The position numbers and the translations under genes are program-made. Shown one piece after another: positions 1 through 64,000 of a stretch of 64,000 bases of DNA. Positions within the stretch are counted from its first letter, which is position 1, and every line of letters begins with the position of its first letter. Origin of the DNA: an uncultured delta proteobacterium (GTDB lineage: Bacteria; Myxococcota_A; Polyangia; Fen-1088). Under the pieces are notes generated by a model that saw nothing but the letters and a program-made list of their open reading frames with translations, did not search any database and was not told the origin of the DNA. The stretch spans positions 160,001 through 224,000 of the forward strand of contig CAVTRY010000022.1 in the NCBI GenBank assembly GCA_963737265.1. The letters run 5' to 3'.

Positions 1-2
1 AA

Positions 3-1682
3 GCTGACGTACCGTCACCCCTGCGCCGGCTTCTGTGCGCGACGCTGGCCCGCGCGGCCGACGCGCTCGCGCGCGAGCAGGTGTGCGAGCTGTCCGACGT
101 TTTCGTGGCCACGCTGTGGAGCTTGAGCAGCACCGCCGATCTGCGCGCCCTGTCCGAGGCGTGCATGGTGCCGGAATTCAAGGAGGTGTTCGCGCCGGCG
201 GCGCAAGTTCCGCGCGCCCTTGCCGAGCGCGGCGGACAAGCGGACGAACAAGGTTTGGTTGAGAGTCTGCGCGAGGTGGCCGAGGCCTTGCCACCGGGAA
301 GCTCGGCGCGCGTCGAGGGGTTGCGCCGGGGCATCCTCGGCATCACCCGCGTGCTTGAAAGTCTCAACGAAGCGGTTTCGCTCACGGAGCTGCGCAAGGG
401 CGAAAACAGCACTGCAATCGATCGCTTGGCGGGCGCCATTGCCTACGCCGCGCGCCTATGTGCCGGGGCCATGCGCCGCACGGGACTGCGTGAAGGCAAT
501 TTTTCGTCGTCCTCCACGCGGGCTCTGCGCCGCTTGGAGGCATGGATCGCAAGGGCCCTGCGCGAGCACGACGAGGGTGTGGGGGCTGCTGCCGCGGCGG
601 CGGCCGAAGCCGTGCGCCAGGATCTACCACCGCTTCTGGCCGAGGTCGTGGCGCGTGTGTTGATGCGCGTCGGCCGCCTGCCGCGCGAACCGCGCCCGTC
701 GAGCGAGATCACCCACATCACCAAGCAGAAGCGGCAATTGCACCTACCATCGTGGCTGCCACCCAGCCGAATCGTCGGCGGCTTCTTCGTCGTGCGTCCC
801 ATCGGCACTGGCGGCGGCGGGTCGGTCTTCGTCGCTCGCCGGTCGGAGGAACGGCACGAGGAAGGCGCGGAAACCTTCGCGCTCAAGGTGCCGGCGTACA
901 CCGGCGCGGCGGCGCACACCCTGTCGGAAGAAGAGTTCATGCAGCTCTTCCGCGAAGAAGCCGGTGCGCTTCTGACGCTACCACGGCATACGAACATCGC
1001 GGGCTTCGTTACCTTCGACGCCGGAGCCCGACCCAAACCCATCCTGGTGATGGAGCTGGTGATGGGAAACACCCTGGAGCGTTTGGTGGATAGGCGCCAG
1101 TTCAGCATTCACGAGGCGCTCGACGTGCTCGACGGCATGGGCGCGGGCCTGGAGGCGATGCACGAGGCCGGGCTGGCTCATCTCGACGTCAAGCCGGCCA
1201 ACATCATCCTGCGCTCGCGGCGGGACAATGCTTCGCCTCGCCGGGCGCGCGCCGAGGGCCGGCAGGTTCCAGTCTTGGTGGATTTCGGTCTCGCCGGGCG
1301 CAAGGTCCGGCCGGGCTGCGGCAGCCCCTATTACGGCGGGCCCGAGGTTTGGGACAGCTCCTCGTTCGGAGACAAGATCGATGCGCGCGCAACCGACGTC
1401 TACGCCTTCGCTTGTTTGGCTTTCGAGCTTCTCACCGGCGGTCCCCTTTTCGCGGCCGAGTCGCTGCCGGCGATCTTTTCGGCGCACCTCGGCCACGACG
1501 GCGATCCGGCGACGTTGGCGTGGATGCGTGGGGACAAGAGGCTCGGTCCCTTGGGAGAGCTACTCTCCGCCGGTTTACGGCGCGAGCCCAGCAAGCGCCT
1601 GAACATCAAAGAGATGCGTGTCGGCCTGGCCGAGATCGGCAAGGAAAGGCTGACGGGTAGCGCCTGGCCGCTACAGCCGTAG
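3..1682 (+). CDS. Ser/Thr protein kinase with C-terminal kinase domain (5'-truncated by window edge)
   Basis: Frame is open from position 3. Motifs [33 protein letters not shown]. Confidence 0.9.
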
Positions 1683-1765
1683 CTCGAGGCGCGCCCCGCC
1701 CGCCAGAGCAATCGGTTGTCGAGAAATTCGCCGGGATTGAGGTATGGTTCCGCCTGGCCAAGACC

Positions 1766-2809
1766 ATGAAAATCCTAATTACCGGCGGCGCCGGCTTCAT
1801 CGGCGCTAATTTCTTGAACCTACTCGTTCCGCGCCATCCGGAGCTTTCCTTCGTCAACCTGGACGCTCTGACCTACGCCGCGAATCCGCGCAGCCTCGTC
1901 GCGCTGGAGAAGCGGGCCAATTACGCCTTCCGGCGCGTCGACCTGGTGGATTTCGAGGCCGTGCGCGCCGCCCTGAACCAGATCCGTCCCGACGTGGTGA
2001 TTCACTTCGCGGCCGAGAGCCACGTGGATCGCTCCATCAGCGGACCGCGCCCGTTCGTGCGCACCAACATCGAAGGCACCTTCAACTTGCTCGAAGCGTG
2101 CCGCGAGATCTGGAAACCCGGCGAGGGCTTGTTCCACCATGTTTCCACCGACGAGGTCTACGGTTCGCTCGGCGCCGAGGGCTTGTTCACCGAGGAGACC
2201 CGTTACGATCCGTCGAGCCCGTATTCGGCGTCCAAGGCCGCGAGCGATCACCTGGTGCGCGCCTGGGGCCGCACCTTCGGCATGCCAGTCAAAATTACCA
2301 ACTGCTCGAACAACTACGGCCCGCTGCAATTTCCCGAGAAGCTCATTCCGCTCATGATCCTCAATTTGGTGGAACGTAAGCCCCTGCCGGTCTACGGCAA
2401 GGGCGAAAACGTGCGCGACTGGCTCTACGTCGGCGATCACTGCGAGGCCATCTGGACCGTGGTCCAAAAAGGCAGGCCGGGCGAGACCTACAACATCGGC
2501 GGGCGCAGCGAGCAGCGCAACATCGATGTGGTCAAGCAACTGTGCGCCATCATCGCGCAGGAAACTGGCGCCAGCGAAGCCGAGCTTCTGGGATTGATTA
2601 CCTACGTGAAAGATCGCCCCGGCCACGACTTACGCTACGCCATCGACGCCAGCAAGATCGAACGCGAGCTCGGCTGGAAACCGAGCGAAACCTTCGCCTC
2701 GGGTCTGCGCAAGACCGTGCGTTGGTACTTGGACAACCCGGCCTGGGTGGAGAGCGTGCGCACCGGCGAATATCGGACTTGGATCGACAAGAATTACGGA
2801 GACCGCTAG
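1766..2809 (+). CDS. rfbB: dTDP-glucose 4,6-dehydratase
   Basis: [41 protein letters not shown]. Confidence 0.97.
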
Positions 2810-2811
2810 CC

Positions 2812-3693
2812 ATGGTAAACAAGGGCATCATCCTCGCCGGCGGGTCGGGCACGCGGCTTCACCCCATCACCCGCGCAGTCAGCAAGCAGCTGGTACCGGT
2901 TTACGACAAGCCGATGATTTACTACCCGCTGTCGGTGCTGATGCTGGCCGGAATTCGCGAAGTTCTGGTCATCACCACGCCCGCCGATCAAGAGCCGTTT
3001 CGCCGGCTGCTCGGCGACGGGCGGCAGTGGGGCCTTTCCATCAGCTACGCCGTGCAACCCAGCCCCGACGGGTTGGCGCAGGCATTTCTCATCGGTCGCG
3101 GGTTCATCGCCGGCGATCCCTGCGCGCTGGTTCTCGGCGACAACATTTTCTACGGCCACGGGCTTCCGTCCTTGTTTGAAAAGGTCGTGCGGCGCGATTC
3201 CGGCGCCACGGTCTTTGGCTATTTCGTGCAGAACCCCGAGGCCTATGGCGTGGCCGAGCTGGACGCCGACGGGCGGGTCACTGGCCTCGAAGAAAAGCCC
3301 CAGCAGCCAAAGAGCAACTACGCCGTGACCGGCCTCTATTTCTACGACGCGCAGGTGGTGGACCTGGCCACGTCGCTCAAGCCGAGCGCGCGCGGCGAGC
3401 TGGAAATCACCGATCTCAACCGTCTGTACCTCGAACGCGGCCAGCTCTATCTCGAAAAAATGGGGCGCGGGGTAGCTTGGCTCGACACCGGCACCCACGA
3501 TTCGTTGTTGCAGGCGGCGCAGTTCATTCAGACCATCCAGGCGCGCCAGGGTCTGATGGTTTCTTGCCCGGAAGAGATCGCCTTTGCCAAGGGCTGGATC
3601 GACGTGGCGAAGTTGGAAGACCTGGCGCGGCCACTCTGCAAGACCGCCTACGGCCAGTACCTGCTGCAATTGGCCGAGCGAGGCACGATATGA
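2812..3693 (+). CDS. rfbA: glucose-1-phosphate thymidylyltransferase
   Basis: ATG at 2812. [48 protein letters not shown]. Confidence 0.97.
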
Positions 3694-4247
3694 AGATAGA
3701 AACCACCAACCTGCCCGGCGTGCTGCTCATCGAGCCCAAACGCCTCGGCGATGCACGCGGCTACTTTCTCGAAACCTGGCACGAAGAACGCTACGCCGCC
3801 GCAGGCATCAACCTTCGCTTCGTGCAGGACAACCTGTCGCGCTCGGTGCGCGGGATCCTGCGCGGCCTGCATCTGCAACACCCGACCGATCAAGGCAAGC
3901 TGGTCTACGTGGTCGAAGGTGAAGTCTTCGACGTTGCGGTCGATGTGCGCGTGGGATCGCCGAGTTTTGGCCAGTGGACCGGCGCCACGCTGTCGGCGCG
4001 GGATCACCGCCAACTTTGGATCCCGCCGGGCTTTGCCCACGGGTTCTGCGTGACCAGCGACGTGGCTGTGTTCGCCTACAAGTGCACGGCACCCTATTCG
4101 AGCGCTCACGAAATGGGCGTGGCATGGAACGATCCCGCGCTCGGCATCGCGTGGCCCATCGCCGATCCGCAACTATCGGCCAAAGACGCCGCTCTGCCAC
4201 GTCTGGCCGACATCGATCCCGCGCATTTGCCGCGCTTGCAAGGCTAG
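3690..4247 (+). CDS. rfbC: dTDP-4-dehydrorhamnose 3,5-epimerase
   Basis: ATGA overlap with rfb[28 protein letters not shown]. Confidence 0.96.
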
Positions 4248-4250
4248 CCC

Positions 4251-5099
4251 ATGGCCGCACCTGTTCTACTCATTGGTGACCGCGGCATGCTCGGCCGCGC
4301 CTTTCGCGAATTGTTCGCGCGTGGGAATCGCAGCTACCAAGGTTTCGATCTTCCCGAGCTCGACGCGGCCGACGCCGCGCAGGTCGCGACGATTTTCGCG
4401 CGGCCGTGGAGCGCGCTCATCAACTGCGCAGCCTTCACCAACGTCGACGCCGCCGAAGCCGACGAGGACGTGGCCATGCGCGGAAACGCAACCGCGCCGC
4501 GCGTCCTCGCCGAGGCTTGCGGCCGCGCCGGCATTCCTCTCGTTCACTTCAGCACCGATTACGTGTTTGCCGGCAATGCCCAGCAGCCCTATGCCGTCGA
4601 TGCGCTGGTGCAGCCACTTGGTGCCTACGGTCGCACCAAGGCGGCGGGCGAAGGCGCCATCCGCTCGAGCGGAGCGCGCCACCTCATCGTGCGCACCAGT
4701 TGGCTCTACGCGCCCTGGGCCAACAACTTCGTTCGCACCATGGCCAAGCTGACGCGCGACAAGCCGTCGCTCAAGGTGGTGAACGATCAGCGTGGCCGGC
4801 CCACCAGCGCCGAGCACCTGGCCGCAACGACCCTCGCCCTGCTCGATCGCCAGGCCACCGGCACCTTCCACGTCACCGATGGCGGCGAGTGCACCTGGTA
4901 CGAATTTACCGTCGCCATCGCGCAAAAACTGGCGCGCACCTGCACCATCACGCCTTGTACGACGGCCGAGTTCCCCCGTCCCGCGCCGCGCCCCGCCTAC
5001 AGCGTGCTCGACCTCGGCAAGGTCGAGGCGTTGCTTGGTCCCATGCCCGATTGGAACGACAACCTGGCCTCCGTGCTGGCGCACCTGGAACCGATCTAG
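4251..5099 (+). CDS. rfbD: dTDP-4-dehydrorhamnose reductase
   Basis: GMLG, NCAAFTNVD, STDYVF, YGRTK, PAPRPAYSVL. Confidence 0.95.
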   Translation: MAAPVLLIGDRGMLGRAFRELFARGNRSYQGFDLPELDAADAAQVATIFARPWSALINCAAFTNVDAAEADEDVAMRGNATAPRVLAEACGRAGIPLVHFSTDYVFAGNAQQPYAVDALVQPLGAYGRTKAAGEGAIRSSGARHLIVRTSWLYAPWANNFVRTMAKLTRDKPSLKVVNDQRGRPTSAEHLAATTLALLDRQATGTFHVTDGGECTWYEFTVAIAQKLARTCTITPCTTAEFPRPAPRPAYSVLDLGKVEALLGPMPDWNDNLASVLAHLEPI

Positions 5100-5204
5100 C
5101 GCTGCTGGCCCGTGGACGTCCCCTGGTTGTAGAACGCTCTTGCAGGTATCATTCCTTGCCCATGTTCCGCACTCTTCGTCTTTCTGCCCAACGTCGAGAT
5201 CGTC

Positions 5205-6446
5205 TTGATCGCCCCCAGTAAACGGCGCGGCTACTACGGCGAGTTCGGGGGCGCCTATCTGCCCGAAATTCTCGTCGCGACCTTCAAGGAATTGGAAGGT
5301 GCCTTTGCTGCGGCCCAGGCCGATTCTTCGTTCTGGGCGGAATACGTGTCCCTCATGGGCGAGTATTCGTGTCGCCCGACGCCGCTGACATTCGCCGAAA
5401 ACCTGACCCGCGATCTCGGCGGCGCGCGCATCTTCGTCAAGCGCGAAGACCTCAACCATACTGGTGCCCACAAGGCCAACAACGTCATGGGACAGGGGCT
5501 GCTGGCGCGGCGAATGGGCAAGAATCGCGTGATCGCCGAAACGGGAGCCGGCCAGCACGGCGTGGCCTGCGCTACCATGGCGGCCAAGTTCGGCTTCGAC
5601 TGCACCGTCTACATGGGCGAAGTCGATGTGGAGCGCCAGCGCCCCAACGTGTTCTGGATGGAACGCCTCGGCGCCAAGGTGGTGTCGGTCACGGACGGCT
5701 CGCGCACCCTCAAGGACGCCATCAACGAGGCCTTCCGCGACTGGGCCGCCAACATGGACACGACCCACTACGTGCTCGGCACGGCCTGCGGTCCCCATCC
5801 TTTTCCCACCATGGTCAGCTACTTCCAATCCATCATCGGCAAAGAGCTGCGCGGTCAGGTCTTGCAGCGCACCGGCCGCCTTCCTCGCCGCATCTACGCC
5901 TGCGTGGGCGGCGGCTCGAACGCGCTCGGCATTTTTGGCGAATTCCTCGCCGACGCCGAGGTGGAACTAGTGGGCGTCGAGGCCGGTGGCCACGGCTTGC
6001 CCAGCCACCGGCACGCCGCGCGCCTGGCCTCGACCGACGCCAGCGTGGGCGTGGCCCAGGGTTATCGCACCTACTTTCTGCAGGATGCCGACGGGCAAAT
6101 GCTCGACACTCACTCGGTCGCCGCGGGCCTCGACTACATCGGCGTCTCGCCCATCCTGGCCAGCCTACGCGATACCGGTCGCGTGCGCTTCGAGGCGGCG
6201 ACCGACGCCGAGGTCGTCGCGGCGCTCGCCCTCGCCGTTCGTCGCGAGGGCCTCATTCCCGCCCTCGAATCGTCGCACGCCTTCGCGCAGGCCTTCAAGG
6301 AAGCGCCGGCCTTGAGCCCCGACGACGTCATCGTCATCAATCAATCCGGGCGCGGCGATAAGGACATCTTCACCGTGGCCGATGCCTTCGGCGATCCGGC
6401 CTGGCAAGACTTCATCTGCCGCAAGGCCGCGAGCTACTCACGCTAG
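5205..6446 (+). CDS. trpB: tryptophan synthase beta subunit
   Basis: GEFGGAY, KREDLNHTGAHK (PLP lysine), AETGAGQHG, GGGSN, AGLDY, SGRGDKD. Start uncertain (TTG). Confidence 0.95.
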   Translation: MIAPSKRRGYYGEFGGAYLPEILVATFKELEGAFAAAQADSSFWAEYVSLMGEYSCRPTPLTFAENLTRDLGGARIFVKREDLNHTGAHKANNVMGQGLLARRMGKNRVIAETGAGQHGVACATMAAKFGFDCTVYMGEVDVERQRPNVFWMERLGAKVVSVTDGSRTLKDAINEAFRDWAANMDTTHYVLGTACGPHPFPTMVSYFQSIIGKELRGQVLQRTGRLPRRIYACVGGGSNALGIFGEFLADAEVELVGVEAGGHGLPSHRHAARLASTDASVGVAQGYRTYFLQDADGQMLDTHSVAAGLDYIGVSPILASLRDTGRVRFEAATDAEVVAALALAVRREGLIPALESSHAFAQAFKEAPALSPDDVIVINQSGRGDKDIFTVADAFGDPAWQDFICRKAASYSR

Positions 6447-6459
6447 TTGCGAGACCACC

Positions 6460-7227
6460 ATGCTGGAAGCCCGACTCCGCGCCGCCCGAGCCAACAGGGA
6501 CATTTTGCTGATGACCCATATCGTCGTCGGCTACCCGAGCTTCGATGAATCGCTGAAGATCGTCGACGCCATGGTGGAGGCCGGCGTCGACCTAATGGAA
6601 TTGCAGATCCCATTTTCCGAGCCGATGGCCGACGGTCCCGTCATCGTGGCCGCCAACCAGAAGGCGCTCGCGCGCGGATCCACCGTCGAGCGCTGCTTCG
6701 ATTTCGCGGCCGAGGTCGCGCGCAGGCACGCCATCCCGTTTCTCCTTATGAGCTACTACAACGTGCTTTTCCGTGCGGGCGTCGGCGCCTTCGTCGACCG
6801 CATGAAGGCCGCGGGCCTGTGCGGCGCCATCGTGCCCGATCTGCCGCCCGAGGAGGGCAGCGCGTATCTTTCGGCCATGGAGCGCGCCGGCCTCGATCCC
6901 ATCTTCATTTTCTCGCCGAGCACGCCCGTCGACCGGCTCAAGCTCATCGCCGACAAGGCGCGCGGGTTCGTGTACTGCGTGGCCCGCAAGGGCGTCACCG
7001 GTAGCCACACGGCGTTTTCGGCCGACATCGACGCTTACCTAGCGCGCTGCCGAGCCGCGACCCGACTGCCCCTCGCGCTCGGCTTCGGCGTGCAGGACAA
7101 AACCGACGTGGACTTTCTGCGCGGCAAGGTGGACATCGCCGTGGTCGGCTCCGCGACCTTGCGTCTCATCGACGACCAGGGCACCGCCGCCGTCGGCGAT
7201 TTCATCCGTGGCCTGCGCCGGAGCTAG
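6460..7227 (+). CDS. trpA: tryptophan synthase alpha subunit
   Basis: ELQIPFSEPMADGPVI, VPDLPPEE, GVTG, ALGFG, VVGS. Directly follows trpB. Confidence 0.95.
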   Translation: MLEARLRAARANRDILLMTHIVVGYPSFDESLKIVDAMVEAGVDLMELQIPFSEPMADGPVIVAANQKALARGSTVERCFDFAAEVARRHAIPFLLMSYYNVLFRAGVGAFVDRMKAAGLCGAIVPDLPPEEGSAYLSAMERAGLDPIFIFSPSTPVDRLKLIADKARGFVYCVARKGVTGSHTAFSADIDAYLARCRAATRLPLALGFGVQDKTDVDFLRGKVDIAVVGSATLRLIDDQGTAAVGDFIRGLRRS

Positions 7228-7499
7228 ACCAGGCTCGAACCCTCCAAATCCTTGCTATGATAAATGTCGTGCGAAGGCTGGCGGGGCAGGGTGCGATTGC
7301 CGTCGAACTCGGCGTTGTACCAGTCGTCGACGCGGTGTTTGTTGTCGTGGGTGTTCCAATAGCATCCCAGCGCGATCTTCCCCGGCGACGTGGTGGCAAT
7401 TCCCGAGATTGTGCAATGGGTGTTCGAGCTTGAAACAGGCAAGCGGCATGGAATTGTGTTACACAACGAACGGTCAAGAAAATGAGCAAGGAGCAACCC

Positions 7500-8363
7500 A
7501 TGCCCGCAAATCCAAATTATAAGGCGGAACTGGTAGGTGTTTTTGGCCATCCGGTTTCCGAAAACCCCACCGTGGTGATGCAGGAGGCCGGCTTTCATGC
7601 ACTGAACCTGAATTGGCGCTATCTGACCATTGAAGTGTCTCCGCAAGACTTAGGCGCTGCCATGCAAGGAGTACGGGCGTTCAACATGAAAGGGATCAAT
7701 CTAACGATACCTCACAAAGTGGAAGTCTTGAAATATCTCGACGAAGTCAAACCGGATGCGGCTTTGATGGGCGCTGTGAATACCGTCGTCCGCGTAGGAG
7801 AAAAGCTGATTGGCGAAAACACGGACGGCAAAGGATTCATGCATGCGCTAACGCGTGATGCGAAGGTTGACCCCAAAGGCAAAAAGGTGCTGGTGCTTGG
7901 CTCCGGCGGGGCCGCCCGGTCGATTACGGTGGAGCTGGCGCTGGCAGGCGCACAACAGATCACGATCGTGAATCGTTCTTTCGAAAGGGGCATGGCACTG
8001 GCCGAACTCTTGAATTCGAAAACGCCAACAAAGGCAGTTTTCATTCAATGGCAAGGGCAATCTTCCGTCCCCAAAGATACCGACATTCTGGTCAACGCCA
8101 CCTCGATTGGACTGTTCCCGAATATCCATGAAAAGCCGGATATCGATTATGCTTCGATTGGTCCAGAAATGGTTGTCTGCGATGTGATTCATACGCCCTT
8201 GACTCCATTTCTCGAAGAAGCAAAGGCGCGAGGTGCCAAGATCCTCGGCGGTCTGGGAATGCTGGTTTATCAGGGTGCCATCGGCTTCAAGTTGTGGACG
8301 GCGCTGGATGCGCCGGTTGAAGCGATGTATGGGGCGTTGTTCAAAGCATTTAAGCTGAAATAG
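7500..8363 (+). CDS. aroE: shikimate/quinate dehydrogenase family protein (atypical AroE paralog)
   Basis: NLTIPHK, GAVNT, NTDGKG, GSGGAAR, NATSIG, MLVYQG. SD AAGGAG at 7488-7493. Low-GC codon usage. Confidence 0.85.
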   Translation: MPANPNYKAELVGVFGHPVSENPTVVMQEAGFHALNLNWRYLTIEVSPQDLGAAMQGVRAFNMKGINLTIPHKVEVLKYLDEVKPDAALMGAVNTVVRVGEKLIGENTDGKGFMHALTRDAKVDPKGKKVLVLGSGGAARSITVELALAGAQQITIVNRSFERGMALAELLNSKTPTKAVFIQWQGQSSVPKDTDILVNATSIGLFPNIHEKPDIDYASIGPEMVVCDVIHTPLTPFLEEAKARGAKILGGLGMLVYQGAIGFKLWTALDAPVEAMYGALFKAFKLK

Positions 8364-8371
8364 GAGGTCGC

Positions 8372-8767
8372 ATGAAGAAGGACGGAATCGTCAACCAAGA
8401 GTTATTGACCGTCATGGGATCTCTCGGCCATACGGACAGGATCGTGGTATGCGATGAGGGTTTGCCAATTGATGGACACGTCAAACGGATAGACCTGTCG
8501 ATTACGAAGGGCAATGTAAGGCTCATGGATGTCCTGAGGCCACTATTGAATGAGCTGGTGGTGGAGAAGGTCATTCTGGCGCAGGAGATTGTTGCAAGAA
8601 GCCCGGCGATGTACCAGGACATCGTTTCTCTGACCCAAGGCATCCCCGTGGAGCTGGTCAGCCATGAAGAATTCAAGAAGCTGACCAGAGACACAAAAGC
8701 GATTATCCGAACGGGCGAGTGTACACCGTATGCAAATATCATTTTGCAATCGGGAGTGAATTTCTGA
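8372..8767 (+). CDS. rbsD: D-ribose pyranase
   Basis: MKKxGI, LGHTD, D.GLPI, SHEEFK, IRTGECTPYANIIL. SD AGGAGG. Confidence 0.93.
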   Translation: MKKDGIVNQELLTVMGSLGHTDRIVVCDEGLPIDGHVKRIDLSITKGNVRLMDVLRPLLNELVVEKVILAQEIVARSPAMYQDIVSLTQGIPVELVSHEEFKKLTRDTKAIIRTGECTPYANIILQSGVNF

Positions 8768-8853
8768 CAGAGGCATTCATTCATGAAGGCCACGTTCGAC
8801 GGTCGCGCCTTCACGTCACCGGGGCCAGGCAGCGGGTGTAATAGTTACTGTCG

Positions 8854-10689
8854 ATGTCGTTCGTTGTGGTTGCGCTAGCCATCGCCTTGCGGGTGGCGTG
8901 GGTGCTGGCCGTCCCCACCAAACCGGTGGGTGACTTCGCCATGTACGTCGAAGCCGCCGCCCATCTAGTCGAGCACGGCCGCTTCGATGCCGAGTTCGTG
9001 TACATGCCGGGCTACATCTTTCTCATCGCGCCGGTGCAGGCCTTGGGCGGAGGCTGGCTGGCCACCAAGCTCCTCGGGGCGGTCATTGGCGGCCTTGGCG
9101 CCGGCCCGGTGGTCGGCATTACCCGACGTTTGGCGGGTGGATCCCCGCCCACCGCTCTCGTGGCGGGCTTGCTTTACGCTTGCTGGCCCGCGGGTATCGC
9201 GCTGGCCAGCGTGACCGGCACCGACATGCCGGCCGCGGTTCTGGTGGTGGCGGCGGCCTATTTCCTCCTGCGTTTCGCTGGCCCGCGGCCCATGCTGGCG
9301 GCGATTCTGTTCGGCGTGATGACGGGGCTGGCAGCCTATATTCGTGCCATCGTCGTGCCCTTGGCGGTGCTATCGTTGCTGGTCTTCCGCGCGCAGGGCC
9401 TGACCTGGCGGGCATCGGCGAAATCGACCACCGTGGCCTGTGCCGCGGCGTTGCTGATGCTTTCACCCTGGGCCGTGCGCAATCGTTTTCGTTACGGCGA
9501 GACCTTCCTCACCGACAGCCACGGTGGCCTTACCGCGCTGGTCGGCGCAAACCCCAACACCGACGGGCGCTACTCGCGCTCGCTCAACCGGATGTTTCAC
9601 GACGTGACCGGCTTCACCCTGCTCGCCGAGCCTCACCGCGAGGCCAATGGTGCGGCGCTGGCGCTCGCCAAGAATTGGATCGCCTTCGATCCGCTTTTCA
9701 CCCTCGGACTGCTCGCCATCAAAGCCGAGCGTTTGCTCGTGCACGAGCGGGCGCTCCTTTATTGGCCGCTCTTTCGCGCCGGCGTGCTGCCGCCACCCGA
9801 GCTCGCCTTTTTCGCCCGCCATCGCGGCATCATCGAAAATGTCGCCGACGGATTCTGGCTGGCTCTGTTGGCCTTGGGGCTCATGGGTGGCGCGCTGGCG
9901 TATTTGCGAAGGCAGTGGCTCGTCCTCTCGCTGCTGCCCCAGGCGGTCGCACTCGCCGTGCTTTACACCGCGATTTTTTCGGAGCCGAGGTACCGCCTGC
10001 CGATCTTCATGTTTGTTCTTCCTCTGTCCGCGCTGGCTCTGCGTTGGCTCGTCGAACAGGCGGGCAACCTTGTCCGCCACACGCCGATGCCGGGATGGCG
10101 GCGCGAAGCCGCGCTGGCCACCGGTTTCGTTGCCGTCGTCTTCGCCGCCGCGCCGGCGCTGGCGTGGACCGGCGAGCACCTGCGTGAGTATCACCGGTGG
10201 GCGGCGAGCGAATGCATGGTGGCTGGTCGGCCACGTTTCTGCTCATGGCGCACCGTCGGTACAGCGGGAGATCTCGGCGGGGCCCCAGGCGTTGCGGGTG
10301 TGTGGGACGGCGTGGGCATCGCGCTGCCGCGTTCGGTTTCCCAACTACCCGCCGACATCGAGATCGCAACCGAGCTTCCGCTCGAACCCGGCGATTACGC
10401 CGTCAGCGTAACAGTGGACGTCGCTCCTGTCGATGCATCGGGAACAACCGCGAACGGCACAATCGTTTTCTTTGCCGACGACAAACCCCTCTCGCCCGCG
10501 CTTTCGCTGGCGGAAGTCGTGCGCGTTTCTCGGGAAACGCACACAGTCGCGTGGCGTGCCTTCATTCAGCACGAAGACGGATCCCTTCGACTCCGCGTAC
10601 GGGTCGAGGTGCCGGAAACATCGACAACAGCCTTTCGTGGTCGCGTTTGGCTAAGCGATCTGCGCGTGCTGACCAGACCCGGAAGCTAG
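8854..10689 (+). CDS. polytopic membrane protein, probable GT-C (ArnT/PMT-like) glycosyltransferase
   Basis: Many TM helices, D-x-x-x-Y after the first helix, PGY, PWAVRN, PRYRLP; soluble C-terminal domain. Confidence 0.7.
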   Translation: MSFVVVALAIALRVAWVLAVPTKPVGDFAMYVEAAAHLVEHGRFDAEFVYMPGYIFLIAPVQALGGGWLATKLLGAVIGGLGAGPVVGITRRLAGGSPPTALVAGLLYACWPAGIALASVTGTDMPAAVLVVAAAYFLLRFAGPRPMLAAILFGVMTGLAAYIRAIVVPLAVLSLLVFRAQGLTWRASAKSTTVACAAALLMLSPWAVRNRFRYGETFLTDSHGGLTALVGANPNTDGRYSRSLNRMFHDVTGFTLLAEPHREANGAALALAKNWIAFDPLFTLGLLAIKAERLLVHERALLYWPLFRAGVLPPPELAFFARHRGIIENVADGFWLALLALGLMGGALAYLRRQWLVLSLLPQAVALAVLYTAIFSEPRYRLPIFMFVLPLSALALRWLVEQAGNLVRHTPMPGWRREAALATGFVAVVFAAAPALAWTGEHLREYHRWAASECMVAGRPRFCSWRTVGTAGDLGGAPGVAGVWDGVGIALPRSVSQLPADIEIATELPLEPGDYAVSVTVDVAPVDASGTTANGTIVFFADDKPLSPALSLAEVVRVSRETHTVAWRAFIQHEDGSLRLRVRVEVPETSTTAFRGRVWLSDLRVLTRPGS

Positions 10690-10789
10690 GAAACGATCCC
10701 AGACCCCGCCACGCCCACGAACACGGAACAACTTGCTTGCGGAGAGGAGAGCGCGAGCTCTCCTCTCCAGCTTTGAGACGACGGCCCGA

Positions 10790-11164
10790 TTACCAGCCGC
10801 CGCCGCCACCACCGCCACGGCGACCGCCGCGGCCATGACCTTCGCCGTGATCGCGACCACCGCGGCCACCCCCGCCGCCAAACCCGCCGCCACCGCCACC
10901 GCCGCCACGCGGGGCGCGCTCGCGTGCTTCGCTGACGTTGATGGGACGGCCCTGAACCTCGCGTCCGTTGAGTGTCTCAATGGCCTGCGCCGCTTCCGCG
11001 TCGGTTGTCATTTCGACGAAGGCGAAGCCACGCGGCCGCCCGGTGTCCCGGTCAAGCACGACCTTGACTTCCTTCACATTCCGTCCATTTTCGCCGAACA
11101 CATCCTTCAGTTCGGGCTCGGTCACGTTGTACGACAGGTTTCCAACATAAAGCCTCGTTCCCAT
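10790..11164 (-). CDS. RRM RNA-binding protein with Gly/Arg-rich tail
   Basis: RNP2 LYVGNL, RNP1 RGFAFVEM, GGGGRGG tail. SD GAGGAG upstream. Confidence 0.95.
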   Translation of the reverse strand: MGTRLYVGNLSYNVTEPELKDVFGENGRNVKEVKVVLDRDTGRPRGFAFVEMTTDAEAAQAIETLNGREVQGRPINVSEARERAPRGGGGGGGGFGGGGGRGGRDHGEGHGRGGRRGGGGGGGW

Positions 11165-11207
11165 TACTTTCTCCTCTTGCGTCTCACGTCTCTCTCTTTG
11201 TTCCCTG

Positions 11208-11224
11208 TGCCGTAGGCGTGCCAA
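11208..11224 (-). promoter_or_regulatory. candidate sigma-54 (-24/-12) promoter of the RRM gene
   Basis: Minus strand TTGGCACGCCTACGGCA: TGGCACG with GG-N10-GC spacing. Confidence 0.4.
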
Positions 11225-11442
11225 CCGGCCAGGACGGACGATGTGTCCTTATCAATGCCCGAATGAAGCCGCTCCTCGACAGCGTGCCAAGAATGGACCT
11301 GACCTACGGCTACCCACCGCACCGAGCCCTGGGTTTTCGGTCGGAAACAAGCGGCTCATGAACTGAGCACCGAGAAATGAACGGCCGGAAGACACCTGAG
11401 GGACTCGCTAAGTACTTTAACCCTACCAGACTTCGACGGGAA

Positions 11443-11475
11443 TTGTCTACTTTTGCGTTGTCTACTTTTGCGTTG
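11443..11475. repeat. 15-bp tandem duplication (TTGTCTACTTTTGCG x2)
   Basis: Two exact copies at 11443-11457 and 11458-11472, plus TTG. Confidence 0.85.
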
Positions 11476-11494
11476 GCCCTGTGCGGCGGCGGCG

Positions 11495-13336
11495 TCAGGG
11501 GACGCTAAAAGGACTGGTAAAATCGGTCGCTTGGCTGAAACCGCAGAATATCCGCCCGGGCCAGCCAGCTCGTACGCCATAGGGCGCGTAGTCCCTCAGT
11601 GGAAACGCCCAGTCGCAGCGCAGGACCTGCGCGTTCAATTGAGGAATGAGCATGCGCAGACCGAGGCCGGCGTCACTGTAGAGAGCAAGCCCTTGCACAG
11701 TGTTGGCGGCGTGTCCGGCATCCGCGAAGACCAGGCCACCCAAGCGCAACGAAGACAGGGAAACGGCGAGCGTCCGCAGCTCCATGTGGGCGAGATAGTA
11801 GTCATAGCCATAGAAGACATTGACCGGGTAACCGCGCAGTCCTTCGAGCCCGCCCACGAATACGCGGCCGAGATGAATGTTGTCGGTCACGAACCCAGCG
11901 GCCGCTGAAGCGACGACGCGAACTCGGCGCAACAGAACCGGCGTCGCCGCGTAAAGCTGGCCCTTGGTCAATTCGTCGCGCATCCCGTCGCTGTAGTCGC
12001 GGCCCTGCCAGGAAACGCCCAGGTGCTGAAATCCATCGAGAAGGCCGAGGTCGAGATGTGCCTCGGCCTTGAACAGGAAGAAGTCCTGTTCGGAGTCGAG
12101 CAAGGTGCTGGCGCGGCCGAGCCGGAGCGTCACCGATGGACCGAGCCGCTGGTCTTCCCCGAGATCGAAGGTATCGAGGTTGCGGTAGGTGCGGTAGACA
12201 GGCGTGAACGCGTCGTACTGAACATAAAGCGAGGAGGTTCGCTCCGACGGGCCGAAGTAGGTTTGCGCGAAACTCTGGCGCAACAACGGATCGCTGGGAA
12301 AGTCCGGCAAGAAAGATGGCCGATCCAGGCCGAACAGGTTGCCCACGGTGACCCGCTGAATGAGCCAAGAACGCGGAAACGATCGGGTCAGTCCCGAGGT
12401 GACGCCGCCATAGCGCAGCCGATAGGCACACGCCGCGCCGGAATCGCCGACGCTACCCGGGCTTTCGCACGTCGGAGCACCCAACGACGAGTCGAAGTGC
12501 GTGAGCTCGTTGTTCGCAATATCGCGAAAGACGTACGTGGTGTAGCTGCCATCGACGAAACCACCCCAGCGTTGCGACAGCGCGTAGAACGGGTATTCCA
12601 GGCGCAGCCAGGACGACGACCCCTCGCGCGGGCCGGCGGTAAGCTCGCCGATCTTGCGCGCCCAGATTTCATAAAACGCCGCCGTCAGGCGCAGGTGCGT
12701 ACCCAGCACGTTGGGATCGAGATAATTCGGACCAAGCCACATTTCACCTTGATCCATGATGAAAGCGATGGCGGCCTGCTTGCGCCAGCCGAAGAAGTTA
12801 TTTTCCGACAGGGACGCGCTCAAGGTGGGGAGATTGAGCGCGAAGAACTCGAAATTGTAGTTGGTATTGAAGCGCAAGCTCCACACGTCGCGCGTGACGA
12901 TGAGGATGTCCACGGTTCCGGGTGTCGCGGCCTGGACGGGCACCATGGCGACGATGCTCGACAACGGCGGATCGTTGGTGCTGTAGCTGTTTCGGTTGCG
13001 CAGGTTGCGCATGGTTTCGTCGACCAGCGCGGCGTCGTAGGGCATGCCAGGGAGCAGGATCGACTCGCGGCGGATGTGTTCTTCGCGCGTGGTGCGATGG
13101 AAGTGGTTGAACCACTCCAGCAGCCGCCCGTCGCTGGGCTGGAACACGTCCAGATTCACCACGCGTATGGCGCCGACAATCTTGCCCGCGGGTGCCGGAT
13201 CGATGGTCAGCCCGCGCGCAGCCAGCGCCACATCGACCGCGCCGCGCTCGAGCGTGCCCAAGTCGGCATAGCCCGCCGCTCGTGCGACGGTGGGCACCAG
13301 CACCAAGGCAAGCAGGGAGGCACACAGCGCACGCAT
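11495..13336 (-). CDS. Omp85/BamA-TamA family outer-membrane protein
   Basis: Signal peptide, POTRA-like segment (HRTTREEHIRRE...ETMRNLR), barrel motif LRGY, C-terminal GLGLR...DWAFP. Confidence 0.8.
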   Translation of the reverse strand: MRALCASLLALVLVPTVARAAGYADLGTLERGAVDVALAARGLTIDPAPAGKIVGAIRVVNLDVFQPSDGRLLEWFNHFHRTTREEHIRRESILLPGMPYDAALVDETMRNLRNRNSYSTNDPPLSSIVAMVPVQAATPGTVDILIVTRDVWSLRFNTNYNFEFFALNLPTLSASLSENNFFGWRKQAAIAFIMDQGEMWLGPNYLDPNVLGTHLRLTAAFYEIWARKIGELTAGPREGSSSWLRLEYPFYALSQRWGGFVDGSYTTYVFRDIANNELTHFDSSLGAPTCESPGSVGDSGAACAYRLRYGGVTSGLTRSFPRSWLIQRVTVGNLFGLDRPSFLPDFPSDPLLRQSFAQTYFGPSERTSSLYVQYDAFTPVYRTYRNLDTFDLGEDQRLGPSVTLRLGRASTLLDSEQDFFLFKAEAHLDLGLLDGFQHLGVSWQGRDYSDGMRDELTKGQLYAATPVLLRRVRVVASAAAGFVTDNIHLGRVFVGGLEGLRGYPVNVFYGYDYYLAHMELRTLAVSLSSLRLGGLVFADAGHAANTVQGLALYSDAGLGLRMLIPQLNAQVLRCDWAFPLRDYAPYGVRAGWPGRIFCGFSQATDFTSPFSVP

Positions 13337-13459
13337 CGTCGGTCATTCTATCCTCCGCCGCGTCGCCAAGTAGCGATTTTGGGCGATCTTCCCTCGACGA
13401 TCTGTCGGCAAGCATCGCTCGTTGTACTCTTGCTGTGAAGATGCCGGCCGAAACGAAGG

Positions 13460-15321
13460 ATGAGAATGGATGAGAACGATCCCAGCGCCACGTATGCGCA
13501 TTGCCTGGCCGAGGAGCGTGGGCACCTGGCTCGCCTGCGGCGCTGGCTGAATCTGCTTATCTGGCTTCGCATCGCCGACCTCTTGCTCTGCGTGGTCCTG
13601 ACCGGCGAGGCCTGCTCGCACGGCGGTCACTTGGGACTTGCGGCCGCGGCCAGCGCCCTGGCATTCGTGGGCCTTTCCATCGCCATTGTAATGGCGGAAC
13701 AGCGGGGGAAACGCCATGAGGCAGTGGTGCGCTATTGCGAAGAAGGTCAGGCGCGGGTGCAGGGGCGTCGCATGGCAGGAACACCCGACGGGCAACGCTT
13801 CGCCGATGCCGCCCATCCCTACGCGGCCGACCTGGACATCTTCGGGCCCGCTTCGGTCTTCGCACTTCTGTGTACCGCCAGGACCGGGACGGACAAGCGA
13901 CGTTGGCAACTTGGTTGACCCACGCGGCGCCGGTCGACGACATCGCCCAACGCCAGCGCGCCGTGGCCGAGCTGCGCGCCCGCCTTCCTTTGCGCCGGGA
14001 CTTGTGGCTTGCGGGCGGCACCGTGCGCGAACGCGTGCGCGAAGAGGCGCTCGAAGAATGGCTGGCTGGCCCGGTCAGCCGAGTTTCGCCGGCGCAGCGG
14101 ATCGCCACCGGCTTGGTCGGCGCGCTCGGCATTTTCGTGTTCTACGCATTCGCCAACCCTGCGGCGATCTCCGGCGCGCTGGCCATCGTGGTTGTTCAGC
14201 GCCTGCTGGCGCGAAAATACCGTCCCATAGCCCAGGTTGTGGAGGCGAAGGCATTCCAACGTGCCGAAGAGTTGCGCGTGATTGCCCGCCTGGCCGAGCG
14301 CCTGCGCGGCGAGCAGTTTTCCGACCCATACCTGCTTGCCCTGATGGCCGGCATCGCCGACGAGGGCAAACCCGCCAGTCGCCACATCTTCCACCTCGTG
14401 CGCCTGGTGGCTTGGCTGGAGTCCCGTCGCAACCCCATGTTCGGCCTGTTTGCCGGGTTGCTGCTGCTGCCCGAGCAATTGTGTTTCGCCATCGAATCCT
14501 GGCGCGCGCGGCACGCCACCGCCGCCTTGCGCTGGCTTGCGACCATTGGCGAGATGGAGGCCCTTTGCTCCCTCGCCACCTTCGCCTTCGAGCATCCGAG
14601 CTACCCGTTTCCCCACATTCTGCAAACCAGCGAGTCGCCTTGCGTGACGGCGGCTGCTTTGGGCCATCCCCTCATTCCGGCCGTTGCGCGCGTGAGTAAC
14701 GACGTGCGCCTCGATGCCATCTGCCGATTGCTGGTGGTCACGGGGTCGAACATGTCGGGCAAAAGCACGCTGCTGCGCACGGTGGGCGTGAACGCGGTGC
14801 TGGCCCTGGCCGGCGCGCCGGTGTGCGCGGCCAGCATGACCCTCACCCCGCTTCGCATCGGCGCCTCCTTGCGCGCCCAGGATTCCCTGGAAGCTGGCGT
14901 GTCGCGCTTCTTCGCCGAGATCAAACGCCTGCACGCGATCCTGTCTATTGCTGCGCAGACATCGGCGGCGCAGACGTCGGCGGCGCAGAAGCCACCGGTG
15001 CTTTTTCTACTCGACGAAATCCTCAACGGAACCAATTCGCAAGATCGCCGCGAAGGCGCCGAGGCCGTGATTCGCCTGCTGCTCGAGCGCGGCGCCATCG
15101 GCCTTATGACAACGCACGACCTGGCCCTAAGCGAGCTGGCCGCCACGCAAAGTAGTCCGGGCGCCAACGTGCATTTCCAGGACGCCCTGGAGGGCGACCG
15201 CCTGCTCTTCGACTTTCGGCTGAGGCCCGGCGTAGTCACGCGCAGGAACGCCCTCGATCTCATGCGCCTCATCGGCATCGACGTGAAGGGTAACGTCAAA
15301 CCACCGGGCGAAAGCGGGTAG
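13460..15321 (+). pseudogene. membrane-anchored MutS-related ATPase (MutS domain V), split by a frameshift near 13890
   Basis: ORF1 ends HPYAADLDIFGPASVFALLCTART. The second frame continues GQATLATWL...TGSNMSGKSTLLR, SRFFAEI, LDEILNGTNS, TTHDL. One base is apparently missing. Confidence 0.8.
14953..14990. repeat. in-frame 15-bp tandem repeat encoding AQTSA AQTSA AQK
   Basis: GCGCAGAC(A/G)TCGGCG x2.5 just before the Walker B motif. Confidence 0.8.
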
Positions 15322-15327
15322 CGAAAA

Positions 15328-15891
15328 TCACGCGGCGTCGCCCTTGGCGCGGCCCTGGGCACGCGTCCAAATGGTGAACCACTCTTCCTTGACGACCCCG
15401 GCCGCGCGCGCAACCTGCTTGTTGTCGAGCCCGGGCAGGCGCTCTTGCAGCGCCGTGAGCAGGCGGGATGCGACGGCAAGTCGATTGGGCACCACGCAGC
15501 TTTTGCCATCGGCGCCGTCGAGTACGAAGAACATGTCCTCGGCCGCCGGGCCGGCGCTGGTGGTTCGGATGCGGGCAGAAACGAGATCCGCCCAAGCAAC
15601 CGCTTCGCGACGCTCGCCCGCGCTACGCGTGACGCCCCAGGCGTCGATGGTCAGCGTGCCATCGAGCCGGTCGCGTCGCCGCGCCTCCGCCCGCGCCGCC
15701 ACGGCCCTCAGCCACGGCACCAGCGTGCACCCGACCGCAAGGGCAATGGCCAGCAGGGCCGTCTTCCAGCCCTGTCCCGTGCGAACAGCGCCAACCGTCG
15801 TCGCGATGGCGACCATCGCCGTCACGGCCCAGACAAGCGCGCCCAAGCTTAGATGTTGCGCGATCCACGTTTTCGTAACTCTCCAGGACAC
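15328..15891 (-). CDS. hypothetical membrane protein (two TM helices plus PH-like soluble domain)
   Basis: Two hydrophobic helices, then VAWADL...IRTTSAGPAAEDMFFVL. Start uncertain (15891 or 15936). Confidence 0.6.
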   Translation of the reverse strand: MSWRVTKTWIAQHLSLGALVWAVTAMVAIATTVGAVRTGQGWKTALLAIALAVGCTLVPWLRAVAARAEARRRDRLDGTLTIDAWGVTRSAGERREAVAWADLVSARIRTTSAGPAAEDMFFVLDGADGKSCVVPNRLAVASRLLTALQERLPGLDNKQVARAAGVVKEEWFTIWTRAQGRAKGDAA

Positions 15892-15964
15892 CGTTTCGGC
15901 CTTCCGATTTTGGCGGCCGGACGTCAGCACATTCACGCCGTCGCGTCCAGCAGCGAAGCGCGCT

Positions 15965-17023
15965 CTAAAGAGCTGCCACCACGGCTTGGCCGGCTTCGAC
16001 GGTGGCTGCGGGCTGGCTGCCGGCGGGGGCGATGTCGGCGGGCAGCACGCCGCGTTCGACCACGCTGTAGACCGCCTTCTCGATGGCGGCGGCTTCGGCT
16101 TCCAAGCCGAGCGAGTGGCGCAGCAGCATGGCGGTGCTGAGGATGGTGGCATAGGGGTTGGCGATGCCTTTGCCAGCGATGTCGGGGGCGCTACCGTGGA
16201 TGGGCTCGTAAAGGCCGCGCTTGCCTTCGCCGAGCGACGCCGAGGGCAGCAGGCCCATCGATCCGGCCAGCACGGAGGCTTCGTCGGTGAGAATGTCGCC
16301 GAACATGTTCTCGGTCACGATGACGTCGAACGAGGCGGGCTTGCGCACGAGGTACATGGCGCAGGCGTCGACCAAGATGTGTTCGAGGGTGATGTCGGGG
16401 AATTCCTTGCGGACCACTTCCTCGGTCACGCGGCGCCACAGGCGCGAGGTTTCGAGCACGTTGGCCTTGTCGACCGAGGTTAGCTTCTTGCGCCGGCCGC
16501 GCGCGAACTCGGCCGCGCGGCGGACCACGCGGCGAACCTCGTCGGCGGTGTAGAGGCAAAGGTCGCTGGCCCAATCGGCGGACTTCTTTTTCTCGCCGAA
16601 GTAGATGCCACCGGTCAGCTCGCGCACCACGAGCAGGTCCACGCCCTTGATGACCTCGGGGCGCAAGGTCGACGCGTCCACCAGCTTGGGGTGAATGGTG
16701 AACGGGCGCAGATTGGCGTAGAGGCCGAGCTCGCGTCGGATGGCGAGCAAGCCCTGCTCGGGCCGCACCGCTGCGTTGGGATCGTCCCATTTGGGGCCGC
16801 CTACCGCGCCCAGCAAGACGGCGTCGCACGATTTGCACAAGGCCGTGGTTTCCGCTGGCAGGGCTGTGCCGGTCTTGTCGATGGCGCAGCCGCCGATGAG
16901 CCCGTCGCGAAACTCGATCTGGTGGCCGAATTTGGCGGCCACCGCCTGCAGCACGCGCACGCCTTGGGCGGTAACCTCGGGGCCGATGCCGTCGCCGGCC
17001 AGAACTGCAATCGTGGATTTCAT
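15965..17023 (-). CDS. leuB: 3-isopropylmalate dehydrogenase
   Basis: [45 protein letters not shown]. Confidence 0.97.
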
Positions 17024-17048
17024 GGCCAGGTCTTTACCACGCCTGGTA

Positions 17049-18692
17049 CTAGCCGCGAAACGCTTGCGCGACTGGGTAACGGCGGCCGGTGCCGAACGCC
17101 TTGCCGGTGATCTTGAGACCGGGTGGCAGCTGGCGGCGCTTGTATTCGGACAGGCGCACCAGGCGCAGGACCTTGTCGACCACGGCGCGCTCGAAGCCCG
17201 CCTTGACCAGCGCCTCGGTGTCGAGGCCTTCTTCCACGTGGGCGGCCAGGATGGCGTCGAGCACGTCGTAGGGAGGCAGGCTGTCCTGGTCGACCTGATT
17301 GGGACGCAGCTCGGCCGACGGCGGCTTGCTCAGTGTCGACTCGGGAATGGCCGGACCGTCGGCATTGATCTCGCGCGCGATCTTGTAGACCCAGGTTTTG
17401 GGGACATCCGAGATCACGGCCAAGCCACCGTTGGTGTCGCCGTAGAGGGTGCAGTAGCCGGTGGCGATCTCGCTTTTGTTGCCGGTGGAAAGCAGCAGCT
17501 TGCCGAACTTGTTGGACAGCGCCATGAGCAGACCGCCGCGGATGCGCGCTTGCAAATTCTCCTCGGTCACGTCGGACGCGCGTCCGGCGAAGGCGGGTGC
17601 CAGAGATTCCAAATATGCCGCGAACATGGGCTCGATGGCGATTTCGCGAAACTCGATACCGAGGTTTTCCGCCAAACGGGCGGCGTCGCGGCGCGAGTGT
17701 TCGGACGAATAGCGCGACGGCATGGCCACGCCGAGTACGTGGGCCGGGCCGAGCGCGCGGCTGGCGATGCACGCGACGACTGCGGAATCGATGCCGCCGG
17801 AAAGCCCGATGAGCGCGCCCTCGAAACCACAGCGGCGGGCGTAGTCGCGCGTGCCCAGCACCAGCGCTTCGAGCGCCGAGCGCGCGTCGGATTCGACCAC
17901 CGGACGCCTGTCGCCGGCGCCGCTGTCGACATCGACCACGACGAGATCGGCGGCGTGCTCCGCCGCCCGCGCGATCTCGTCGCCCTTCGCGCTCACGGCC
18001 AAGCTCGATCCGTCGAAGATCAAATCGTCCTGGCCGCCCACCTGGTTCACGAACACCAGCGGGCGTTGCCAGTGGCGCGCCACGGACGCCAGCATACGCG
18101 GGCGCAGGTGGCGTTTCTCGACGGTGTAGGGCGACGCCGCGATGTTGATCAGCAGATCCGCGCCCGCCGCCACCAACTCCTCGATGGGATCCTCGCGGTA
18201 CAGACGGTGGGGCCAGAAATCGCCGTCGTTCCAGATGTCCTCGCAGATGGAAATGCCGAGATTGCGCCCGCGGAAGGGCACCGGCGCGACGGTGGTGGCG
18301 GGTTCGAAGTAGCGCCATTCATCGAAGACGTCGTAGGTGGGCAAGAGCGACTTGCGCCGGATCGCGACGATCTTGCCGTCGACGATGAGCGCGGCCGAGT
18401 TGGCGATGCGGCGGCCGGCCGTGTTCTCGGGCAACACCTCGGGAAAACCCAGCAGCACCGCTGTCGTGCCTTGCACGCTGGCTACCAGGCTGGCGAGGGC
18501 GCGCGAGCTGGCGGCGAGAAAGGCGTCGCGTTCGAGCAGATCGCGCGGGGGATAGCCGCAAAGAGCGAGCTCGGGCAAGACCAGCAAGTCGGCGTCCGCG
18601 GTCTGCGCGCCCGCCAGAGCCTGGCGGATGAGACGAAGATTTCCCTCGAAGTCGCCGAGGGTGGGGTTGAGCTGGCCGAGCGCGATTTTCAC
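17049..18692 (-). CDS. nadE: glutamine-dependent NAD+ synthetase
   Basis: Nitrilase domain (PEL, K, ICEDIW) plus [34 protein letters not shown]. Confidence 0.96.
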
Positions 18693-18702
18693 GTTGCGGA
18701 CT

Positions 18703-19830
18703 TTACCGCGCCTGATAGCCAATGGCTTCTAAAGCCGCATCGTTTAAGGCCGGGCGCAACGCCCGGAAACGGGGATCGTCGCGCACCTCGGGATGGATGC
18801 GGTTGCACAAGACGACGACGCAGGTTTCCTGCTCGGGATCGATCCACAGTGAACAGCCGGTAAACGACAGGTGACCGACGGCGCGGCGGGAAAGTAACGA
18901 GCCGGCGAGCGATCCCGTCGCGGCTGGTCCATCCCAGCCGAGACGCCAGGTGGAGCCGGGAATGCCCGCCGGTTGCCAGAACAGGCGCAGGACCTCGGGC
19001 GATACGATTGGAGGCGCGCCCGCGACACCGGCGCCGCGGTAGGCGGCGATCAGCGCGAACGAAAGATGTAGAAGATCGTTTGCATTGGCAAACAATCCCG
19101 CGTGCCCCGCGACCCCGCCCATGGCATAGGCATTGAGGTCATGGACCTCGCCCAACACCAACCTGCCGCGCACAGGACAGCGCTCTGTCGGGGCCACGTC
19201 GCGTCCGTGGAAGCTGGCTTGAGCGCCGTCGGCGAGGATGTCCACGAAGCCGGTACTGGCCAGCTGCAACGGCCTAAAGAGCAGCCCGTCCGCCAGCACA
19301 TCGAGGCGCGTGCCCATGCTCTCTTCGAGCAGCTCGCCGAGCAGGATGAAGCCCAGATCCGAGTAGATCGACCGGCTCCCGGCGGCATAGACCGCAGGCT
19401 CCATTGCCGCTCTTCGTACGATCGCCCGACGACCCTCAGGGCGAAGTTCCACCCCGTTCGCCATGGCCTCGTAGAGCTTGCGATGCGCGGGAAAGCCGGC
19501 GGCGTGGGCCAGGGTTCGCCTCAAACTGACCTCGGGCCGGTGGGCCAGGATTTCGAGGTGGTCGCCGAGCGGCCGATCCAAATGCAAGAGCCCGTCGCCC
19601 ACGCCGCGCATGACCAGCAAGCCAGTCACCAGCGCCTTGGTCAGCGATGCCAGGTCGTAGACCGTGTCAGCGGTTGCCTCGTGGGGCTCGGGCTCGACCT
19701 GGCGATAGCCGAACGCAGCAAGAAGACGCACCTGACCCGCCTGGCCTACCGCAACAACCAGCCCCGGAATGACGCCTTCTTGGATCGCCTCTAGCGCGAC
19801 ACGGCCTAGGCTATTGAATTCAGACGCCAT
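18703..19830 (-). CDS. serine hydrolase, beta-lactamase class C family
   Basis: DLASLTK (SxxK), YSDLGF, GEVHDLNA, GHAGLF, GHLSFTG. Confidence 0.9.
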   Translation of the reverse strand: MASEFNSLGRVALEAIQEGVIPGLVVAVGQAGQVRLLAAFGYRQVEPEPHEATADTVYDLASLTKALVTGLLVMRGVGDGLLHLDRPLGDHLEILAHRPEVSLRRTLAHAAGFPAHRKLYEAMANGVELRPEGRRAIVRRAAMEPAVYAAGSRSIYSDLGFILLGELLEESMGTRLDVLADGLLFRPLQLASTGFVDILADGAQASFHGRDVAPTERCPVRGRLVLGEVHDLNAYAMGGVAGHAGLFANANDLLHLSFALIAAYRGAGVAGAPPIVSPEVLRLFWQPAGIPGSTWRLGWDGPAATGSLAGSLLSRRAVGHLSFTGCSLWIDPEQETCVVVLCNRIHPEVRDDPRFRALRPALNDAALEAIGYQAR

Positions 19831-19896
19831 CCGACGCAAGTTAGCAGTTTTCAGATTGCCCATGAGAGCCATTCAGATCCTCCGAGAAGTCCAGCC

Positions 19897-21564
19897 ATGA
19901 ACGGTTCAACGCCGGCCAAGGGATCGTCCGCGCTCGCGTCGGCGCGCGTGCGCATCGGGCACTACGAGCTCTTCGATCGATTCGCCGTGGGGGCGATGGC
20001 CGAGCTCTATCTCGGGCGGGCTCGCGGCGAGGAGGGCTTTGAAAAACCGGTGGCTATCAAGCGCATCCTGCCTCGCTTGGCCGAGGATGCGCGCTTCGCC
20101 CAGATGCTGCAAACCGAGGCGCGCATTCACGCCTCGCTTTCGCACAAGAACATCGTGCAGATCCACGACCTCGGCATTTCCTCCGAGGGCGAATACTTCA
20201 TTGTCCTCGAATACGTAGACGGGCGCGATTTGGGTGCGCTGCTCGAAAGCGTAGCCAAGAACCCGAAGTCGACCGCCAACAAGCGGCTCGACGATGCGGT
20301 CGGCCTCTACATCATGAGCGAGCTTGGCGAGGGCGTGCATTTCGCGCATGAGTCGCGCGGCGGCGACGGCAAGCCCTTGGGGCTCGTTCATCGCGACATT
20401 TCGCCGACTAATGTGCTTCTGTCCTATGCCGGCGAGGTGAAACTGTCCGACTTCGGCGTCGCCAAGCGCAACACCGATCATTCCGTGGTTACGTCGCTCA
20501 AAGGCGAGCTTGGCTATATGTCGCCCGAACAAGCCCGCGGCGCGGCGACGGACAGGCGCAGCGACATTTTCTCCCTGGGCGCCATCGCCTTCGAGCTTTT
20601 CACCGGAAGCCCGCTGCGCCACCTGACCGACAGCCCGGACGACTACCTGAAGGCGGCGTCGGGCATCGTGGCCTCGCCCACACGCTACCGGCCTGACATT
20701 TCGTCATCTATCGAACGGGTGCTTGCGGGCGCATTGGCGCCCGATCCGCGCGATCGTTTCGCCGACGCACGCCTGTTCGTCGATGCCTGTCGCGAAGCCC
20801 TTGCCGTCATCCCGCGGCCCAGCCGGGGCGAGCCGGGCGAGCTTAGGGATCTACTCGCCACGCTGCTTCCACCGGGGGCAAAGGCTCCCCACAAGGTGCC
20901 GTCCAAGGTCATCAGTCTGATGCCCAGCATGTGGGAGGACGTGACGGTGCCCGACGGAATCCCGCTGCCTCTTCCAGGTGCGCACCCCGCGGTCGGGCCT
21001 GTGGTTCATCCGACGCAACCGCCGCCTGTGCCGTTGAATCTGGCCGACGACACCACGCCGGACTTGGCACTGTTGACACCGCGTACGCCAGCCGACGAGA
21101 ACGGGCTGCCGCGACCACTCACCCGAGAATTTGCCCGGCCGCCAGCAGCTTCGATGGCCGCCCGGACAGCGGCGATGGGCAAGCGGAGCTCGCTGCGGGC
21201 CGTGCGCAAACACCACAACGGCGCGTGGGCCGGACTCATCGTCGTCGCACTGCTTTTGGGCGCGCTGACGTCGATCCACTTCTACGTGATGCCGCTGCCC
21301 GTGGCGGCGGTCTATTTTCGCCCGGCGTTTGTCATCGTCACGTCGGAGCCGCGTAACGCCGACGTCTACCTCGACGGGAAAAAGGCGCTGGGCGCCACCC
21401 CGGCAGTGCTGGAAGTCCGGCGCGACCATCAGGAACATGTCGTCGAGGTTCGCAAGGACGGCTTCGGGCCCGCGAGCCGGACGCTGCGCTACGACCGGCA
21501 GGTCGCTCTCAAGGTTTCCCTTCCGCTCGTGCCCGCGCGAGACACCCAGCCACGAGAGCAGTAG
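19897..21564 (+). CDS. membrane Ser/Thr protein kinase with C-terminal PEGA domain
   Basis: VAIKR, HRDISPTN, SDFG, YMSPEQ; Pro-rich linker, TM helix, SEP..A.VYLDG PEGA. Confidence 0.93.
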   Translation: MNGSTPAKGSSALASARVRIGHYELFDRFAVGAMAELYLGRARGEEGFEKPVAIKRILPRLAEDARFAQMLQTEARIHASLSHKNIVQIHDLGISSEGEYFIVLEYVDGRDLGALLESVAKNPKSTANKRLDDAVGLYIMSELGEGVHFAHESRGGDGKPLGLVHRDISPTNVLLSYAGEVKLSDFGVAKRNTDHSVVTSLKGELGYMSPEQARGAATDRRSDIFSLGAIAFELFTGSPLRHLTDSPDDYLKAASGIVASPTRYRPDISSSIERVLAGALAPDPRDRFADARLFVDACREALAVIPRPSRGEPGELRDLLATLLPPGAKAPHKVPSKVISLMPSMWEDVTVPDGIPLPLPGAHPAVGPVVHPTQPPPVPLNLADDTTPDLALLTPRTPADENGLPRPLTREFARPPAASMAARTAAMGKRSSLRAVRKHHNGAWAGLIVVALLLGALTSIHFYVMPLPVAAVYFRPAFVIVTSEPRNADVYLDGKKALGATPAVLEVRRDHQEHVVEVRKDGFGPASRTLRYDRQVALKVSLPLVPARDTQPREQ

Positions 21565-21575
21565 AAGAAGCGGGC

Positions 21576-24125
21576 ATGTCTGACCAGCTTCCGCTCACGA
21601 GGCCGCTCGCGCCCCCAGCCGAGCGCTTGGATGGCGACAAGATTCTTGAGCGATTTCTCGACTACGTGGCCGGACAAGGACTTTCGCTCTATCCGGCACA
21701 GGAGGAGGCGTTGTTCCAGATTCTGGCTGGCAAGCACGTGGTGTTGGCCACGCCGACCGGCTCGGGCAAGTCGCTGGTGGCTGCGGCCTTTCTGTTCAAA
21801 GCCCTGTGCGAAGGCAAGACCGGCTTTTACAGCTGTCCGGTCAAGGCCCTGGTCAACGAGAAATTCTTCGATCTGTGCAACTGCTTTGGCCCCGAGCACG
21901 TCGGGCTCGTCACCGGCGATGCCTCGGTCAACAGCGACGCCCCGATTCTCGTCGGTACGGCCGAGATCCTGTCCAATATGGCTTTGCGCCGCTCGCGCGT
22001 GCCCGCCGATTTCGTCGTCATGGACGAATTCCACTACTACGGCGACCGCGAGCGCGGCATCGCCTGGCAAATTCCCCTGTGTGTTCTCAAGCAAGCCACC
22101 TTCTTGCTCATGTCCGCGACTTTGGGCGACACGGCGCCCATCGAGCGGCGTCTGGCCGAATTCACCGGTCGCGAAGTCGCCAGCGTGCGCGGCGCTATCC
22201 GGCCCGTGCCGTTAGAATTCGAGTATCGCGAAATCCCGTTGCACGAAACCATCGCCGAGCTCATCAACCTGAATCGCGCGCCCGTCTACCTGGTGAACTT
22301 CACGCAGCGGACGGCGGCCGAAGAAGTGCAGAACCTGATGTCGGTCGAGGTCATCGGCAAGCCCGACAAGGGGGCCATCAAGGTAGCGTTGACGGGCGAA
22401 CGTTTCGACAGCCCCTACGGCAAGGAATTGCAGCGCTTTTTGCGCCATGGGATCGGCCTGCACCACGCTGGCCTGCTGCCGCGCTACCGCCGCATCGTCG
22501 AGCGGCTGAGCCAGCAAGGGCTGCTCAAGGTCATCAGCGGCACCGACACGCTCGGCGTCGGCGTGAATATCCCCATTCGCACCGTGCTCTTCACCCAGCT
22601 CTGCAAATACGACGGTCAGAAGGACGGCATCCTCGGCGTGCGCGAATTCAAGCAGATCGCGGGGCGCGCTGGCCGCAAGGGCTTCGACGATCGCGGTTGG
22701 GTGGTGGCGCAGGCGCCGGCCCACGCCATCGAGAATTTACGCCTCAAGGCCAAGGCGGCGGGCGGCAAGAAGGTGCACATGCAGAAGCCGCCGCAGAAAG
22801 GCTATGTGCATTTCGACCGCGGCACCTTCGATCGCCTGGTGAACGGCATACCCGAAGCCCTGGAATCGCGTTTCTCGGTCAGCCACGGGCTCTTGCTCAG
22901 CCTTCTGCAGGGTGAAAGCGGCGATGCCAATCGCGGCGGCGGCTATCGCAAACTGCTCGATCTCATCGCCGCCTGCCACGACAGCGACGTGCTCAAGCGC
23001 CGCCACCGGCGAACCGCGGCGGCTTGCTTCCGGGTCCTGCGCAAGGCCGGTCTGGTCGATGTGGTGGATGAGAGCGCGCGAGCTCCGCATCCGGTGCCAA
23101 GCCCGGCGCTGCAAGATGATTTTTCGCTCCATCACACCCTTTCGCTCTACCTCGTCGATACGCTGGAGTTACTCGATCCCGCATCCGAGAGTTATGCGCT
23201 CGACGTGCTTTCCCTGGTCGAGGCCATTCTGGAGAATCCGCGTCCCGTGCTTTTCGCCCAGCTCGACAAGCTGAAGGGCGAAACCATCGAAGCCCTAAAA
23301 GCGCAGGGCATGGAATACGAGCAGCGCATGGAAGAGCTGGAAAAGCTGGAATGGCCCAAGCCCAACCGCAATTTCATCTACGACACCTTCAACGCCTTCG
23401 CCGCGCGCCATCCTTGGGTGGGCGAGGAGAACATCGCGCCCAAGTCGGTGGCGCGCGAAATCCTCGAACGCTTTTGCAGCTTCCACGACTACGTTCGCGA
23501 CATGGGTTTGCAGCGTTTCGAGGGCGTGCTGCTGCGTTACCTGTCCGAGGCGTACCGAGCCCTCAACCAGTCGGTGCCCGAGCGCTTTCGCAGCGAGGCG
23601 GTCGAGGATTTGGCTGCGGCGCTGGGCGGCGTGGTGCGCACGGTAGACTCGAGCTTGCTTGAGGAATGGGAAGAAATGCGCGCGCCCACAGCGGTCGGCG
23701 CAGATCCGGCAGCGGCTTTCGCCAAGAAGCCGCGCAGCCCGGACGCGGATCCGCGTGCCTTCACCGCCCGCATCCGCGCCGAGCTGCATCGCTTGCTCGG
23801 CGCTCTAGCCCGCCGCGATTTCGAGCAAGCGCAGGCGGCGTTGCGCGACGGCGAAAGCGCGGCCTGGACCGCCGACCGGCTGGCGGCAGAGCTTGCGCCC
23901 TACTTCGACGAATACAAGGAAATCGTCGTGACGCCACTGGCGCGCAGCCCGCGCAATACCACGCTGACGCTGGTTGCTCCGCACGTCTGGGAGGCGCAAC
24001 AGAAGATCGTCGATCCCGCGGGCGACGAAGACTTCGCCATCCACGTCCGCATCGACGTCACGCTACCGCTGGCGCCAGGTCAGGAAAACGCGCCTCTTAT
24101 CGAGCTGGTGCGCGTCGGGCGATAA
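21576..24125 (+). CDS. Ski2-like DEAD/DEAH helicase with DUF3516 C-terminus
   Basis: PTGSGKS, DEFH, MSAT, HHAGLLP, TDTLGVG, QIAGRAGRKG. Confidence 0.92.
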   Translation: MSDQLPLTRPLAPPAERLDGDKILERFLDYVAGQGLSLYPAQEEALFQILAGKHVVLATPTGSGKSLVAAAFLFKALCEGKTGFYSCPVKALVNEKFFDLCNCFGPEHVGLVTGDASVNSDAPILVGTAEILSNMALRRSRVPADFVVMDEFHYYGDRERGIAWQIPLCVLKQATFLLMSATLGDTAPIERRLAEFTGREVASVRGAIRPVPLEFEYREIPLHETIAELINLNRAPVYLVNFTQRTAAEEVQNLMSVEVIGKPDKGAIKVALTGERFDSPYGKELQRFLRHGIGLHHAGLLPRYRRIVERLSQQGLLKVISGTDTLGVGVNIPIRTVLFTQLCKYDGQKDGILGVREFKQIAGRAGRKGFDDRGWVVAQAPAHAIENLRLKAKAAGGKKVHMQKPPQKGYVHFDRGTFDRLVNGIPEALESRFSVSHGLLLSLLQGESGDANRGGGYRKLLDLIAACHDSDVLKRRHRRTAAACFRVLRKAGLVDVVDESARAPHPVPSPALQDDFSLHHTLSLYLVDTLELLDPASESYALDVLSLVEAILENPRPVLFAQLDKLKGETIEALKAQGMEYEQRMEELEKLEWPKPNRNFIYDTFNAFAARHPWVGEENIAPKSVAREILERFCSFHDYVRDMGLQRFEGVLLRYLSEAYRALNQSVPERFRSEAVEDLAAALGGVVRTVDSSLLEEWEEMRAPTAVGADPAAAFAKKPRSPDADPRAFTARIRAELHRLLGALARRDFEQAQAALRDGESAAWTADRLAAELAPYFDEYKEIVVTPLARSPRNTTLTLVAPHVWEAQQKIVDPAGDEDFAIHVRIDVTLPLAPGQENAPLIELVRVGR

Positions 24126-24137
24126 GTAGCTGGGTGT

Positions 24138-24506
24138 TCAGTCCACGTCGAAATAGAGCGAATCGCGTCTTCCGAGGAACGCCTTGATGGCTTCTTTTGC
24201 CTGGGGCGCGAGCTGGAGAAACATCAAGCCCATGCCGACCTCGGCACCGCCGCCCTTGGCCGCTGTCTCGCGCACCCAGCGCACCTCGGTGATGGCTTCG
24301 ATGGGTTCTTTCGAGGACGGCAGCGTCAGACGCAGACGAATGCGCTCGCCGACCTGACGCAACTGGTGCGTGGCAACGAATAACCCGCCGCCGCTCAAGT
24401 CCTGCGTGAGTCCGGTATAAAAGTTGTGTTCGCTTTCGAACGTGACTTCGACGGCCACCTCGTAGCGAGGTTCGAGCCTGCGATCGGATGGAACGGGAAC
24501 GGGCAT
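24138..24506 (-). CDS. TIGR02266 family PilZ-domain protein
   Basis: RRxxPR, SEHNFYTG, DLSGGGLF, VRW, GMGL.F. Confidence 0.9.
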   Translation of the reverse strand: MPVPVPSDRRLEPRYEVAVEVTFESEHNFYTGLTQDLSGGGLFVATHQLRQVGERIRLRLTLPSSKEPIEAITEVRWVRETAAKGGGAEVGMGLMFLQLAPQAKEAIKAFLGRRDSLYFDVD

Positions 24507-24648
24507 GGTGCGTCCTTTCACAAATGCTAGCTCACGGCAAGGAGAGCCCCCGATGGCGAATGCCACCCGCGGCGGGCACAGGCACGCTCGCGGAAATTCT
24601 TGATCTTACGCTGCATCGCCCAAACCCATCTTTCCCGCAGCCAAGACA

Positions 24649-27456
24649 TCAATCGCCGAAAGCAATGCTGCGCACGCCGGCGCCGAGCGTAATCTCTTTC
24701 TCGTGAACCTTCCCGGTTGTGGGAACCAGCACGCCAATGGTGTGGACGCCGGGCTCGACGCGCATCTTGGAATACGGACACAAGATTCCAGTTTCGCGAC
24801 CGTCGACCACGATGGGCAGCTTGCCTGCGGTCTTGCACTCGGCGCGGAAGCGCGCCTCCCCGGTCATGGGTGGCGCCACCGGCTTGAGCGTCTCGTCGAC
24901 CTTTGCGCCGTCGTCGACGTCGACGCTCGACGCGGCCGAAAGATAGCCCGGGCGCACCAGCACGACGCGAGCAGGTCCAGCCTTGAGCTTGAGCACCACC
25001 GGCGTGGTGCCTCGCTCCTTGCCGTCGATCCACACCACAGCGCCGTCGGGTTTGCTGGCGATGGGAAGGCTCACGACGGCCCCCAAGCCAGGCTTGCCAG
25101 CGAGCTTGGCCGCCAGCGAAGGAGATGGAGCCACCGCCGGGACATCAGCTGTCGTCGTCTTGGCGGGAGCGGGCGCGGCGGCCGCGGGCGCAGACCGTGG
25201 TTTTTCCTGGCGCACGAGACTTTCCTTGGCGACGGCCACGGGCGCGGGTTGCGCGGACGCGATGGCGGCCAAGCTCGCCTTCGGCAACCGGCGCGACGGT
25301 TGTCTGAGCGCGGGTGGCGCACCCTTTTTTCCAAAAATGGCTCCCCAGCCGCCAAGCGACGTAGTCACGCCAACCACCACCCCACCAAGCCCTAGAATCA
25401 CGGCGGCGGCAACGGCAATCCTTCTGGCCCGGGGCGGAGCAACGACCGACAACTCGTCGTCGGCCGCGCCCACGGCAAACGTCGCCTGCGTCCTCACCGC
25501 GGTCCGTGGGACAGGTCGTCGCACCTCGCCGGCGCCGGGGACCGACATTGCTTGCGCCGGGCGCGGCGGGACCTGTTGCTCCGCGGGCGGCGAAAGATTC
25601 TCTTCCGCAAACGCGCTGGCCAGCGCGGATTGCGTGGCATCTTCAGGCTGGGGCCCGACTCGATCGACTTGCTCCACCACGCCCACCACGTCTTGCGCGG
25701 GCGGCGAAGAGGTGCCATCGTCATCCGCGTCCGTCAGGTCGAACGCGCTGGCAGAGACCAGCGTGGGTTCCGGTTGCTCGTCAACCAACTCGTCCTCGAG
25801 CAGGCGGCTAGCGGCAGGCGCGACCGGCGGCGACTCGGTTGCCGGGGCTGGCGACGTAAAGGCGAAAGCTTCTTCGATGGTGGGGTCGCTGACCGGGGGC
25901 GGCGCCGCGACCGTCGGTCCCGCCAGGAATTCACCGCTGGGTCGCGCCGTCGGGGCCGCGAGCGGGGAAACCTGCACGCCCGCCTCACCCCCAAGCGCAG
26001 CCAGCGCCCGTACGCCCCAGTCCTCGAGCTCGGGAATGGGTGCCGCGTCCCCGCTGCCCGCGGCTCTCGCCGAGTCCGTCGATTTCGTCGAGGGGGCGCG
26101 CAATTCGTCCCGTGCGGCAGGCGCGGGAGGCGCCACCACGGGGAATGCCATGATGGTCGGGCTGTGCCGCACGGGCGAGTCGGACCAATCGGTCGGTGGA
26201 TCCGACGCGAGCGTGGGCGGTGCTTCGGCGAACGGCGGGATGGAGGCGTCGGTGGGCCGGGCTTGGAAAAGCAAGCTGGCGAAGCTTCCGCTCTGCCGCA
26301 CGACCGTGGGCGCGTCGGTAGCGGCGAAAAAACTTTCCGAGGCGGAAGGCGACGGCGGCGCGGCCCGAGGAAGAGCCAGCTCGTGCGACCGATCGTCGTC
26401 CTGCGGCTCGGGTGGGGCGTGCTCGGCCGGCGGCGCTTGGACATCCATCGACTGGACATCGCTGCGTGTTTCCACGGGCAACGGCGAGTCCGTCTTGGGC
26501 AACGTCGAATCAGCGACGAAGGCCGAGAAGTTTCGCACCAGGGCCGTCATCTCGGCCACCATCGAAGCGTCGGGAATGTCGGCCCAGTGATCGGCGAGGA
26601 TCTTGGCGGCCTCGGTCGCGCTCGGACGCAGCGCCGGATCGTCCGCGAGCAGGCCCGCGATGAAGTCGGCCATGGACGGCCAAAGCGAGTCCAAGATTTT
26701 TCTCACCGCCGGGCTTGCAGCTGCCGGAGGTGGTAGCTCACCGGTCGCCAGCTCGAACAAGATCGCGCCTAGCGATCGCACGTCGCTTGATGGGCTTGGC
26801 TCCGCAGCCGTGAGCTCGGGTGCCGTGTAGCCCGCCGCGCGCCGTGGAGTGCTGTCACCCGCCTTCTCGGCTTCCTTCTCGGCCGTCGAGCGCAGACCGA
26901 CGTCCAGCACTTTGATGCCCCCGCGCGCCGAGGCGAAAAGGTTGCGAGGTGTGAGACCGCCATGCACGAGCGCGGGCGAAAGCGCGTGCATGGCAGACAG
27001 TCCGCCCGCGACCTCGGCGCCAATGTACGCCACGATCTTCTGCCACTTCTCGGCCGCCTCGTCGCTGCCGGTGGCAAGGACACCCGCCACTTGAGCACAT
27101 TCGCGAAAGCGTTCGAGGTCGAGCCCGTGGACGAACTCGGTCACGGCGATGGCAACGCCGTCGATGACGTCGGCATCAAGAACGCGCGCCACGCGCGGAT
27201 CGCTGATGCTGGCCGTGCGCCGCGCGGTCTTGATGAAGGGATCGTTGAGGTTGATGGGGTCGCCACGACGGCGGCGCATGCACTTCACGGCGAAGATGCG
27301 GTCGAACCCGGCCAGCCCGCGTACGCGCGCGCGGTAGGTTTCGAGACCGCCTTGCGAACCCAGGCACTCCTCGAGCTCGTACCGGCCAAGCTTCTTCGGC
27401 CTGGCTTGATCGCGAACGACGGAGAGTCTCGATGCGTTTGGCATCAGTGGTAACAT
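24649..27456 (-). CDS. Ser/Thr kinase-like (probable pseudokinase) membrane protein with PEGA domains
   Basis: Kinase fold with HGGLTPRN and DVG in place of HRD and DFG; long acidic/Pro linker, TM helix, PEGA. Confidence 0.85.
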   Translation of the reverse strand: MLPLMPNASRLSVVRDQARPKKLGRYELEECLGSQGGLETYRARVRGLAGFDRIFAVKCMRRRRGDPINLNDPFIKTARRTASISDPRVARVLDADVIDGVAIAVTEFVHGLDLERFRECAQVAGVLATGSDEAAEKWQKIVAYIGAEVAGGLSAMHALSPALVHGGLTPRNLFASARGGIKVLDVGLRSTAEKEAEKAGDSTPRRAAGYTAPELTAAEPSPSSDVRSLGAILFELATGELPPPAAASPAVRKILDSLWPSMADFIAGLLADDPALRPSATEAAKILADHWADIPDASMVAEMTALVRNFSAFVADSTLPKTDSPLPVETRSDVQSMDVQAPPAEHAPPEPQDDDRSHELALPRAAPPSPSASESFFAATDAPTVVRQSGSFASLLFQARPTDASIPPFAEAPPTLASDPPTDWSDSPVRHSPTIMAFPVVAPPAPAARDELRAPSTKSTDSARAAGSGDAAPIPELEDWGVRALAALGGEAGVQVSPLAAPTARPSGEFLAGPTVAAPPPVSDPTIEEAFAFTSPAPATESPPVAPAASRLLEDELVDEQPEPTLVSASAFDLTDADDDGTSSPPAQDVVGVVEQVDRVGPQPEDATQSALASAFAEENLSPPAEQQVPPRPAQAMSVPGAGEVRRPVPRTAVRTQATFAVGAADDELSVVAPPRARRIAVAAAVILGLGGVVVGVTTSLGGWGAIFGKKGAPPALRQPSRRLPKASLAAIASAQPAPVAVAKESLVRQEKPRSAPAAAAPAPAKTTTADVPAVAPSPSLAAKLAGKPGLGAVVSLPIASKPDGAVVWIDGKERGTTPVVLKLKAGPARVVLVRPGYLSAASSVDVDDGAKVDETLKPVAPPMTGEARFRAECKTAGKLPIVVDGRETGILCPYSKMRVEPGVHTIGVLVPTTGKVHEKEITLGAGVRSIAFGD

Positions 27457-27645
27457 CGGCGGTTCTCTCCGTCTTCTGGACTCGGAATCATTGCGCGCGA
27501 TCGTCTTCCTTCACGCGAGGCGCGCAGCACGAAAAGTGCGTCGTGTCTTGGGTGAGCTGCATGCCGGCGGACAATCGTATCGCGCCGGCGGGCGCTTGTG
27601 AACCGAGGAAGACGACGCAGACGACGCAATTTTCTCGATGGAATC

Positions 27646-28377
27646 TCAGGGCGCCAGCAGCGGTTTCTTGGGACGCGTGATGTCCGGGGGACGGCCGTAG
27701 CGCGGCACCGCGGTTTCGATGTCGTCGAAGTCGCCGCGCTGGATGCGCGCCCGCGCCAGCTGACCGACCGCGGTTGCGCTGGGACCAGGCAGCGATGCAA
27801 GAACGGTGGTTGCGGCGAAGGTGGAACGGAAGACCGCGAGGTAGCGATCTACGCCTGTCCCGCCCATGACCATGGACTGCCTGACGGAGGCTTCGCTTGC
27901 AAGTCGGCACAGCCGAGCGGGGTCGAGAACCCAGTCAGCCTCGCCTTGCGCACTCGGTTGTGCGCCGGCATCCGCTCGGTAGACACGCGCGTAGATCTGT
28001 CCCTTGCCGGCGTCGATGCAGGGAAGCAGCAGGCTCGCGTCTCCCGACTTCGCTGCCAGATCGCACGCCAGCGCTTCGAGCGACGACACCAGCACCATGG
28101 GCAACCCCGTCGGCAGCGCCAGGCCCTTGGCGACCGCGAGACCGACGCGCAAGCCGGTGAAGCTGCCGGGACCGGCGCCGCACGCAATCGCGCCGAGACC
28201 GCCGACGGCGACGCCAACCCCGCGCAGGATCTCGTCGCACAGGCCAAGCAGGTTCGCGGAGTGGCGCGCGGCGGTTTTCTCGCGCGCGAGCAGGCATTCA
28301 CCCGCGGCCGACAGCAGCGCCACGCGCGCGGTGGGCGTGGAGGTGTCGAGAGCCAGCAGCGGAGAGGAGGAAGTCAT
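27646..28377 (-). CDS. tsaB: tRNA threonylcarbamoyladenosine biosynthesis protein TsaB
   Basis: LLALDTS, HS..L, GPGSFTGLRVG, SSLEALA, IDA. Confidence 0.95.
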   Translation of the reverse strand: MTSSSPLLALDTSTPTARVALLSAAGECLLAREKTAARHSANLLGLCDEILRGVGVAVGGLGAIACGAGPGSFTGLRVGLAVAKGLALPTGLPMVLVSSLEALACDLAAKSGDASLLLPCIDAGKGQIYARVYRADAGAQPSAQGEADWVLDPARLCRLASEASVRQSMVMGGTGVDRYLAVFRSTFAATTVLASLPGPSATAVGQLARARIQRGDFDDIETAVPRYGRPPDITRPKKPLLAP

Positions 28378-30035
28378 CGCGGCAAGAAGAAGCGAACCAC
28401 GTCATTTTTTAGGGCAAAGGCCACCAGCAGGACGACCACGACGACGCCGATGTAGGTCGTAATCGCGCGTGCCCGCGCCGATGGCGGTCGGTGTTTGAAC
28501 AGCTCGATGGTGAAGAACATCAGCAAGCCACCGTCGAGAATGGGAATAGGCAGGAAGTTGAGCAGGCCAATGTTGATGCTGAGCAAGGCCATGAGCCAAA
28601 GGTACTGCGCCAGGCCTTGCTCGGCCGCGATGCCGGCCGCGTAGCCGATGGTCAGCGGACCGCCGAGCGACTGCGGCGACATCTCGCCGCGGATGATTTG
28701 GAAGAAGCCCTGGGCCGTGAACCTGACGATTTCCCCCGTGCGCGTGAGCGCGTGCCCGAGGGCATAGAAGAAGCGATTTCTGATCGGCACCGGATCCGCG
28801 GTCTTCCAGGCAAAGCGATTGCTGGCGCCGAACACCAGCCGCTGCTCTTCCTGGCGGTAGGCATCGAGCTCGGAACGCAGCTCTTGCTTGAACGTGGCTT
28901 CGTGGCGAACCCCGCCCGGCGCGGCCCAGGTCAGGCGAAAGGTCCGTTCGGGCTCGGCGCCCAAGCGCTGGCGCAGAAGATTCCAGTGCAGGATGGGCTG
29001 GCCGTCGAGCTCCAGCAGTTGGTCGCCACGGCGCAGTCCGATGCGATCCGCGGGGCTGCCCGGCTCGACTGAGTAGACGAAGAGCTCGGAGGTCTGAATG
29101 CCGGTTTCGTAGTGCCGGCCGCCGCTCGCGTCCAGCACCGGCTGCGGGATCACCACCGCGGCGCCCGGATCCTGAATTTCCACGTGCACGAAAGGCACCG
29201 CCGAGTGCGTGCCGCGCAGATAGGTGATGCGCAGCGGGGAAGCGCCGGCGCGCGAAACCGCGCGTTCGAATTCGGCCCAGTGGGAAACCGGCGAGCCATT
29301 GACCGAGACGATGTAGTCGAAGGTTCTAAGGCCCGCCTGCGCCGCCGGCGACGTGAGATCGATGATGCCGACCTCGGGCAACTGAAAGCGCGGCGAAACG
29401 CCGATCCAACCCACGCTCTCGTTGAGATTGAGCGGCCCCTTGCGCACCGTCGTCGACAGCGTGACGTCGCGTTCCTCGGCGACGTTGCCGCGCCGGATAC
29501 CAAAGCGCATGGTCTTGCCGGGCGAGTCCGCGATGATCTCTTCCAGCTCTTCCCAGTAGCGCACGTACTTGCCGTCCACGGTTTCGACCCGGTCGCCGGG
29601 CAGAAGCCCCGCCTGCGCCGCCGGCAGCCCGGCGATCACCGTTCCGATGGTGGGCGAAAGCAGCGTCTTCTGCCCCACGTAGTGCACGAAATAGATCCCC
29701 ACCGGCAAGATCAGATTGAACAGCGGCCCGGCGACCACGATGGCGTAGCGCTGCCACAGCGGCCGCGCGCACAACGCACGCTCGCGATCGTGCTCGGGCA
29801 CGTGCTCGCTCGGATCTTCGCCGAGCAGCCGTAAATAGCCGCCGAGCGGAAAGAGCGACAGCCGGTATTCCGTGGCGCCCGCCGTAAACCCAAACAGCCG
29901 CGGCCCGAAGCCAAACGAGAAGCGCAGCACCTTCACGCCGAAGAGCTTGGCGACGAGAAAGTGCCCGAGCTCGTGCGCCAAAATCAACACGCCCAAAAGC
30001 GCGATCACCGCCGCCGCCCACAACGCAAGCGTCAT
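28374..30035 (-). CDS. rseP: RIP metalloprotease RseP with multiple PDZ domains
   Basis: HELGH, FSFGFGP, PLGGY, AGPLFN, three PDZ-like repeats, NFLPIPILDGG. Confidence 0.95.
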   Translation of the reverse strand: MTLALWAAAVIALLGVLILAHELGHFLVAKLFGVKVLRFSFGFGPRLFGFTAGATEYRLSLFPLGGYLRLLGEDPSEHVPEHDRERALCARPLWQRYAIVVAGPLFNLILPVGIYFVHYVGQKTLLSPTIGTVIAGLPAAQAGLLPGDRVETVDGKYVRYWEELEEIIADSPGKTMRFGIRRGNVAEERDVTLSTTVRKGPLNLNESVGWIGVSPRFQLPEVGIIDLTSPAAQAGLRTFDYIVSVNGSPVSHWAEFERAVSRAGASPLRITYLRGTHSAVPFVHVEIQDPGAAVVIPQPVLDASGGRHYETGIQTSELFVYSVEPGSPADRIGLRRGDQLLELDGQPILHWNLLRQRLGAEPERTFRLTWAAPGGVRHEATFKQELRSELDAYRQEEQRLVFGASNRFAWKTADPVPIRNRFFYALGHALTRTGEIVRFTAQGFFQIIRGEMSPQSLGGPLTIGYAAGIAAEQGLAQYLWLMALLSINIGLLNFLPIPILDGGLLMFFTIELFKHRPPSARARAITTYIGVVVVVLLVAFALKNDVVRFFLPR

Positions 30036-30167
30036 CCCCGGACCTCCCGTCCGAAGCCGAGCGAGCTACCCGCGGCGACTGCCATCGAGGGAGACTCTTA
30101 GCACGGTCGCGGGGATAACGGAGTAACCCAGGCGGCTATAGACCACCACCCCAGGCGGCAGTAAGCT

Positions 30168-30992
30168 TTGTTCGTGAAAAAGGCTAGCGCCGGCTTGACC
30201 TTCCAACTGTCCCGCGAGGGCATCGAGACGCGTATCGGCGAGATGGAGAAAAAGATCGAGCGCCTGCGTTCCATGTACGAGTCGTTTTTCATGGGCGTCG
30301 AACGCATCCCGCCCAATACCGCCCGGCGCGAGATGAACCGACTGATGCTGGAAATGCAGCAGGTTCCCATCGGCAATGCATCGCTGCGCTTCCGCTTTCA
30401 GTCGCTGTCGCAGAAGTGGGTCCTGCACATGACCTACTGGAACCGCACCATGCGCGAGATCGAGGCCGGCACCTTCCGTCGCGACCTGGCCAGGACGCAG
30501 CGCCACCTGGCCGAACGCGGTGGCGCGATCACCGAAGAAGAAGCCCTGGCGCTCGGCATACCCAAAAACCGGGTCAAGGCCTTCGTGGCACGACACCAGC
30601 GTCTGTCGCAAAAAACTGGGACGGCCCTTCCGGCGCCGCCAAGTCCAGCCCCCGCGTCCCCGGCGCCTGCAAAGACGACCGGCGGTCGCGCGCAGCCGCC
30701 GCCCATCCCCGCCTCAGCTCGTCGCTTGCCAAGTCCAGACGCCGTAGCCGTCACGTCTCTCCCTGGCCTCACCGACATCGACTTCGAAAGCGCCTACCGC
30801 CGTTACCTCGAAGCGCACAAGAAACTTGGAACAGAAGCCGAGGCCCTGCCGAGGGAGAAGATCCGTGCGCGCTTGGGCAAACAGCTGCCCAAGATTCTCG
30901 AAGACAAGAAATGCGACCGCGTGTGGCTGGATGTCGCGGTCGAAGGCGACAAGGTTCGCCTGCGCGCGTGGCCCGCCGATAGCAAGGACTAA
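30168..30992 (+). CDS. MXAN_5187 C-terminal domain-like protein
   Basis: YESFFMGVERIPP, RFRFQSL...YWNRTMREIEAG; C-terminal DVAVEGDKVRLRA. Start uncertain. Confidence 0.75.
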   Translation: MFVKKASAGLTFQLSREGIETRIGEMEKKIERLRSMYESFFMGVERIPPNTARREMNRLMLEMQQVPIGNASLRFRFQSLSQKWVLHMTYWNRTMREIEAGTFRRDLARTQRHLAERGGAITEEEALALGIPKNRVKAFVARHQRLSQKTGTALPAPPSPAPASPAPAKTTGGRAQPPPIPASARRLPSPDAVAVTSLPGLTDIDFESAYRRYLEAHKKLGTEAEALPREKIRARLGKQLPKILEDKKCDRVWLDVAVEGDKVRLRAWPADSKD

Positions 30993-31093
30993 CACCAAAG
31001 AGGCACCGAGGGAGCGGAAAAGGCCTGGAAGTTTCCGGACCTCAGCTCCGACTTCCGTCCTTCCCGCCTCCTTGCTGCTAGACTATACCCGCC

Positions 31094-32392
31094 GTGGCCT
31101 TCGTGGCTGACCTGCACGTCCATTCCTATCTCTCGCGCGCGACCAGCCGCGCGCTCGACCTGGAACACCTGCACGCCTGGGCGCAGCGCAAGGGCCTTGG
31201 GGTCGTCGCCACCGGCGACTTCGCCCATCCGCGCTGGTTCGCCGAGCTGCGCGACAAGCTGGTGCCGGCCGGCGGCGGGCTTTTCCGCCTGCGCGACGAC
31301 CTCGCCGCCGCCGTCGACGAAGGCGTGCCAGCCGCGTGTCGCCGTGCCGTTCGCTTCCTGCTGTCGGTGGAGATCAGCAGCATCTACAAGCGCGCCAATC
31401 GCGTGCGCAAGGTGCACAACCTGGTCTACGCGCCCGACTTCGAGGCCGCTGCGCGCATCGCCGCGCGCCTGGCCCGTATCGGCAATATCGAATCCGACGG
31501 CCGCCCCATCTTGGGGCTCGATTCGCGCGACTTGCTCGAAATCACGCTCGAGTCGTCGCCCGACGCCTTCCTGGTTCCGGCGCATGTGTGGACACCGTGG
31601 TTTTCCGCTCTGGGCGAGAAGTCGGGCTTCGACTCGCTCGACGAATGTTTCGGCGATCTGACCCAGCACATCTTCGCCGCCGAAACCGGGCTGTCGTCCG
31701 ACCCGGCCATGAACTGGCGACTGTCGTCGCTCGACCGCGTGACCCTGGTGTCGAGCTCGGACGCGCACTCGCCGGAAAAGCTCGGCCGAGAGGCCAGCCG
31801 CTTCGCGTGCGAGCTGTCCTACTTCGCCATGCGCGACGCGCTTCGCAATCGAAGCGCCGGCTTTCTTGGCACAGTGGAATTTTTTCCCGAGGAAGGTAAG
31901 TACCACCACGAAGGCCACCGCCATTGCTGCGTGAACCTGGCGCCCGCCGAAGCCGCGGCCCTGGGTCATCTGTGTCCGCGCTGTGGCAAACCGCTCACCG
32001 GTGGTGTGGCCAGCCGGGTGGCCGCGCTGGCGGATCGCCCCGAGGGTTTTCGGCCCGCGCATGCCAAGCCGTTCACGCACCTCGTACCCCTGGTGGAAGT
32101 ATTGGGCGAAATCCTTGGCGTGGGATCGTCGTCGGGACGCGTGCGCAGAAGCTACGAGAAGCTGCTGGCGCGCGCGGGGAACGAGATGTCGGTACTGGTG
32201 GACTTGCCCGCCGAGGACGCGGATCGGGAGGGGCCGCCGCTTTTGGGCGAGGCCCTGCGCCGCGTGCGCGCGGGCGAGGTAAAGCGCGTCGCCGGATTCG
32301 ACGGCGAGTACGGCGTGGTGAGGGTGTTCGACGAACGAGAAGTACCAAGACACCCAAACGGCGACGTGGAGACTTTCGCCAAGGGCTGCTAG
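31094..32392 (+). CDS. endonuclease Q family (PHP-domain) protein, stand-alone
   Basis: [59 protein letters not shown]. Confidence 0.88.
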
Positions 32393-34832
32393 CTGGCCGG
32401 CTTAGCGAACGGCCAGGTCCAATCGGACTCGCTCGGCCGGTCGATGCCCTGTGCGTGAGCGTGGGCGCGGCACTCGAGCTGAATGTTGCGGAAGCGCTCG
32501 CGGGCGTGGGCGCCGATGGCGCGCAAGCGCGGCACGCGGTCGATGACGTCGATGGCCAGACTGAACCTATCGACTTCGTTCTGGATCGCGAGCTCCAGCG
32601 GCGTGTTGATGTTGCCCTTCTCTTTGTAGCCGCGGACGTGGAGGTTCTTATGGTTGGTGCGGCGGTAGGCCAGGCGGTGAATCAGCCAGGGATAGCCGTG
32701 AAAAGCGAAGATGATCGGCCGGTCCTCGGTGAACAGACTGTCGAAATCGCGGTTGGAGAGGCCGTGCGGGTGTTCGCTGTCGGGCTGCAGGCGGAAAAGA
32801 TCCACGACATTGACGAAGCGAAGCCTGATGTCCGGAAATTCCTGGCGCAAGAGCGCCGAGGCCGCCAGGGCTTCCTTCGTCGGCACGTCGCCGGCCGAGA
32901 CCATCACCACGTCGGGTTCGTGTCCGCCGTCCGTGCTTGCCCATTCCCAAATGCCGATGCCCTTGGTGCAGTGGCGGATGGCGGATTCCATGTCGAGGTA
33001 TTGCAGGTGCTTCTGCTTGTCGGCCACGATGACGTTGATGTAATTGCGGCTGCGCAGGCAGTGATCGGCCACCGACAGAAGGCAATTGGCGTCTGGGGGA
33101 AGGTAGATGCGCGTGACGGACGCGCTCTTGTTGACCACCAAATCGAGGAAACCGGGGTCTTGGTGGGTAAAGCCGTTGTGATCCTGCCGCCACACCGTGG
33201 AGGTAATGAGCAGGTTCAGCGACGCCAGCTCGGCACGCCAGGGCAAGTGACTGGCGCTCTCCAGCCACTTGGCGTGCTGGTTAAACATGGAATCGATCAC
33301 GTGCACGAAGGCCTCGTAGGTCGAGAAGAAACCATGCCGGCCAGTCAGGAGGTAGCCCTCCAACCAGCCTTCGAGCGTGTGCTCGGACAGCATCTCCATC
33401 ACGCGCCCGTCGGTGGCAAGCTCGGCGCCGTCGCCGTCCTCGGGCAGCGGCTCGGCCATCCAGCACTTCTTGGTCACGGCGTACACGGCGTCGAGCTTGT
33501 TCGAGGTGTTTTCGTCCGGACCGAAGAGGCGGAAGTTGGACGGGTTGGCGGCCATGGTGTCGCGCAGAAACAGACCGAGCGGTCGCGTATTTTCCGCGGT
33601 CGTCTGGCCCTGGAACCACATCGGTCACGGCAAATTCGCAAAAATCCGGCAGGCGCAGATCCTTGCGCAGAAGACCGCCGTTGGCGTGGGGATTGGAACC
33701 TATGCGCCGGCTGCCCTTGGGCGGCAGGTCGCGCAGCTCGGGGGCCAGGCGACCGTCGCGGTCGAACAGCTCGTCGGGTTTGTAGCTCTGCAGCCAGTTT
33801 TCCAGCAGCTTCAAGTTCTCGGGCTTGCTGGTCACGTCGGCGATCGGCACCTGGTGCGCGCGCCACGTGCCCGCGACCTTGTGCCCGTTCACCAGCGCCG
33901 GGCCGGTCCAGCCCTTGGGCGAGCGCAGAACGATCATCGGCCAGCGCGGGCGCACCGCCACGCCCGAGCTGCGCGCCTCCGATTGAATGCGCTGGATGTC
34001 CTCGACCGCGTGGTTCAAGGTCGCCGCCATCGCCTGGTGCATGCTCGCCGGATCGGAGCCTTCGACGAACAGTGGCTGCCAGCCGTAGCCATGCATGAGA
34101 CTGACCAGCTCCTCGCGGGGAATGCGCGCAAGGATGGTCGGGTTGTTGATCTTGTAGCCGTTCAAATTGAGGATGGGCAGCACGGCGCCGTCGCGAATGG
34201 GATTGAGAAACTTGTTGCTGTGCCAGGAGGTGGCCAGCGGTCCCGTTTCGGCCTCGCCGTCGCCGACCACCACCGCAACGATCAGACCGGGGTTGTCGAA
34301 GGCCGCGCCGAACGCATGCGAGATGCTGTAGCCGAGCTCGCCGCCTTCGTGGATCGAGCCCGGCGTTTCGGGCGTGCAGTGACTGCCGATGCCGCCGGGA
34401 AAGGAAAACTGCATGAAGAAGCGCTGCAAGCCGCGCAGGTCTTGGCTGCGATCCGGGTAGACGTCGCTATAGGAGCCTTCGAGGTACACCGGTCCGAGCA
34501 CGCCGGGCGCGCCGTGGCCCGGCCCGGCCAGATAGATGACGTCGAGGTCGTACTCGCGAATGGCGCGGTTGAGGTGGGTGTAGATGAAGCTCGAGCGCCG
34601 GGCTCGACCCCCAATGGCCAAGCAAGCGTTTCTTGATGTGCTCGGGGGCGAGCGGCTCGCGCAACAGCGGATTGTCGCGCAGATAGATCATGCCGGCCGC
34701 GAGGTAGTTGCACGCGCGCCAGAAGCCATCGATGCGCGCCAGTGCCTCCGGCGAAAGGGGCGTTCCACTGATGGTGGACTTCGCCGGTCCGAAGGCGCGC
34801 ATTCCGACCAATTCGTTCTTTTCGTGTGCCAT
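32389..34832 (-). pseudogene. xfp: xylulose-5-P/fructose-6-P phosphoketolase, split by two frameshifts (about 34592 and 33609)
   Basis: Three consecutive frames give KKRLLGHWG / [22 protein letters not shown] / [30 protein letters not shown]. Confidence 0.9.
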
Positions 34833-34923
34833 GGTTTCCTCTGCTGGGTGGTGGCGGCCCGGATAGTAACGTAAGTTAGTCGCCGTGGCGTAGCAGGTTT
34901 GCACACCGTAGACTACCGCCGTT

Positions 34924-35586
34924 ATGAACCGACAATTCCTCCTCATTATTCCGCTCGGCGCGGCTTTTTTCGCCCTCGCCTGCAAACGCGACGAAACGCC
35001 ACCGCCGCTCGCGACACCACCCCAACCGTCATTTGAGGCCCAAGCCAACCAGGCCCAAGCCCAGCGGCAAATGCTGAATCCGGGACTACCGCCCGGGCAT
35101 CCGGCACTGCCGATGGATCCGAAGGACATGCCGAACATTCCGCCTCCTCCCGCGCCCGCCGGGGACGAGGCCATTCAATGGGATCTGCCCAAGGGCTGGA
35201 CCGAGGCGCGTCCCGGCGGCATGCGTTTCGCCACCTTGAAACCGACCGCCACGGGAAAGGTCGATGTCAGCGTGATCATGTTGCCCGGCACCGCGGGCGG
35301 CGAGCTTGGCAACGTCAACCGCTGGCGCGGCCAGATCGGCCTTCCGCCTGTCGACGAGGCCGGGCGCGCGCAAATCCGCAAAGAGGTGAAGTCCAAGGCC
35401 GGCTCCATCTCGCTCTACGATTTTGCCAGCGATGGGCCCGACAAACAGCACATGATCGCCGGCTTGCTCGTCGCCGATGGCAAGAGTTGGTTCGTCAAGA
35501 TGGTTGGCGACAACGGTCCCGTCGAGGCGTCGCGCGCGGATTTCGTGAAGCTGCTGGGCACCCTGCACTTTCCGGCGAGCAAGTAG
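34924..35586 (+). CDS. hypothetical lipoprotein
   Basis: Lipobox ALAC; LPPGHP, WDLPKGW, MRFAT, GGELGNVNRWRGQIGL. Confidence 0.75.
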   Translation: MNRQFLLIIPLGAAFFALACKRDETPPPLATPPQPSFEAQANQAQAQRQMLNPGLPPGHPALPMDPKDMPNIPPPPAPAGDEAIQWDLPKGWTEARPGGMRFATLKPTATGKVDVSVIMLPGTAGGELGNVNRWRGQIGLPPVDEAGRAQIRKEVKSKAGSISLYDFASDGPDKQHMIAGLLVADGKSWFVKMVGDNGPVEASRADFVKLLGTLHFPASK

Positions 35587-35589
35587 CCC

Positions 35590-35973
35590 GTGGACCCGAA
35601 GGTTCTAGAACAACAGCGTGTTCTCGCGCGCGGGACCGGCATTACCAGCGCGCGCCGGCACATCTTCCTGTGCTGCGATCAAACCGTCCCCAAGTGCTGC
35701 GACAAGGTTCGCGGCAACGCCGCTTGGGACTATTTGAAAAGGCGCCTCAGGGAGCTGGGCCTTTCCGATCAAGGCGGCGTGCTGCGCACCAAAGCCAACT
35801 GTCTGCGCATTTGCCAGGGCGGTCCCATCGCCGTGGTCTACCCCGAAGGCGCCTGGTACCACTCCTGCGATCCACCCGTGCTCGAGCGCATCGTGCAAGA
35901 ACACATCATCGGCGGCAAGGTCGTGCAGGAGTTCCTCATCGTGGAGAGGTCGCTGGACGGGCAGGTTGGGTGA
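35590..35973 (+). CDS. thioredoxin-like [2Fe-2S] ferredoxin
   Basis: [34 protein letters not shown]. Confidence 0.9.
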
Positions 35974-36125
35974 AGCAGTAGCCACGGAGAACGATCTCGG
36001 CGAAGGAAATGCGACACCGCTGTAGCGGACCTGTCGCTTCACGCGTTGAAAACGCACCGGAATTCAGGGTGGCTCATCGCTTGCGAACGAACTGCAGACG
36101 AACTGTGCGCTTATTGCCTAACCTT

Positions 36126-36638
36126 CCAGCTTTTCAGGGGACGAACTTCACGGCCGTTTCGCTGCCCTACGCCGACATCCGCCTATCGATGTTGGTGGTA
36201 GTGCCGGACGCCGGCCAGTTCGGCCAGGTCGAAGGGTCGATGAACGCGCCTGCCCTGCAGACGCTCGTGGCCGTGCTGAACGCCAAGACTGTCGCCGTCG
36301 GCTTGCCTCGCTTCAGGATTGAGACAGCGACAAGCCTGAAGGATTCGCTTCAGACGCTGGGCATGACATCGGCCTTCGTTTCCGGCAGCGCCGACTTCTC
36401 GGGCATGGACGGCACGCGCGACCTCTTCATCTCTACTGTCGTTCACAAGGCCTTCATCGACGTAGCTGAGAACGGCACCGCGGCGGCAGCCGCCACAGGG
36501 GTCGTCTTCAAAGATGCCGGCATGCTCGCGGTGGATCTTTCCGTTTGGGCGGACCGTCCCTTCCTGTATTTCCTGCGTGACGAACCCACGGGCGCCATCG
36601 TCTTCATGGGCCGCGTCCTGGATCCCAGCCAGAACTGA
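36126..36638 (+). pseudogene. serpin C-terminal fragment
   Basis: VSLPY, LPRFRIE, ADFSGM, HKAFIDVAENGTAAAAAT hinge, ADRPFLY, FMGRVLDP. N-terminal half absent. Confidence 0.8.
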
Positions 36639-36784
36639 CCGACCGACCAACGAATTCCTGGAAATGGCGCTGGACAAGGCCTGGGCGGTTGCAAAACCGG
36701 ACACTGGCCGGGCCCTGGACGGGGCGGTGGACGGGTTTTGGCCTGGCCTTGCCGCCAGCGCGCCATTTTCCGTCCAAACGCGGT

Positions 36785-36800
36785 TGGCATTGTTCTCGCT
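36785..36800 (+). promoter_or_regulatory. candidate sigma-54 promoter upstream of comM
   Basis: TGGCATTGTTCTCGCT with GG-N10-GC spacing. Confidence 0.45.
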
Positions 36801-36812
36801 ACAGCGAGACGT

Positions 36813-38319
36813 GTGCTTGCTCATGTGCTCTCCGCGACCGTCGTCGGCATCGAAGCCGCGCCCATCCATGTTGAAGTGGATGTGGCCAACGGGCTTCCCG
36901 GTTGTCACATCGTCGGCCTGCCCGATGCGGGCGTGAAAGAAGGGCGCGTTCGCATTCGTGGCGCGCTTGAAAACAGCGGCTTCAAGTTTCCGTTGCGCCG
37001 AATCACCGTGAACCTGGCGCCGGCGGATCTGCGCAAGGATGGCGCGGCCTTCGACGTTCCCATCGCCGTTGGAATCCTGGCGGCGGCGGGCGCGATTCCT
37101 CCCGAGGTCAACGAGAATTCCCTCTTCGTCGGCGAGTTGGCCCTCGACGGTCGCGTGCGCCCGGTGCGGGGCGTGCTGCCGATGGCGGCGTACGCACGGG
37201 CCCGGGCGATTTCGCGCCTGTTCGTGCCGCGCGAGAATGCGCCCGAGGCTACGGTGGTGGGCGGGCAGTGCTCGGTCTTTCCCATCGGACACTTGGGCGA
37301 GCTCGTGGATGCCCTACAAAGCCAGACCCCGCCGTCCGAGCCGGTGGCACCGACGGCCTTCCTTCCCTCGGCCAGCGCCGATCTGGCGGACATTCGCGGT
37401 CAGGAAGTCGCACGCCGGGCGCTCGAGATCGCGGCTTCTGGCGGCCACAACATCCTGTTCGTGGGCCCGCCTGGATCGGGCAAGACCATGCTGGCGCGCC
37501 GCCTGCCCGGAATTCTGCCCGCGCTGTCCTTCGACGAATCGCTGGAAACCACCATGGTGTATTCCGTCGCCGGGATGCTCGCCGGGCGATCGCTGGTCAC
37601 CGAGCGTCCTTTCCGCGCGCCCCACCACACGGTCAGCGTGGCCGGCCTGGCCGGTGGCGGACCGGCGGTGCGGCCGGGCGAGATCTCGCTGGCCCACAAC
37701 GGCGTGCTTTTTCTCGACGAGCTGCTGGAGTTTGCCCGACCGGTGCTCGAGGCACTTCGGCAGCCGCTCGAAGGAGCGCGAAATCGCGGTCGTGCGCGCT
37801 CGCCGCACCGTGGTTTTCCCGGCGGACTTCATGCTGGTGGCGGCGCTCAATCCCTGCCCGTGTGGACACCTTGGCAATCGTCTGCGCACCTGCACCTGCT
37901 CGCAGCTGGCCATCAGTCGCTACCGGGCCAAGTTGTCGGGTCCCTTGCTCGACCGCATCGACATGCACGTCGAGGTTCCCGCCCTCACCTATCGCGAGCT
38001 GATGGGAAAGGAGGCGGGAGAAGCCACCCCGGCGGTGCGGGCCCGCGTCGAGCAAACGCGGAGCCGGCAGCGCGACCGCGGGCCCCGTTCGAATGCGCGC
38101 CTGTCCACGCCCGACCTGTCACGCGTGGCCGCCCTGGATGGCGACGGACATCGCATCCTCGAACGCGCGGTGGAGCGTCTGGCCCTGTCCGCGCGAGCCA
38201 TCGAACGCGTGCGCCGCCTGGCGCGGACCATCGCGGACATGGAAGGCAGCGCGGACATGCGTGGCCCGCACGTGGCCGAAGCGCTGCAGTACCGGGTCTT
38301 GGATAAGGAGGCTAGTTAG
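36813..38319 (+). pseudogene. comM: YifB/ComM Mg-chelatase-like AAA ATPase, frameshift near 37772
   Basis: [43 protein letters not shown], then frame change to EREIAVVRA...[15 protein letters not shown]. Confidence 0.88.
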
Positions 38320-38790
38320 ATGTTCACCACAGAGTGCACAGAGGGCGCAGAGGACGGAGAGGAAGGGTTGAATCGGATCTCCCACGCGGTGATTGGTGCG
38401 GCGATCGAGGTCCATCGGCAGTTGGGCCCGGGGTTGTTGGAGTCGGCTTACGAGGCCTGTCTCGAGTTTGAGCTGACGGCTCAAGGTCACGGTGTTGACA
38501 AGCAGAAACCCCTTCCCGTCACGTACAAGGGCACTCCCATTGACTGCCTGTATCGGCTCGACTTGGTCGTTGGCGGGCTTGTGGTCGTTGAGATCAAAGC
38601 CGTCGAGAACCTCCTTCCCGTACACCAAGCCAAAATCCTCTCCTACCTCAAGCTCTCCGGCCTTCCCCTGGGCCTACTCATCAACTTTCATGGCGCGACC
38701 TTGAAGGAGGGAGTGCGCCGCTTCCAATCCCTTCAACCCTTTTCCGTGTCCTCTGCGTCCTCTGTGCCCTCTGTGGTGAAAAACAGCTAA
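38320..38790 (+). CDS. GxxExxY protein (PD-(D/E)xK-like)
   Basis: [47 protein letters not shown]. Confidence 0.92.
38323..38780. mobile_element. putative GxxExxY element bounded by 33-bp terminal inverted repeats of 9-bp periodic units
   Basis: Left IR 38323-38355 and right IR 38748-38780 are 31/33 identical as reverse complements. Confidence 0.65.
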
Positions 38791-38804
38791 CAAAGGAGAT
38801 GCCC

Positions 38805-39851
38805 ATGTCCACAATCAAAGAAAAGATGAAAGCAGTATCCACGGCCGTCGCGGCCATCGAAAAGCAATTCGGCAAAGGCGCCATCATGTCCTTGGGTGGC
38901 GGAGAAACCGAAGACATCGCCGTGATTCCCACCGGCTCGGTGGGCCTTGACCTCGCCCTGGGCGTGGGCGGACTGCCCCGCGGGCGCGTGGTGGAAATCT
39001 ACGGACCTGAGTCTTCGGGCAAGACCACGCTCACTTTGCACGCCATCGCCCAGGCCCAAAAAGCCGGCGGCATCTGCGCCTTCATCGACGCCGAGCACGC
39101 CCTCGACGTTGCCTATGCGCGTAAGCTCGGAGTGCGCATCGAGGATCTGCTCGTCTCCCAACCCGACAACGGCGAGCAAGCGCTGGAGATCGCCGACAAG
39201 CTGGTCGGCACGGGCGCGGTAGATCTGATCGTCGTCGACTCCGTCGCGGCGCTGGTTCCCAAGGCTGAAATCGAAGGCGAGATGGGCGATGCGCACATGG
39301 GGTTGCAGGCGCGCCTGATGAGTCAGGCCCTGCGCAAGCTCACCGCCGCCACCAGTCGCAACGCAACTTGTGTTGTGTTCATCAACCAGCTTCGCCAGAA
39401 AATCGGCGTGGTGTACGGCAATCCGGAAACCACGACCGGCGGCAACGCGCTAAAGTTCTACGCCAGCGTGCGCCTCGACATCCGCAAGACCGGCACGGTC
39501 AAGAACGGCGAGCAGGTGGTGGGCAACAAAACGCGCGTGAAGGTGGTGAAGAACAAGATGGCGCCGCCTTTCCGCGAGTGCGAATTCGAAATCTTGTACG
39601 GCGCCGGTATCTGTTCGGTCGGCGAAATCGTGGATCTGGCCAGCGAAGCCGGCCTCATCGAAAAGTCCGGCGCCTACTACGCCTGGAACGGCGAGCGCAT
39701 TGCCCAGGGCCGCGACAAGGCCTGCCAGTATTTGTCCGACCATGCGGCCCTGGCGGACGAGCTGCGCGAAAAGCTGATCGCCCTGCGCAAGGCCGAAAAC
39801 GCCCGTCTGGGGGCGCCGGTTGCGGCGGCGAGCGAGAGCGTGGCTGCGTAG
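38805..39851 (+). CDS. recA: recombinase A
   Basis: [62 protein letters not shown]. Confidence 0.98.
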
Positions 39852-39892
39852 ACTCAAAGATGGGACCAGGCGCCGATCTCCTGCGACCAACG

Positions 39893-40079
39893 ACGCGGAG
39901 AGGAAGGGGAGGAAGGAAGGAATCGGATCTATCGAGCGGTGAGTGGTGCGTCGATCGAATGCTCATCACCTTTCGCGGCGCGACCTTGAAAGAGGGTGCA
40001 CGCCGTTTCCGATCCATTCAATCCCTTTGCGCGACCTCGGCATTCTCTGTGCCCTCTGTGGTGAAAAACGGCCAACTAG
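39893..40079 (+). mobile_element. internally deleted, degenerate copy of the GxxExxY element (MITE-like remnant)
   Basis: 39921-39958 matches 38371-38408, and 39962-40069 matches 38677-38784 (about 80% by eye). The central ~270 bp is missing. Confidence 0.75.
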
Positions 40080-40257
40080 AAGAAGCGTGAGCAGGTCCCG
40101 TTTGGCCCGGCGCACTGTCGAGGAGTTACTAGCCCGCGTTCAAGGAGCTCCATTTTTCTGTCACCTCCCACAGCCTGTCGGCATCCGATAGGCGTTCACA
40201 GCAGATTTCGTCTGGACCAAACGGGACCTGGCCAGTCCCATCCACGAGGAGGGCTCC

Positions 40258-41244
40258 ATGTCTGAGTTACGAACGAGCTACATGGGTATTCCGCTAGCCA
40301 ACCCCATCATGGTTGGCTCATCGCCGCTTTCGACACGCGTCGAAAACATCAAGGCCATGGAGGACGCCGGTGCTGGCGCCGTGGTGTTGAAGTCGCTCTT
40401 CGAAGAGCAGGTTCGCATCGACGCGGAAGCCTTCGAACGCGATCTGGCAGAGCACGATGACACCTCAGCGGAAGCAACCTCGATGTTTCCGCACCTGCAA
40501 CACGCTGGGACGCGGACGCACGTTCACTGGGTTTCGGAGGCACGCAAAGCGGTGAAGATTCCCCTCATCGCCAGCATCAATTGCGTGACCAAGGTGCAAT
40601 GGGCGGAATACGCCAAGGCCCTGGAGGGCGTGGGCGTGGATGGCCTGGAGCTGAACCTTTATTCGCCGGCGCACGATGTGAGCACCACTGCGGCCGAGAT
40701 CGAAGGGCGCGAGCTCGACATCTTGAACGAGGTTCGCAACGCCGTTCGCATTCCGATTGGCGTGAAGTTGCACCCGTTCTATACCAACCTCCTGAATGTA
40801 GTTTCCCGCTTTGAAGAAGCAGGCGCCGATGGATTCGTCCTGTTCAACCGTCTGTTCCAGCCTGACATCGACGTGGACGCCGAAGTGAAGAGGGCGCGCT
40901 ACCACGAAACCACTTGGCGCGACTCTCTGCTGCCGTTGCGCTGGATCGCCCTGTTGTCGAACCGGATCCGGGCCGGCATCGCAGCCAGCACCGGCATCAC
41001 CACGGGTCGCGACATGGCCAAGATGCTGTTGGCCGGCGCACGCGCCACGCAAGTGGTCGGCGTGCTTCTGCGCGAAAAGCCGGCCTACATCGGCAAGATG
41101 CTAACCGAGCTGACCGGCTGGATGGATCTGCACAGGTACAAGAACATCGAGGATTTTCGCGGCAAGCTCGCGCGGATCAGTCCAAGCGACACCTGGACAT
41201 TCAGCGCCGGGCAATATGTTCAAGGTCTTGTTGGTCTCGGCTGA
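40258..41244 (+). CDS. dihydroorotate dehydrogenase-like protein
   Basis: LRTSYMGIPLANPI, GAVVLKSLFEEQ, IASIN, LELN, VKLHP, VLFNRLFQPDID, LLAGA. Confidence 0.88.
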   Translation: MSELRTSYMGIPLANPIMVGSSPLSTRVENIKAMEDAGAGAVVLKSLFEEQVRIDAEAFERDLAEHDDTSAEATSMFPHLQHAGTRTHVHWVSEARKAVKIPLIASINCVTKVQWAEYAKALEGVGVDGLELNLYSPAHDVSTTAAEIEGRELDILNEVRNAVRIPIGVKLHPFYTNLLNVVSRFEEAGADGFVLFNRLFQPDIDVDAEVKRARYHETTWRDSLLPLRWIALLSNRIRAGIAASTGITTGRDMAKMLLAGARATQVVGVLLREKPAYIGKMLTELTGWMDLHRYKNIEDFRGKLARISPSDTWTFSAGQYVQGLVGLG

Positions 41245-41311
41245 CGCCGTCCCCTCGGAGTGGGTGGCGACAACCAGAAAGGAGCTGTATCTGTAACTAA
41301 GGTGGAAGTGG

Positions 41312-41439
41312 GGCCCTCCGTACTTGGCATCCGTTTGGTCCACGGAAGAGAGCCTGCCGAGTACGGAGGGCCAATTGTAATCGTGCGGAAGTTGCAGAGA
41401 GCGGGCAGGGGGCGCGCGTTCCTTCGGGATGGCGCGCCC
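41312..41439. other. structured intergenic segment (18-bp stem with inner hairpin, plus a UUCG hairpin); terminator or ncRNA candidate
   Basis: 41312-41329 pairs with 41355-41372; hairpin 41410-41439 has a C(TTCG)G loop. Confidence 0.5.
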
Positions 41440-41466
41440 TTCGTCTATGCGGCGGACTGCGGAAGT

Positions 41467-42525
41467 TTAACCCCAGCGGAAGTAGCGTAAGCCGAGAAAG
41501 AACGCGGGCCCGCCCCACAGCGCGAGGATAAGCAGAGACGGCAACACGCCGACGATTCCGGCACCGTCGATCATGACCGCCCGCAAGCCGTCGCACATCG
41601 CAGTCAGGGGCAAGAGGCGAATCACGGGCTGCACCACATCGGGAAAATTGCTGGAGGAAAAGAACACGCCCGAGGTGATGAACATGGGCATCATCACCAG
41701 GTTCATGAGCCCGCTTACAGTCTCGGTGTTCTGGGCGCGGCTGGCAACGCCGATGGCGATGGACGCGAAACAGGCGCTGCCGCCGAAGGCCACCGCCAGC
41801 AACGCCAGATAGGAACCCGTCACCTGCACGCCGAAGAAGACGCGCGAGAACAGCAAGATAATGACGAGCTCGACGGGAATCACCACCAGTCGGGCGAGGC
41901 CGAGCGAAAACATGAGATGCCGCCGGCGCATCGGCGCGGCCAGCAGGCGCTTGAGCAACTTGCGTACGCGCATATGGACAACCACCCAGCCGATGCCCCA
42001 CATCGATCCCGACATCAGGTTCATGGCGATGAGACCCGGAATCAGAAAGTCGATGTAGCGCGAACCAGGCTCGTGCTCTTCCTCGTCGCGCACCGGGCGC
42101 GGTTCGCGCTGACCGGCAGCACGCTGCAAAACACCGTTGACAGTTGCGCGTGCGTTGCGCGACTCGGGCCGCGAGGGATCGAAACGATAGGTCAGCGCCT
42201 GCCCCGGCCCAGCCGGCGGAACCAGCAGCAAGCTCACGCGCCCGGCGCGCAGCTCGGTCGCCGCCGCGACGGCGTCGAGATCCTTGATTCGCACGTTGGC
42301 ATCGACCAGCGCCCGGTGCACCTCGGGCGAGGTTCCGGGTAGCACCGCCACCACCACCGCATCGGGGCCGCGCGCGCGAAAAGCAATCCCCAGCGCCAAC
42401 GACAGCACCACCGGAAAGCCGAAGGCCCAGAACAGAACGCCCGGTTCGCGTCCCATCTCGCGCAAACGCATAAGCGTGAGCTGGACGATTGGATGTGGGC
42501 GCGGGTTCGGCGAATCAGCTGTCAC
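41467..42525 (-). CDS. ABC-2 type exporter permease
   Basis: REPGVLFW, RYIDFLIPG, LKRLLAAP, SGVFF, LPLT. Confidence 0.9.
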   Translation of the reverse strand: MTADSPNPRPHPIVQLTLMRLREMGREPGVLFWAFGFPVVLSLALGIAFRARGPDAVVVAVLPGTSPEVHRALVDANVRIKDLDAVAAATELRAGRVSLLLVPPAGPGQALTYRFDPSRPESRNARATVNGVLQRAAGQREPRPVRDEEEHEPGSRYIDFLIPGLIAMNLMSGSMWGIGWVVVHMRVRKLLKRLLAAPMRRRHLMFSLGLARLVVIPVELVIILLFSRVFFGVQVTGSYLALLAVAFGGSACFASIAIGVASRAQNTETVSGLMNLVMMPMFITSGVFFSSSNFPDVVQPVIRLLPLTAMCDGLRAVMIDGAGIVGVLPSLLILALWGGPAFFLGLRYFRWG

Positions 42526-43498
42526 GCAAGTGCCTTCCGGTCAGGGCGACAAAGACGTCTTCGAGCGAGGCCTTGCGCGTTCCGAGGCGCGCGAGGCCGC
42601 AACCCTTGCGCTCGACCAGGGCCAGGGCCGCAGCTACTGCGTGCTCGGGCTCGGTGACGGCCAAGGACCAGACGCCCTCGGGCGACAGATGGGCTTCGCT
42701 GACCGAAGGCAGCGCGCGCAGCTCCTCGACGGCCAAACTTGCGGCAGCCACCCGTTCCAGCTCGAGCTCGACCACGTGGTTGCCAGGCAAGGCCGCAATG
42801 AGCTCGGCTGGCGTGCCAACCCGCACCAGCTTGCCATGGTCGACGATGGCCACGCGATCGCAGAGGCGTTCGGCTTCTTCCATGTAGTGGGTCGTGAGCA
42901 CCGCAGTCCCGCCGCGCGCCCGGTAGGAGGAAACCAAGCCCCACACCTGGCGTCGCGACTGCGGATCCAAGCCCGTCGTCGGCTCGTCGAGAAACAGCAC
43001 TTCGGGCTCGCCCACCATGGCGCACGCGATGGCGAGTCGCTGTCGCTGGCCACCCGACAACTTGCCCACCCACGCGCGCCGCTTTTCGTCCAACTCCACA
43101 TCGGCGAGCAGATCCGCCAGCGGCCGAGGCTTGCGATAGAAACTTCGAAACAGGGTGAGCAGCTCCTCAACCGTCAACTTCTCGGGCAGATGCGTCTCTT
43201 GCAAAGCCACGCCCACGCGCTCGCGCAGGTTGTCTTCGTCGGTGCGCCAGCCGAGGCCGAGCAGTTTCACTTCGCCAGCAGTGGGCTCCAGCAGTCCTTC
43301 AAGCATTTCCACGGTCGTGGTCTTGCCCGAGCCGTTCGGACCCAAGAGGCCAAAGCATTCGCCGCGCTGGATGGTCAGGTCGAGGCCATCCACCGCCACC
43401 ACCGACGGAGACTGCTTGCGGAAGAGGCCGAGCCTTCCATCGTAGACCTTGCGCAAGCCGTGGCACACAACCGCCGGGGCGCTTAGCTGCTGATTCAC
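42515..43498 (-). CDS. ABC exporter ATP-binding protein
   Basis: GPNGSGKTT, LSGGQRQ, FLDEPTTGLDP, TTHYMEEAE. Confidence 0.95.
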   Translation of the reverse strand: MNQQLSAPAVVCHGLRKVYDGRLGLFRKQSPSVVAVDGLDLTIQRGECFGLLGPNGSGKTTTVEMLEGLLEPTAGEVKLLGLGWRTDEDNLRERVGVALQETHLPEKLTVEELLTLFRSFYRKPRPLADLLADVELDEKRRAWVGKLSGGQRQRLAIACAMVGEPEVLFLDEPTTGLDPQSRRQVWGLVSSYRARGGTAVLTTHYMEEAERLCDRVAIVDHGKLVRVGTPAELIAALPGNHVVELELERVAAASLAVEELRALPSVSEAHLSPEGVWSLAVTEPEHAVAAALALVERKGCGLARLGTRKASLEDVFVALTGRHLRDS

Positions 43499-43706
43499 GT
43501 GCGATTTCTATAACGTGCCGCAACCGATCGCGCCACCCTCGAATGGCCGATCGCCAAGCGGAATGCGGGGGTGACCGTCGTATTGTTTCTATATCGTAAC
43601 TTAAAAGCGAACATACGGTTACTTCCGAGTGACATAAAGGAAAAGTCTATTGTCTTTATAAAACATGGACTTTTCTCGGATTTTTCGTACAGGCAACGTA
43701 GCAGAC

Positions 43707-45011
43707 ATGATCAATTCCGGTGACACCGCGTGGATCCTGGTTTCGTCTGCCCTGGTGCTGCTCATGCTCCCGGGCCTGGCCCTCTTCTACGGAGGTTTGG
43801 TTCGCACCAAGAACGTGCTGTCAACCTTCATGCACAGCTTCGTGGCGCTGGGCCTAGTGACGCTTCAATGGGTAGCGGTCGGGTACTCGCTTTCCTACGG
43901 TACCGATCACGGCGGCATCATCGGCGGCCTTTCCTACGCCTTCATGCGCGGCGTGGATCTGGCCCCGCGGCAGGGCGACAGCATTCCGCACCTGCTGTTC
44001 TTCGCCTATCAGATGATGTTCGCCATCATCACGCCGGCGCTCATCTCGGGTGCATTTGCCGAGCGCCTGAAGTTTTCCGCGTTTGTCCTTTTCACCCTGA
44101 TGTGGTCGACGCTGGTCTACGACCCGATCGCGCATTGGGTTTGGGGTAACGGCGGTTGGATGGCGACCATGGGCGTTCTCGACTTCGCCGGCGGCGTCGT
44201 CGTCCACGTCAGCTCGGGCGTGTCGGCCTTGGTGGTCGCGCTGGTCGTGGGCAAGCGCCTCGGCTTTCCCCGCGAGCGCAGCCTTCCACACAATCTGACT
44301 ATGGTGCTGCTCGGCGCTGGCATCCTGTGGTTCGGCTGGTTCGGTTTCAACGGCGGCAGCGCGCTCGGCGCCTCGGGCATCGCCGTCCTGGCGCTCGTCA
44401 ATTCGCAGCTGGCAGCCGCGGCCGGAGGCATGACCTGGCTCATCATCGACGTCATCCGCTACGGCAAGGCTTCGGCGCTTGGCTTCGCCTCCGGCCTCGT
44501 CGCGGGTCTGGCCACGGTCACACCTGCATCGGGCTACGTCGGTCCCATGGGCGCCATCGCTATCGGCATCGCGGCGGGCCTGGCCTGTTACGGCGCGGTC
44601 ATGCTGAAGGGCAAGCTCAACTACGACGACACCCTAGATGCTTTCGGCGTGCACGGCGTGGGCGGCGCGGTGGGCACACTTCTCCTCGGCGTGTTCGCGG
44701 CCAAGGCCTGGAACCCGGCCGGCGCCGATGGCCTGCTGGCCGGCAACAGCGCTTTCCTTGGCAAGCAGGCGGTGGCGGTGGTGGTCGCCATTGCCTACTC
44801 CGTCGCGGGGACCCTGCTGATTTTGAAGGTCGTCGATGCCCTGGTCGGACTTCGCGTCACGGCCGACGAAGAACGCGAGGGCCTCGACATCAACCTGCAC
44901 GGAGAAGAAGGCTACTCCATCGGAAGCTCGACCTATGGCCATTCTGACCTGGCCAGTGCGGCCGTCAGCGCCGAACCCGCGGCCAGGCCGAGCCCCGCCG
45001 TCGTGTCTTGA
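43707..45011 (+). CDS. amt: ammonium transporter
   Basis: GDTAW, GLALFYGG, FAIITPALISG, DFAGG, LWFGWFGFNGGS, DDTLDAFGVHG. Confidence 0.96.
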   Translation: MINSGDTAWILVSSALVLLMLPGLALFYGGLVRTKNVLSTFMHSFVALGLVTLQWVAVGYSLSYGTDHGGIIGGLSYAFMRGVDLAPRQGDSIPHLLFFAYQMMFAIITPALISGAFAERLKFSAFVLFTLMWSTLVYDPIAHWVWGNGGWMATMGVLDFAGGVVVHVSSGVSALVVALVVGKRLGFPRERSLPHNLTMVLLGAGILWFGWFGFNGGSALGASGIAVLALVNSQLAAAAGGMTWLIIDVIRYGKASALGFASGLVAGLATVTPASGYVGPMGAIAIGIAAGLACYGAVMLKGKLNYDDTLDAFGVHGVGGAVGTLLLGVFAAKAWNPAGADGLLAGNSAFLGKQAVAVVVAIAYSVAGTLLILKVVDALVGLRVTADEEREGLDINLHGEEGYSIGSSTYGHSDLASAAVSAEPAARPSPAVVS

Positions 45012-45018
45012 TGGCGAG

Positions 45019-46266
45019 CTAGTAGTCGTCGAGTGGAAGCGTAAACGCTGCCTCGGCCTCGGGAAGGCTCATTATTTGACTCAGGTAAGGCGAATAGGTC
45101 GACACGCGAATCTCCTTCTTGCCTGAGTCGAATTCCAGAATACGCAGATAGCCGAGGCCACAGGGGAGCCCATCTTTCGGGATCACTTGGTAGTCGGCCA
45201 TCATCTGATGGATGTGCGTTCCATCCGGTCGCACATCCGTCACCCGGCCCACGGCACCCAAGGTCAAATCGCCGAGCACGTGGCCGGAGAAGACGAGGCG
45301 GACGTTGGGATTGGGCACGATGAGCTTCTGATAGATCTCTTCACCGTCGTTAACGTCGGCTACTGGAACGTTGTTCCCAGCGGCATAGGTTTCGGCATAC
45401 CAATGCGGATCCCAATACTGGTTGATTTTGATGTTGGGGTCCGCCCAGTTGTAGCGAGCATCGCCGTCGAGAAAGGCGTGGGTCACGATAATAGCGGGAT
45501 AGGCGGCATAGGCCTTCAGGATGCCGTCTGCCCAGGTCAGCGCCCTGCTGCGCGGGCCCCATTCGAGACCGATTACCAGGTACTTGCGCGGACCGATATC
45601 GAGGAACGCATAGTTGTTTTCAATCTTGCCAGTCTCAAAGGTGCCGGCGATCCACGGCATGGTCTGCGGTGCGAAGTAGTTGTTGATGATGGTTCCGCGC
45701 ACGTTGAGGTCGCCATAGACGTCGTGGTTGCCGGGTACCAGAATGTAGGGAACGACGCCGTCCAGGGTGCGCATGGCAGCCTTGGCGTTCTTCCACTGGT
45801 CGACGCTGTCGTAGGTATCGACGATGTCGCCCACGTGGAGCACCGCCTGAATGTTGCGTGTCTGGGCCTGCGCAGCGATCCAGGCCGTCTGCGCGGTGTA
45901 GATGTCGGGAAACCAAGCAGCATAGTATTGCGTGTCGGGCAGGACGATCACGGTCGACGGCCGACTGCCAACACTCTCGCCGCCATCCATGGCTGGACCT
46001 GCATCCAGACCCTCGCTCGGCCCCGTATCCAGTCCGAAGCCAGAGCCATCCCAAGCTTCGCTCAACGTGGCATCACCTGAAGCGTCGTCGCCAACGTCGG
46101 TGACCAGTTGAGCCTCTGGCTGTTGTTCCTGAGGCTCGGCGTCAAGCTGATCCCCCGCATCGAACACCACCCAGCTCTTCCCAGTGTCGGATCCGCAGCC
46201 GAGAAGCCCGACCACCACGACGGCAGCGAGAACTGACGTCGCTAATCTAGAATGAAGCCTATGCAT
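45019..46266 (-). CDS. metallophosphoesterase lipoprotein
   Basis: Lipobox LLGC; LPDTQ, HVGDIVD, PGNHD, VTH, FSGH. Confidence 0.85.
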   Translation of the reverse strand: MHRLHSRLATSVLAAVVVVGLLGCGSDTGKSWVVFDAGDQLDAEPQEQQPEAQLVTDVGDDASGDATLSEAWDGSGFGLDTGPSEGLDAGPAMDGGESVGSRPSTVIVLPDTQYYAAWFPDIYTAQTAWIAAQAQTRNIQAVLHVGDIVDTYDSVDQWKNAKAAMRTLDGVVPYILVPGNHDVYGDLNVRGTIINNYFAPQTMPWIAGTFETGKIENNYAFLDIGPRKYLVIGLEWGPRSRALTWADGILKAYAAYPAIIVTHAFLDGDARYNWADPNIKINQYWDPHWYAETYAAGNNVPVADVNDGEEIYQKLIVPNPNVRLVFSGHVLGDLTLGAVGRVTDVRPDGTHIHQMMADYQVIPKDGLPCGLGYLRILEFDSGKKEIRVSTYSPYLSQIMSLPEAEAAFTLPLDDY

Positions 46267-46332
46267 CCACAACCAGTATGCATGGGACTCCGCTGCTGAC
46301 AACCCGAGGCGCTGCGATCACACGCCGAAGAA

Positions 46333-47076
46333 CTACAAATCAAACGACTGGGTTCCTAGATCGATGTCCGTGTTGCTCGGAACGGCAACCGTTGCTCCCG
46401 GAAGGTTGACGATGGCCTGACCCGAGGCGTCGACGAGAAGGAGCTGCCACACGACGCTCGTGGCGCCAGAAGGGATTGGAAAACTCGTGCCAGCGGAGAC
46501 GGTGGTGCAATCAAAACGACTCGTGATCGGCGTGGAGCTGCCGCCAACCGTGAATTCAAGGTCGACATATTGCGCCCCCATCGCGGCACAGGTCGTGGAT
46601 ACCCCTTGAGAATAGACTGCCCAGTCGACCAGGAGTGACCTCACGAAGAAGGGAGGGGTCGCGTTTCTGAAGTCGTTGGTGCCCGCGTACAGCTGATAGG
46701 TGGACGAGCCGTCGAAACTATCCAGCAGCGTCGTGGCGTTGCCGTAGGTCTTCGGATCGCCGTCGAGATCAAGCCGCACCGCGTAGTTGCCCGCGGGAAC
46801 AGAAGGCGTCGACACCTGCCTCAGCGAGCAGCTGAACGGGTTCTGATAAACGTCGCCGGTCGCCTGGTTCGTCAAGGTCAGAACGACTTGCGACGCGCCC
46901 ACCTCGGGACACGTCAGGGGGCTCTTCTGGGCGGTATCCTCGATATCGCAGATGCTCCACTGAAAGCTGGCGGAGGCGCCGCTCGATGAGCTTCCGCATC
47001 CAGCCAGCGCGAGCGCTGCAGCAGTGGTGGCCAGAAAGCCGGCGAAGTGACTGTGACGGGTACCGGTGGCGAGCAT
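46333..47076 (-). CDS. hypothetical lipoprotein with two internal repeat domains
   Basis: Lipobox LAGC; repeated W...TCxxxGAxxV...FxC modules. Confidence 0.7.
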   Translation of the reverse strand: MLATGTRHSHFAGFLATTAAALALAGCGSSSSGASASFQWSICDIEDTAQKSPLTCPEVGASQVVLTLTNQATGDVYQNPFSCSLRQVSTPSVPAGNYAVRLDLDGDPKTYGNATTLLDSFDGSSTYQLYAGTNDFRNATPPFFVRSLLVDWAVYSQGVSTTCAAMGAQYVDLEFTVGGSSTPITSRFDCTTVSAGTSFPIPSGATSVVWQLLLVDASGQAIVNLPGATVAVPSNTDIDLGTQSFDL

Positions 47077-47133
47077 AAGGACTTCCTCGGACTTGTCTAT
47101 CGTACAGATAGACGCTCGTCGCGTCGAACTGAT

Positions 47134-47946
47134 TCACTGGCTTTCGCTGCTAGACCAGACCCGCGCGGTCCACGTCAAGCCGAGCCGTACCTCCCAGACC
47201 TGCGCGCCGGCGGCACGCGCCGCGCGCCCCGCCAGGTCGAAGACGAAGTCCCGGCTGTGCACCCACAGGATGCCGAGCAATGCCGAGTATTCGCTGCTGC
47301 CGCTTACCACGCGATCGACGAAAAACTCCGCCACCGGGCGCGCGACGATCCTCTTGTTGCCCTCGACGATCACGCCGCTGAAAAGCTCCAGCCGGTGGTC
47401 GCGATTGCCGGCGATCGACTCGTTGAAGTGAACGGCGGCCCGATCGCTGGCGAGCGAGACGATGGTGTTGGCCTGGGAACCAAAACCCGTGCTCGCGCCA
47501 GATTCGGGCAAAAGCACGCCCGCCTCGATAGCGACGCTTGGGCCGAAGCCGCCTTGCAGGCACCCCCGTCGCAAGAGAACCTTCGCGAGCACATCGGTGT
47601 CGCGCAGGCGGACGCGATGACCGCCCACCTCGGGCTCGCGCAGAGCAATGAAATTCTTGAAGTCGGCGACCAGCTCCAGACGCTGGACGAGGCCAAGGTT
47701 GAGCACCGTCGCCGGCACGATCAGAAAGTTTGAGTTGTCCTCGCGCAAGTAGTGCAGCGGCCCCAGCTCCAGCTCGAATTCACCTACATCCGCGACGTCG
47801 GCGTCGGTTCCGTCGAAAGGGCGGTACGCGTGTGCCGCACTCGGAAAGCCGGCGAGAATCGCGCCGAGGGCGAAAAGCATCGCCCAGCCCAAAGCCCGTG
47901 CGCGACGGTGTCTCGGAAGGATGGAACCGGGTGCGCGCGCGCCCAT
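47134..47946 (-). CDS. hypothetical secreted/outer-membrane beta-barrel protein
   Basis: Signal peptide ending AHA, then YRPFDGTDADVA, alternating beta strands, terminal RLGLTW. Confidence 0.65.
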   Translation of the reverse strand: MGARAPGSILPRHRRARALGWAMLFALGAILAGFPSAAHAYRPFDGTDADVADVGEFELELGPLHYLREDNSNFLIVPATVLNLGLVQRLELVADFKNFIALREPEVGGHRVRLRDTDVLAKVLLRRGCLQGGFGPSVAIEAGVLLPESGASTGFGSQANTIVSLASDRAAVHFNESIAGNRDHRLELFSGVIVEGNKRIVARPVAEFFVDRVVSGSSEYSALLGILWVHSRDFVFDLAGRAARAAGAQVWEVRLGLTWTARVWSSSESQ

Positions 47947-48953
47947 CAGCGCGCCGGCGAGAGCAACAGCACGCCACCGTGGCTCGGGTCGCCCACCACC
48001 GCCGCGCCATCCGCAGCTACCACGACGCAGCGGCCGCCCGCCGCCGTCGCGGCGGAGCCAAGCACGGTGAGCACGCCGCTGTCGCTGACATGAGCGACGG
48101 TCAGCCTCGCCGCCTTTCCCGCGGCGACGTAGAGGCTGTGCCGAGTGTCGAGGTAGTCGATGTTGTCGACCCCCGCGCCGGTTTCCAGCTTCGACAGAAT
48201 CGCCCCGTCGTGGGCCGCGTCCAAAACCTCGACGTGATCCGTGCACGCCACGAAGAGGAATTGTTTGACGGGATCGTAGGCCAGACCACGCGGGCCGTCT
48301 TGGCCACAGCGGGCCTCCCAGGTTTTCATCACTCGGTGCGACCGAACGTCGATGACCAGGGTCTTGTCCTTATCTTCGAGGTTGGTGAAAAACAACCCGC
48401 GGCCCTCGTCCACAGCGTAGCCTTCGGGCTCGCCAGGAAGGGCGATGCGCGACTTCTGCGTCGGCCGGCGGGCGTTGCTGGCATCCACGACGGTGATGGA
48501 CTGGTCGCGCGGCGTGGTGACCCAGACCTCCTTGGTCGCGGCCACGTACTGCACACCGTCGGTCGGCACCGTCAGGGCGACGCAGGCGAGCTTGGCCAGC
48601 TTGCGCGCGTCGATGGCACAAATTTCCGAGTTGGCGCGATTGCCGACGTAGGCGATGCCGTCACCCAAGCTCACCGCACTCGGGCCGAGAGACCGCGACT
48701 TCCCCCGTATCTCGCGCGTCGCCGTTGCGAAGCCCTCCATGCGGGTCACCTTCTTCGTTGCGACGTCGAGAACGTCCACGCTTCCGGTATCTCCGGCCGG
48801 GATCCACACGCGGCCGCTCGACCGATCGACGGCGAAATAGTCGAGGGCGACGGTCCCATTTGCCCCAGGTAGGGAAATTGCGGCGCTGGACAAATGCAAC
48901 GTGGGCGGAGCCTCCGCGGCCAGTAAGATCTGCAAAAGCAACACCGTCGTCAT
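47946..48953 (-). CDS. YncE-like beta-propeller protein
   Basis: Repeated blades (DYFAVD, YVGN, PEGYAVD, PRGLAYDP, GVDNIDY). TGATG coupling to the next gene. Confidence 0.75.
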   Translation of the reverse strand: MTTVLLLQILLAAEAPPTLHLSSAAISLPGANGTVALDYFAVDRSSGRVWIPAGDTGSVDVLDVATKKVTRMEGFATATREIRGKSRSLGPSAVSLGDGIAYVGNRANSEICAIDARKLAKLACVALTVPTDGVQYVAATKEVWVTTPRDQSITVVDASNARRPTQKSRIALPGEPEGYAVDEGRGLFFTNLEDKDKTLVIDVRSHRVMKTWEARCGQDGPRGLAYDPVKQFLFVACTDHVEVLDAAHDGAILSKLETGAGVDNIDYLDTRHSLYVAAGKAARLTVAHVSDSGVLTVLGSAATAAGGRCVVVAADGAAVVGDPSHGGVLLLSPAR

Positions 48954-49052
48954 CGCCGAAGGTTCTACGAACCTCGCGAGCGAGATGCAATGGGGGCGTC
49001 GGGTGCGAAGGAAGATGCGACGGAAAACCGCCGCTGAGGTAATCTTCGTCCC

Positions 49053-49592
49053 ATGCGGCAGCCCATTCCGCTTCGACGCCGGCCCCTCGATATCGGCCTG
49101 TTGGGATTCTTCGTTTTCAATTTGTTTTTCGTGAGCTACGTCATCAGTCTTGAACAGATTGTGATCGCCAATCCGGCGTCCTTCGTTCCGCCCCCCTGGC
49201 CACCGCGGGCCGCGATCGCACTCATTCACTGGTGGGAGAAAAGCTACGATCCGCTGCTGTGGGCGCGCCCGGCTTGGTACCGCGCGACCATTTGGATCGA
49301 CGTTTTGCTCTTTGGCCCGTTCTACGCCGCCGCGATCGTTGCCTACGGTCGCGGTCGCGATTGGATCCGCTTGCCCAGTATCCTGTGGGCTGGGCTCATG
49401 TTCGCCAACGTGACCATCATTGTTTTCGACGAGCTGCTGGGCGTGCACGCGTCGCCGCACCCGTGGGTGGCCGTGGGCGCAAATGCGTCGTGGTTCCTGG
49501 TGCCCATCATCGTGGTGTGGCGCATGGCGGGTCGCGCGCACCCATTCACTGAAGATCTTCCGCCAGCAGCGATTGCCAGGGGTGCAGTGTGA
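49053..49592 (+). CDS. EXPERA-domain (EBP/TMEM97-like) membrane protein
   Basis: Four TM helices; YDPLL..RPAW....W.D....PFY and N..W..VP. Confidence 0.75.
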   Translation: MRQPIPLRRRPLDIGLLGFFVFNLFFVSYVISLEQIVIANPASFVPPPWPPRAAIALIHWWEKSYDPLLWARPAWYRATIWIDVLLFGPFYAAAIVAYGRGRDWIRLPSILWAGLMFANVTIIVFDELLGVHASPHPWVAVGANASWFLVPIIVVWRMAGRAHPFTEDLPPAAIARGAV

Positions 49593-50374
49593 CCTTTCGC
49601 GAACGATACGGCCCTTGGGGGCTCGTCGCCGGTGCCTCGGTTGGGCTCGGCGAAGCGTTCGCGCGCCAGCTTGCTGGCCGCGGCGTGAATCTGCTGCTGG
49701 TGGCGCGGCGCCAGGATGCCCTCGACCATCTGGCGGTCGGTCTGCGTGCCACGCACGGAATCGACGTGCGCACCCTAGCCGCGGACTTGGCGCGGCCGGA
49801 TCTCAAGACCGTGGTGCAAGACTTCGTCGCGGGTCTCGACATTGGCATGCTGGTCTACAACGCTGCGCACTCGGTCATCGGCCCATTTCTCGATCATTCT
49901 ATCGAAGATCACCTGCGCGTTGTGGACGTCAATTGTCGGGGGCCACTGCTACTTTCCCATCTACTCGGTAGCGCCATGGCCCGGCGCGGGCGCGGCGGCA
50001 TCGTGCTCATGACCTCCACGGCGGGTTCGCAAGGCGGGCCATGGATCTCCTCGTACGCGGCGTCGAAGGCGTTCAACCTGATTTTGGCCGAGGCATTGTG
50101 GGACGAGCTGGCCACGAGCGGGGTTCACGTGGTCGCCTGTCGCGCGGGTGCGACGCGCACGCCCGGCTACCAAGCATCGAAGCCACGCCCGAGCCGCGTT
50201 CCACTCCTAGAACCGAGCTTCGTCGCGGACAAAGCACTCGCGGCCCTTGGCTGCGGGCCGAGCGTCGTTCCGGGGTTCTTCTATCGCTGGTCGGCCTTCG
50301 TCATGCAAAGGCTGCTGCCCCGCCGAACAACAATTCGAGTCATGGGCAGAGCGACACGCAAACTCTATGGCTAG
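49589..50374 (+). CDS. SDR oxidoreductase (17beta-HSD12/ketoacyl-reductase-like)
   Basis: YGPWGLVAGASVGLG, LVARR, YNAA, YAASK. GTGA overlap with the EXPERA gene. Confidence 0.9.
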   Translation: MTFRERYGPWGLVAGASVGLGEAFARQLAGRGVNLLLVARRQDALDHLAVGLRATHGIDVRTLAADLARPDLKTVVQDFVAGLDIGMLVYNAAHSVIGPFLDHSIEDHLRVVDVNCRGPLLLSHLLGSAMARRGRGGIVLMTSTAGSQGGPWISSYAASKAFNLILAEALWDELATSGVHVVACRAGATRTPGYQASKPRPSRVPLLEPSFVADKALAALGCGPSVVPGFFYRWSAFVMQRLLPRRTTIRVMGRATRKLYG

Positions 50375-50383
50375 TCGTTGTCC

Positions 50384-51262
50384 ATGCTAGCCATGAAATC
50401 CAAGCGCGGCGGGCAGGTGTTCGTCGTTGTCGCGTATGTTGCGGCGTTATTGGCGGCGCTTGCGGTCGGCCGCGCAATTTCCGGCAAACACCCCATTCTG
50501 ATCGCAGCCGCTGGCGATTTCGTCGCCACGGTCGTCCTATTCTTCTTCAGCGTGCTTCTCAACAATTCCAGCGTCTACGATCCCTATTGGAGCGTGGCGC
50601 CCTTCCCCGTTACCCTGTATTGGACAGTGGCCGCGCCGCCCGGAGCGTTCGGCCTGCGCCAGGCACTGATTCTTGCCCTGGTGGCGGTCTGGGGCTGCCG
50701 CCTCACCGCCAACTGGGCGCTGCGCTGGCGCGGTCCCGCCGACGAGGACTTTCGCTACGTCGAAATCCGTGGCAAGACCGGACGCGCTTACTGGCCCGCG
50801 AGTTTCGCTGCGATTCACCTGATGCCGACGATTTGGGTGTTCTTGGGCCTCCTGCCGCTCTACCCAGCGCTTACGCAATCGGGTTTCGCAATCGGGGACA
50901 TCGCCGCCGCGTTCATTGCGGCTCTGGCTATCGCCAGCGAAACCATCGCCGACCATCAGCTACGAAAATTCCTGCGTTCGCCTCGCAAGCCCGGCGCCGT
51001 GCTCGATGCCGGCCTGTGGTCGCTGTGCCGCCACCCGAACTATTTTGGCGAGATCCTATTTTGGTGGAGCCTTTTCCTTTTCGGTGTCGCCGCCAATCCC
51101 GGCTGGCTGTGGTCGGCGGTTGGGCCGCTTGCCATCACCCTGCTCTTCGTCTTCGTCAGCGTGCCGTGGATGGACAGGCGCATGGCTTCTCGCCATGCCG
51201 CTTGGGCCGCGCATATGAAGAAAACACCGGCTCTTCTTCCTCGTCCTTGGTCATTGTCCTAG
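50384..51262 (+). CDS. DUF1295 / steroid 5-alpha-reductase family membrane protein
   Basis: NSSVYDPYWS, WGCRL, EDFRY, ADHQL, GLWSLCRHPNYFGE. Confidence 0.88.
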   Translation: MLAMKSKRGGQVFVVVAYVAALLAALAVGRAISGKHPILIAAAGDFVATVVLFFFSVLLNNSSVYDPYWSVAPFPVTLYWTVAAPPGAFGLRQALILALVAVWGCRLTANWALRWRGPADEDFRYVEIRGKTGRAYWPASFAAIHLMPTIWVFLGLLPLYPALTQSGFAIGDIAAAFIAALAIASETIADHQLRKFLRSPRKPGAVLDAGLWSLCRHPNYFGEILFWWSLFLFGVAANPGWLWSAVGPLAITLLFVFVSVPWMDRRMASRHAAWAAHMKKTPALLPRPWSLS

Positions 51263-51283
51263 AGCGCCAACCCGTTCGGTGCT

Positions 51284-52048
51284 CTAGCGTCGCGTGCCCG
51301 GTGTTTCGCCAACCACGCGCACGACGGCGACGGTGAGATTGTCGACGGTGCCGATGTGGTTGGCCTCGTCGATGAGCCTGCGGCAGGCGGAGGCGGCGTC
51401 CAGGCCTTTGACCATCTCGGCGATCTCCACATCCTCGAGCACTCGATAGAGTCCGTCCGTACAGGCGATGACGACATCACCCTGGATGAGATCGATCTCG
51501 AAAAGATCGATGGGAACCAGCAACTCTCGGCCGAGGCTTCTCGTCAGCACGTCGTGCCCCGTCGTGGGGTGCTGGCCGGTCTGCGCGGCAGCCTCGGCCG
51601 CCACCGTGTGATCCTTGCTCAGTTGGTTGATGAAGCCGTCGCGGACGAGGTACACGCGGCTGTTGCCCACGTGGGCGGCCGTCATTTGACCGTCCGACAC
51701 GGCCACCGCGGTCAAGGTTGTGCTCATGCCGCGCAACTGGGGCACCACCACGGCCATATCGTAGACTTCATAATTGGCCGCCCGCGAGGCCCGCACCAGA
51801 CGCTGCACTTGCGATAGTCCGGGCGCCAGCTCGCGAAAGGAGCGTTGCAGGCCCAAGATGGCCCGCTGGCTGGCCAAGTCGCCGCCCTCGAACGCCGCCC
51901 GGCCGTCGGCCACCGCGACCAGCCCGCTCGTCCGACTCTTGACGTACTTGCCACAATGATCCTCGTTGTGGCCACGCTCGGTTCCACTGTCGCTCACCGC
52001 CGCAATCTCGATCTCGAAGGGCTCCGGGTCTCGGCCGCCAGTATTCAT
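51284..52048 (-). CDS. PP2C-family Ser/Thr phosphatase
   Basis: RGHNED, VADG, MSTTLT, HVGNSRVY, DH, CTDGL, DNLT. Confidence 0.88.
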   Translation of the reverse strand: MNTGGRDPEPFEIEIAAVSDSGTERGHNEDHCGKYVKSRTSGLVAVADGRAAFEGGDLASQRAILGLQRSFRELAPGLSQVQRLVRASRAANYEVYDMAVVVPQLRGMSTTLTAVAVSDGQMTAAHVGNSRVYLVRDGFINQLSKDHTVAAEAAAQTGQHPTTGHDVLTRSLGRELLVPIDLFEIDLIQGDVVIACTDGLYRVLEDVEIAEMVKGLDAASACRRLIDEANHIGTVDNLTVAVVRVVGETPGTRR

Positions 52049-52249
52049 CGCCTCACGCTGTGAAGTCTGCGCGTGCTTCTTCCGGTCAGCAACATCGAGG
52101 TCGCGGACCGCCCGGCCGCGGCGACATATTTTGCGCCGCATTCGTGCCCGCGATACAGCGGCGATACTTGGCGCTAACTCCCGGGTTTCGTCACCACTCT
52201 CGGCAGCCGACCGGGCGCGATTGCGTTACTATCCTTGAAGGATCATGAC

Positions 52250-52624
52250 ATGCAGACGTTAGGGATTGTTTTCATCGTGATGGGCGCCATGGGTCTGACC
52301 ATCACCGCCTTATCCAGGTTCCTGATGGAGGTGCGTTGGCCGGCGGCGGAAAAGGTGGGTGGGCTGTCGCTCGGGTTGGCCATCGTTGGCGGAATCTTGT
52401 GGATCGCCTCGTCTTCCCCAGCGGAACTCGCTCCCGCCAGTCGAGCCGCGCCCGATCGCATCCAGCAAGCGCCGAGACTAAACCAGGAGGCGCCGAGCGC
52501 CGTTCGGCCGCCACCGGCCCCACCCATGCCGCCACCACCACCCCCGCCACCGCCTCCTCCTCCGCTGCCACCCCCGCCGCCACCGCCTCCTCCGCCACCA
52601 CCTCCTCCGCCCCCGCCGCGCTAA
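52250..52624 (+). CDS. small two-TM membrane protein with polyproline tail
   Basis: Two hydrophobic helices, then a run of more than 30 Pro with varied CCN codons. Confidence 0.6.
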   Translation: MQTLGIVFIVMGAMGLTITALSRFLMEVRWPAAEKVGGLSLGLAIVGGILWIASSSPAELAPASRAAPDRIQQAPRLNQEAPSAVRPPPAPPMPPPPPPPPPPPPLPPPPPPPPPPPPPPPPPR

Positions 52625-52626
52625 AT

Positions 52627-53862
52627 CTAGAACGCAAAGTATGGACCGACGACACCATCAGGTGTCGACTTGCCCTCGATGCCGGTGTAGACGCGACGGC
52701 CAAAGAAGAACGGGAGGCCCCAGTCGAAGCCTGGGATCCCGAAGCCGCTCGGAAACCCTGGCATCGGCCCGGCCAGGTTGCTGAAGGCGTAATTGCGCGC
52801 AGCCAGCCGGGACGCGTTGGCGACGCTGAAATTCACGTGGGCGCTGGCACCGTCGGCCCCCAGGATTGTCGCTGCTAGACTGGTCGTGGAGCTTGGGCAG
52901 TAGAAATCCTTGAGGTTGCCAGTGCACATGGGAAGACGGGTGGTCGTCGAATTCAGGAAGAAGAGGCCGTTCGATCCGCTGTCCAGGTAACTTGTGTACT
53001 GCGTCCCGCCCACGGGAAAAGCCGTTCCCACCACATACCCGGCGATCGGGTCGAGAGCAAACACCGTCGCTCCGCCGAGCTCGTTGTTGGTCTGCGTTCC
53101 AATGCCGAACACCAACAAACCGGATACGGATGGTGCTCCGCCGGACGGAATGCCGTCCAGCTGGATGACCACGCCGTTGTTGTCGACCGGAAATGCAGCG
53201 ACGGGATTGGGAACCTGCCGCTCCACGGAAACCGAAGTGACCTTGCACCCGCCCGATAGAGCGGAGCTGCAGGCGTAGTAGTAAGATGTGGCGGGCGATG
53301 CGCAATTCGCACCACAGTCATTCTGGAGAACCCCCACGCCGAAGATGCCATTCGCACCGAGGGTCTGGAAGTCGGTGATTGCCGTACCCGTGCAGTCGAA
53401 TGCGATGGGATAGTCTTGTTCGCCGATAACCTGGATGGGCAGGCTGCTGGCTGCCTCCTCGCCCACTTGGAGGTCGGCAAGGTTCACCGTGCCCCAGGTC
53501 GAGCCGTCAACGAAAGGCAAACATTCGGCCAGCGCCGCCGACCCACTTGCGTCTGGTACGGGCGGAAGAGCCAATTGCAATTCCGACTTGAGGACACGCA
53601 CACCGACCGAGCCGGTATCGACCAGCAGATGATCGATGGTTTGGCAGTTGCTGGTTCCCGGTTCGCACAGGGTGACTGGGACGAACAGGCCGTTGGTGTA
53701 TTGGCTGTTTTGCGGCCCCGGGTCCACGACGATGGCGACGACGTTCGGATCGGTCGGGGATGCGCCGCCCGTGCCACCCGAACCACCCGTGGAACCACCC
53801 CCGCCGCATCCGGCAGACAAGGCCAGGACCATCGCTGCTGTCCTTAGTTTGGTCATCGGCAT
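52627..53862 (-). CDS. DUF3443 family lipoprotein
   Basis: SAGC lipobox; VTLCEPGTSNCQTIDHLLVDTGS, GANGIFGVG, DNNGV, FGIGTQTNN, FDWGLPFFFGRRVY. Confidence 0.85.
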   Translation of the reverse strand: MPMTKLRTAAMVLALSAGCGGGGSTGGSGGTGGASPTDPNVVAIVVDPGPQNSQYTNGLFVPVTLCEPGTSNCQTIDHLLVDTGSVGVRVLKSELQLALPPVPDASGSAALAECLPFVDGSTWGTVNLADLQVGEEAASSLPIQVIGEQDYPIAFDCTGTAITDFQTLGANGIFGVGVLQNDCGANCASPATSYYYACSSALSGGCKVTSVSVERQVPNPVAAFPVDNNGVVIQLDGIPSGGAPSVSGLLVFGIGTQTNNELGGATVFALDPIAGYVVGTAFPVGGTQYTSYLDSGSNGLFFLNSTTTRLPMCTGNLKDFYCPSSTTSLAATILGADGASAHVNFSVANASRLAARNYAFSNLAGPMPGFPSGFGIPGFDWGLPFFFGRRVYTGIEGKSTPDGVVGPYFAF

Positions 53863-53866
53863 TTGC

Positions 53867-54358
53867 CTAGCGGATATCTTCTGGCTGCAAACCCGGAGGC
53901 AGTAAGTCGAGTAGATAGACTTGTCCAAAGAAGGCGCGCTGATGACCGCCCATGATGACTACCATGCCCGGCAGCTCGATGCGCACGGGTCCCCTCGTAG
54001 CCCGCCGCCCGCGCGTGCCGGCGATGTAGCGGTCGTAGTGGACGCCCATGATGTCGCGCAGATTCGGGCGCCACCCGCCGAACCAGGAAACGGCGAATAC
54101 CTTGCCAGTGTCGCCGACGAATTCTCGCACTGTGGCGCCGGACGGCACCTGCAGTTCGTGAACCGCGTAGTTGGCCTGGTGCGATATCTGCAGCTTCGCC
54201 TGCATGCGCACTTGATCTGCCGCGACCGAAGTCACGTCCTCGCCGAGAGCGGCATGGGCGCTGGGCACGAGCTGAAAGATGGCGGCTAACGCGAATGCGC
54301 TCCACAGCCAACGATTGAATCGGTGGAAGCGGTGCTTTGTGGGGTCGATGGTCTTCAT
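53867..54358 (-). CDS. DUF2844 family secreted protein
   Basis: AHAALG signal end, VREF, VFAVSW.G...P.L, GGH.RAF.G..YL...LP. Confidence 0.85.
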   Translation of the reverse strand: MKTIDPTKHRFHRFNRWLWSAFALAAIFQLVPSAHAALGEDVTSVAADQVRMQAKLQISHQANYAVHELQVPSGATVREFVGDTGKVFAVSWFGGWRPNLRDIMGVHYDRYIAGTRGRRATRGPVRIELPGMVVIMGGHQRAFFGQVYLLDLLPPGLQPEDIR

Positions 54359-54370
54359 GACAGTGCTGGC

Positions 54371-54379
54371 ATTATACCA
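54371..54379 (-). promoter_or_regulatory. extended -10 promoter (TGGTATAAT) of the DUF2844/DUF3443 operon
   Basis: Perfect TGnTATAAT 12 nt upstream of the ATG. Confidence 0.55.
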
Positions 54380-54441
54380 GCCCGCGCCGAGTCGCGCGGA
54401 ACAGCCGTGCAACGAAGGTCACACGCTGGCCGAAGAAGGCG

Positions 54442-55725
54442 TCAAGACTTCGTGCCGGCTGGCGCCCTCAGGAGCACGGCGCGGGCGTGGCCGGAGAGGC
54501 CTTCCACTTCCGCAAGGCAGGAAACAGCCGCAGCTTGCTTCGCAACGGCCTTGGGACCGTATTCGATGTAAGACGTTCGCTTGAGGAAATCACCGACGCC
54601 GAGCGGGGACGAGAAGCGCGCGCTGCCGCCGGTTGGCAGCACGTGACTCGGACCAGCGAAGTAGTCGCCCAGCGCTTCGCACGCCTCGTCGCCCACGAAC
54701 ACGGCGCCCGCACAGGTGACCAGGTCTGCCCACTTGCGTGCGTCGGCAAGCGCGATCCCAGCGTGCTCGGGAGCGAGCTGGTTGACGAGTCCAATCGCGG
54801 CTTCCGCATCGTCGACGACGATGGCCACGCCTTGGTTGGCGATAGCCTTCTCCGCGATAGCCTTGCGCGGCAGTTGGGCGAGCTGGCGATCCAACTCTTG
54901 CGCCACACGCTCGGCAACCGTCTTGCCGACGGCAACCAGAATGGGCACCGCCAGCTCGTCATGCTCCGCCTGCGCCAACAAATCGGCGGCAACCCAAGCC
55001 GGATTCGCCGTCGCATCGGCCGCAATCACCACCTCGGTCGGTCCCGCGATCATCTCGATGCCGACATCGCCGAACACCAGACGTTTGGCCGCGGCGACAT
55101 AGGCGTTGCCGGGCCCGACGATCTTGTCCACGCGCGGAACGCTTTCGGTGCCGTAGGCCAGGGCCGCCACGGCCTGCGCGCCACCCATCAAGAAAACGCG
55201 ATCAACGCCCGCTTCGAGTGCGGCGGCCAGAGTCTCGGGCGAAGGTCCGGGCGTGGTCATGAAGACTTCGCGCACGCCCGCCACCTTGGCCGGCACCGCG
55301 GTCATGAGCACGGTGGAGGGATAGCGCGCGGTTCCGCCCGGCGCGTAGATACCGATGCGCGCGAGCGGCGTGTAGCGACAGGCGAGACGAACGCCCTCCT
55401 CGACGGTTTCGTAGGAGTGGTAGCGCTCGTGCTCGTGGTAGGCGCGAATTCGCGCCGCGGCCTGAGCGAGCGCTTGCCGTACTTCTTGCAACGCCCCCGC
55501 CGCGAGCGCCTGCCAGGCATCGCGGGACAGCTCGATGGCGCCGAGCTCGCGCCCTTCGAAGCGCTGGGTATACATCCGCACGGCTACGTCGCCGCGTTCG
55601 CGCACATCCTCGATGATGGCGCGAGCGCCAGCCTCGATGGATCCCGGCACTGCCCTCGCCCGGTCGACGATGGCCTTGAGTTCGGAAGCAAAACCAGGAT
55701 CGCCCTGGACGATGGTGCGCAACAT
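54442..55725 (-). CDS. hisD: histidinol dehydrogenase
   Basis: YAPGG..YPSTVLM, GGAQAVAALAYG, GPGNAYV, AGPTE, QAEHD, APEH, GPSHVLPT. Confidence 0.96.
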   Translation of the reverse strand: MLRTIVQGDPGFASELKAIVDRARAVPGSIEAGARAIIEDVRERGDVAVRMYTQRFEGRELGAIELSRDAWQALAAGALQEVRQALAQAAARIRAYHEHERYHSYETVEEGVRLACRYTPLARIGIYAPGGTARYPSTVLMTAVPAKVAGVREVFMTTPGPSPETLAAALEAGVDRVFLMGGAQAVAALAYGTESVPRVDKIVGPGNAYVAAAKRLVFGDVGIEMIAGPTEVVIAADATANPAWVAADLLAQAEHDELAVPILVAVGKTVAERVAQELDRQLAQLPRKAIAEKAIANQGVAIVVDDAEAAIGLVNQLAPEHAGIALADARKWADLVTCAGAVFVGDEACEALGDYFAGPSHVLPTGGSARFSSPLGVGDFLKRTSYIEYGPKAVAKQAAAVSCLAEVEGLSGHARAVLLRAPAGTKS

Positions 55726-55889
55726 GCGAAGAAACTACCGTTCGTCCGCTGGGCGCGCCAGTAGGACCTGTGTCCGCCCGGCGGCGTTTTCGCGGCTCCG
55801 TTAGGTCTCGTCAGAGAATAGATGCCACGAGGTGGGCGCAGCCGGAATGGATCGCCGCCCGGATTGTTGCAGATTTCTCCGACGAGCCC

Positions 55890-56237
55890 CTACTTCTTGC
55901 CAGACTTGGCCGCGCGGCGCTGGGCGCGGTATTCGTAGATCTTCGCCTGGGGAAGATCCTTGTGTTTCGAGCACACCATACCAAAGACCGGAGCGGCCAC
56001 GCCCGTGCAACCGGGCACCGGGCAGAATTGCTTGGGGCGGTGCTTAATAGGAGCGGAGACACCAGCAACCGCGACGACCGCGCCCGTTGCTGGACGGCCA
56101 CGATGGGCCGGAACGTTCAAATTGCCCGTGAACGCGGCGGTCACTGCCTGCTGAACGCGGCGGACGCTGTCAGCCTCGACGGCCGAAACAATTTGATTCA
56201 CGAAGCCTTCAACCAATGATCGGATGTTTGTTTCCAT
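55890..56237 (-). CDS. small basic protein with AT-hook-like RGRP and C-terminal C-x4-C-x10-C-x2-H motif
   Basis: HRGRPA, FCPVPGC...VCSKH, basic tail. Confidence 0.7.
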   Translation of the reverse strand: METNIRSLVEGFVNQIVSAVEADSVRRVQQAVTAAFTGNLNVPAHRGRPATGAVVAVAGVSAPIKHRPKQFCPVPGCTGVAAPVFGMVCSKHKDLPQAKIYEYRAQRRAAKSGKK

Positions 56238-56434
56238 TTGACATTTCTCTTGTGAAAGTGGCGCCAATGTTGCCCCGTCACGGTCAAAAGTAAAGACTCA
56301 TTTTCCTTTTCGCTCTATTGATGGAGCCTAATGGCCAGCCATTGCGAAAGACGGGAACACGACACGCAGTGTGACAAGGTATTGAATGAAATGCACTTGA
56401 CCGTTTCTTGTTCCCGCGGAATTATTGCCGCGTC

Positions 56435-58567
56435 ATGAAAAGGCTAGCGCGGCCGACACTGAGGGGGCTGTTCCTCACCTTGCGTTCGGGTGACGTGCGC
56501 GCGTTGTTCGCGCGCTATTCCGATGTCGCCCTGGCAATGCTTGTCGCGCTGATCGTGGGAACGATGATCGTTCCGCTACCAACATTCCTGCTCGATCTGC
56601 TTATTTCGCTCAACATAGCCGGCGCGGTCACCATGCTCCTTATCGCCATCTATGTCAGCGACGCTTTGAAGATTGCGACCTTCCCTACCCTGTTGCTCAT
56701 TACCACGTTGTTTCGTCTCGCCATAGAAGTCTCCGCAACCCGCCTCATCCTACTCAAGGCCAACGCCGGAAGTGTCATCCATGCTTTCGGCAACTTCGTC
56801 GTCGCCGGCAACGTGGTTGTCGGTGTCGTCGTGTTCGTTATTCTCACGCTGATTCAGTTCATCGTGATTGCCAGGGGCTCCGGACGAGTTGCCGAAGTCG
56901 GCGCACGTTTCACCCTGGACGCCATGCCCGGCAAACAGATGGCCATCGACGCCGAATTGCGTTCGGGCCACATCGACCCAAGCGAAGCACGCCACCAACG
57001 CTCATTGCTGGCCCGCGAATCCCAATTCTTTGGGTCCATGGACGGCGCCATGAAATTCGTCAAAGGCGACGCCATCGCGGGGGTCGCGGTGTTGCTCACC
57101 AACATCGGAGGCGGGCTGGCCATTGGCATCCTGCAAAAGGGGATGGATCCTTCCAGTGCGGTGCGCACGTACACCCTACTAACGATTGGCGAGGGTCTGG
57201 TTTCTCAGATCCCGGCGCTCGTCATTTCGACGGCGGCTGGAATTATCGTCACGCGCGTTTCGTCGGAGGACGAGGGCAGCCATCTTGGAGGGGACATTGG
57301 CCGGCAAATTCTGGCCCAGCCCAAGGCATTGGCAATATCCGCTGCGCTGCTCGTCCTAATGGCCTTGATTCCTGGATTGCCGACAGCGCCCTTCTTGACC
57401 CTCGGCGGATTGCTCGGCTTGCTTGCCTATCGATTGATCAGGTCGGAAAGGACCTGGAACGGGGCAGGCGCTGAACGCAATGACATTGCCTTGCCGGCGG
57501 CCCGACCTGCAACGACCAAGCAGGCGACCACTTCCGAGATCCCCGTCCCGCTGGTACCTATCGCCATTGAGCTGTCGGTCGCGCTCAGCGAAGCGCTCCT
57601 GCCCAAGCACCGGCCAAGCCGAATGGCCAGCCAAGGGCTGCCGGCCTTGCGCAGCCGCTTCTTCCGCGAAACCGGAATTACTGTTCCGGCCATTCGGCTG
57701 GACGGGCCTACGCCCGGCCTTGCGCCTGGCGCCTATGCAATCCGCTTGCGCGAGGTTCCCGTGGCGATCGGCCAGGTTAGGGTCGACGGCGCTATGACGC
57801 CCGATTCGCCCGAGCGGCTGCGTACCTTGGGAATTGTCGCCGAGCCCGCCGTGCACCCCGACGGGTGCGCCGCCTCCTGGATTGCGGCCCCGGATGTGGC
57901 GACAGCCCGCGCCCAGGGTCTGTCTCTGCTGTCGCCCGATGAAGTCATTGTCGAACATCTACTTCGTGTCTTGCGCCGCCACGGGCACGAATTCGTCGGG
58001 ATTCAAGCGACGCAGGCCCTGCTCGACAGCCTGGCCATCACTCATCCGGCTCTGCTGCGCGAGGTGGTACCAAAATTGGTAAGTCAGGTCTTGATTGCTG
58101 ATATTCTCCACCGCCTGGCCGAAGAAGGGATCTCCCTGCGTAATCTTCCCGAGATCCTCGGCGCACTCGCCGAGCGGACGCCAGGCGATGGCGACGATCC
58201 GGCTGCATTGACCGACTTTGTACGCGCGGCCCTGCGGCCACAGATCACGTTCAAATACACGGGCCAAGACGGAACCGTCGCCGTGTTTCTCCTCGATGCC
58301 ATCATCGAGGAAACCGTGCGCGAAGCGATTCAGAGCACTGGAACGGGCGGCCGACTGGGCCTGGAACCGGGGTTTTCCCGCGGTATTGTCCAAGCCGTGG
58401 GCCACGCGATTTCGCGCGTTGAGGCGCCGGTCATTCTGACCGCGGGCGATATCCGCCGGCACGTTCGAAGTTTGCTTGCAAACGAACATCCGCAAGTCGC
58501 GGTCATCGCCAATCAAGAACTGGTGCCCGAGGCGAAATTGCGCACGCTCGCCCGCATCGCAATTTGA
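56435..58567 (+). CDS. sctV: type III secretion export gate (FHIPEP family, SctV/FlhA)
   Basis: FPTLLLITTLFRL, RVAEVGARFTLDAMPGKQMAIDA, DGAMKFVKGDAIAG, IGEGLVSQIP. Confidence 0.9.
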   Translation: MKRLARPTLRGLFLTLRSGDVRALFARYSDVALAMLVALIVGTMIVPLPTFLLDLLISLNIAGAVTMLLIAIYVSDALKIATFPTLLLITTLFRLAIEVSATRLILLKANAGSVIHAFGNFVVAGNVVVGVVVFVILTLIQFIVIARGSGRVAEVGARFTLDAMPGKQMAIDAELRSGHIDPSEARHQRSLLARESQFFGSMDGAMKFVKGDAIAGVAVLLTNIGGGLAIGILQKGMDPSSAVRTYTLLTIGEGLVSQIPALVISTAAGIIVTRVSSEDEGSHLGGDIGRQILAQPKALAISAALLVLMALIPGLPTAPFLTLGGLLGLLAYRLIRSERTWNGAGAERNDIALPAARPATTKQATTSEIPVPLVPIAIELSVALSEALLPKHRPSRMASQGLPALRSRFFRETGITVPAIRLDGPTPGLAPGAYAIRLREVPVAIGQVRVDGAMTPDSPERLRTLGIVAEPAVHPDGCAASWIAAPDVATARAQGLSLLSPDEVIVEHLLRVLRRHGHEFVGIQATQALLDSLAITHPALLREVVPKLVSQVLIADILHRLAEEGISLRNLPEILGALAERTPGDGDDPAALTDFVRAALRPQITFKYTGQDGTVAVFLLDAIIEETVREAIQSTGTGGRLGLEPGFSRGIVQAVGHAISRVEAPVILTAGDIRRHVRSLLANEHPQVAVIANQELVPEAKLRTLARIAI

Positions 58568-58580
58568 TAACTTGCGGCGG

Positions 58581-59888
58581 TCAGGAATCGGTGGGCAGAT
58601 CCTTGTGGATGAAATGCCTGCTGTCCGGGCTGTAGTCAGTCGTGCACTGGCCGCGGCCGTGCAGGAGCCAGCGGTAGGTCAGAAGCCCGTCGACGCCAAC
58701 CGGACCGCGCGCATGCAACTTGTCGGTGCTGATTCCCACCTCGGCGCCGAGCCCGAAGCGATAGCCATCCGAGAACCGCGTGCTCGCGTTGTGAAACACG
58801 CAAGCCGAGTCTACCTCGGCCAAAAAGCGACTGGCTGCCTCCCCATCCTGGGCGACGATGGCGTCGGTGTGGCGCGAACCGTGGCGCGCGATGTGGTCGA
58901 GCGCGTCCGCAAGCCCCGGCACCTGCCGAATGGACAACACAAGATCGCCGTATTCCGTATCCCAATCTGCCTCCGTGGCCAGCTCCATTTGCGGATGGCG
59001 CTTGCGGGTCTCGGCGCAGCCACGCAAGGCGACCTTCTGCAAGCCGAGCGCCTTGACGCAGGCATCTAAAGCCGCGCCCGCGCCCGCGTCCCAGAGCAAT
59101 GTCTCGACGGCATTGCACGCCGCGGGATAGCTGCATTTAGCGTCAACGACGATCTTCGCTGCCACGTCCGGATCCGCCGATGCGTGCAGGTACGTGTGAC
59201 AGATACCGTCCGCGTGTGCCATGACGGGAATGCGCGTGTGACCACGCACGTGACGGATGAATTGCGATGAGCCGCGCGCGATAACCATTTCCACAAGGTC
59301 GTCCATGCCGAGCAGGCTATCCACCTCGGCGCGGTCTTCGAGAAGAACCATAGCGCGCGTATCAATGTCGTGTTTCTCCAGTACCCGGTGCGCCACCGCG
59401 GTGAGCGCCCTATTGCTATCGGCAGCTTCGCGACCGCCCTTCAGTGCCACGGCGTTGCCGCTTTTCCAGGCCAAGCTGGTGATCTGGACCAGGGCGTCGG
59501 GCCGCGCTTCGAACACCACGCCGAGCACACCCAGCGAACAGCTCACGCGCTCGAGAATAAGCCCATGGTCGAGGATCCGGTGAGTGAGCCGGCGGCCCAC
59601 CAGCTCCGGCATACGCGCCAGCTGTTCAACGCCGTCCGCGGTGGTGGCGAGTTTCTTTTCATCGAAGGACAGCCGCTTGACCAGCGCCTTGCCGAGCCGG
59701 CCAGCCTTTTCTTCTTCGCGCGCGCGCGCCATGTCTTGCGCGTTGGCGGCGAGCACCACCTGTTTGGCTTCGGGCTGGGCCAGCGCCGTGGCGAAGTCGG
59801 ACAAAAGCGCGCTGCGCTCGGGTCCGGAAAGCGCGGCCAACCGGCGAGCCGCGGCACGTGCTGCTTGTAAACTTTCGCGAAGGTTCAT
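58581..59888 (-). CDS. proA: gamma-glutamyl phosphate reductase
   Basis: [47 protein letters not shown]. Confidence 0.96.
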
Positions 59889-59978
59889 GGCGGCAATTGT
59901 ACCCGCGGAACTCCGCCGTGGTCACTAGTCCCTTGCAAGTCTGTACCACAACCCCAAAAATCAGCTAACGTCTGGCTC

Positions 59979-61487
<1,509 letters not shown>

Positions 61488-61513
61488 CGCACGGCTAGCT
61501 CGAACCAGGTTGG

Positions 61514-61579
61514 TCCGTAATCCCGCGACAAGCGCAGCGACGTCGCGGAAGGCGGCTGCGCCTATCGCGGGATTGCGGA
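61514..61579. other. long intergenic hairpin
   Basis: 61514-61528 pairs with 61565-61579 (14/15 plus one GU); GCGCAGC/GCTGCGC inner stem. Confidence 0.6.
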
Positions 61580-61622
61580 TGGTCGGGCCTCCTGGTGTTT
61601 GTGGTATCGTGGTTTTTCAACC

Positions 61623-62891
61623 GTGATTGGAACCCGCACGCCAATCGTTTTGTTGGCCGGAGTCTGGGCGCTCGCGGCGACCCAGATGGCATCCGCGGCC
61701 GAGGCCACGCGCGTCCTCACCGCCCGATCGGCCAAGGATTTTGATTTCGACTTTTCGCTCGATTGGCAGCACGACGAGACCCGCGGCTCGATCAAACGCG
61801 AGTATGTCGACCCGACTGGCGTGACCCAAATCAACGATGCGGTTTATCACCAGGTCCGCGATTCCATGCACCTGCGCGGTGAGGTGGGTCTCCTTCACGA
61901 CCTCAGTTTTTTCATGGTCGGCTCCATCGTTCTGGCCGACAACCGCGGACTCGACTTCGACAGAAGCGGCGACTGTTCCGCCTCGCCCAATCCTTGCGTC
62001 GAGACTCTGCTTCGCGACAACATTCTTCCCGGCAATCAAACCTCCACCTGGGGCCTCGACTCGGAGAGCGGTCGACCATTCCAGCAACCCTCTGGCCAGC
62101 TGTTCAGTGGTCCCAAGCGCAGTGGCTTCGAATACCTCGGACTCGGACTTAGCTGGGCTGCCTTCAACCAAGCCCGCGACCACACCAAACCGACGTGGGT
62201 CATTCGCCTGGAAACGCACCTGTCGGTGGCGGGCGACCAGCGCTTCGACCCTGGCAAGCCGACGGCCAATCGCAGTGTCGGACTCGGCTACCACCAAGTG
62301 ATCCTGTCTACCTTCTTCTCGCGCAGGTTTGGCCCCTATGAACCGACCGTGGGCGGCTGGCTCATGCAACCCGCTCTGACGTCAAGCAGCGTGTACAAGA
62401 ACCTCGGCACAGGATCGTTTTCCTTACCGCAGCGACGGGCGGGCGGCCAGGCGAGCATCGAGGACACGGTGTGGGAAAACCCGACGATCGACGGGCGATT
62501 CGCGCTCGAAGCCGTCGGCCGCTTCGAGCTCCGGTTCGAGGGTTTAGCCCAGAGCGAGCTGTGGGAGGTCTTGTCCGGCGATTCGCGTTGTGCGACCGAC
62601 CCGACCTACTGCCGGCCGGGCATCGACGTGGATGCCAATGGCAAACCCAGTCCGAGCTCAGGCGTCGTACGCAGCCCGGCCTACGGCCTTTTCGGTGGCG
62701 ACGCTGGTGTCAGCGCCCACTTCAGTCGCCATGCGCGCTTCCGCGCCCTGTTCGGCCTGCTCTTCGAGGAGGCGCACTTCCTCACCGACGCAGCCTCGGG
62801 AAACAGTGCCTACGACATACCCGGCCGGCGATTCTGGATCGACGGAATGTACTCGTGGCACGTTCTGGCCGACCTATCGGCTACGTTCTGA
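61623..62891 (+). CDS. outer-membrane beta-barrel protein resembling myxobacterial GltA/GltB
   Basis: Signal peptide, AEATRV...FDFDFSLDW...IKRE, NQARDHTKPTW, terminal Phe. Start uncertain. Confidence 0.55.
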   Translation: MIGTRTPIVLLAGVWALAATQMASAAEATRVLTARSAKDFDFDFSLDWQHDETRGSIKREYVDPTGVTQINDAVYHQVRDSMHLRGEVGLLHDLSFFMVGSIVLADNRGLDFDRSGDCSASPNPCVETLLRDNILPGNQTSTWGLDSESGRPFQQPSGQLFSGPKRSGFEYLGLGLSWAAFNQARDHTKPTWVIRLETHLSVAGDQRFDPGKPTANRSVGLGYHQVILSTFFSRRFGPYEPTVGGWLMQPALTSSSVYKNLGTGSFSLPQRRAGGQASIEDTVWENPTIDGRFALEAVGRFELRFEGLAQSELWEVLSGDSRCATDPTYCRPGIDVDANGKPSPSSGVVRSPAYGLFGGDAGVSAHFSRHARFRALFGLLFEEAHFLTDAASGNSAYDIPGRRFWIDGMYSWHVLADLSATF

Positions 62892-63732
62892 CAGCGAGCA
62901 CGAGCTGGTAGATCTCGCGTCGCGGGCGCTTGCTGTCCACGGCCAGGGCATCGGCGACATCGCGGGCTGACATGCCGCTCGCAAGCAGGGTGCGTGCGCG
63001 CGCCACCAGCGTATCGTCGTCGTCGTCGACCGCCTCGTCCCCTTCGCCCGCGCCGCCCACCACCAGGGTGACCTCGCCGAGGGGCCGTTCGCTAACATAA
63101 CGCTCGGCCAATTCGCCCAGCGTTCCGCGCACGAGCTCTTCGTGGGTTTTGGTCAGCTCGCGCGCCAGGCACGCGGGACGTGCCTCGCCCAGCACGGCAA
63201 CCAGCTCGGCGAGCGTGCTGCCGACCCGGTGGGGCGATTCGTAGAAGATCAGCGTGGTGCCGAGCTGTCCTAGTTGGTTGAACAGCAGGCGGCGCGCGCC
63301 AGTCTTGCGCGGCGGAAAACCAGCGAAAAAGAAACTGTCGGTGGGCAGCCCCGAAGCCACCAGCGCCGCCAGCAAAGCGGACGGCCCGGGAATCGGCACC
63401 ACGCGCGCACCGAGGGCCACCGCCGCCCGCACCACCCGATAGCCGGGATCGGAAACCGCCGGCGTGCCGGCCTCGGACAGCAGCGCCACGCTTTGACCCG
63501 CGCGCAGAAGGGCGCATGCCTCCTCGGCGCGCTCGGGTTCGTTGGCGTCGAAGCAAGACTGCGTGCGCCGGTCGATGCCGTAGGAAGAAAGCAGCTTGCG
63601 CGCCGATCGCGTGTCTTCGGCAAGCACCACATCCACCATCCTCAAGGTTTCGATGGAGCGCGGCGAGAAGTCGCCAGGGTTACCGATGGAGGATGCAACG
63701 ACGTAAAGCGTGCCGAGCGGTTGATGGGCCAC
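62881..63732 (-). CDS. rsmI: 16S rRNA (cytidine1402-2'-O)-methyltransferase
   Basis: LYVVA..IGN, AEDTR, SEAGTPAVSDPG, PIPGPSA, FYESPHR, RELTKTHEE. Confidence 0.96.
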   Translation of the reverse strand: MAHQPLGTLYVVASSIGNPGDFSPRSIETLRMVDVVLAEDTRSARKLLSSYGIDRRTQSCFDANEPERAEEACALLRAGQSVALLSEAGTPAVSDPGYRVVRAAVALGARVVPIPGPSALLAALVASGLPTDSFFFAGFPPRKTGARRLLFNQLGQLGTTLIFYESPHRVGSTLAELVAVLGEARPACLARELTKTHEELVRGTLGELAERYVSERPLGEVTLVVGGAGEGDEAVDDDDDTLVARARTLLASGMSARDVADALAVDSKRPRREIYQLVLAVRT

Positions 63733-63842
63733 AGTGCAGTGGATCGCACGAACTGGCCCGAGCAGCAAGCCTCCTTGCCAAACTCTCTTCCCGTCATGCG
63801 CCGCAGGCAGCCCGGCGATTCCACAACGTGGCGAGCGACGCC

Positions 63843-63858
63843 GGGCCTACTGCTTGCT
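63843..63858 (+). promoter_or_regulatory. candidate sigma-54 promoter for the gene starting at 63930
   Basis: GGGCCTACTGCTTGCT: GG-N10-GC with a TTGC -12 box. Confidence 0.35.
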
Positions 63859-63929
63859 ATCATCACCATTCCACGATGGATCTTATCGACGGTCCTAACT
63901 CGCCGCCACCCGAGAGCTCGGAGTCGTTC

Positions 63930-64000
63930 ATGCACCGCTTCCGCAAGTTGATCGTATTTGTCGGGGCTTCGGTCCTGGCCCTGGTCTTGACCATCGAGCA
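63930..64000 (+). CDS. start of a secreted/membrane protein (3'-truncated by window edge)
   Basis: MHRFRKLIVFVGASVLALVLTIE, signal-peptide-like. Confidence 0.45.
   Translation, partial: MHRFRKLIVFVGASVLALVLTIE

Follow-up and report, generated by a model that had tools for sequence, protein, structure and literature searches.

What kind of genetic object is the small open reading frame, enclosed by inverted repeats, that separates comM from recA in this genome? The window analyzed here, a 64-kb stretch of the genome designated G000, carries comM, a GxxExxY gene and recA on one strand with almost no spacers between them, and all the features of this locus given below lie on the forward strand. 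The upstream gene, encoding a YifB-family Mg-chelatase-like ATPase (comM, 36738..38319), is read in two frames in the assembly, an N-terminal part in the frame at 36738 and a C-terminal part in the frame at 37039-38319. In profile searches the first frame matched the Pfam models Mg_chelatase and ChlI and the second matched TIGR00368 positions 321-499, and a comparison with genomes G002 and G001 revealed one additional base near 37773-37776. Within the final comM codons lies a Shine-Dalgarno-like AAGGAGG stretch (38305..38311), and the ATG at 38320 follows 8 nt further on; because the same D-K/R-E codons occur at empty sites in relatives, this stretch is ancestral to comM and not borne by the cassette. 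The cassette ORF (38320..38790; 471 bp, 156 residues), taken from the ORF list and assigned to GxxExxY/PDDEXK_3 by the TIGR04256 and PF13366 profiles, begins with an ATG that abuts the comM stop codon, and its own stop codon is located just beyond the right arm of the inverted repeat. The recA gene follows at 38799..39851 (TIGR02012, E 5.2e-163), and a second, decayed cassette, recognized by its alignment to the main one, is found directly 3′ of recA (39895..40076).

The arms were recovered by the repeat search as the initial annotation had described them, i.e., a left arm (38323..38355) consisting of a TTCACC end and three 9-bp CRCAGAG units, and a right arm (38748..38780) consisting of three 9-bp CTCTGYG units and a GGTGAA end, both 33 nt long, separated by 392 nt and paired at 31/33 positions (94% complementary). 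The 9-bp periodicity was also evident, with three copies in the right arm at spacings of 9 and 9. In addition, an inner pair of 10 nt was detected that is perfectly complementary (38363..38372 with 38732..38741), and its left member contains a conserved in-frame TTG (38368-38370). The main arms are the sole inverted repeat of such quality in the window: a window-wide search for inverted pairs (seed 10, at least 26 nt, at most 700 nt apart) returned five pairs, two of which are the main arms in two registers and the other three of which are 71-81% complementary. When the two-unit pattern CACAGAGNNCNCAGAG was searched with at most one mismatch, 5 matches were obtained in the window against 0.06 expected from shuffled sequences; four of them fall within the two main arms and one at 40045-40060. 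It had also been claimed that the arms lie inside the ends of the ORF, and this is true of the longest ORF (38320-38790), but many homologs have their arms outside the ORF. The in-frame codon at 38368, which is preceded by a purine-rich stretch, is TTG in six orthologs and ATG in the seventh (G003), and the AlphaFold pLDDT is below 50 at residues 1-11 and 143-148 of the cassette protein. Since the arms of homologs are often outside the ORF and the TTG is conserved, the odd ORF termini may be untranslated or a by-product, and they are probably incidental.

The protein itself is a member of the GxxExxY/PDDEXK_3 family. It scored 141.1 bits against TIGR04256 (cut-off 35, E 1.8e-41, positions 2-115 of 116 of the profile) and 138.3 bits against PF13366 (cut-off 22, E 1.9e-40, positions 2-117 of 117), and these were the only domains found in searches with Pfam and NCBIfam. 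PMC3424549 lists GxxExxY/PDDEXK_3 as a large protein family whose function is unknown. The PD-(D/E)xK core extends, according to the HMM ranges, over residues 20-135 (38377..38724) and contains E41, D81, E91 and K93, so that the GxxExxY motif and the catalytic D...E-x-K residues are all present. Across 27 aligned sequences no variation occurs at G36, G38, L40, E41, Y44, E45, D81 or K93, and E91 reaches at least 90% conservation. The AlphaFold model has a mean pLDDT of 85.7, with values of 87-98 over residues 21-140, and its comparison with known structures placed it in the restriction-endonuclease-like (PD-(D/E)xK) fold: the best rows were all PD-(D/E)xK proteins, namely 3ijm (Z 7.9), BpuSI (Z 7.8), Cas4 SSO0001 (Z 7.6) and Hjc (Z 6.5). 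Because these VIA-align scores are middling (Z of 7.9 at most) and many PD-(D/E)xK proteins are matched, they indicate the generic fold and no specific function can be drawn from them. Foldseek gave no match in the PDB at E 1e-3 or better, the best being again Cas4 SSO0001 at E 1.6e-3, and a sequence search of solved structures with the cassette protein returned nothing at E up to 1. The gene is under purifying selection (dN/dS 0.07-0.38, dS 0.47-3.7, in 21 ortholog pairs). Two-domain GxxExxY proteins also exist, in which the second domain is devoid of the catalytic residues, and they hint that the enzyme acts as a dimer.

An inverted repeat of this length within a transcribed region can also be read as RNA. 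In the minimum-energy RNA fold of 38300-38810 the pairing continues imperfectly beyond the arms, as the initial annotation had it, so that GUUAG (38315-38319, with the comM stop codon) pairs with CUAAC (38787-38791, overlapping the ORF stop codon). The long-range stem is present in both the minimum-energy and the centroid fold (-224.8 kcal/mol, z -4.64) and in the consensus fold of seven orthologs, in which two-sided changes were observed at 6/22 outer-stem pairs. These folds, together with the almost spacer-free arrangement of three genes on one strand, suit an explanation at the RNA level that resembles an intervening sequence (IVS): the arms would form a 33-50-bp dsRNA stem in the comM-GxxExxY-recA transcript, and RNase III would cut it, so that the comM message is parted from that of recA and the ORF is released or silenced. 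The Coxiella IVS shares this plan of a terminal stem and a loop ORF (PMC4990558). However, the arm mismatches show no sense-strand G·U bias (62 vs 55, p 0.58), the arms keep their sequence across phyla although pairing by itself would not demand this, and no match to PF05635 (S23p), the protein type of the known IVSs, was found in the G000 genome. The stem is in the predicted fold, but we consider it rather unlikely that RNA processing is what the arms are for.

The unit was proposed to be self-contained and about 470 bp in size, and the state of the comM|recA junction among relatives bears this out. The cassette is present at this junction in 7/13 genomes of the genus (G000, G002, G003, G004, G005, G008 and G010). 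Relics were detected in three congeners, i.e., the 3′ part in G011, the right arm in G007 and a 14-nt left-end footprint in G001. Empty junctions, which the initial annotation had suggested looking for, were found in the congeners G012 (with a 16-nt spacer) and G006 and in five other genera (G014, G016, G017, G018 and G022). The copy downstream of recA provides a further view of the unit: its segment 39895-39958 matches cassette positions 38345-38408 (81%) and 39962-40076 matches 38677-38791 (83%), so that about 268 bp of the ORF, the stretch skipped between the two matched segments, have been deleted. Its right arm (40045-40069) is identical to the main right arm over 25 nt. This second copy was seen only in G000, being absent in the 9 congeners with sequence downstream of recA, and recA is thus bracketed in this genome by two directly repeated cassette copies. 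The cassette is a discrete insert at comM|recA that has been duplicated at least once in this lineage.

Its history also differs from that of the flanking DNA. In the cassette tree G008 groups with G005 (100/100) and G010 with G004 (99/99), whereas the flank tree, which was built from DNA with G009 left out, groups G002 with G008 (100/100); the recA+comM protein tree was poorly resolved and had a very long row for G009. In AU tests, for which the clades were chosen with the trees already in view, the cassette and flank trees rejected each other's clades with p values from 2.7e-5 to 3.8e-10. The species tree of these genomes is poorly resolved. Both the last codons of comM and the spacer that precedes the ribosome-binding site of recA track the cassette type and not the flank tree.

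Intact, decayed and empty states of one site recall the gain-decay-loss cycle of homing genes, and in a homing-type explanation the nuclease would cut the empty or rival junction allele, and repair from a filled copy would carry over the cassette along with a few bases of its flanks, the hairpins dispersed in the genome (see below) being decay products and not clients. The strong conflict between trees and the junction bases that follow the cassette type are in agreement with such a process. Small homing endonucleases with the PD-(D/E)xK fold, e.g., I-Ssp6803I, are known. This explanation leaves unaccounted for, however, both the copy on the other side of recA and the similar hairpins at many unrelated sites (more than 50 in each of G002 and G008), and an equal incongruence would arise if homologous recombination of the ordinary kind had taken place in the highly conserved flanks, or if recA itself had recombined. 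In our judgement homing is an improbable account of the cassette as a whole.

Long residence at one locus beside recA and strong purifying selection might instead mean that the nuclease and the hairpins have been domesticated and serve the cell, for instance in repair, defence or genome organization, with the arms as its own regulatory or recognition sites. The copy at comM|recA is the sole GxxExxY gene found in the four congeners G002, G003, G004 and G010, as would suit a host gene. Yet the gene has been lost without replacement in five congeners and is sporadic, being present in 14/41 relatives, and in database fusions its partners are unrelated housekeeping genes, among which no domain recurs. 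A host function of this type seems very unlikely to us.

Besides the gene-carrying copies, G000 holds seven full-size hairpins of 110-140 bp with the same arms as the cassette and no gene, and a shorter eighth. These hairpins align with the cassette past the arms and into both ends of the ORF, and from this alignment they look like internal-deletion derivatives of the gene-carrying unit. They occupy spacers of 4-30 nt within strings of genes; one of the G000 copies is shared with G002, G008 and G001, and in G010 and G005 it is cleanly missing. Near-full-length hairpin matches exceed 50 in each of G002 and G008, and the two-unit motif is found 39-324 times in the eight genomes of the genus that hold the gene, against 2-7 times in controls. 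The number of matches in congeners without the gene is 1-7 in G006, G007, G011 and G012 and 19 in G001, which retains only the footprint, so that the motif is at background in 4/5 congeners without a GxxExxY gene. Exceptions occur in both directions: G032, a genome that is 91% complete, has 241 motif matches and no GxxExxY gene was found in it, and in G019, G029, G030 and G037 the gene is present but the motif is not in excess. The spacer type of the hairpins is that of the master arms in four of the five genomes checked, in two of them by a small margin. As the genomes are kin, the co-occurrence of gene and hairpins may reflect nothing but a shared history of invasion.

The position of the hairpins in very short spacers inside gene strings can also be accommodated at the RNA level, if they are processing or stabilizing sites between the genes of operons and the role of the nuclease has nothing to do with the arms. 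This extension leaves unexplained the drop in hairpin number in the congeners that have lost the gene, as well as the recurrence of the same loop ORF family in 36/49 loci (see below). Neither the cassette nor the G000 hairpins showed a target-site duplication, and none was detected at 20 G004 copies picked by their listed arm-motif matches. A target motif was also sought for the CACAGAG-armed hairpins; TCCGGA and CTAG-containing flanks recur, but many of these are stop codons of the neighbouring genes and none was convincing.

A second GxxExxY paralog in G000 is embedded, in at least 34 copies, in a conventional element of 579 bp, which has outer inverted ends of 23 nt, 34 paired copies and 9-bp duplications. 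That this element carries GxxExxY shows that the gene can travel as a mere passenger. A search of G000 for an autonomous partner found the ends of the 579-bp element on no other sequence. An insertion sequence with a DDE_Tnp_1 transposase, nested in two of the 579-bp copies, was considered for this role and discarded, as it ends in different sequences of its own and is accompanied by an 11-bp duplication. The cargo state agrees with an explanation that sees no functional link at all, i.e., a palindromic repeat family captured the loop ORF and spread passively or by means of a foreign transposase, and no target duplication ties the protein to the arms. But even within the 579-bp element the ORF has inner arms of its own (25 nt at 88%), selection acts on the cassette protein, and the same gene family recurs with the same arm type across phyla. 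We therefore give this absence of a link only a slim chance.

This recurrence became apparent when the surroundings of GxxExxY genes were scored for CACAGAG-type inverted repeats, a comparison that the initial annotation had proposed. Such repeats flank 36/49 homolog loci (z >4), whereas 0/92 displaced controls scored >11. The armed loci belong to Myxococcota, Acidobacteriota, Planctomycetota, Chloroflexota, Bacteroidota, Proteobacteria, Thermotogota and others, and their units read CRCRGAG, CGCAAAG or CACCAAG, often with a TCACC end, so that the arm sequence itself, beyond mere pairing, is conserved. A literature search, with subscription journals and bioRxiv supplements outside its reach, retrieved no published description of a unit composed of a GxxExxY gene and such arms.

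The reading that we prefer, a transposase-free mobile element whose protein would recognize the 9-bp repeats, is compatible with all these observations. In this model the family is small selfish DNA that would exist in two forms, inverted arrays of short repeats around a gene for a PD-(D/E)xK nuclease of about 120 residues, and gene-less hairpins of 110-140 bp. The nuclease, probably as a dimer, would recognize the arm units when they are folded back as a DNA hairpin or cruciform and cut there, and host replication or repair would then copy or re-insert the hairpin, preferring very short spacers beside stop codons. The GxxExxY gene would take the part that the RAYT transposase plays for REPINs, by means of an unrelated enzyme, and the long RNA stem in the comM-recA transcript would be a tolerated by-product. 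That the cassette is the gene-carrying copy in a system of selfish hairpins similar to REPIN/RAYT, with a PD-(D/E)xK nuclease as its driver, has, in our estimate, an even chance of being correct, the mechanism being a proposal drawn from the comparisons above. A broader claim is put forward more tentatively, as possible but somewhat doubtful: GxxExxY might drive a new class of bacterial mobile DNA as a minimal structure-specific PD-(D/E)xK nuclease, unrelated to the DDE, HUH, serine and tyrosine recombinases, which recognizes hairpin or cruciform arrays and multiplies both the cassette and the gene-less hairpins through host repair or replication, and the comM|recA copy might be the long-lived master of the genus, exchanged between species.

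If GxxExxY is indeed linked to the hairpin arms, a large family of unknown function would gain a concrete substrate, and a system analogous to REPIN/RAYT, based on a different enzyme fold, would exist in many phyla. The cassettes and hairpins sit in operons beside core genes such as recA, where they add long double-stranded stems to messenger RNAs and cause false gene fusions in databases. For a single site the window provides a clean comparative series, from intact and decayed copies to a footprint and empty junctions, in which the number of hairpins follows the gene.

How does this unit compare with known systems? Free-standing homing endonuclease genes show filled, decayed and empty states of a site and conflicting phylogenies of the gene and its host flanks. 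The filled, decayed and empty comM|recA alleles and the discordant history of the cassette, with the clades named after the trees were seen, resemble this pattern, but the cassette differs in having dispersed gene-less copies at many sites and inverted repeat arrays that enclose it. MITEs and mobile insertion cassettes are small, lack a transposase and are moved in trans by a DDE transposase. The cassette is likewise small and without a transposase, with inverted ends, many copies and deletion derivatives, and the G000 paralog rides in an element of just this kind (579 bp long, with ends of 23 nt and 9-bp duplications). Unlike MITEs, the CACAGAG-armed cassette and the hairpins showed no target duplication in the copies inspected (the cassette, the G000 hairpins and the 20 G004 copies), and the arms are long and internally periodic, of a type that recurs across phyla always with the same gene family.

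The intervening sequences of 23S rRNA in Coxiella and Leptospira share with the cassette a length of about 430-470 nt, a terminal stem of about 30 bp, a small loop ORF, a sporadic distribution and a suspected mobility; in PMC4990558 the Coxiella IVS is described as 428 nt long with a 28-bp terminal stem, a loop ORF and an RNase III cut midway along the stem. The cassette, in contrast, is located between protein-coding genes and not in helix 9, 25 or 45 of 23S rRNA, and its ORF belongs to PF13366 and not to the four-helix bundle S23p/PF05635. A further parallel is provided by REPINs and the genes for REP-associated tyrosine transposases (RAYTs), for which Bertels and Rainey 2011 (PMC3116915) describe a chromosomal gene flanked by repeats that are also dispersed extragenically as tens to hundreds of non-autonomous hairpin units. 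The cassette differs in that its enzyme is a PD-(D/E)xK nuclease and not an HUH/Y1 (IS200/IS605-like) transposase, its arms consist of arrayed 9-bp units instead of REP doublets, its gene-less hairpins resemble forms of the gene-carrying unit that have lost the interior, and its history is in conflict with that of the flanks. It shares with those systems a dispersed hairpin repeat that flanks the gene and outnumbers it. The loss of a RAYT is reported to leave few repeats, and here too the congeners without the gene have few.

The inverted repeat that the initial annotation had described around the GxxExxY ORF (TIGR04256, PF13366) between comM and recA was confirmed: a repeat search recovered arms of 33 nt (38323-38355 and 38748-38780) that are 94% complementary, and a perfect inner pair of 10 nt (38363-38372 and 38732-38741). 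When inverted pairs were sought over the whole window (10-nt seed, at least 26 nt, at most 700 nt between the arms), only five were found, two of which were the cassette repeat in two registers, and the remaining three reached only 71-81%. The right arm contains three 9-bp units, with spacings of 9 and 9, and the two-unit pattern has 5 matches in the window, where shuffled sequences predict 0.06. The ORF (38320-38790) lies on the same strand as its neighbours, the YifB/ComM-type gene and recA, and encodes 156 aa that score 141.1 bits with TIGR04256 (cut-off 35) and 138.3 bits with PF13366. Its ATG directly abuts the comM stop. The AAGGAGG stretch at 38305-38311 lies within the final comM codons, and because empty sites have the same codons it was not brought by the cassette. 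The nuclease domain comprises residues 20-135, and the first and last ~20 residues of the longest ORF are encoded by the arms. In many of 49 homolog loci the ORF begins past the left arm and ends ahead of the right one, an in-frame TTG at 38368, with a purine-rich stretch before it, is kept in six orthologs (ATG in G003, a congener), and residues 1-11 and 143-148 of the AlphaFold model have a pLDDT <50, so that the odd protein termini were treated as incidental. Within comM itself, at 37773-37776, one extra base relative to the congeners G002 and G001 (CTCGAAGGAGCGCGAA against CTCGAAGAA-CGCGAG) splits the gene in two frames; either comM is a pseudogene here or the assembly is in error.

The AlphaFold model of the GxxExxY protein was confident (mean pLDDT 85.7). 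Its structural neighbours were all PD-(D/E)xK proteins, restriction enzymes, Cas4, Hjc resolvases and splicing endonucleases among them, with middling match scores (VIA Z at most 7.9; best Foldseek E 1.6e-3), and a sequence search of solved structures found no relative. Residues G36, G38, L40, E41, Y44, E45, D81 and K93 were invariant in 27 sequences, and E91 was at least 90% conserved. The longer forms in databases fall into two classes, two-domain proteins and fusions to unrelated housekeeping enzymes. The latter (P0039-P0087) join the domain, according to their annotation, to QueC, HAD phosphatases, HPPK, CN hydrolase and other enzymes, and probably reflect gene calling that read through where a cassette abuts a gene end. 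Two PF13366 stretches were present in 4/4 two-domain proteins scanned, and in P0001, P0013 and P0034 (about 280-290 aa), which look like a fused pseudo-dimer, the D...E-x-K residues of the first domain are lost from the second. This catalytically degenerate second domain hints that the working unit may be a dimer.

The arms are a trait of the family. Among 49 GxxExxY loci retrieved from publicly available genomes, an enclosing inverted repeat exceeded z 4 against shuffles in 36, with a score of at least 20 in 27, and 0/92 controls of identical geometry, displaced 900 nt, exceeded 11. In many phyla the arms were built of 9-bp units of the CRCRGAG, CGCAAAG or CACCAAG kind, frequently with a TCACC end; of six peptide patterns with which the loci were retrieved, one falls in the left arm, which may favour arms of this type. 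In the seven orthologs the arms diverge yet remain complementary, with two-sided changes in 6/22 outer-stem pairs. An RNA role of the arms, similar to that of an intervening sequence, would agree with the minimum-energy RNA fold, which includes the long-range arm stem (-224.8 kcal/mol, z -4.64). However, selection on sense-RNA pairing should bias arm mismatches to G·U, and no such bias was observed over 43 elements (62 sense- versus 55 antisense-compatible transitions, p 0.58; the remaining positions were 81 transversions and 1522 matches). Together with the conservation of the unit sequence across phyla, this favours protein recognition of the arms, or copying at the DNA level, over an RNA helix alone. 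We consider the RNA role unlikely. Processing of the stem by RNase III is possible as a consequence.

The cassette behaves as an insertion or deletion at comM|recA. We searched this junction in 41 relatives and then inspected the junction sequences themselves. The intact ORF with its arms was found in seven genomes of the genus (the source genome G000, G002, G003, G004, G005, G008 and G010), and relics in three: the 3′ part only in G011, the right arm only in G007 and a 14-nt left-end footprint in G001, which indicates that these three descend from carriers. The junction was empty in the congeners G012 (16-nt spacer) and G006 and, in other genera, in G014, G016, G017, G018 and G022; G021 had a GC-rich spacer of roughly 210 nt. 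In G020 an unrelated insert of ~880 bp (L050), apparently with an opposite-strand gene, occupied it; other insertions have also used this junction. Homing of the cassette at fixed junctions is given a small chance of being right. G000 carries a second copy directly after recA (39895-40076), from which ~268 bp of the ORF are missing and whose right arm is identical to that of the main cassette over 25 nt. None was found there in the nine congeners whose sequence extends beyond recA, and therefore the unit was duplicated within the G000 lineage.

The protein is under selection (dN/dS of the core 0.07-0.38 at dS 0.47-3.7, 21 ortholog pairs); a domesticated host function is considered very improbable. 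The history of the cassette is discordant with that of its flanks. The cassette tree joined G008 with G005 (100/100) and G010 with G004 (99/99), whereas the flank tree (1554-column DNA alignment of recA and the comM 3′ part) joined G002 with G008 (100/100). For these clades, which were chosen after the trees had been seen, the flank data rejected (G008,G005) (p-AU 2.7e-5) and (G010,G004) (p-AU 2.6e-7), and the cassette data rejected (G002,G008) (p-AU 3.8e-10). Exchange between species has affected either the cassettes or the flanks. In the junction sequences, the final comM codons and the spacer ahead of the recA ribosome-binding site track the cassette type. The recA match of the congener G009 (L124; 71% protein identity, very long branch, comM absent upstream) may represent a paralogous gene or a contaminant contig, or G009 may be a more distant organism than its genus label implies.

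Gene-less hairpins with the same type of arms are dispersed in these genomes. In G000 there are seven of 110-140 bp and a shorter eighth; their ends are of the TTTCACCACAGAG type, and the loop is centred on CCGGATC. Their alignment with the cassette runs past the arms into the two ends of the ORF, as expected of internal-deletion derivatives. The copy after recA is an intermediate form between cassette and hairpins. One hairpin, near 175.6 kb on contig C11 of G000, lies between two minus-strand genes; its site is filled in G002, G008 and G001 and cleanly lacks it in G010 (3-nt spacer) and G005 (11-nt spacer), and more than 50 near-full-length matches to it were found in each of G002 and G008. 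In G004 (L137-L141), a 188-bp hairpin class lies within a further palindromic repeat, the flanks of which read as inverted copies of one another.

The two-unit motif CRCRGAGNNCRCRGAG was counted in each genome on both strands, with the motif read backwards as control. Within the genus, GxxExxY scored above the cut-off in exactly eight genomes, with motif counts (controls in brackets) of 39 (4) in G000, 175 (7) in G002, 40 (2) in G003, 324 (6) in G004, 55 (5) in G005, 160 (6) in G008, 221 (5) in G009 and 122 (6) in G010; in G002, G003, G004 and G010 the comM|recA copy was the sole one found. The other congeners had 19 (4) in G001, 5 (1) in G006, 7 (8) in G007, 5 (5) in G011 and 1 (4) in G012, so that hairpins are few in the relic-holding G001, G007 and G011. 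Outside the genus, G040 (2 genes, 183 matches) fits the pattern. The exceptions are G032, of another family of the class (241 matches, control 8, no GxxExxY found, 91% complete), and G019, G029, G030 and G037, where the gene is present and the motif is not in excess. Because kin genomes are not independent, this co-occurrence is suggestive and does not amount to a test. That gene and arms have no functional link is very improbable in our estimate. We give about even chances to a selfish system similar to REPINs and their RAYTs, all enzymatic steps of which we infer: the nuclease would act on the folded arms, and this action would sustain the hairpin population.

A second paralog is carried by an element of a conventional kind. 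In G000 the GxxExxY family was matched 43 times, and none of 40 relatives exceeded 3 matches. All except the two of the window belong to a 579-bp element (e.g., C22:99530-100108, L006) that, of the 41 relatives, G000 alone was found to carry. There are 34 paired copies, 15 of them exactly 579 bp, and fragments; the outer inverted ends measure 23 nt, and the target duplications 9 bp. Its sole gene is the second paralog, 57% identical to that of the window, and this ORF retains its own inner arms (25 nt, 88%). Two 2016-bp composite copies, 100% identical and at different sites (C20:14118-16133 and C23:162554-164571), contain a nested IS of ~1.44 kb, which encodes a DDE_Tnp_1 transposase and has inverted ends of its own and a duplication of 11 bp. 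The ends of the 579-bp element occur in no other sequence of G000.

PF13366 is listed with function unknown (PMC3424549), and our search of the openly accessible literature found no description of a unit of gene plus arms. Among described systems, the nearest are REPINs with RAYTs (PMC3116915) and the ORF-bearing IVS elements of 23S rRNA (PMC4990558); the cassette differs from the former in the defining enzyme class, and from the latter in the defining location and ORF family. To these comparisons the window adds graded states of one junction within one genus, a reciprocal conflict of cassette and flank trees, reduced hairpin numbers in genomes that lost the gene, and an intermediate deletion form after recA.
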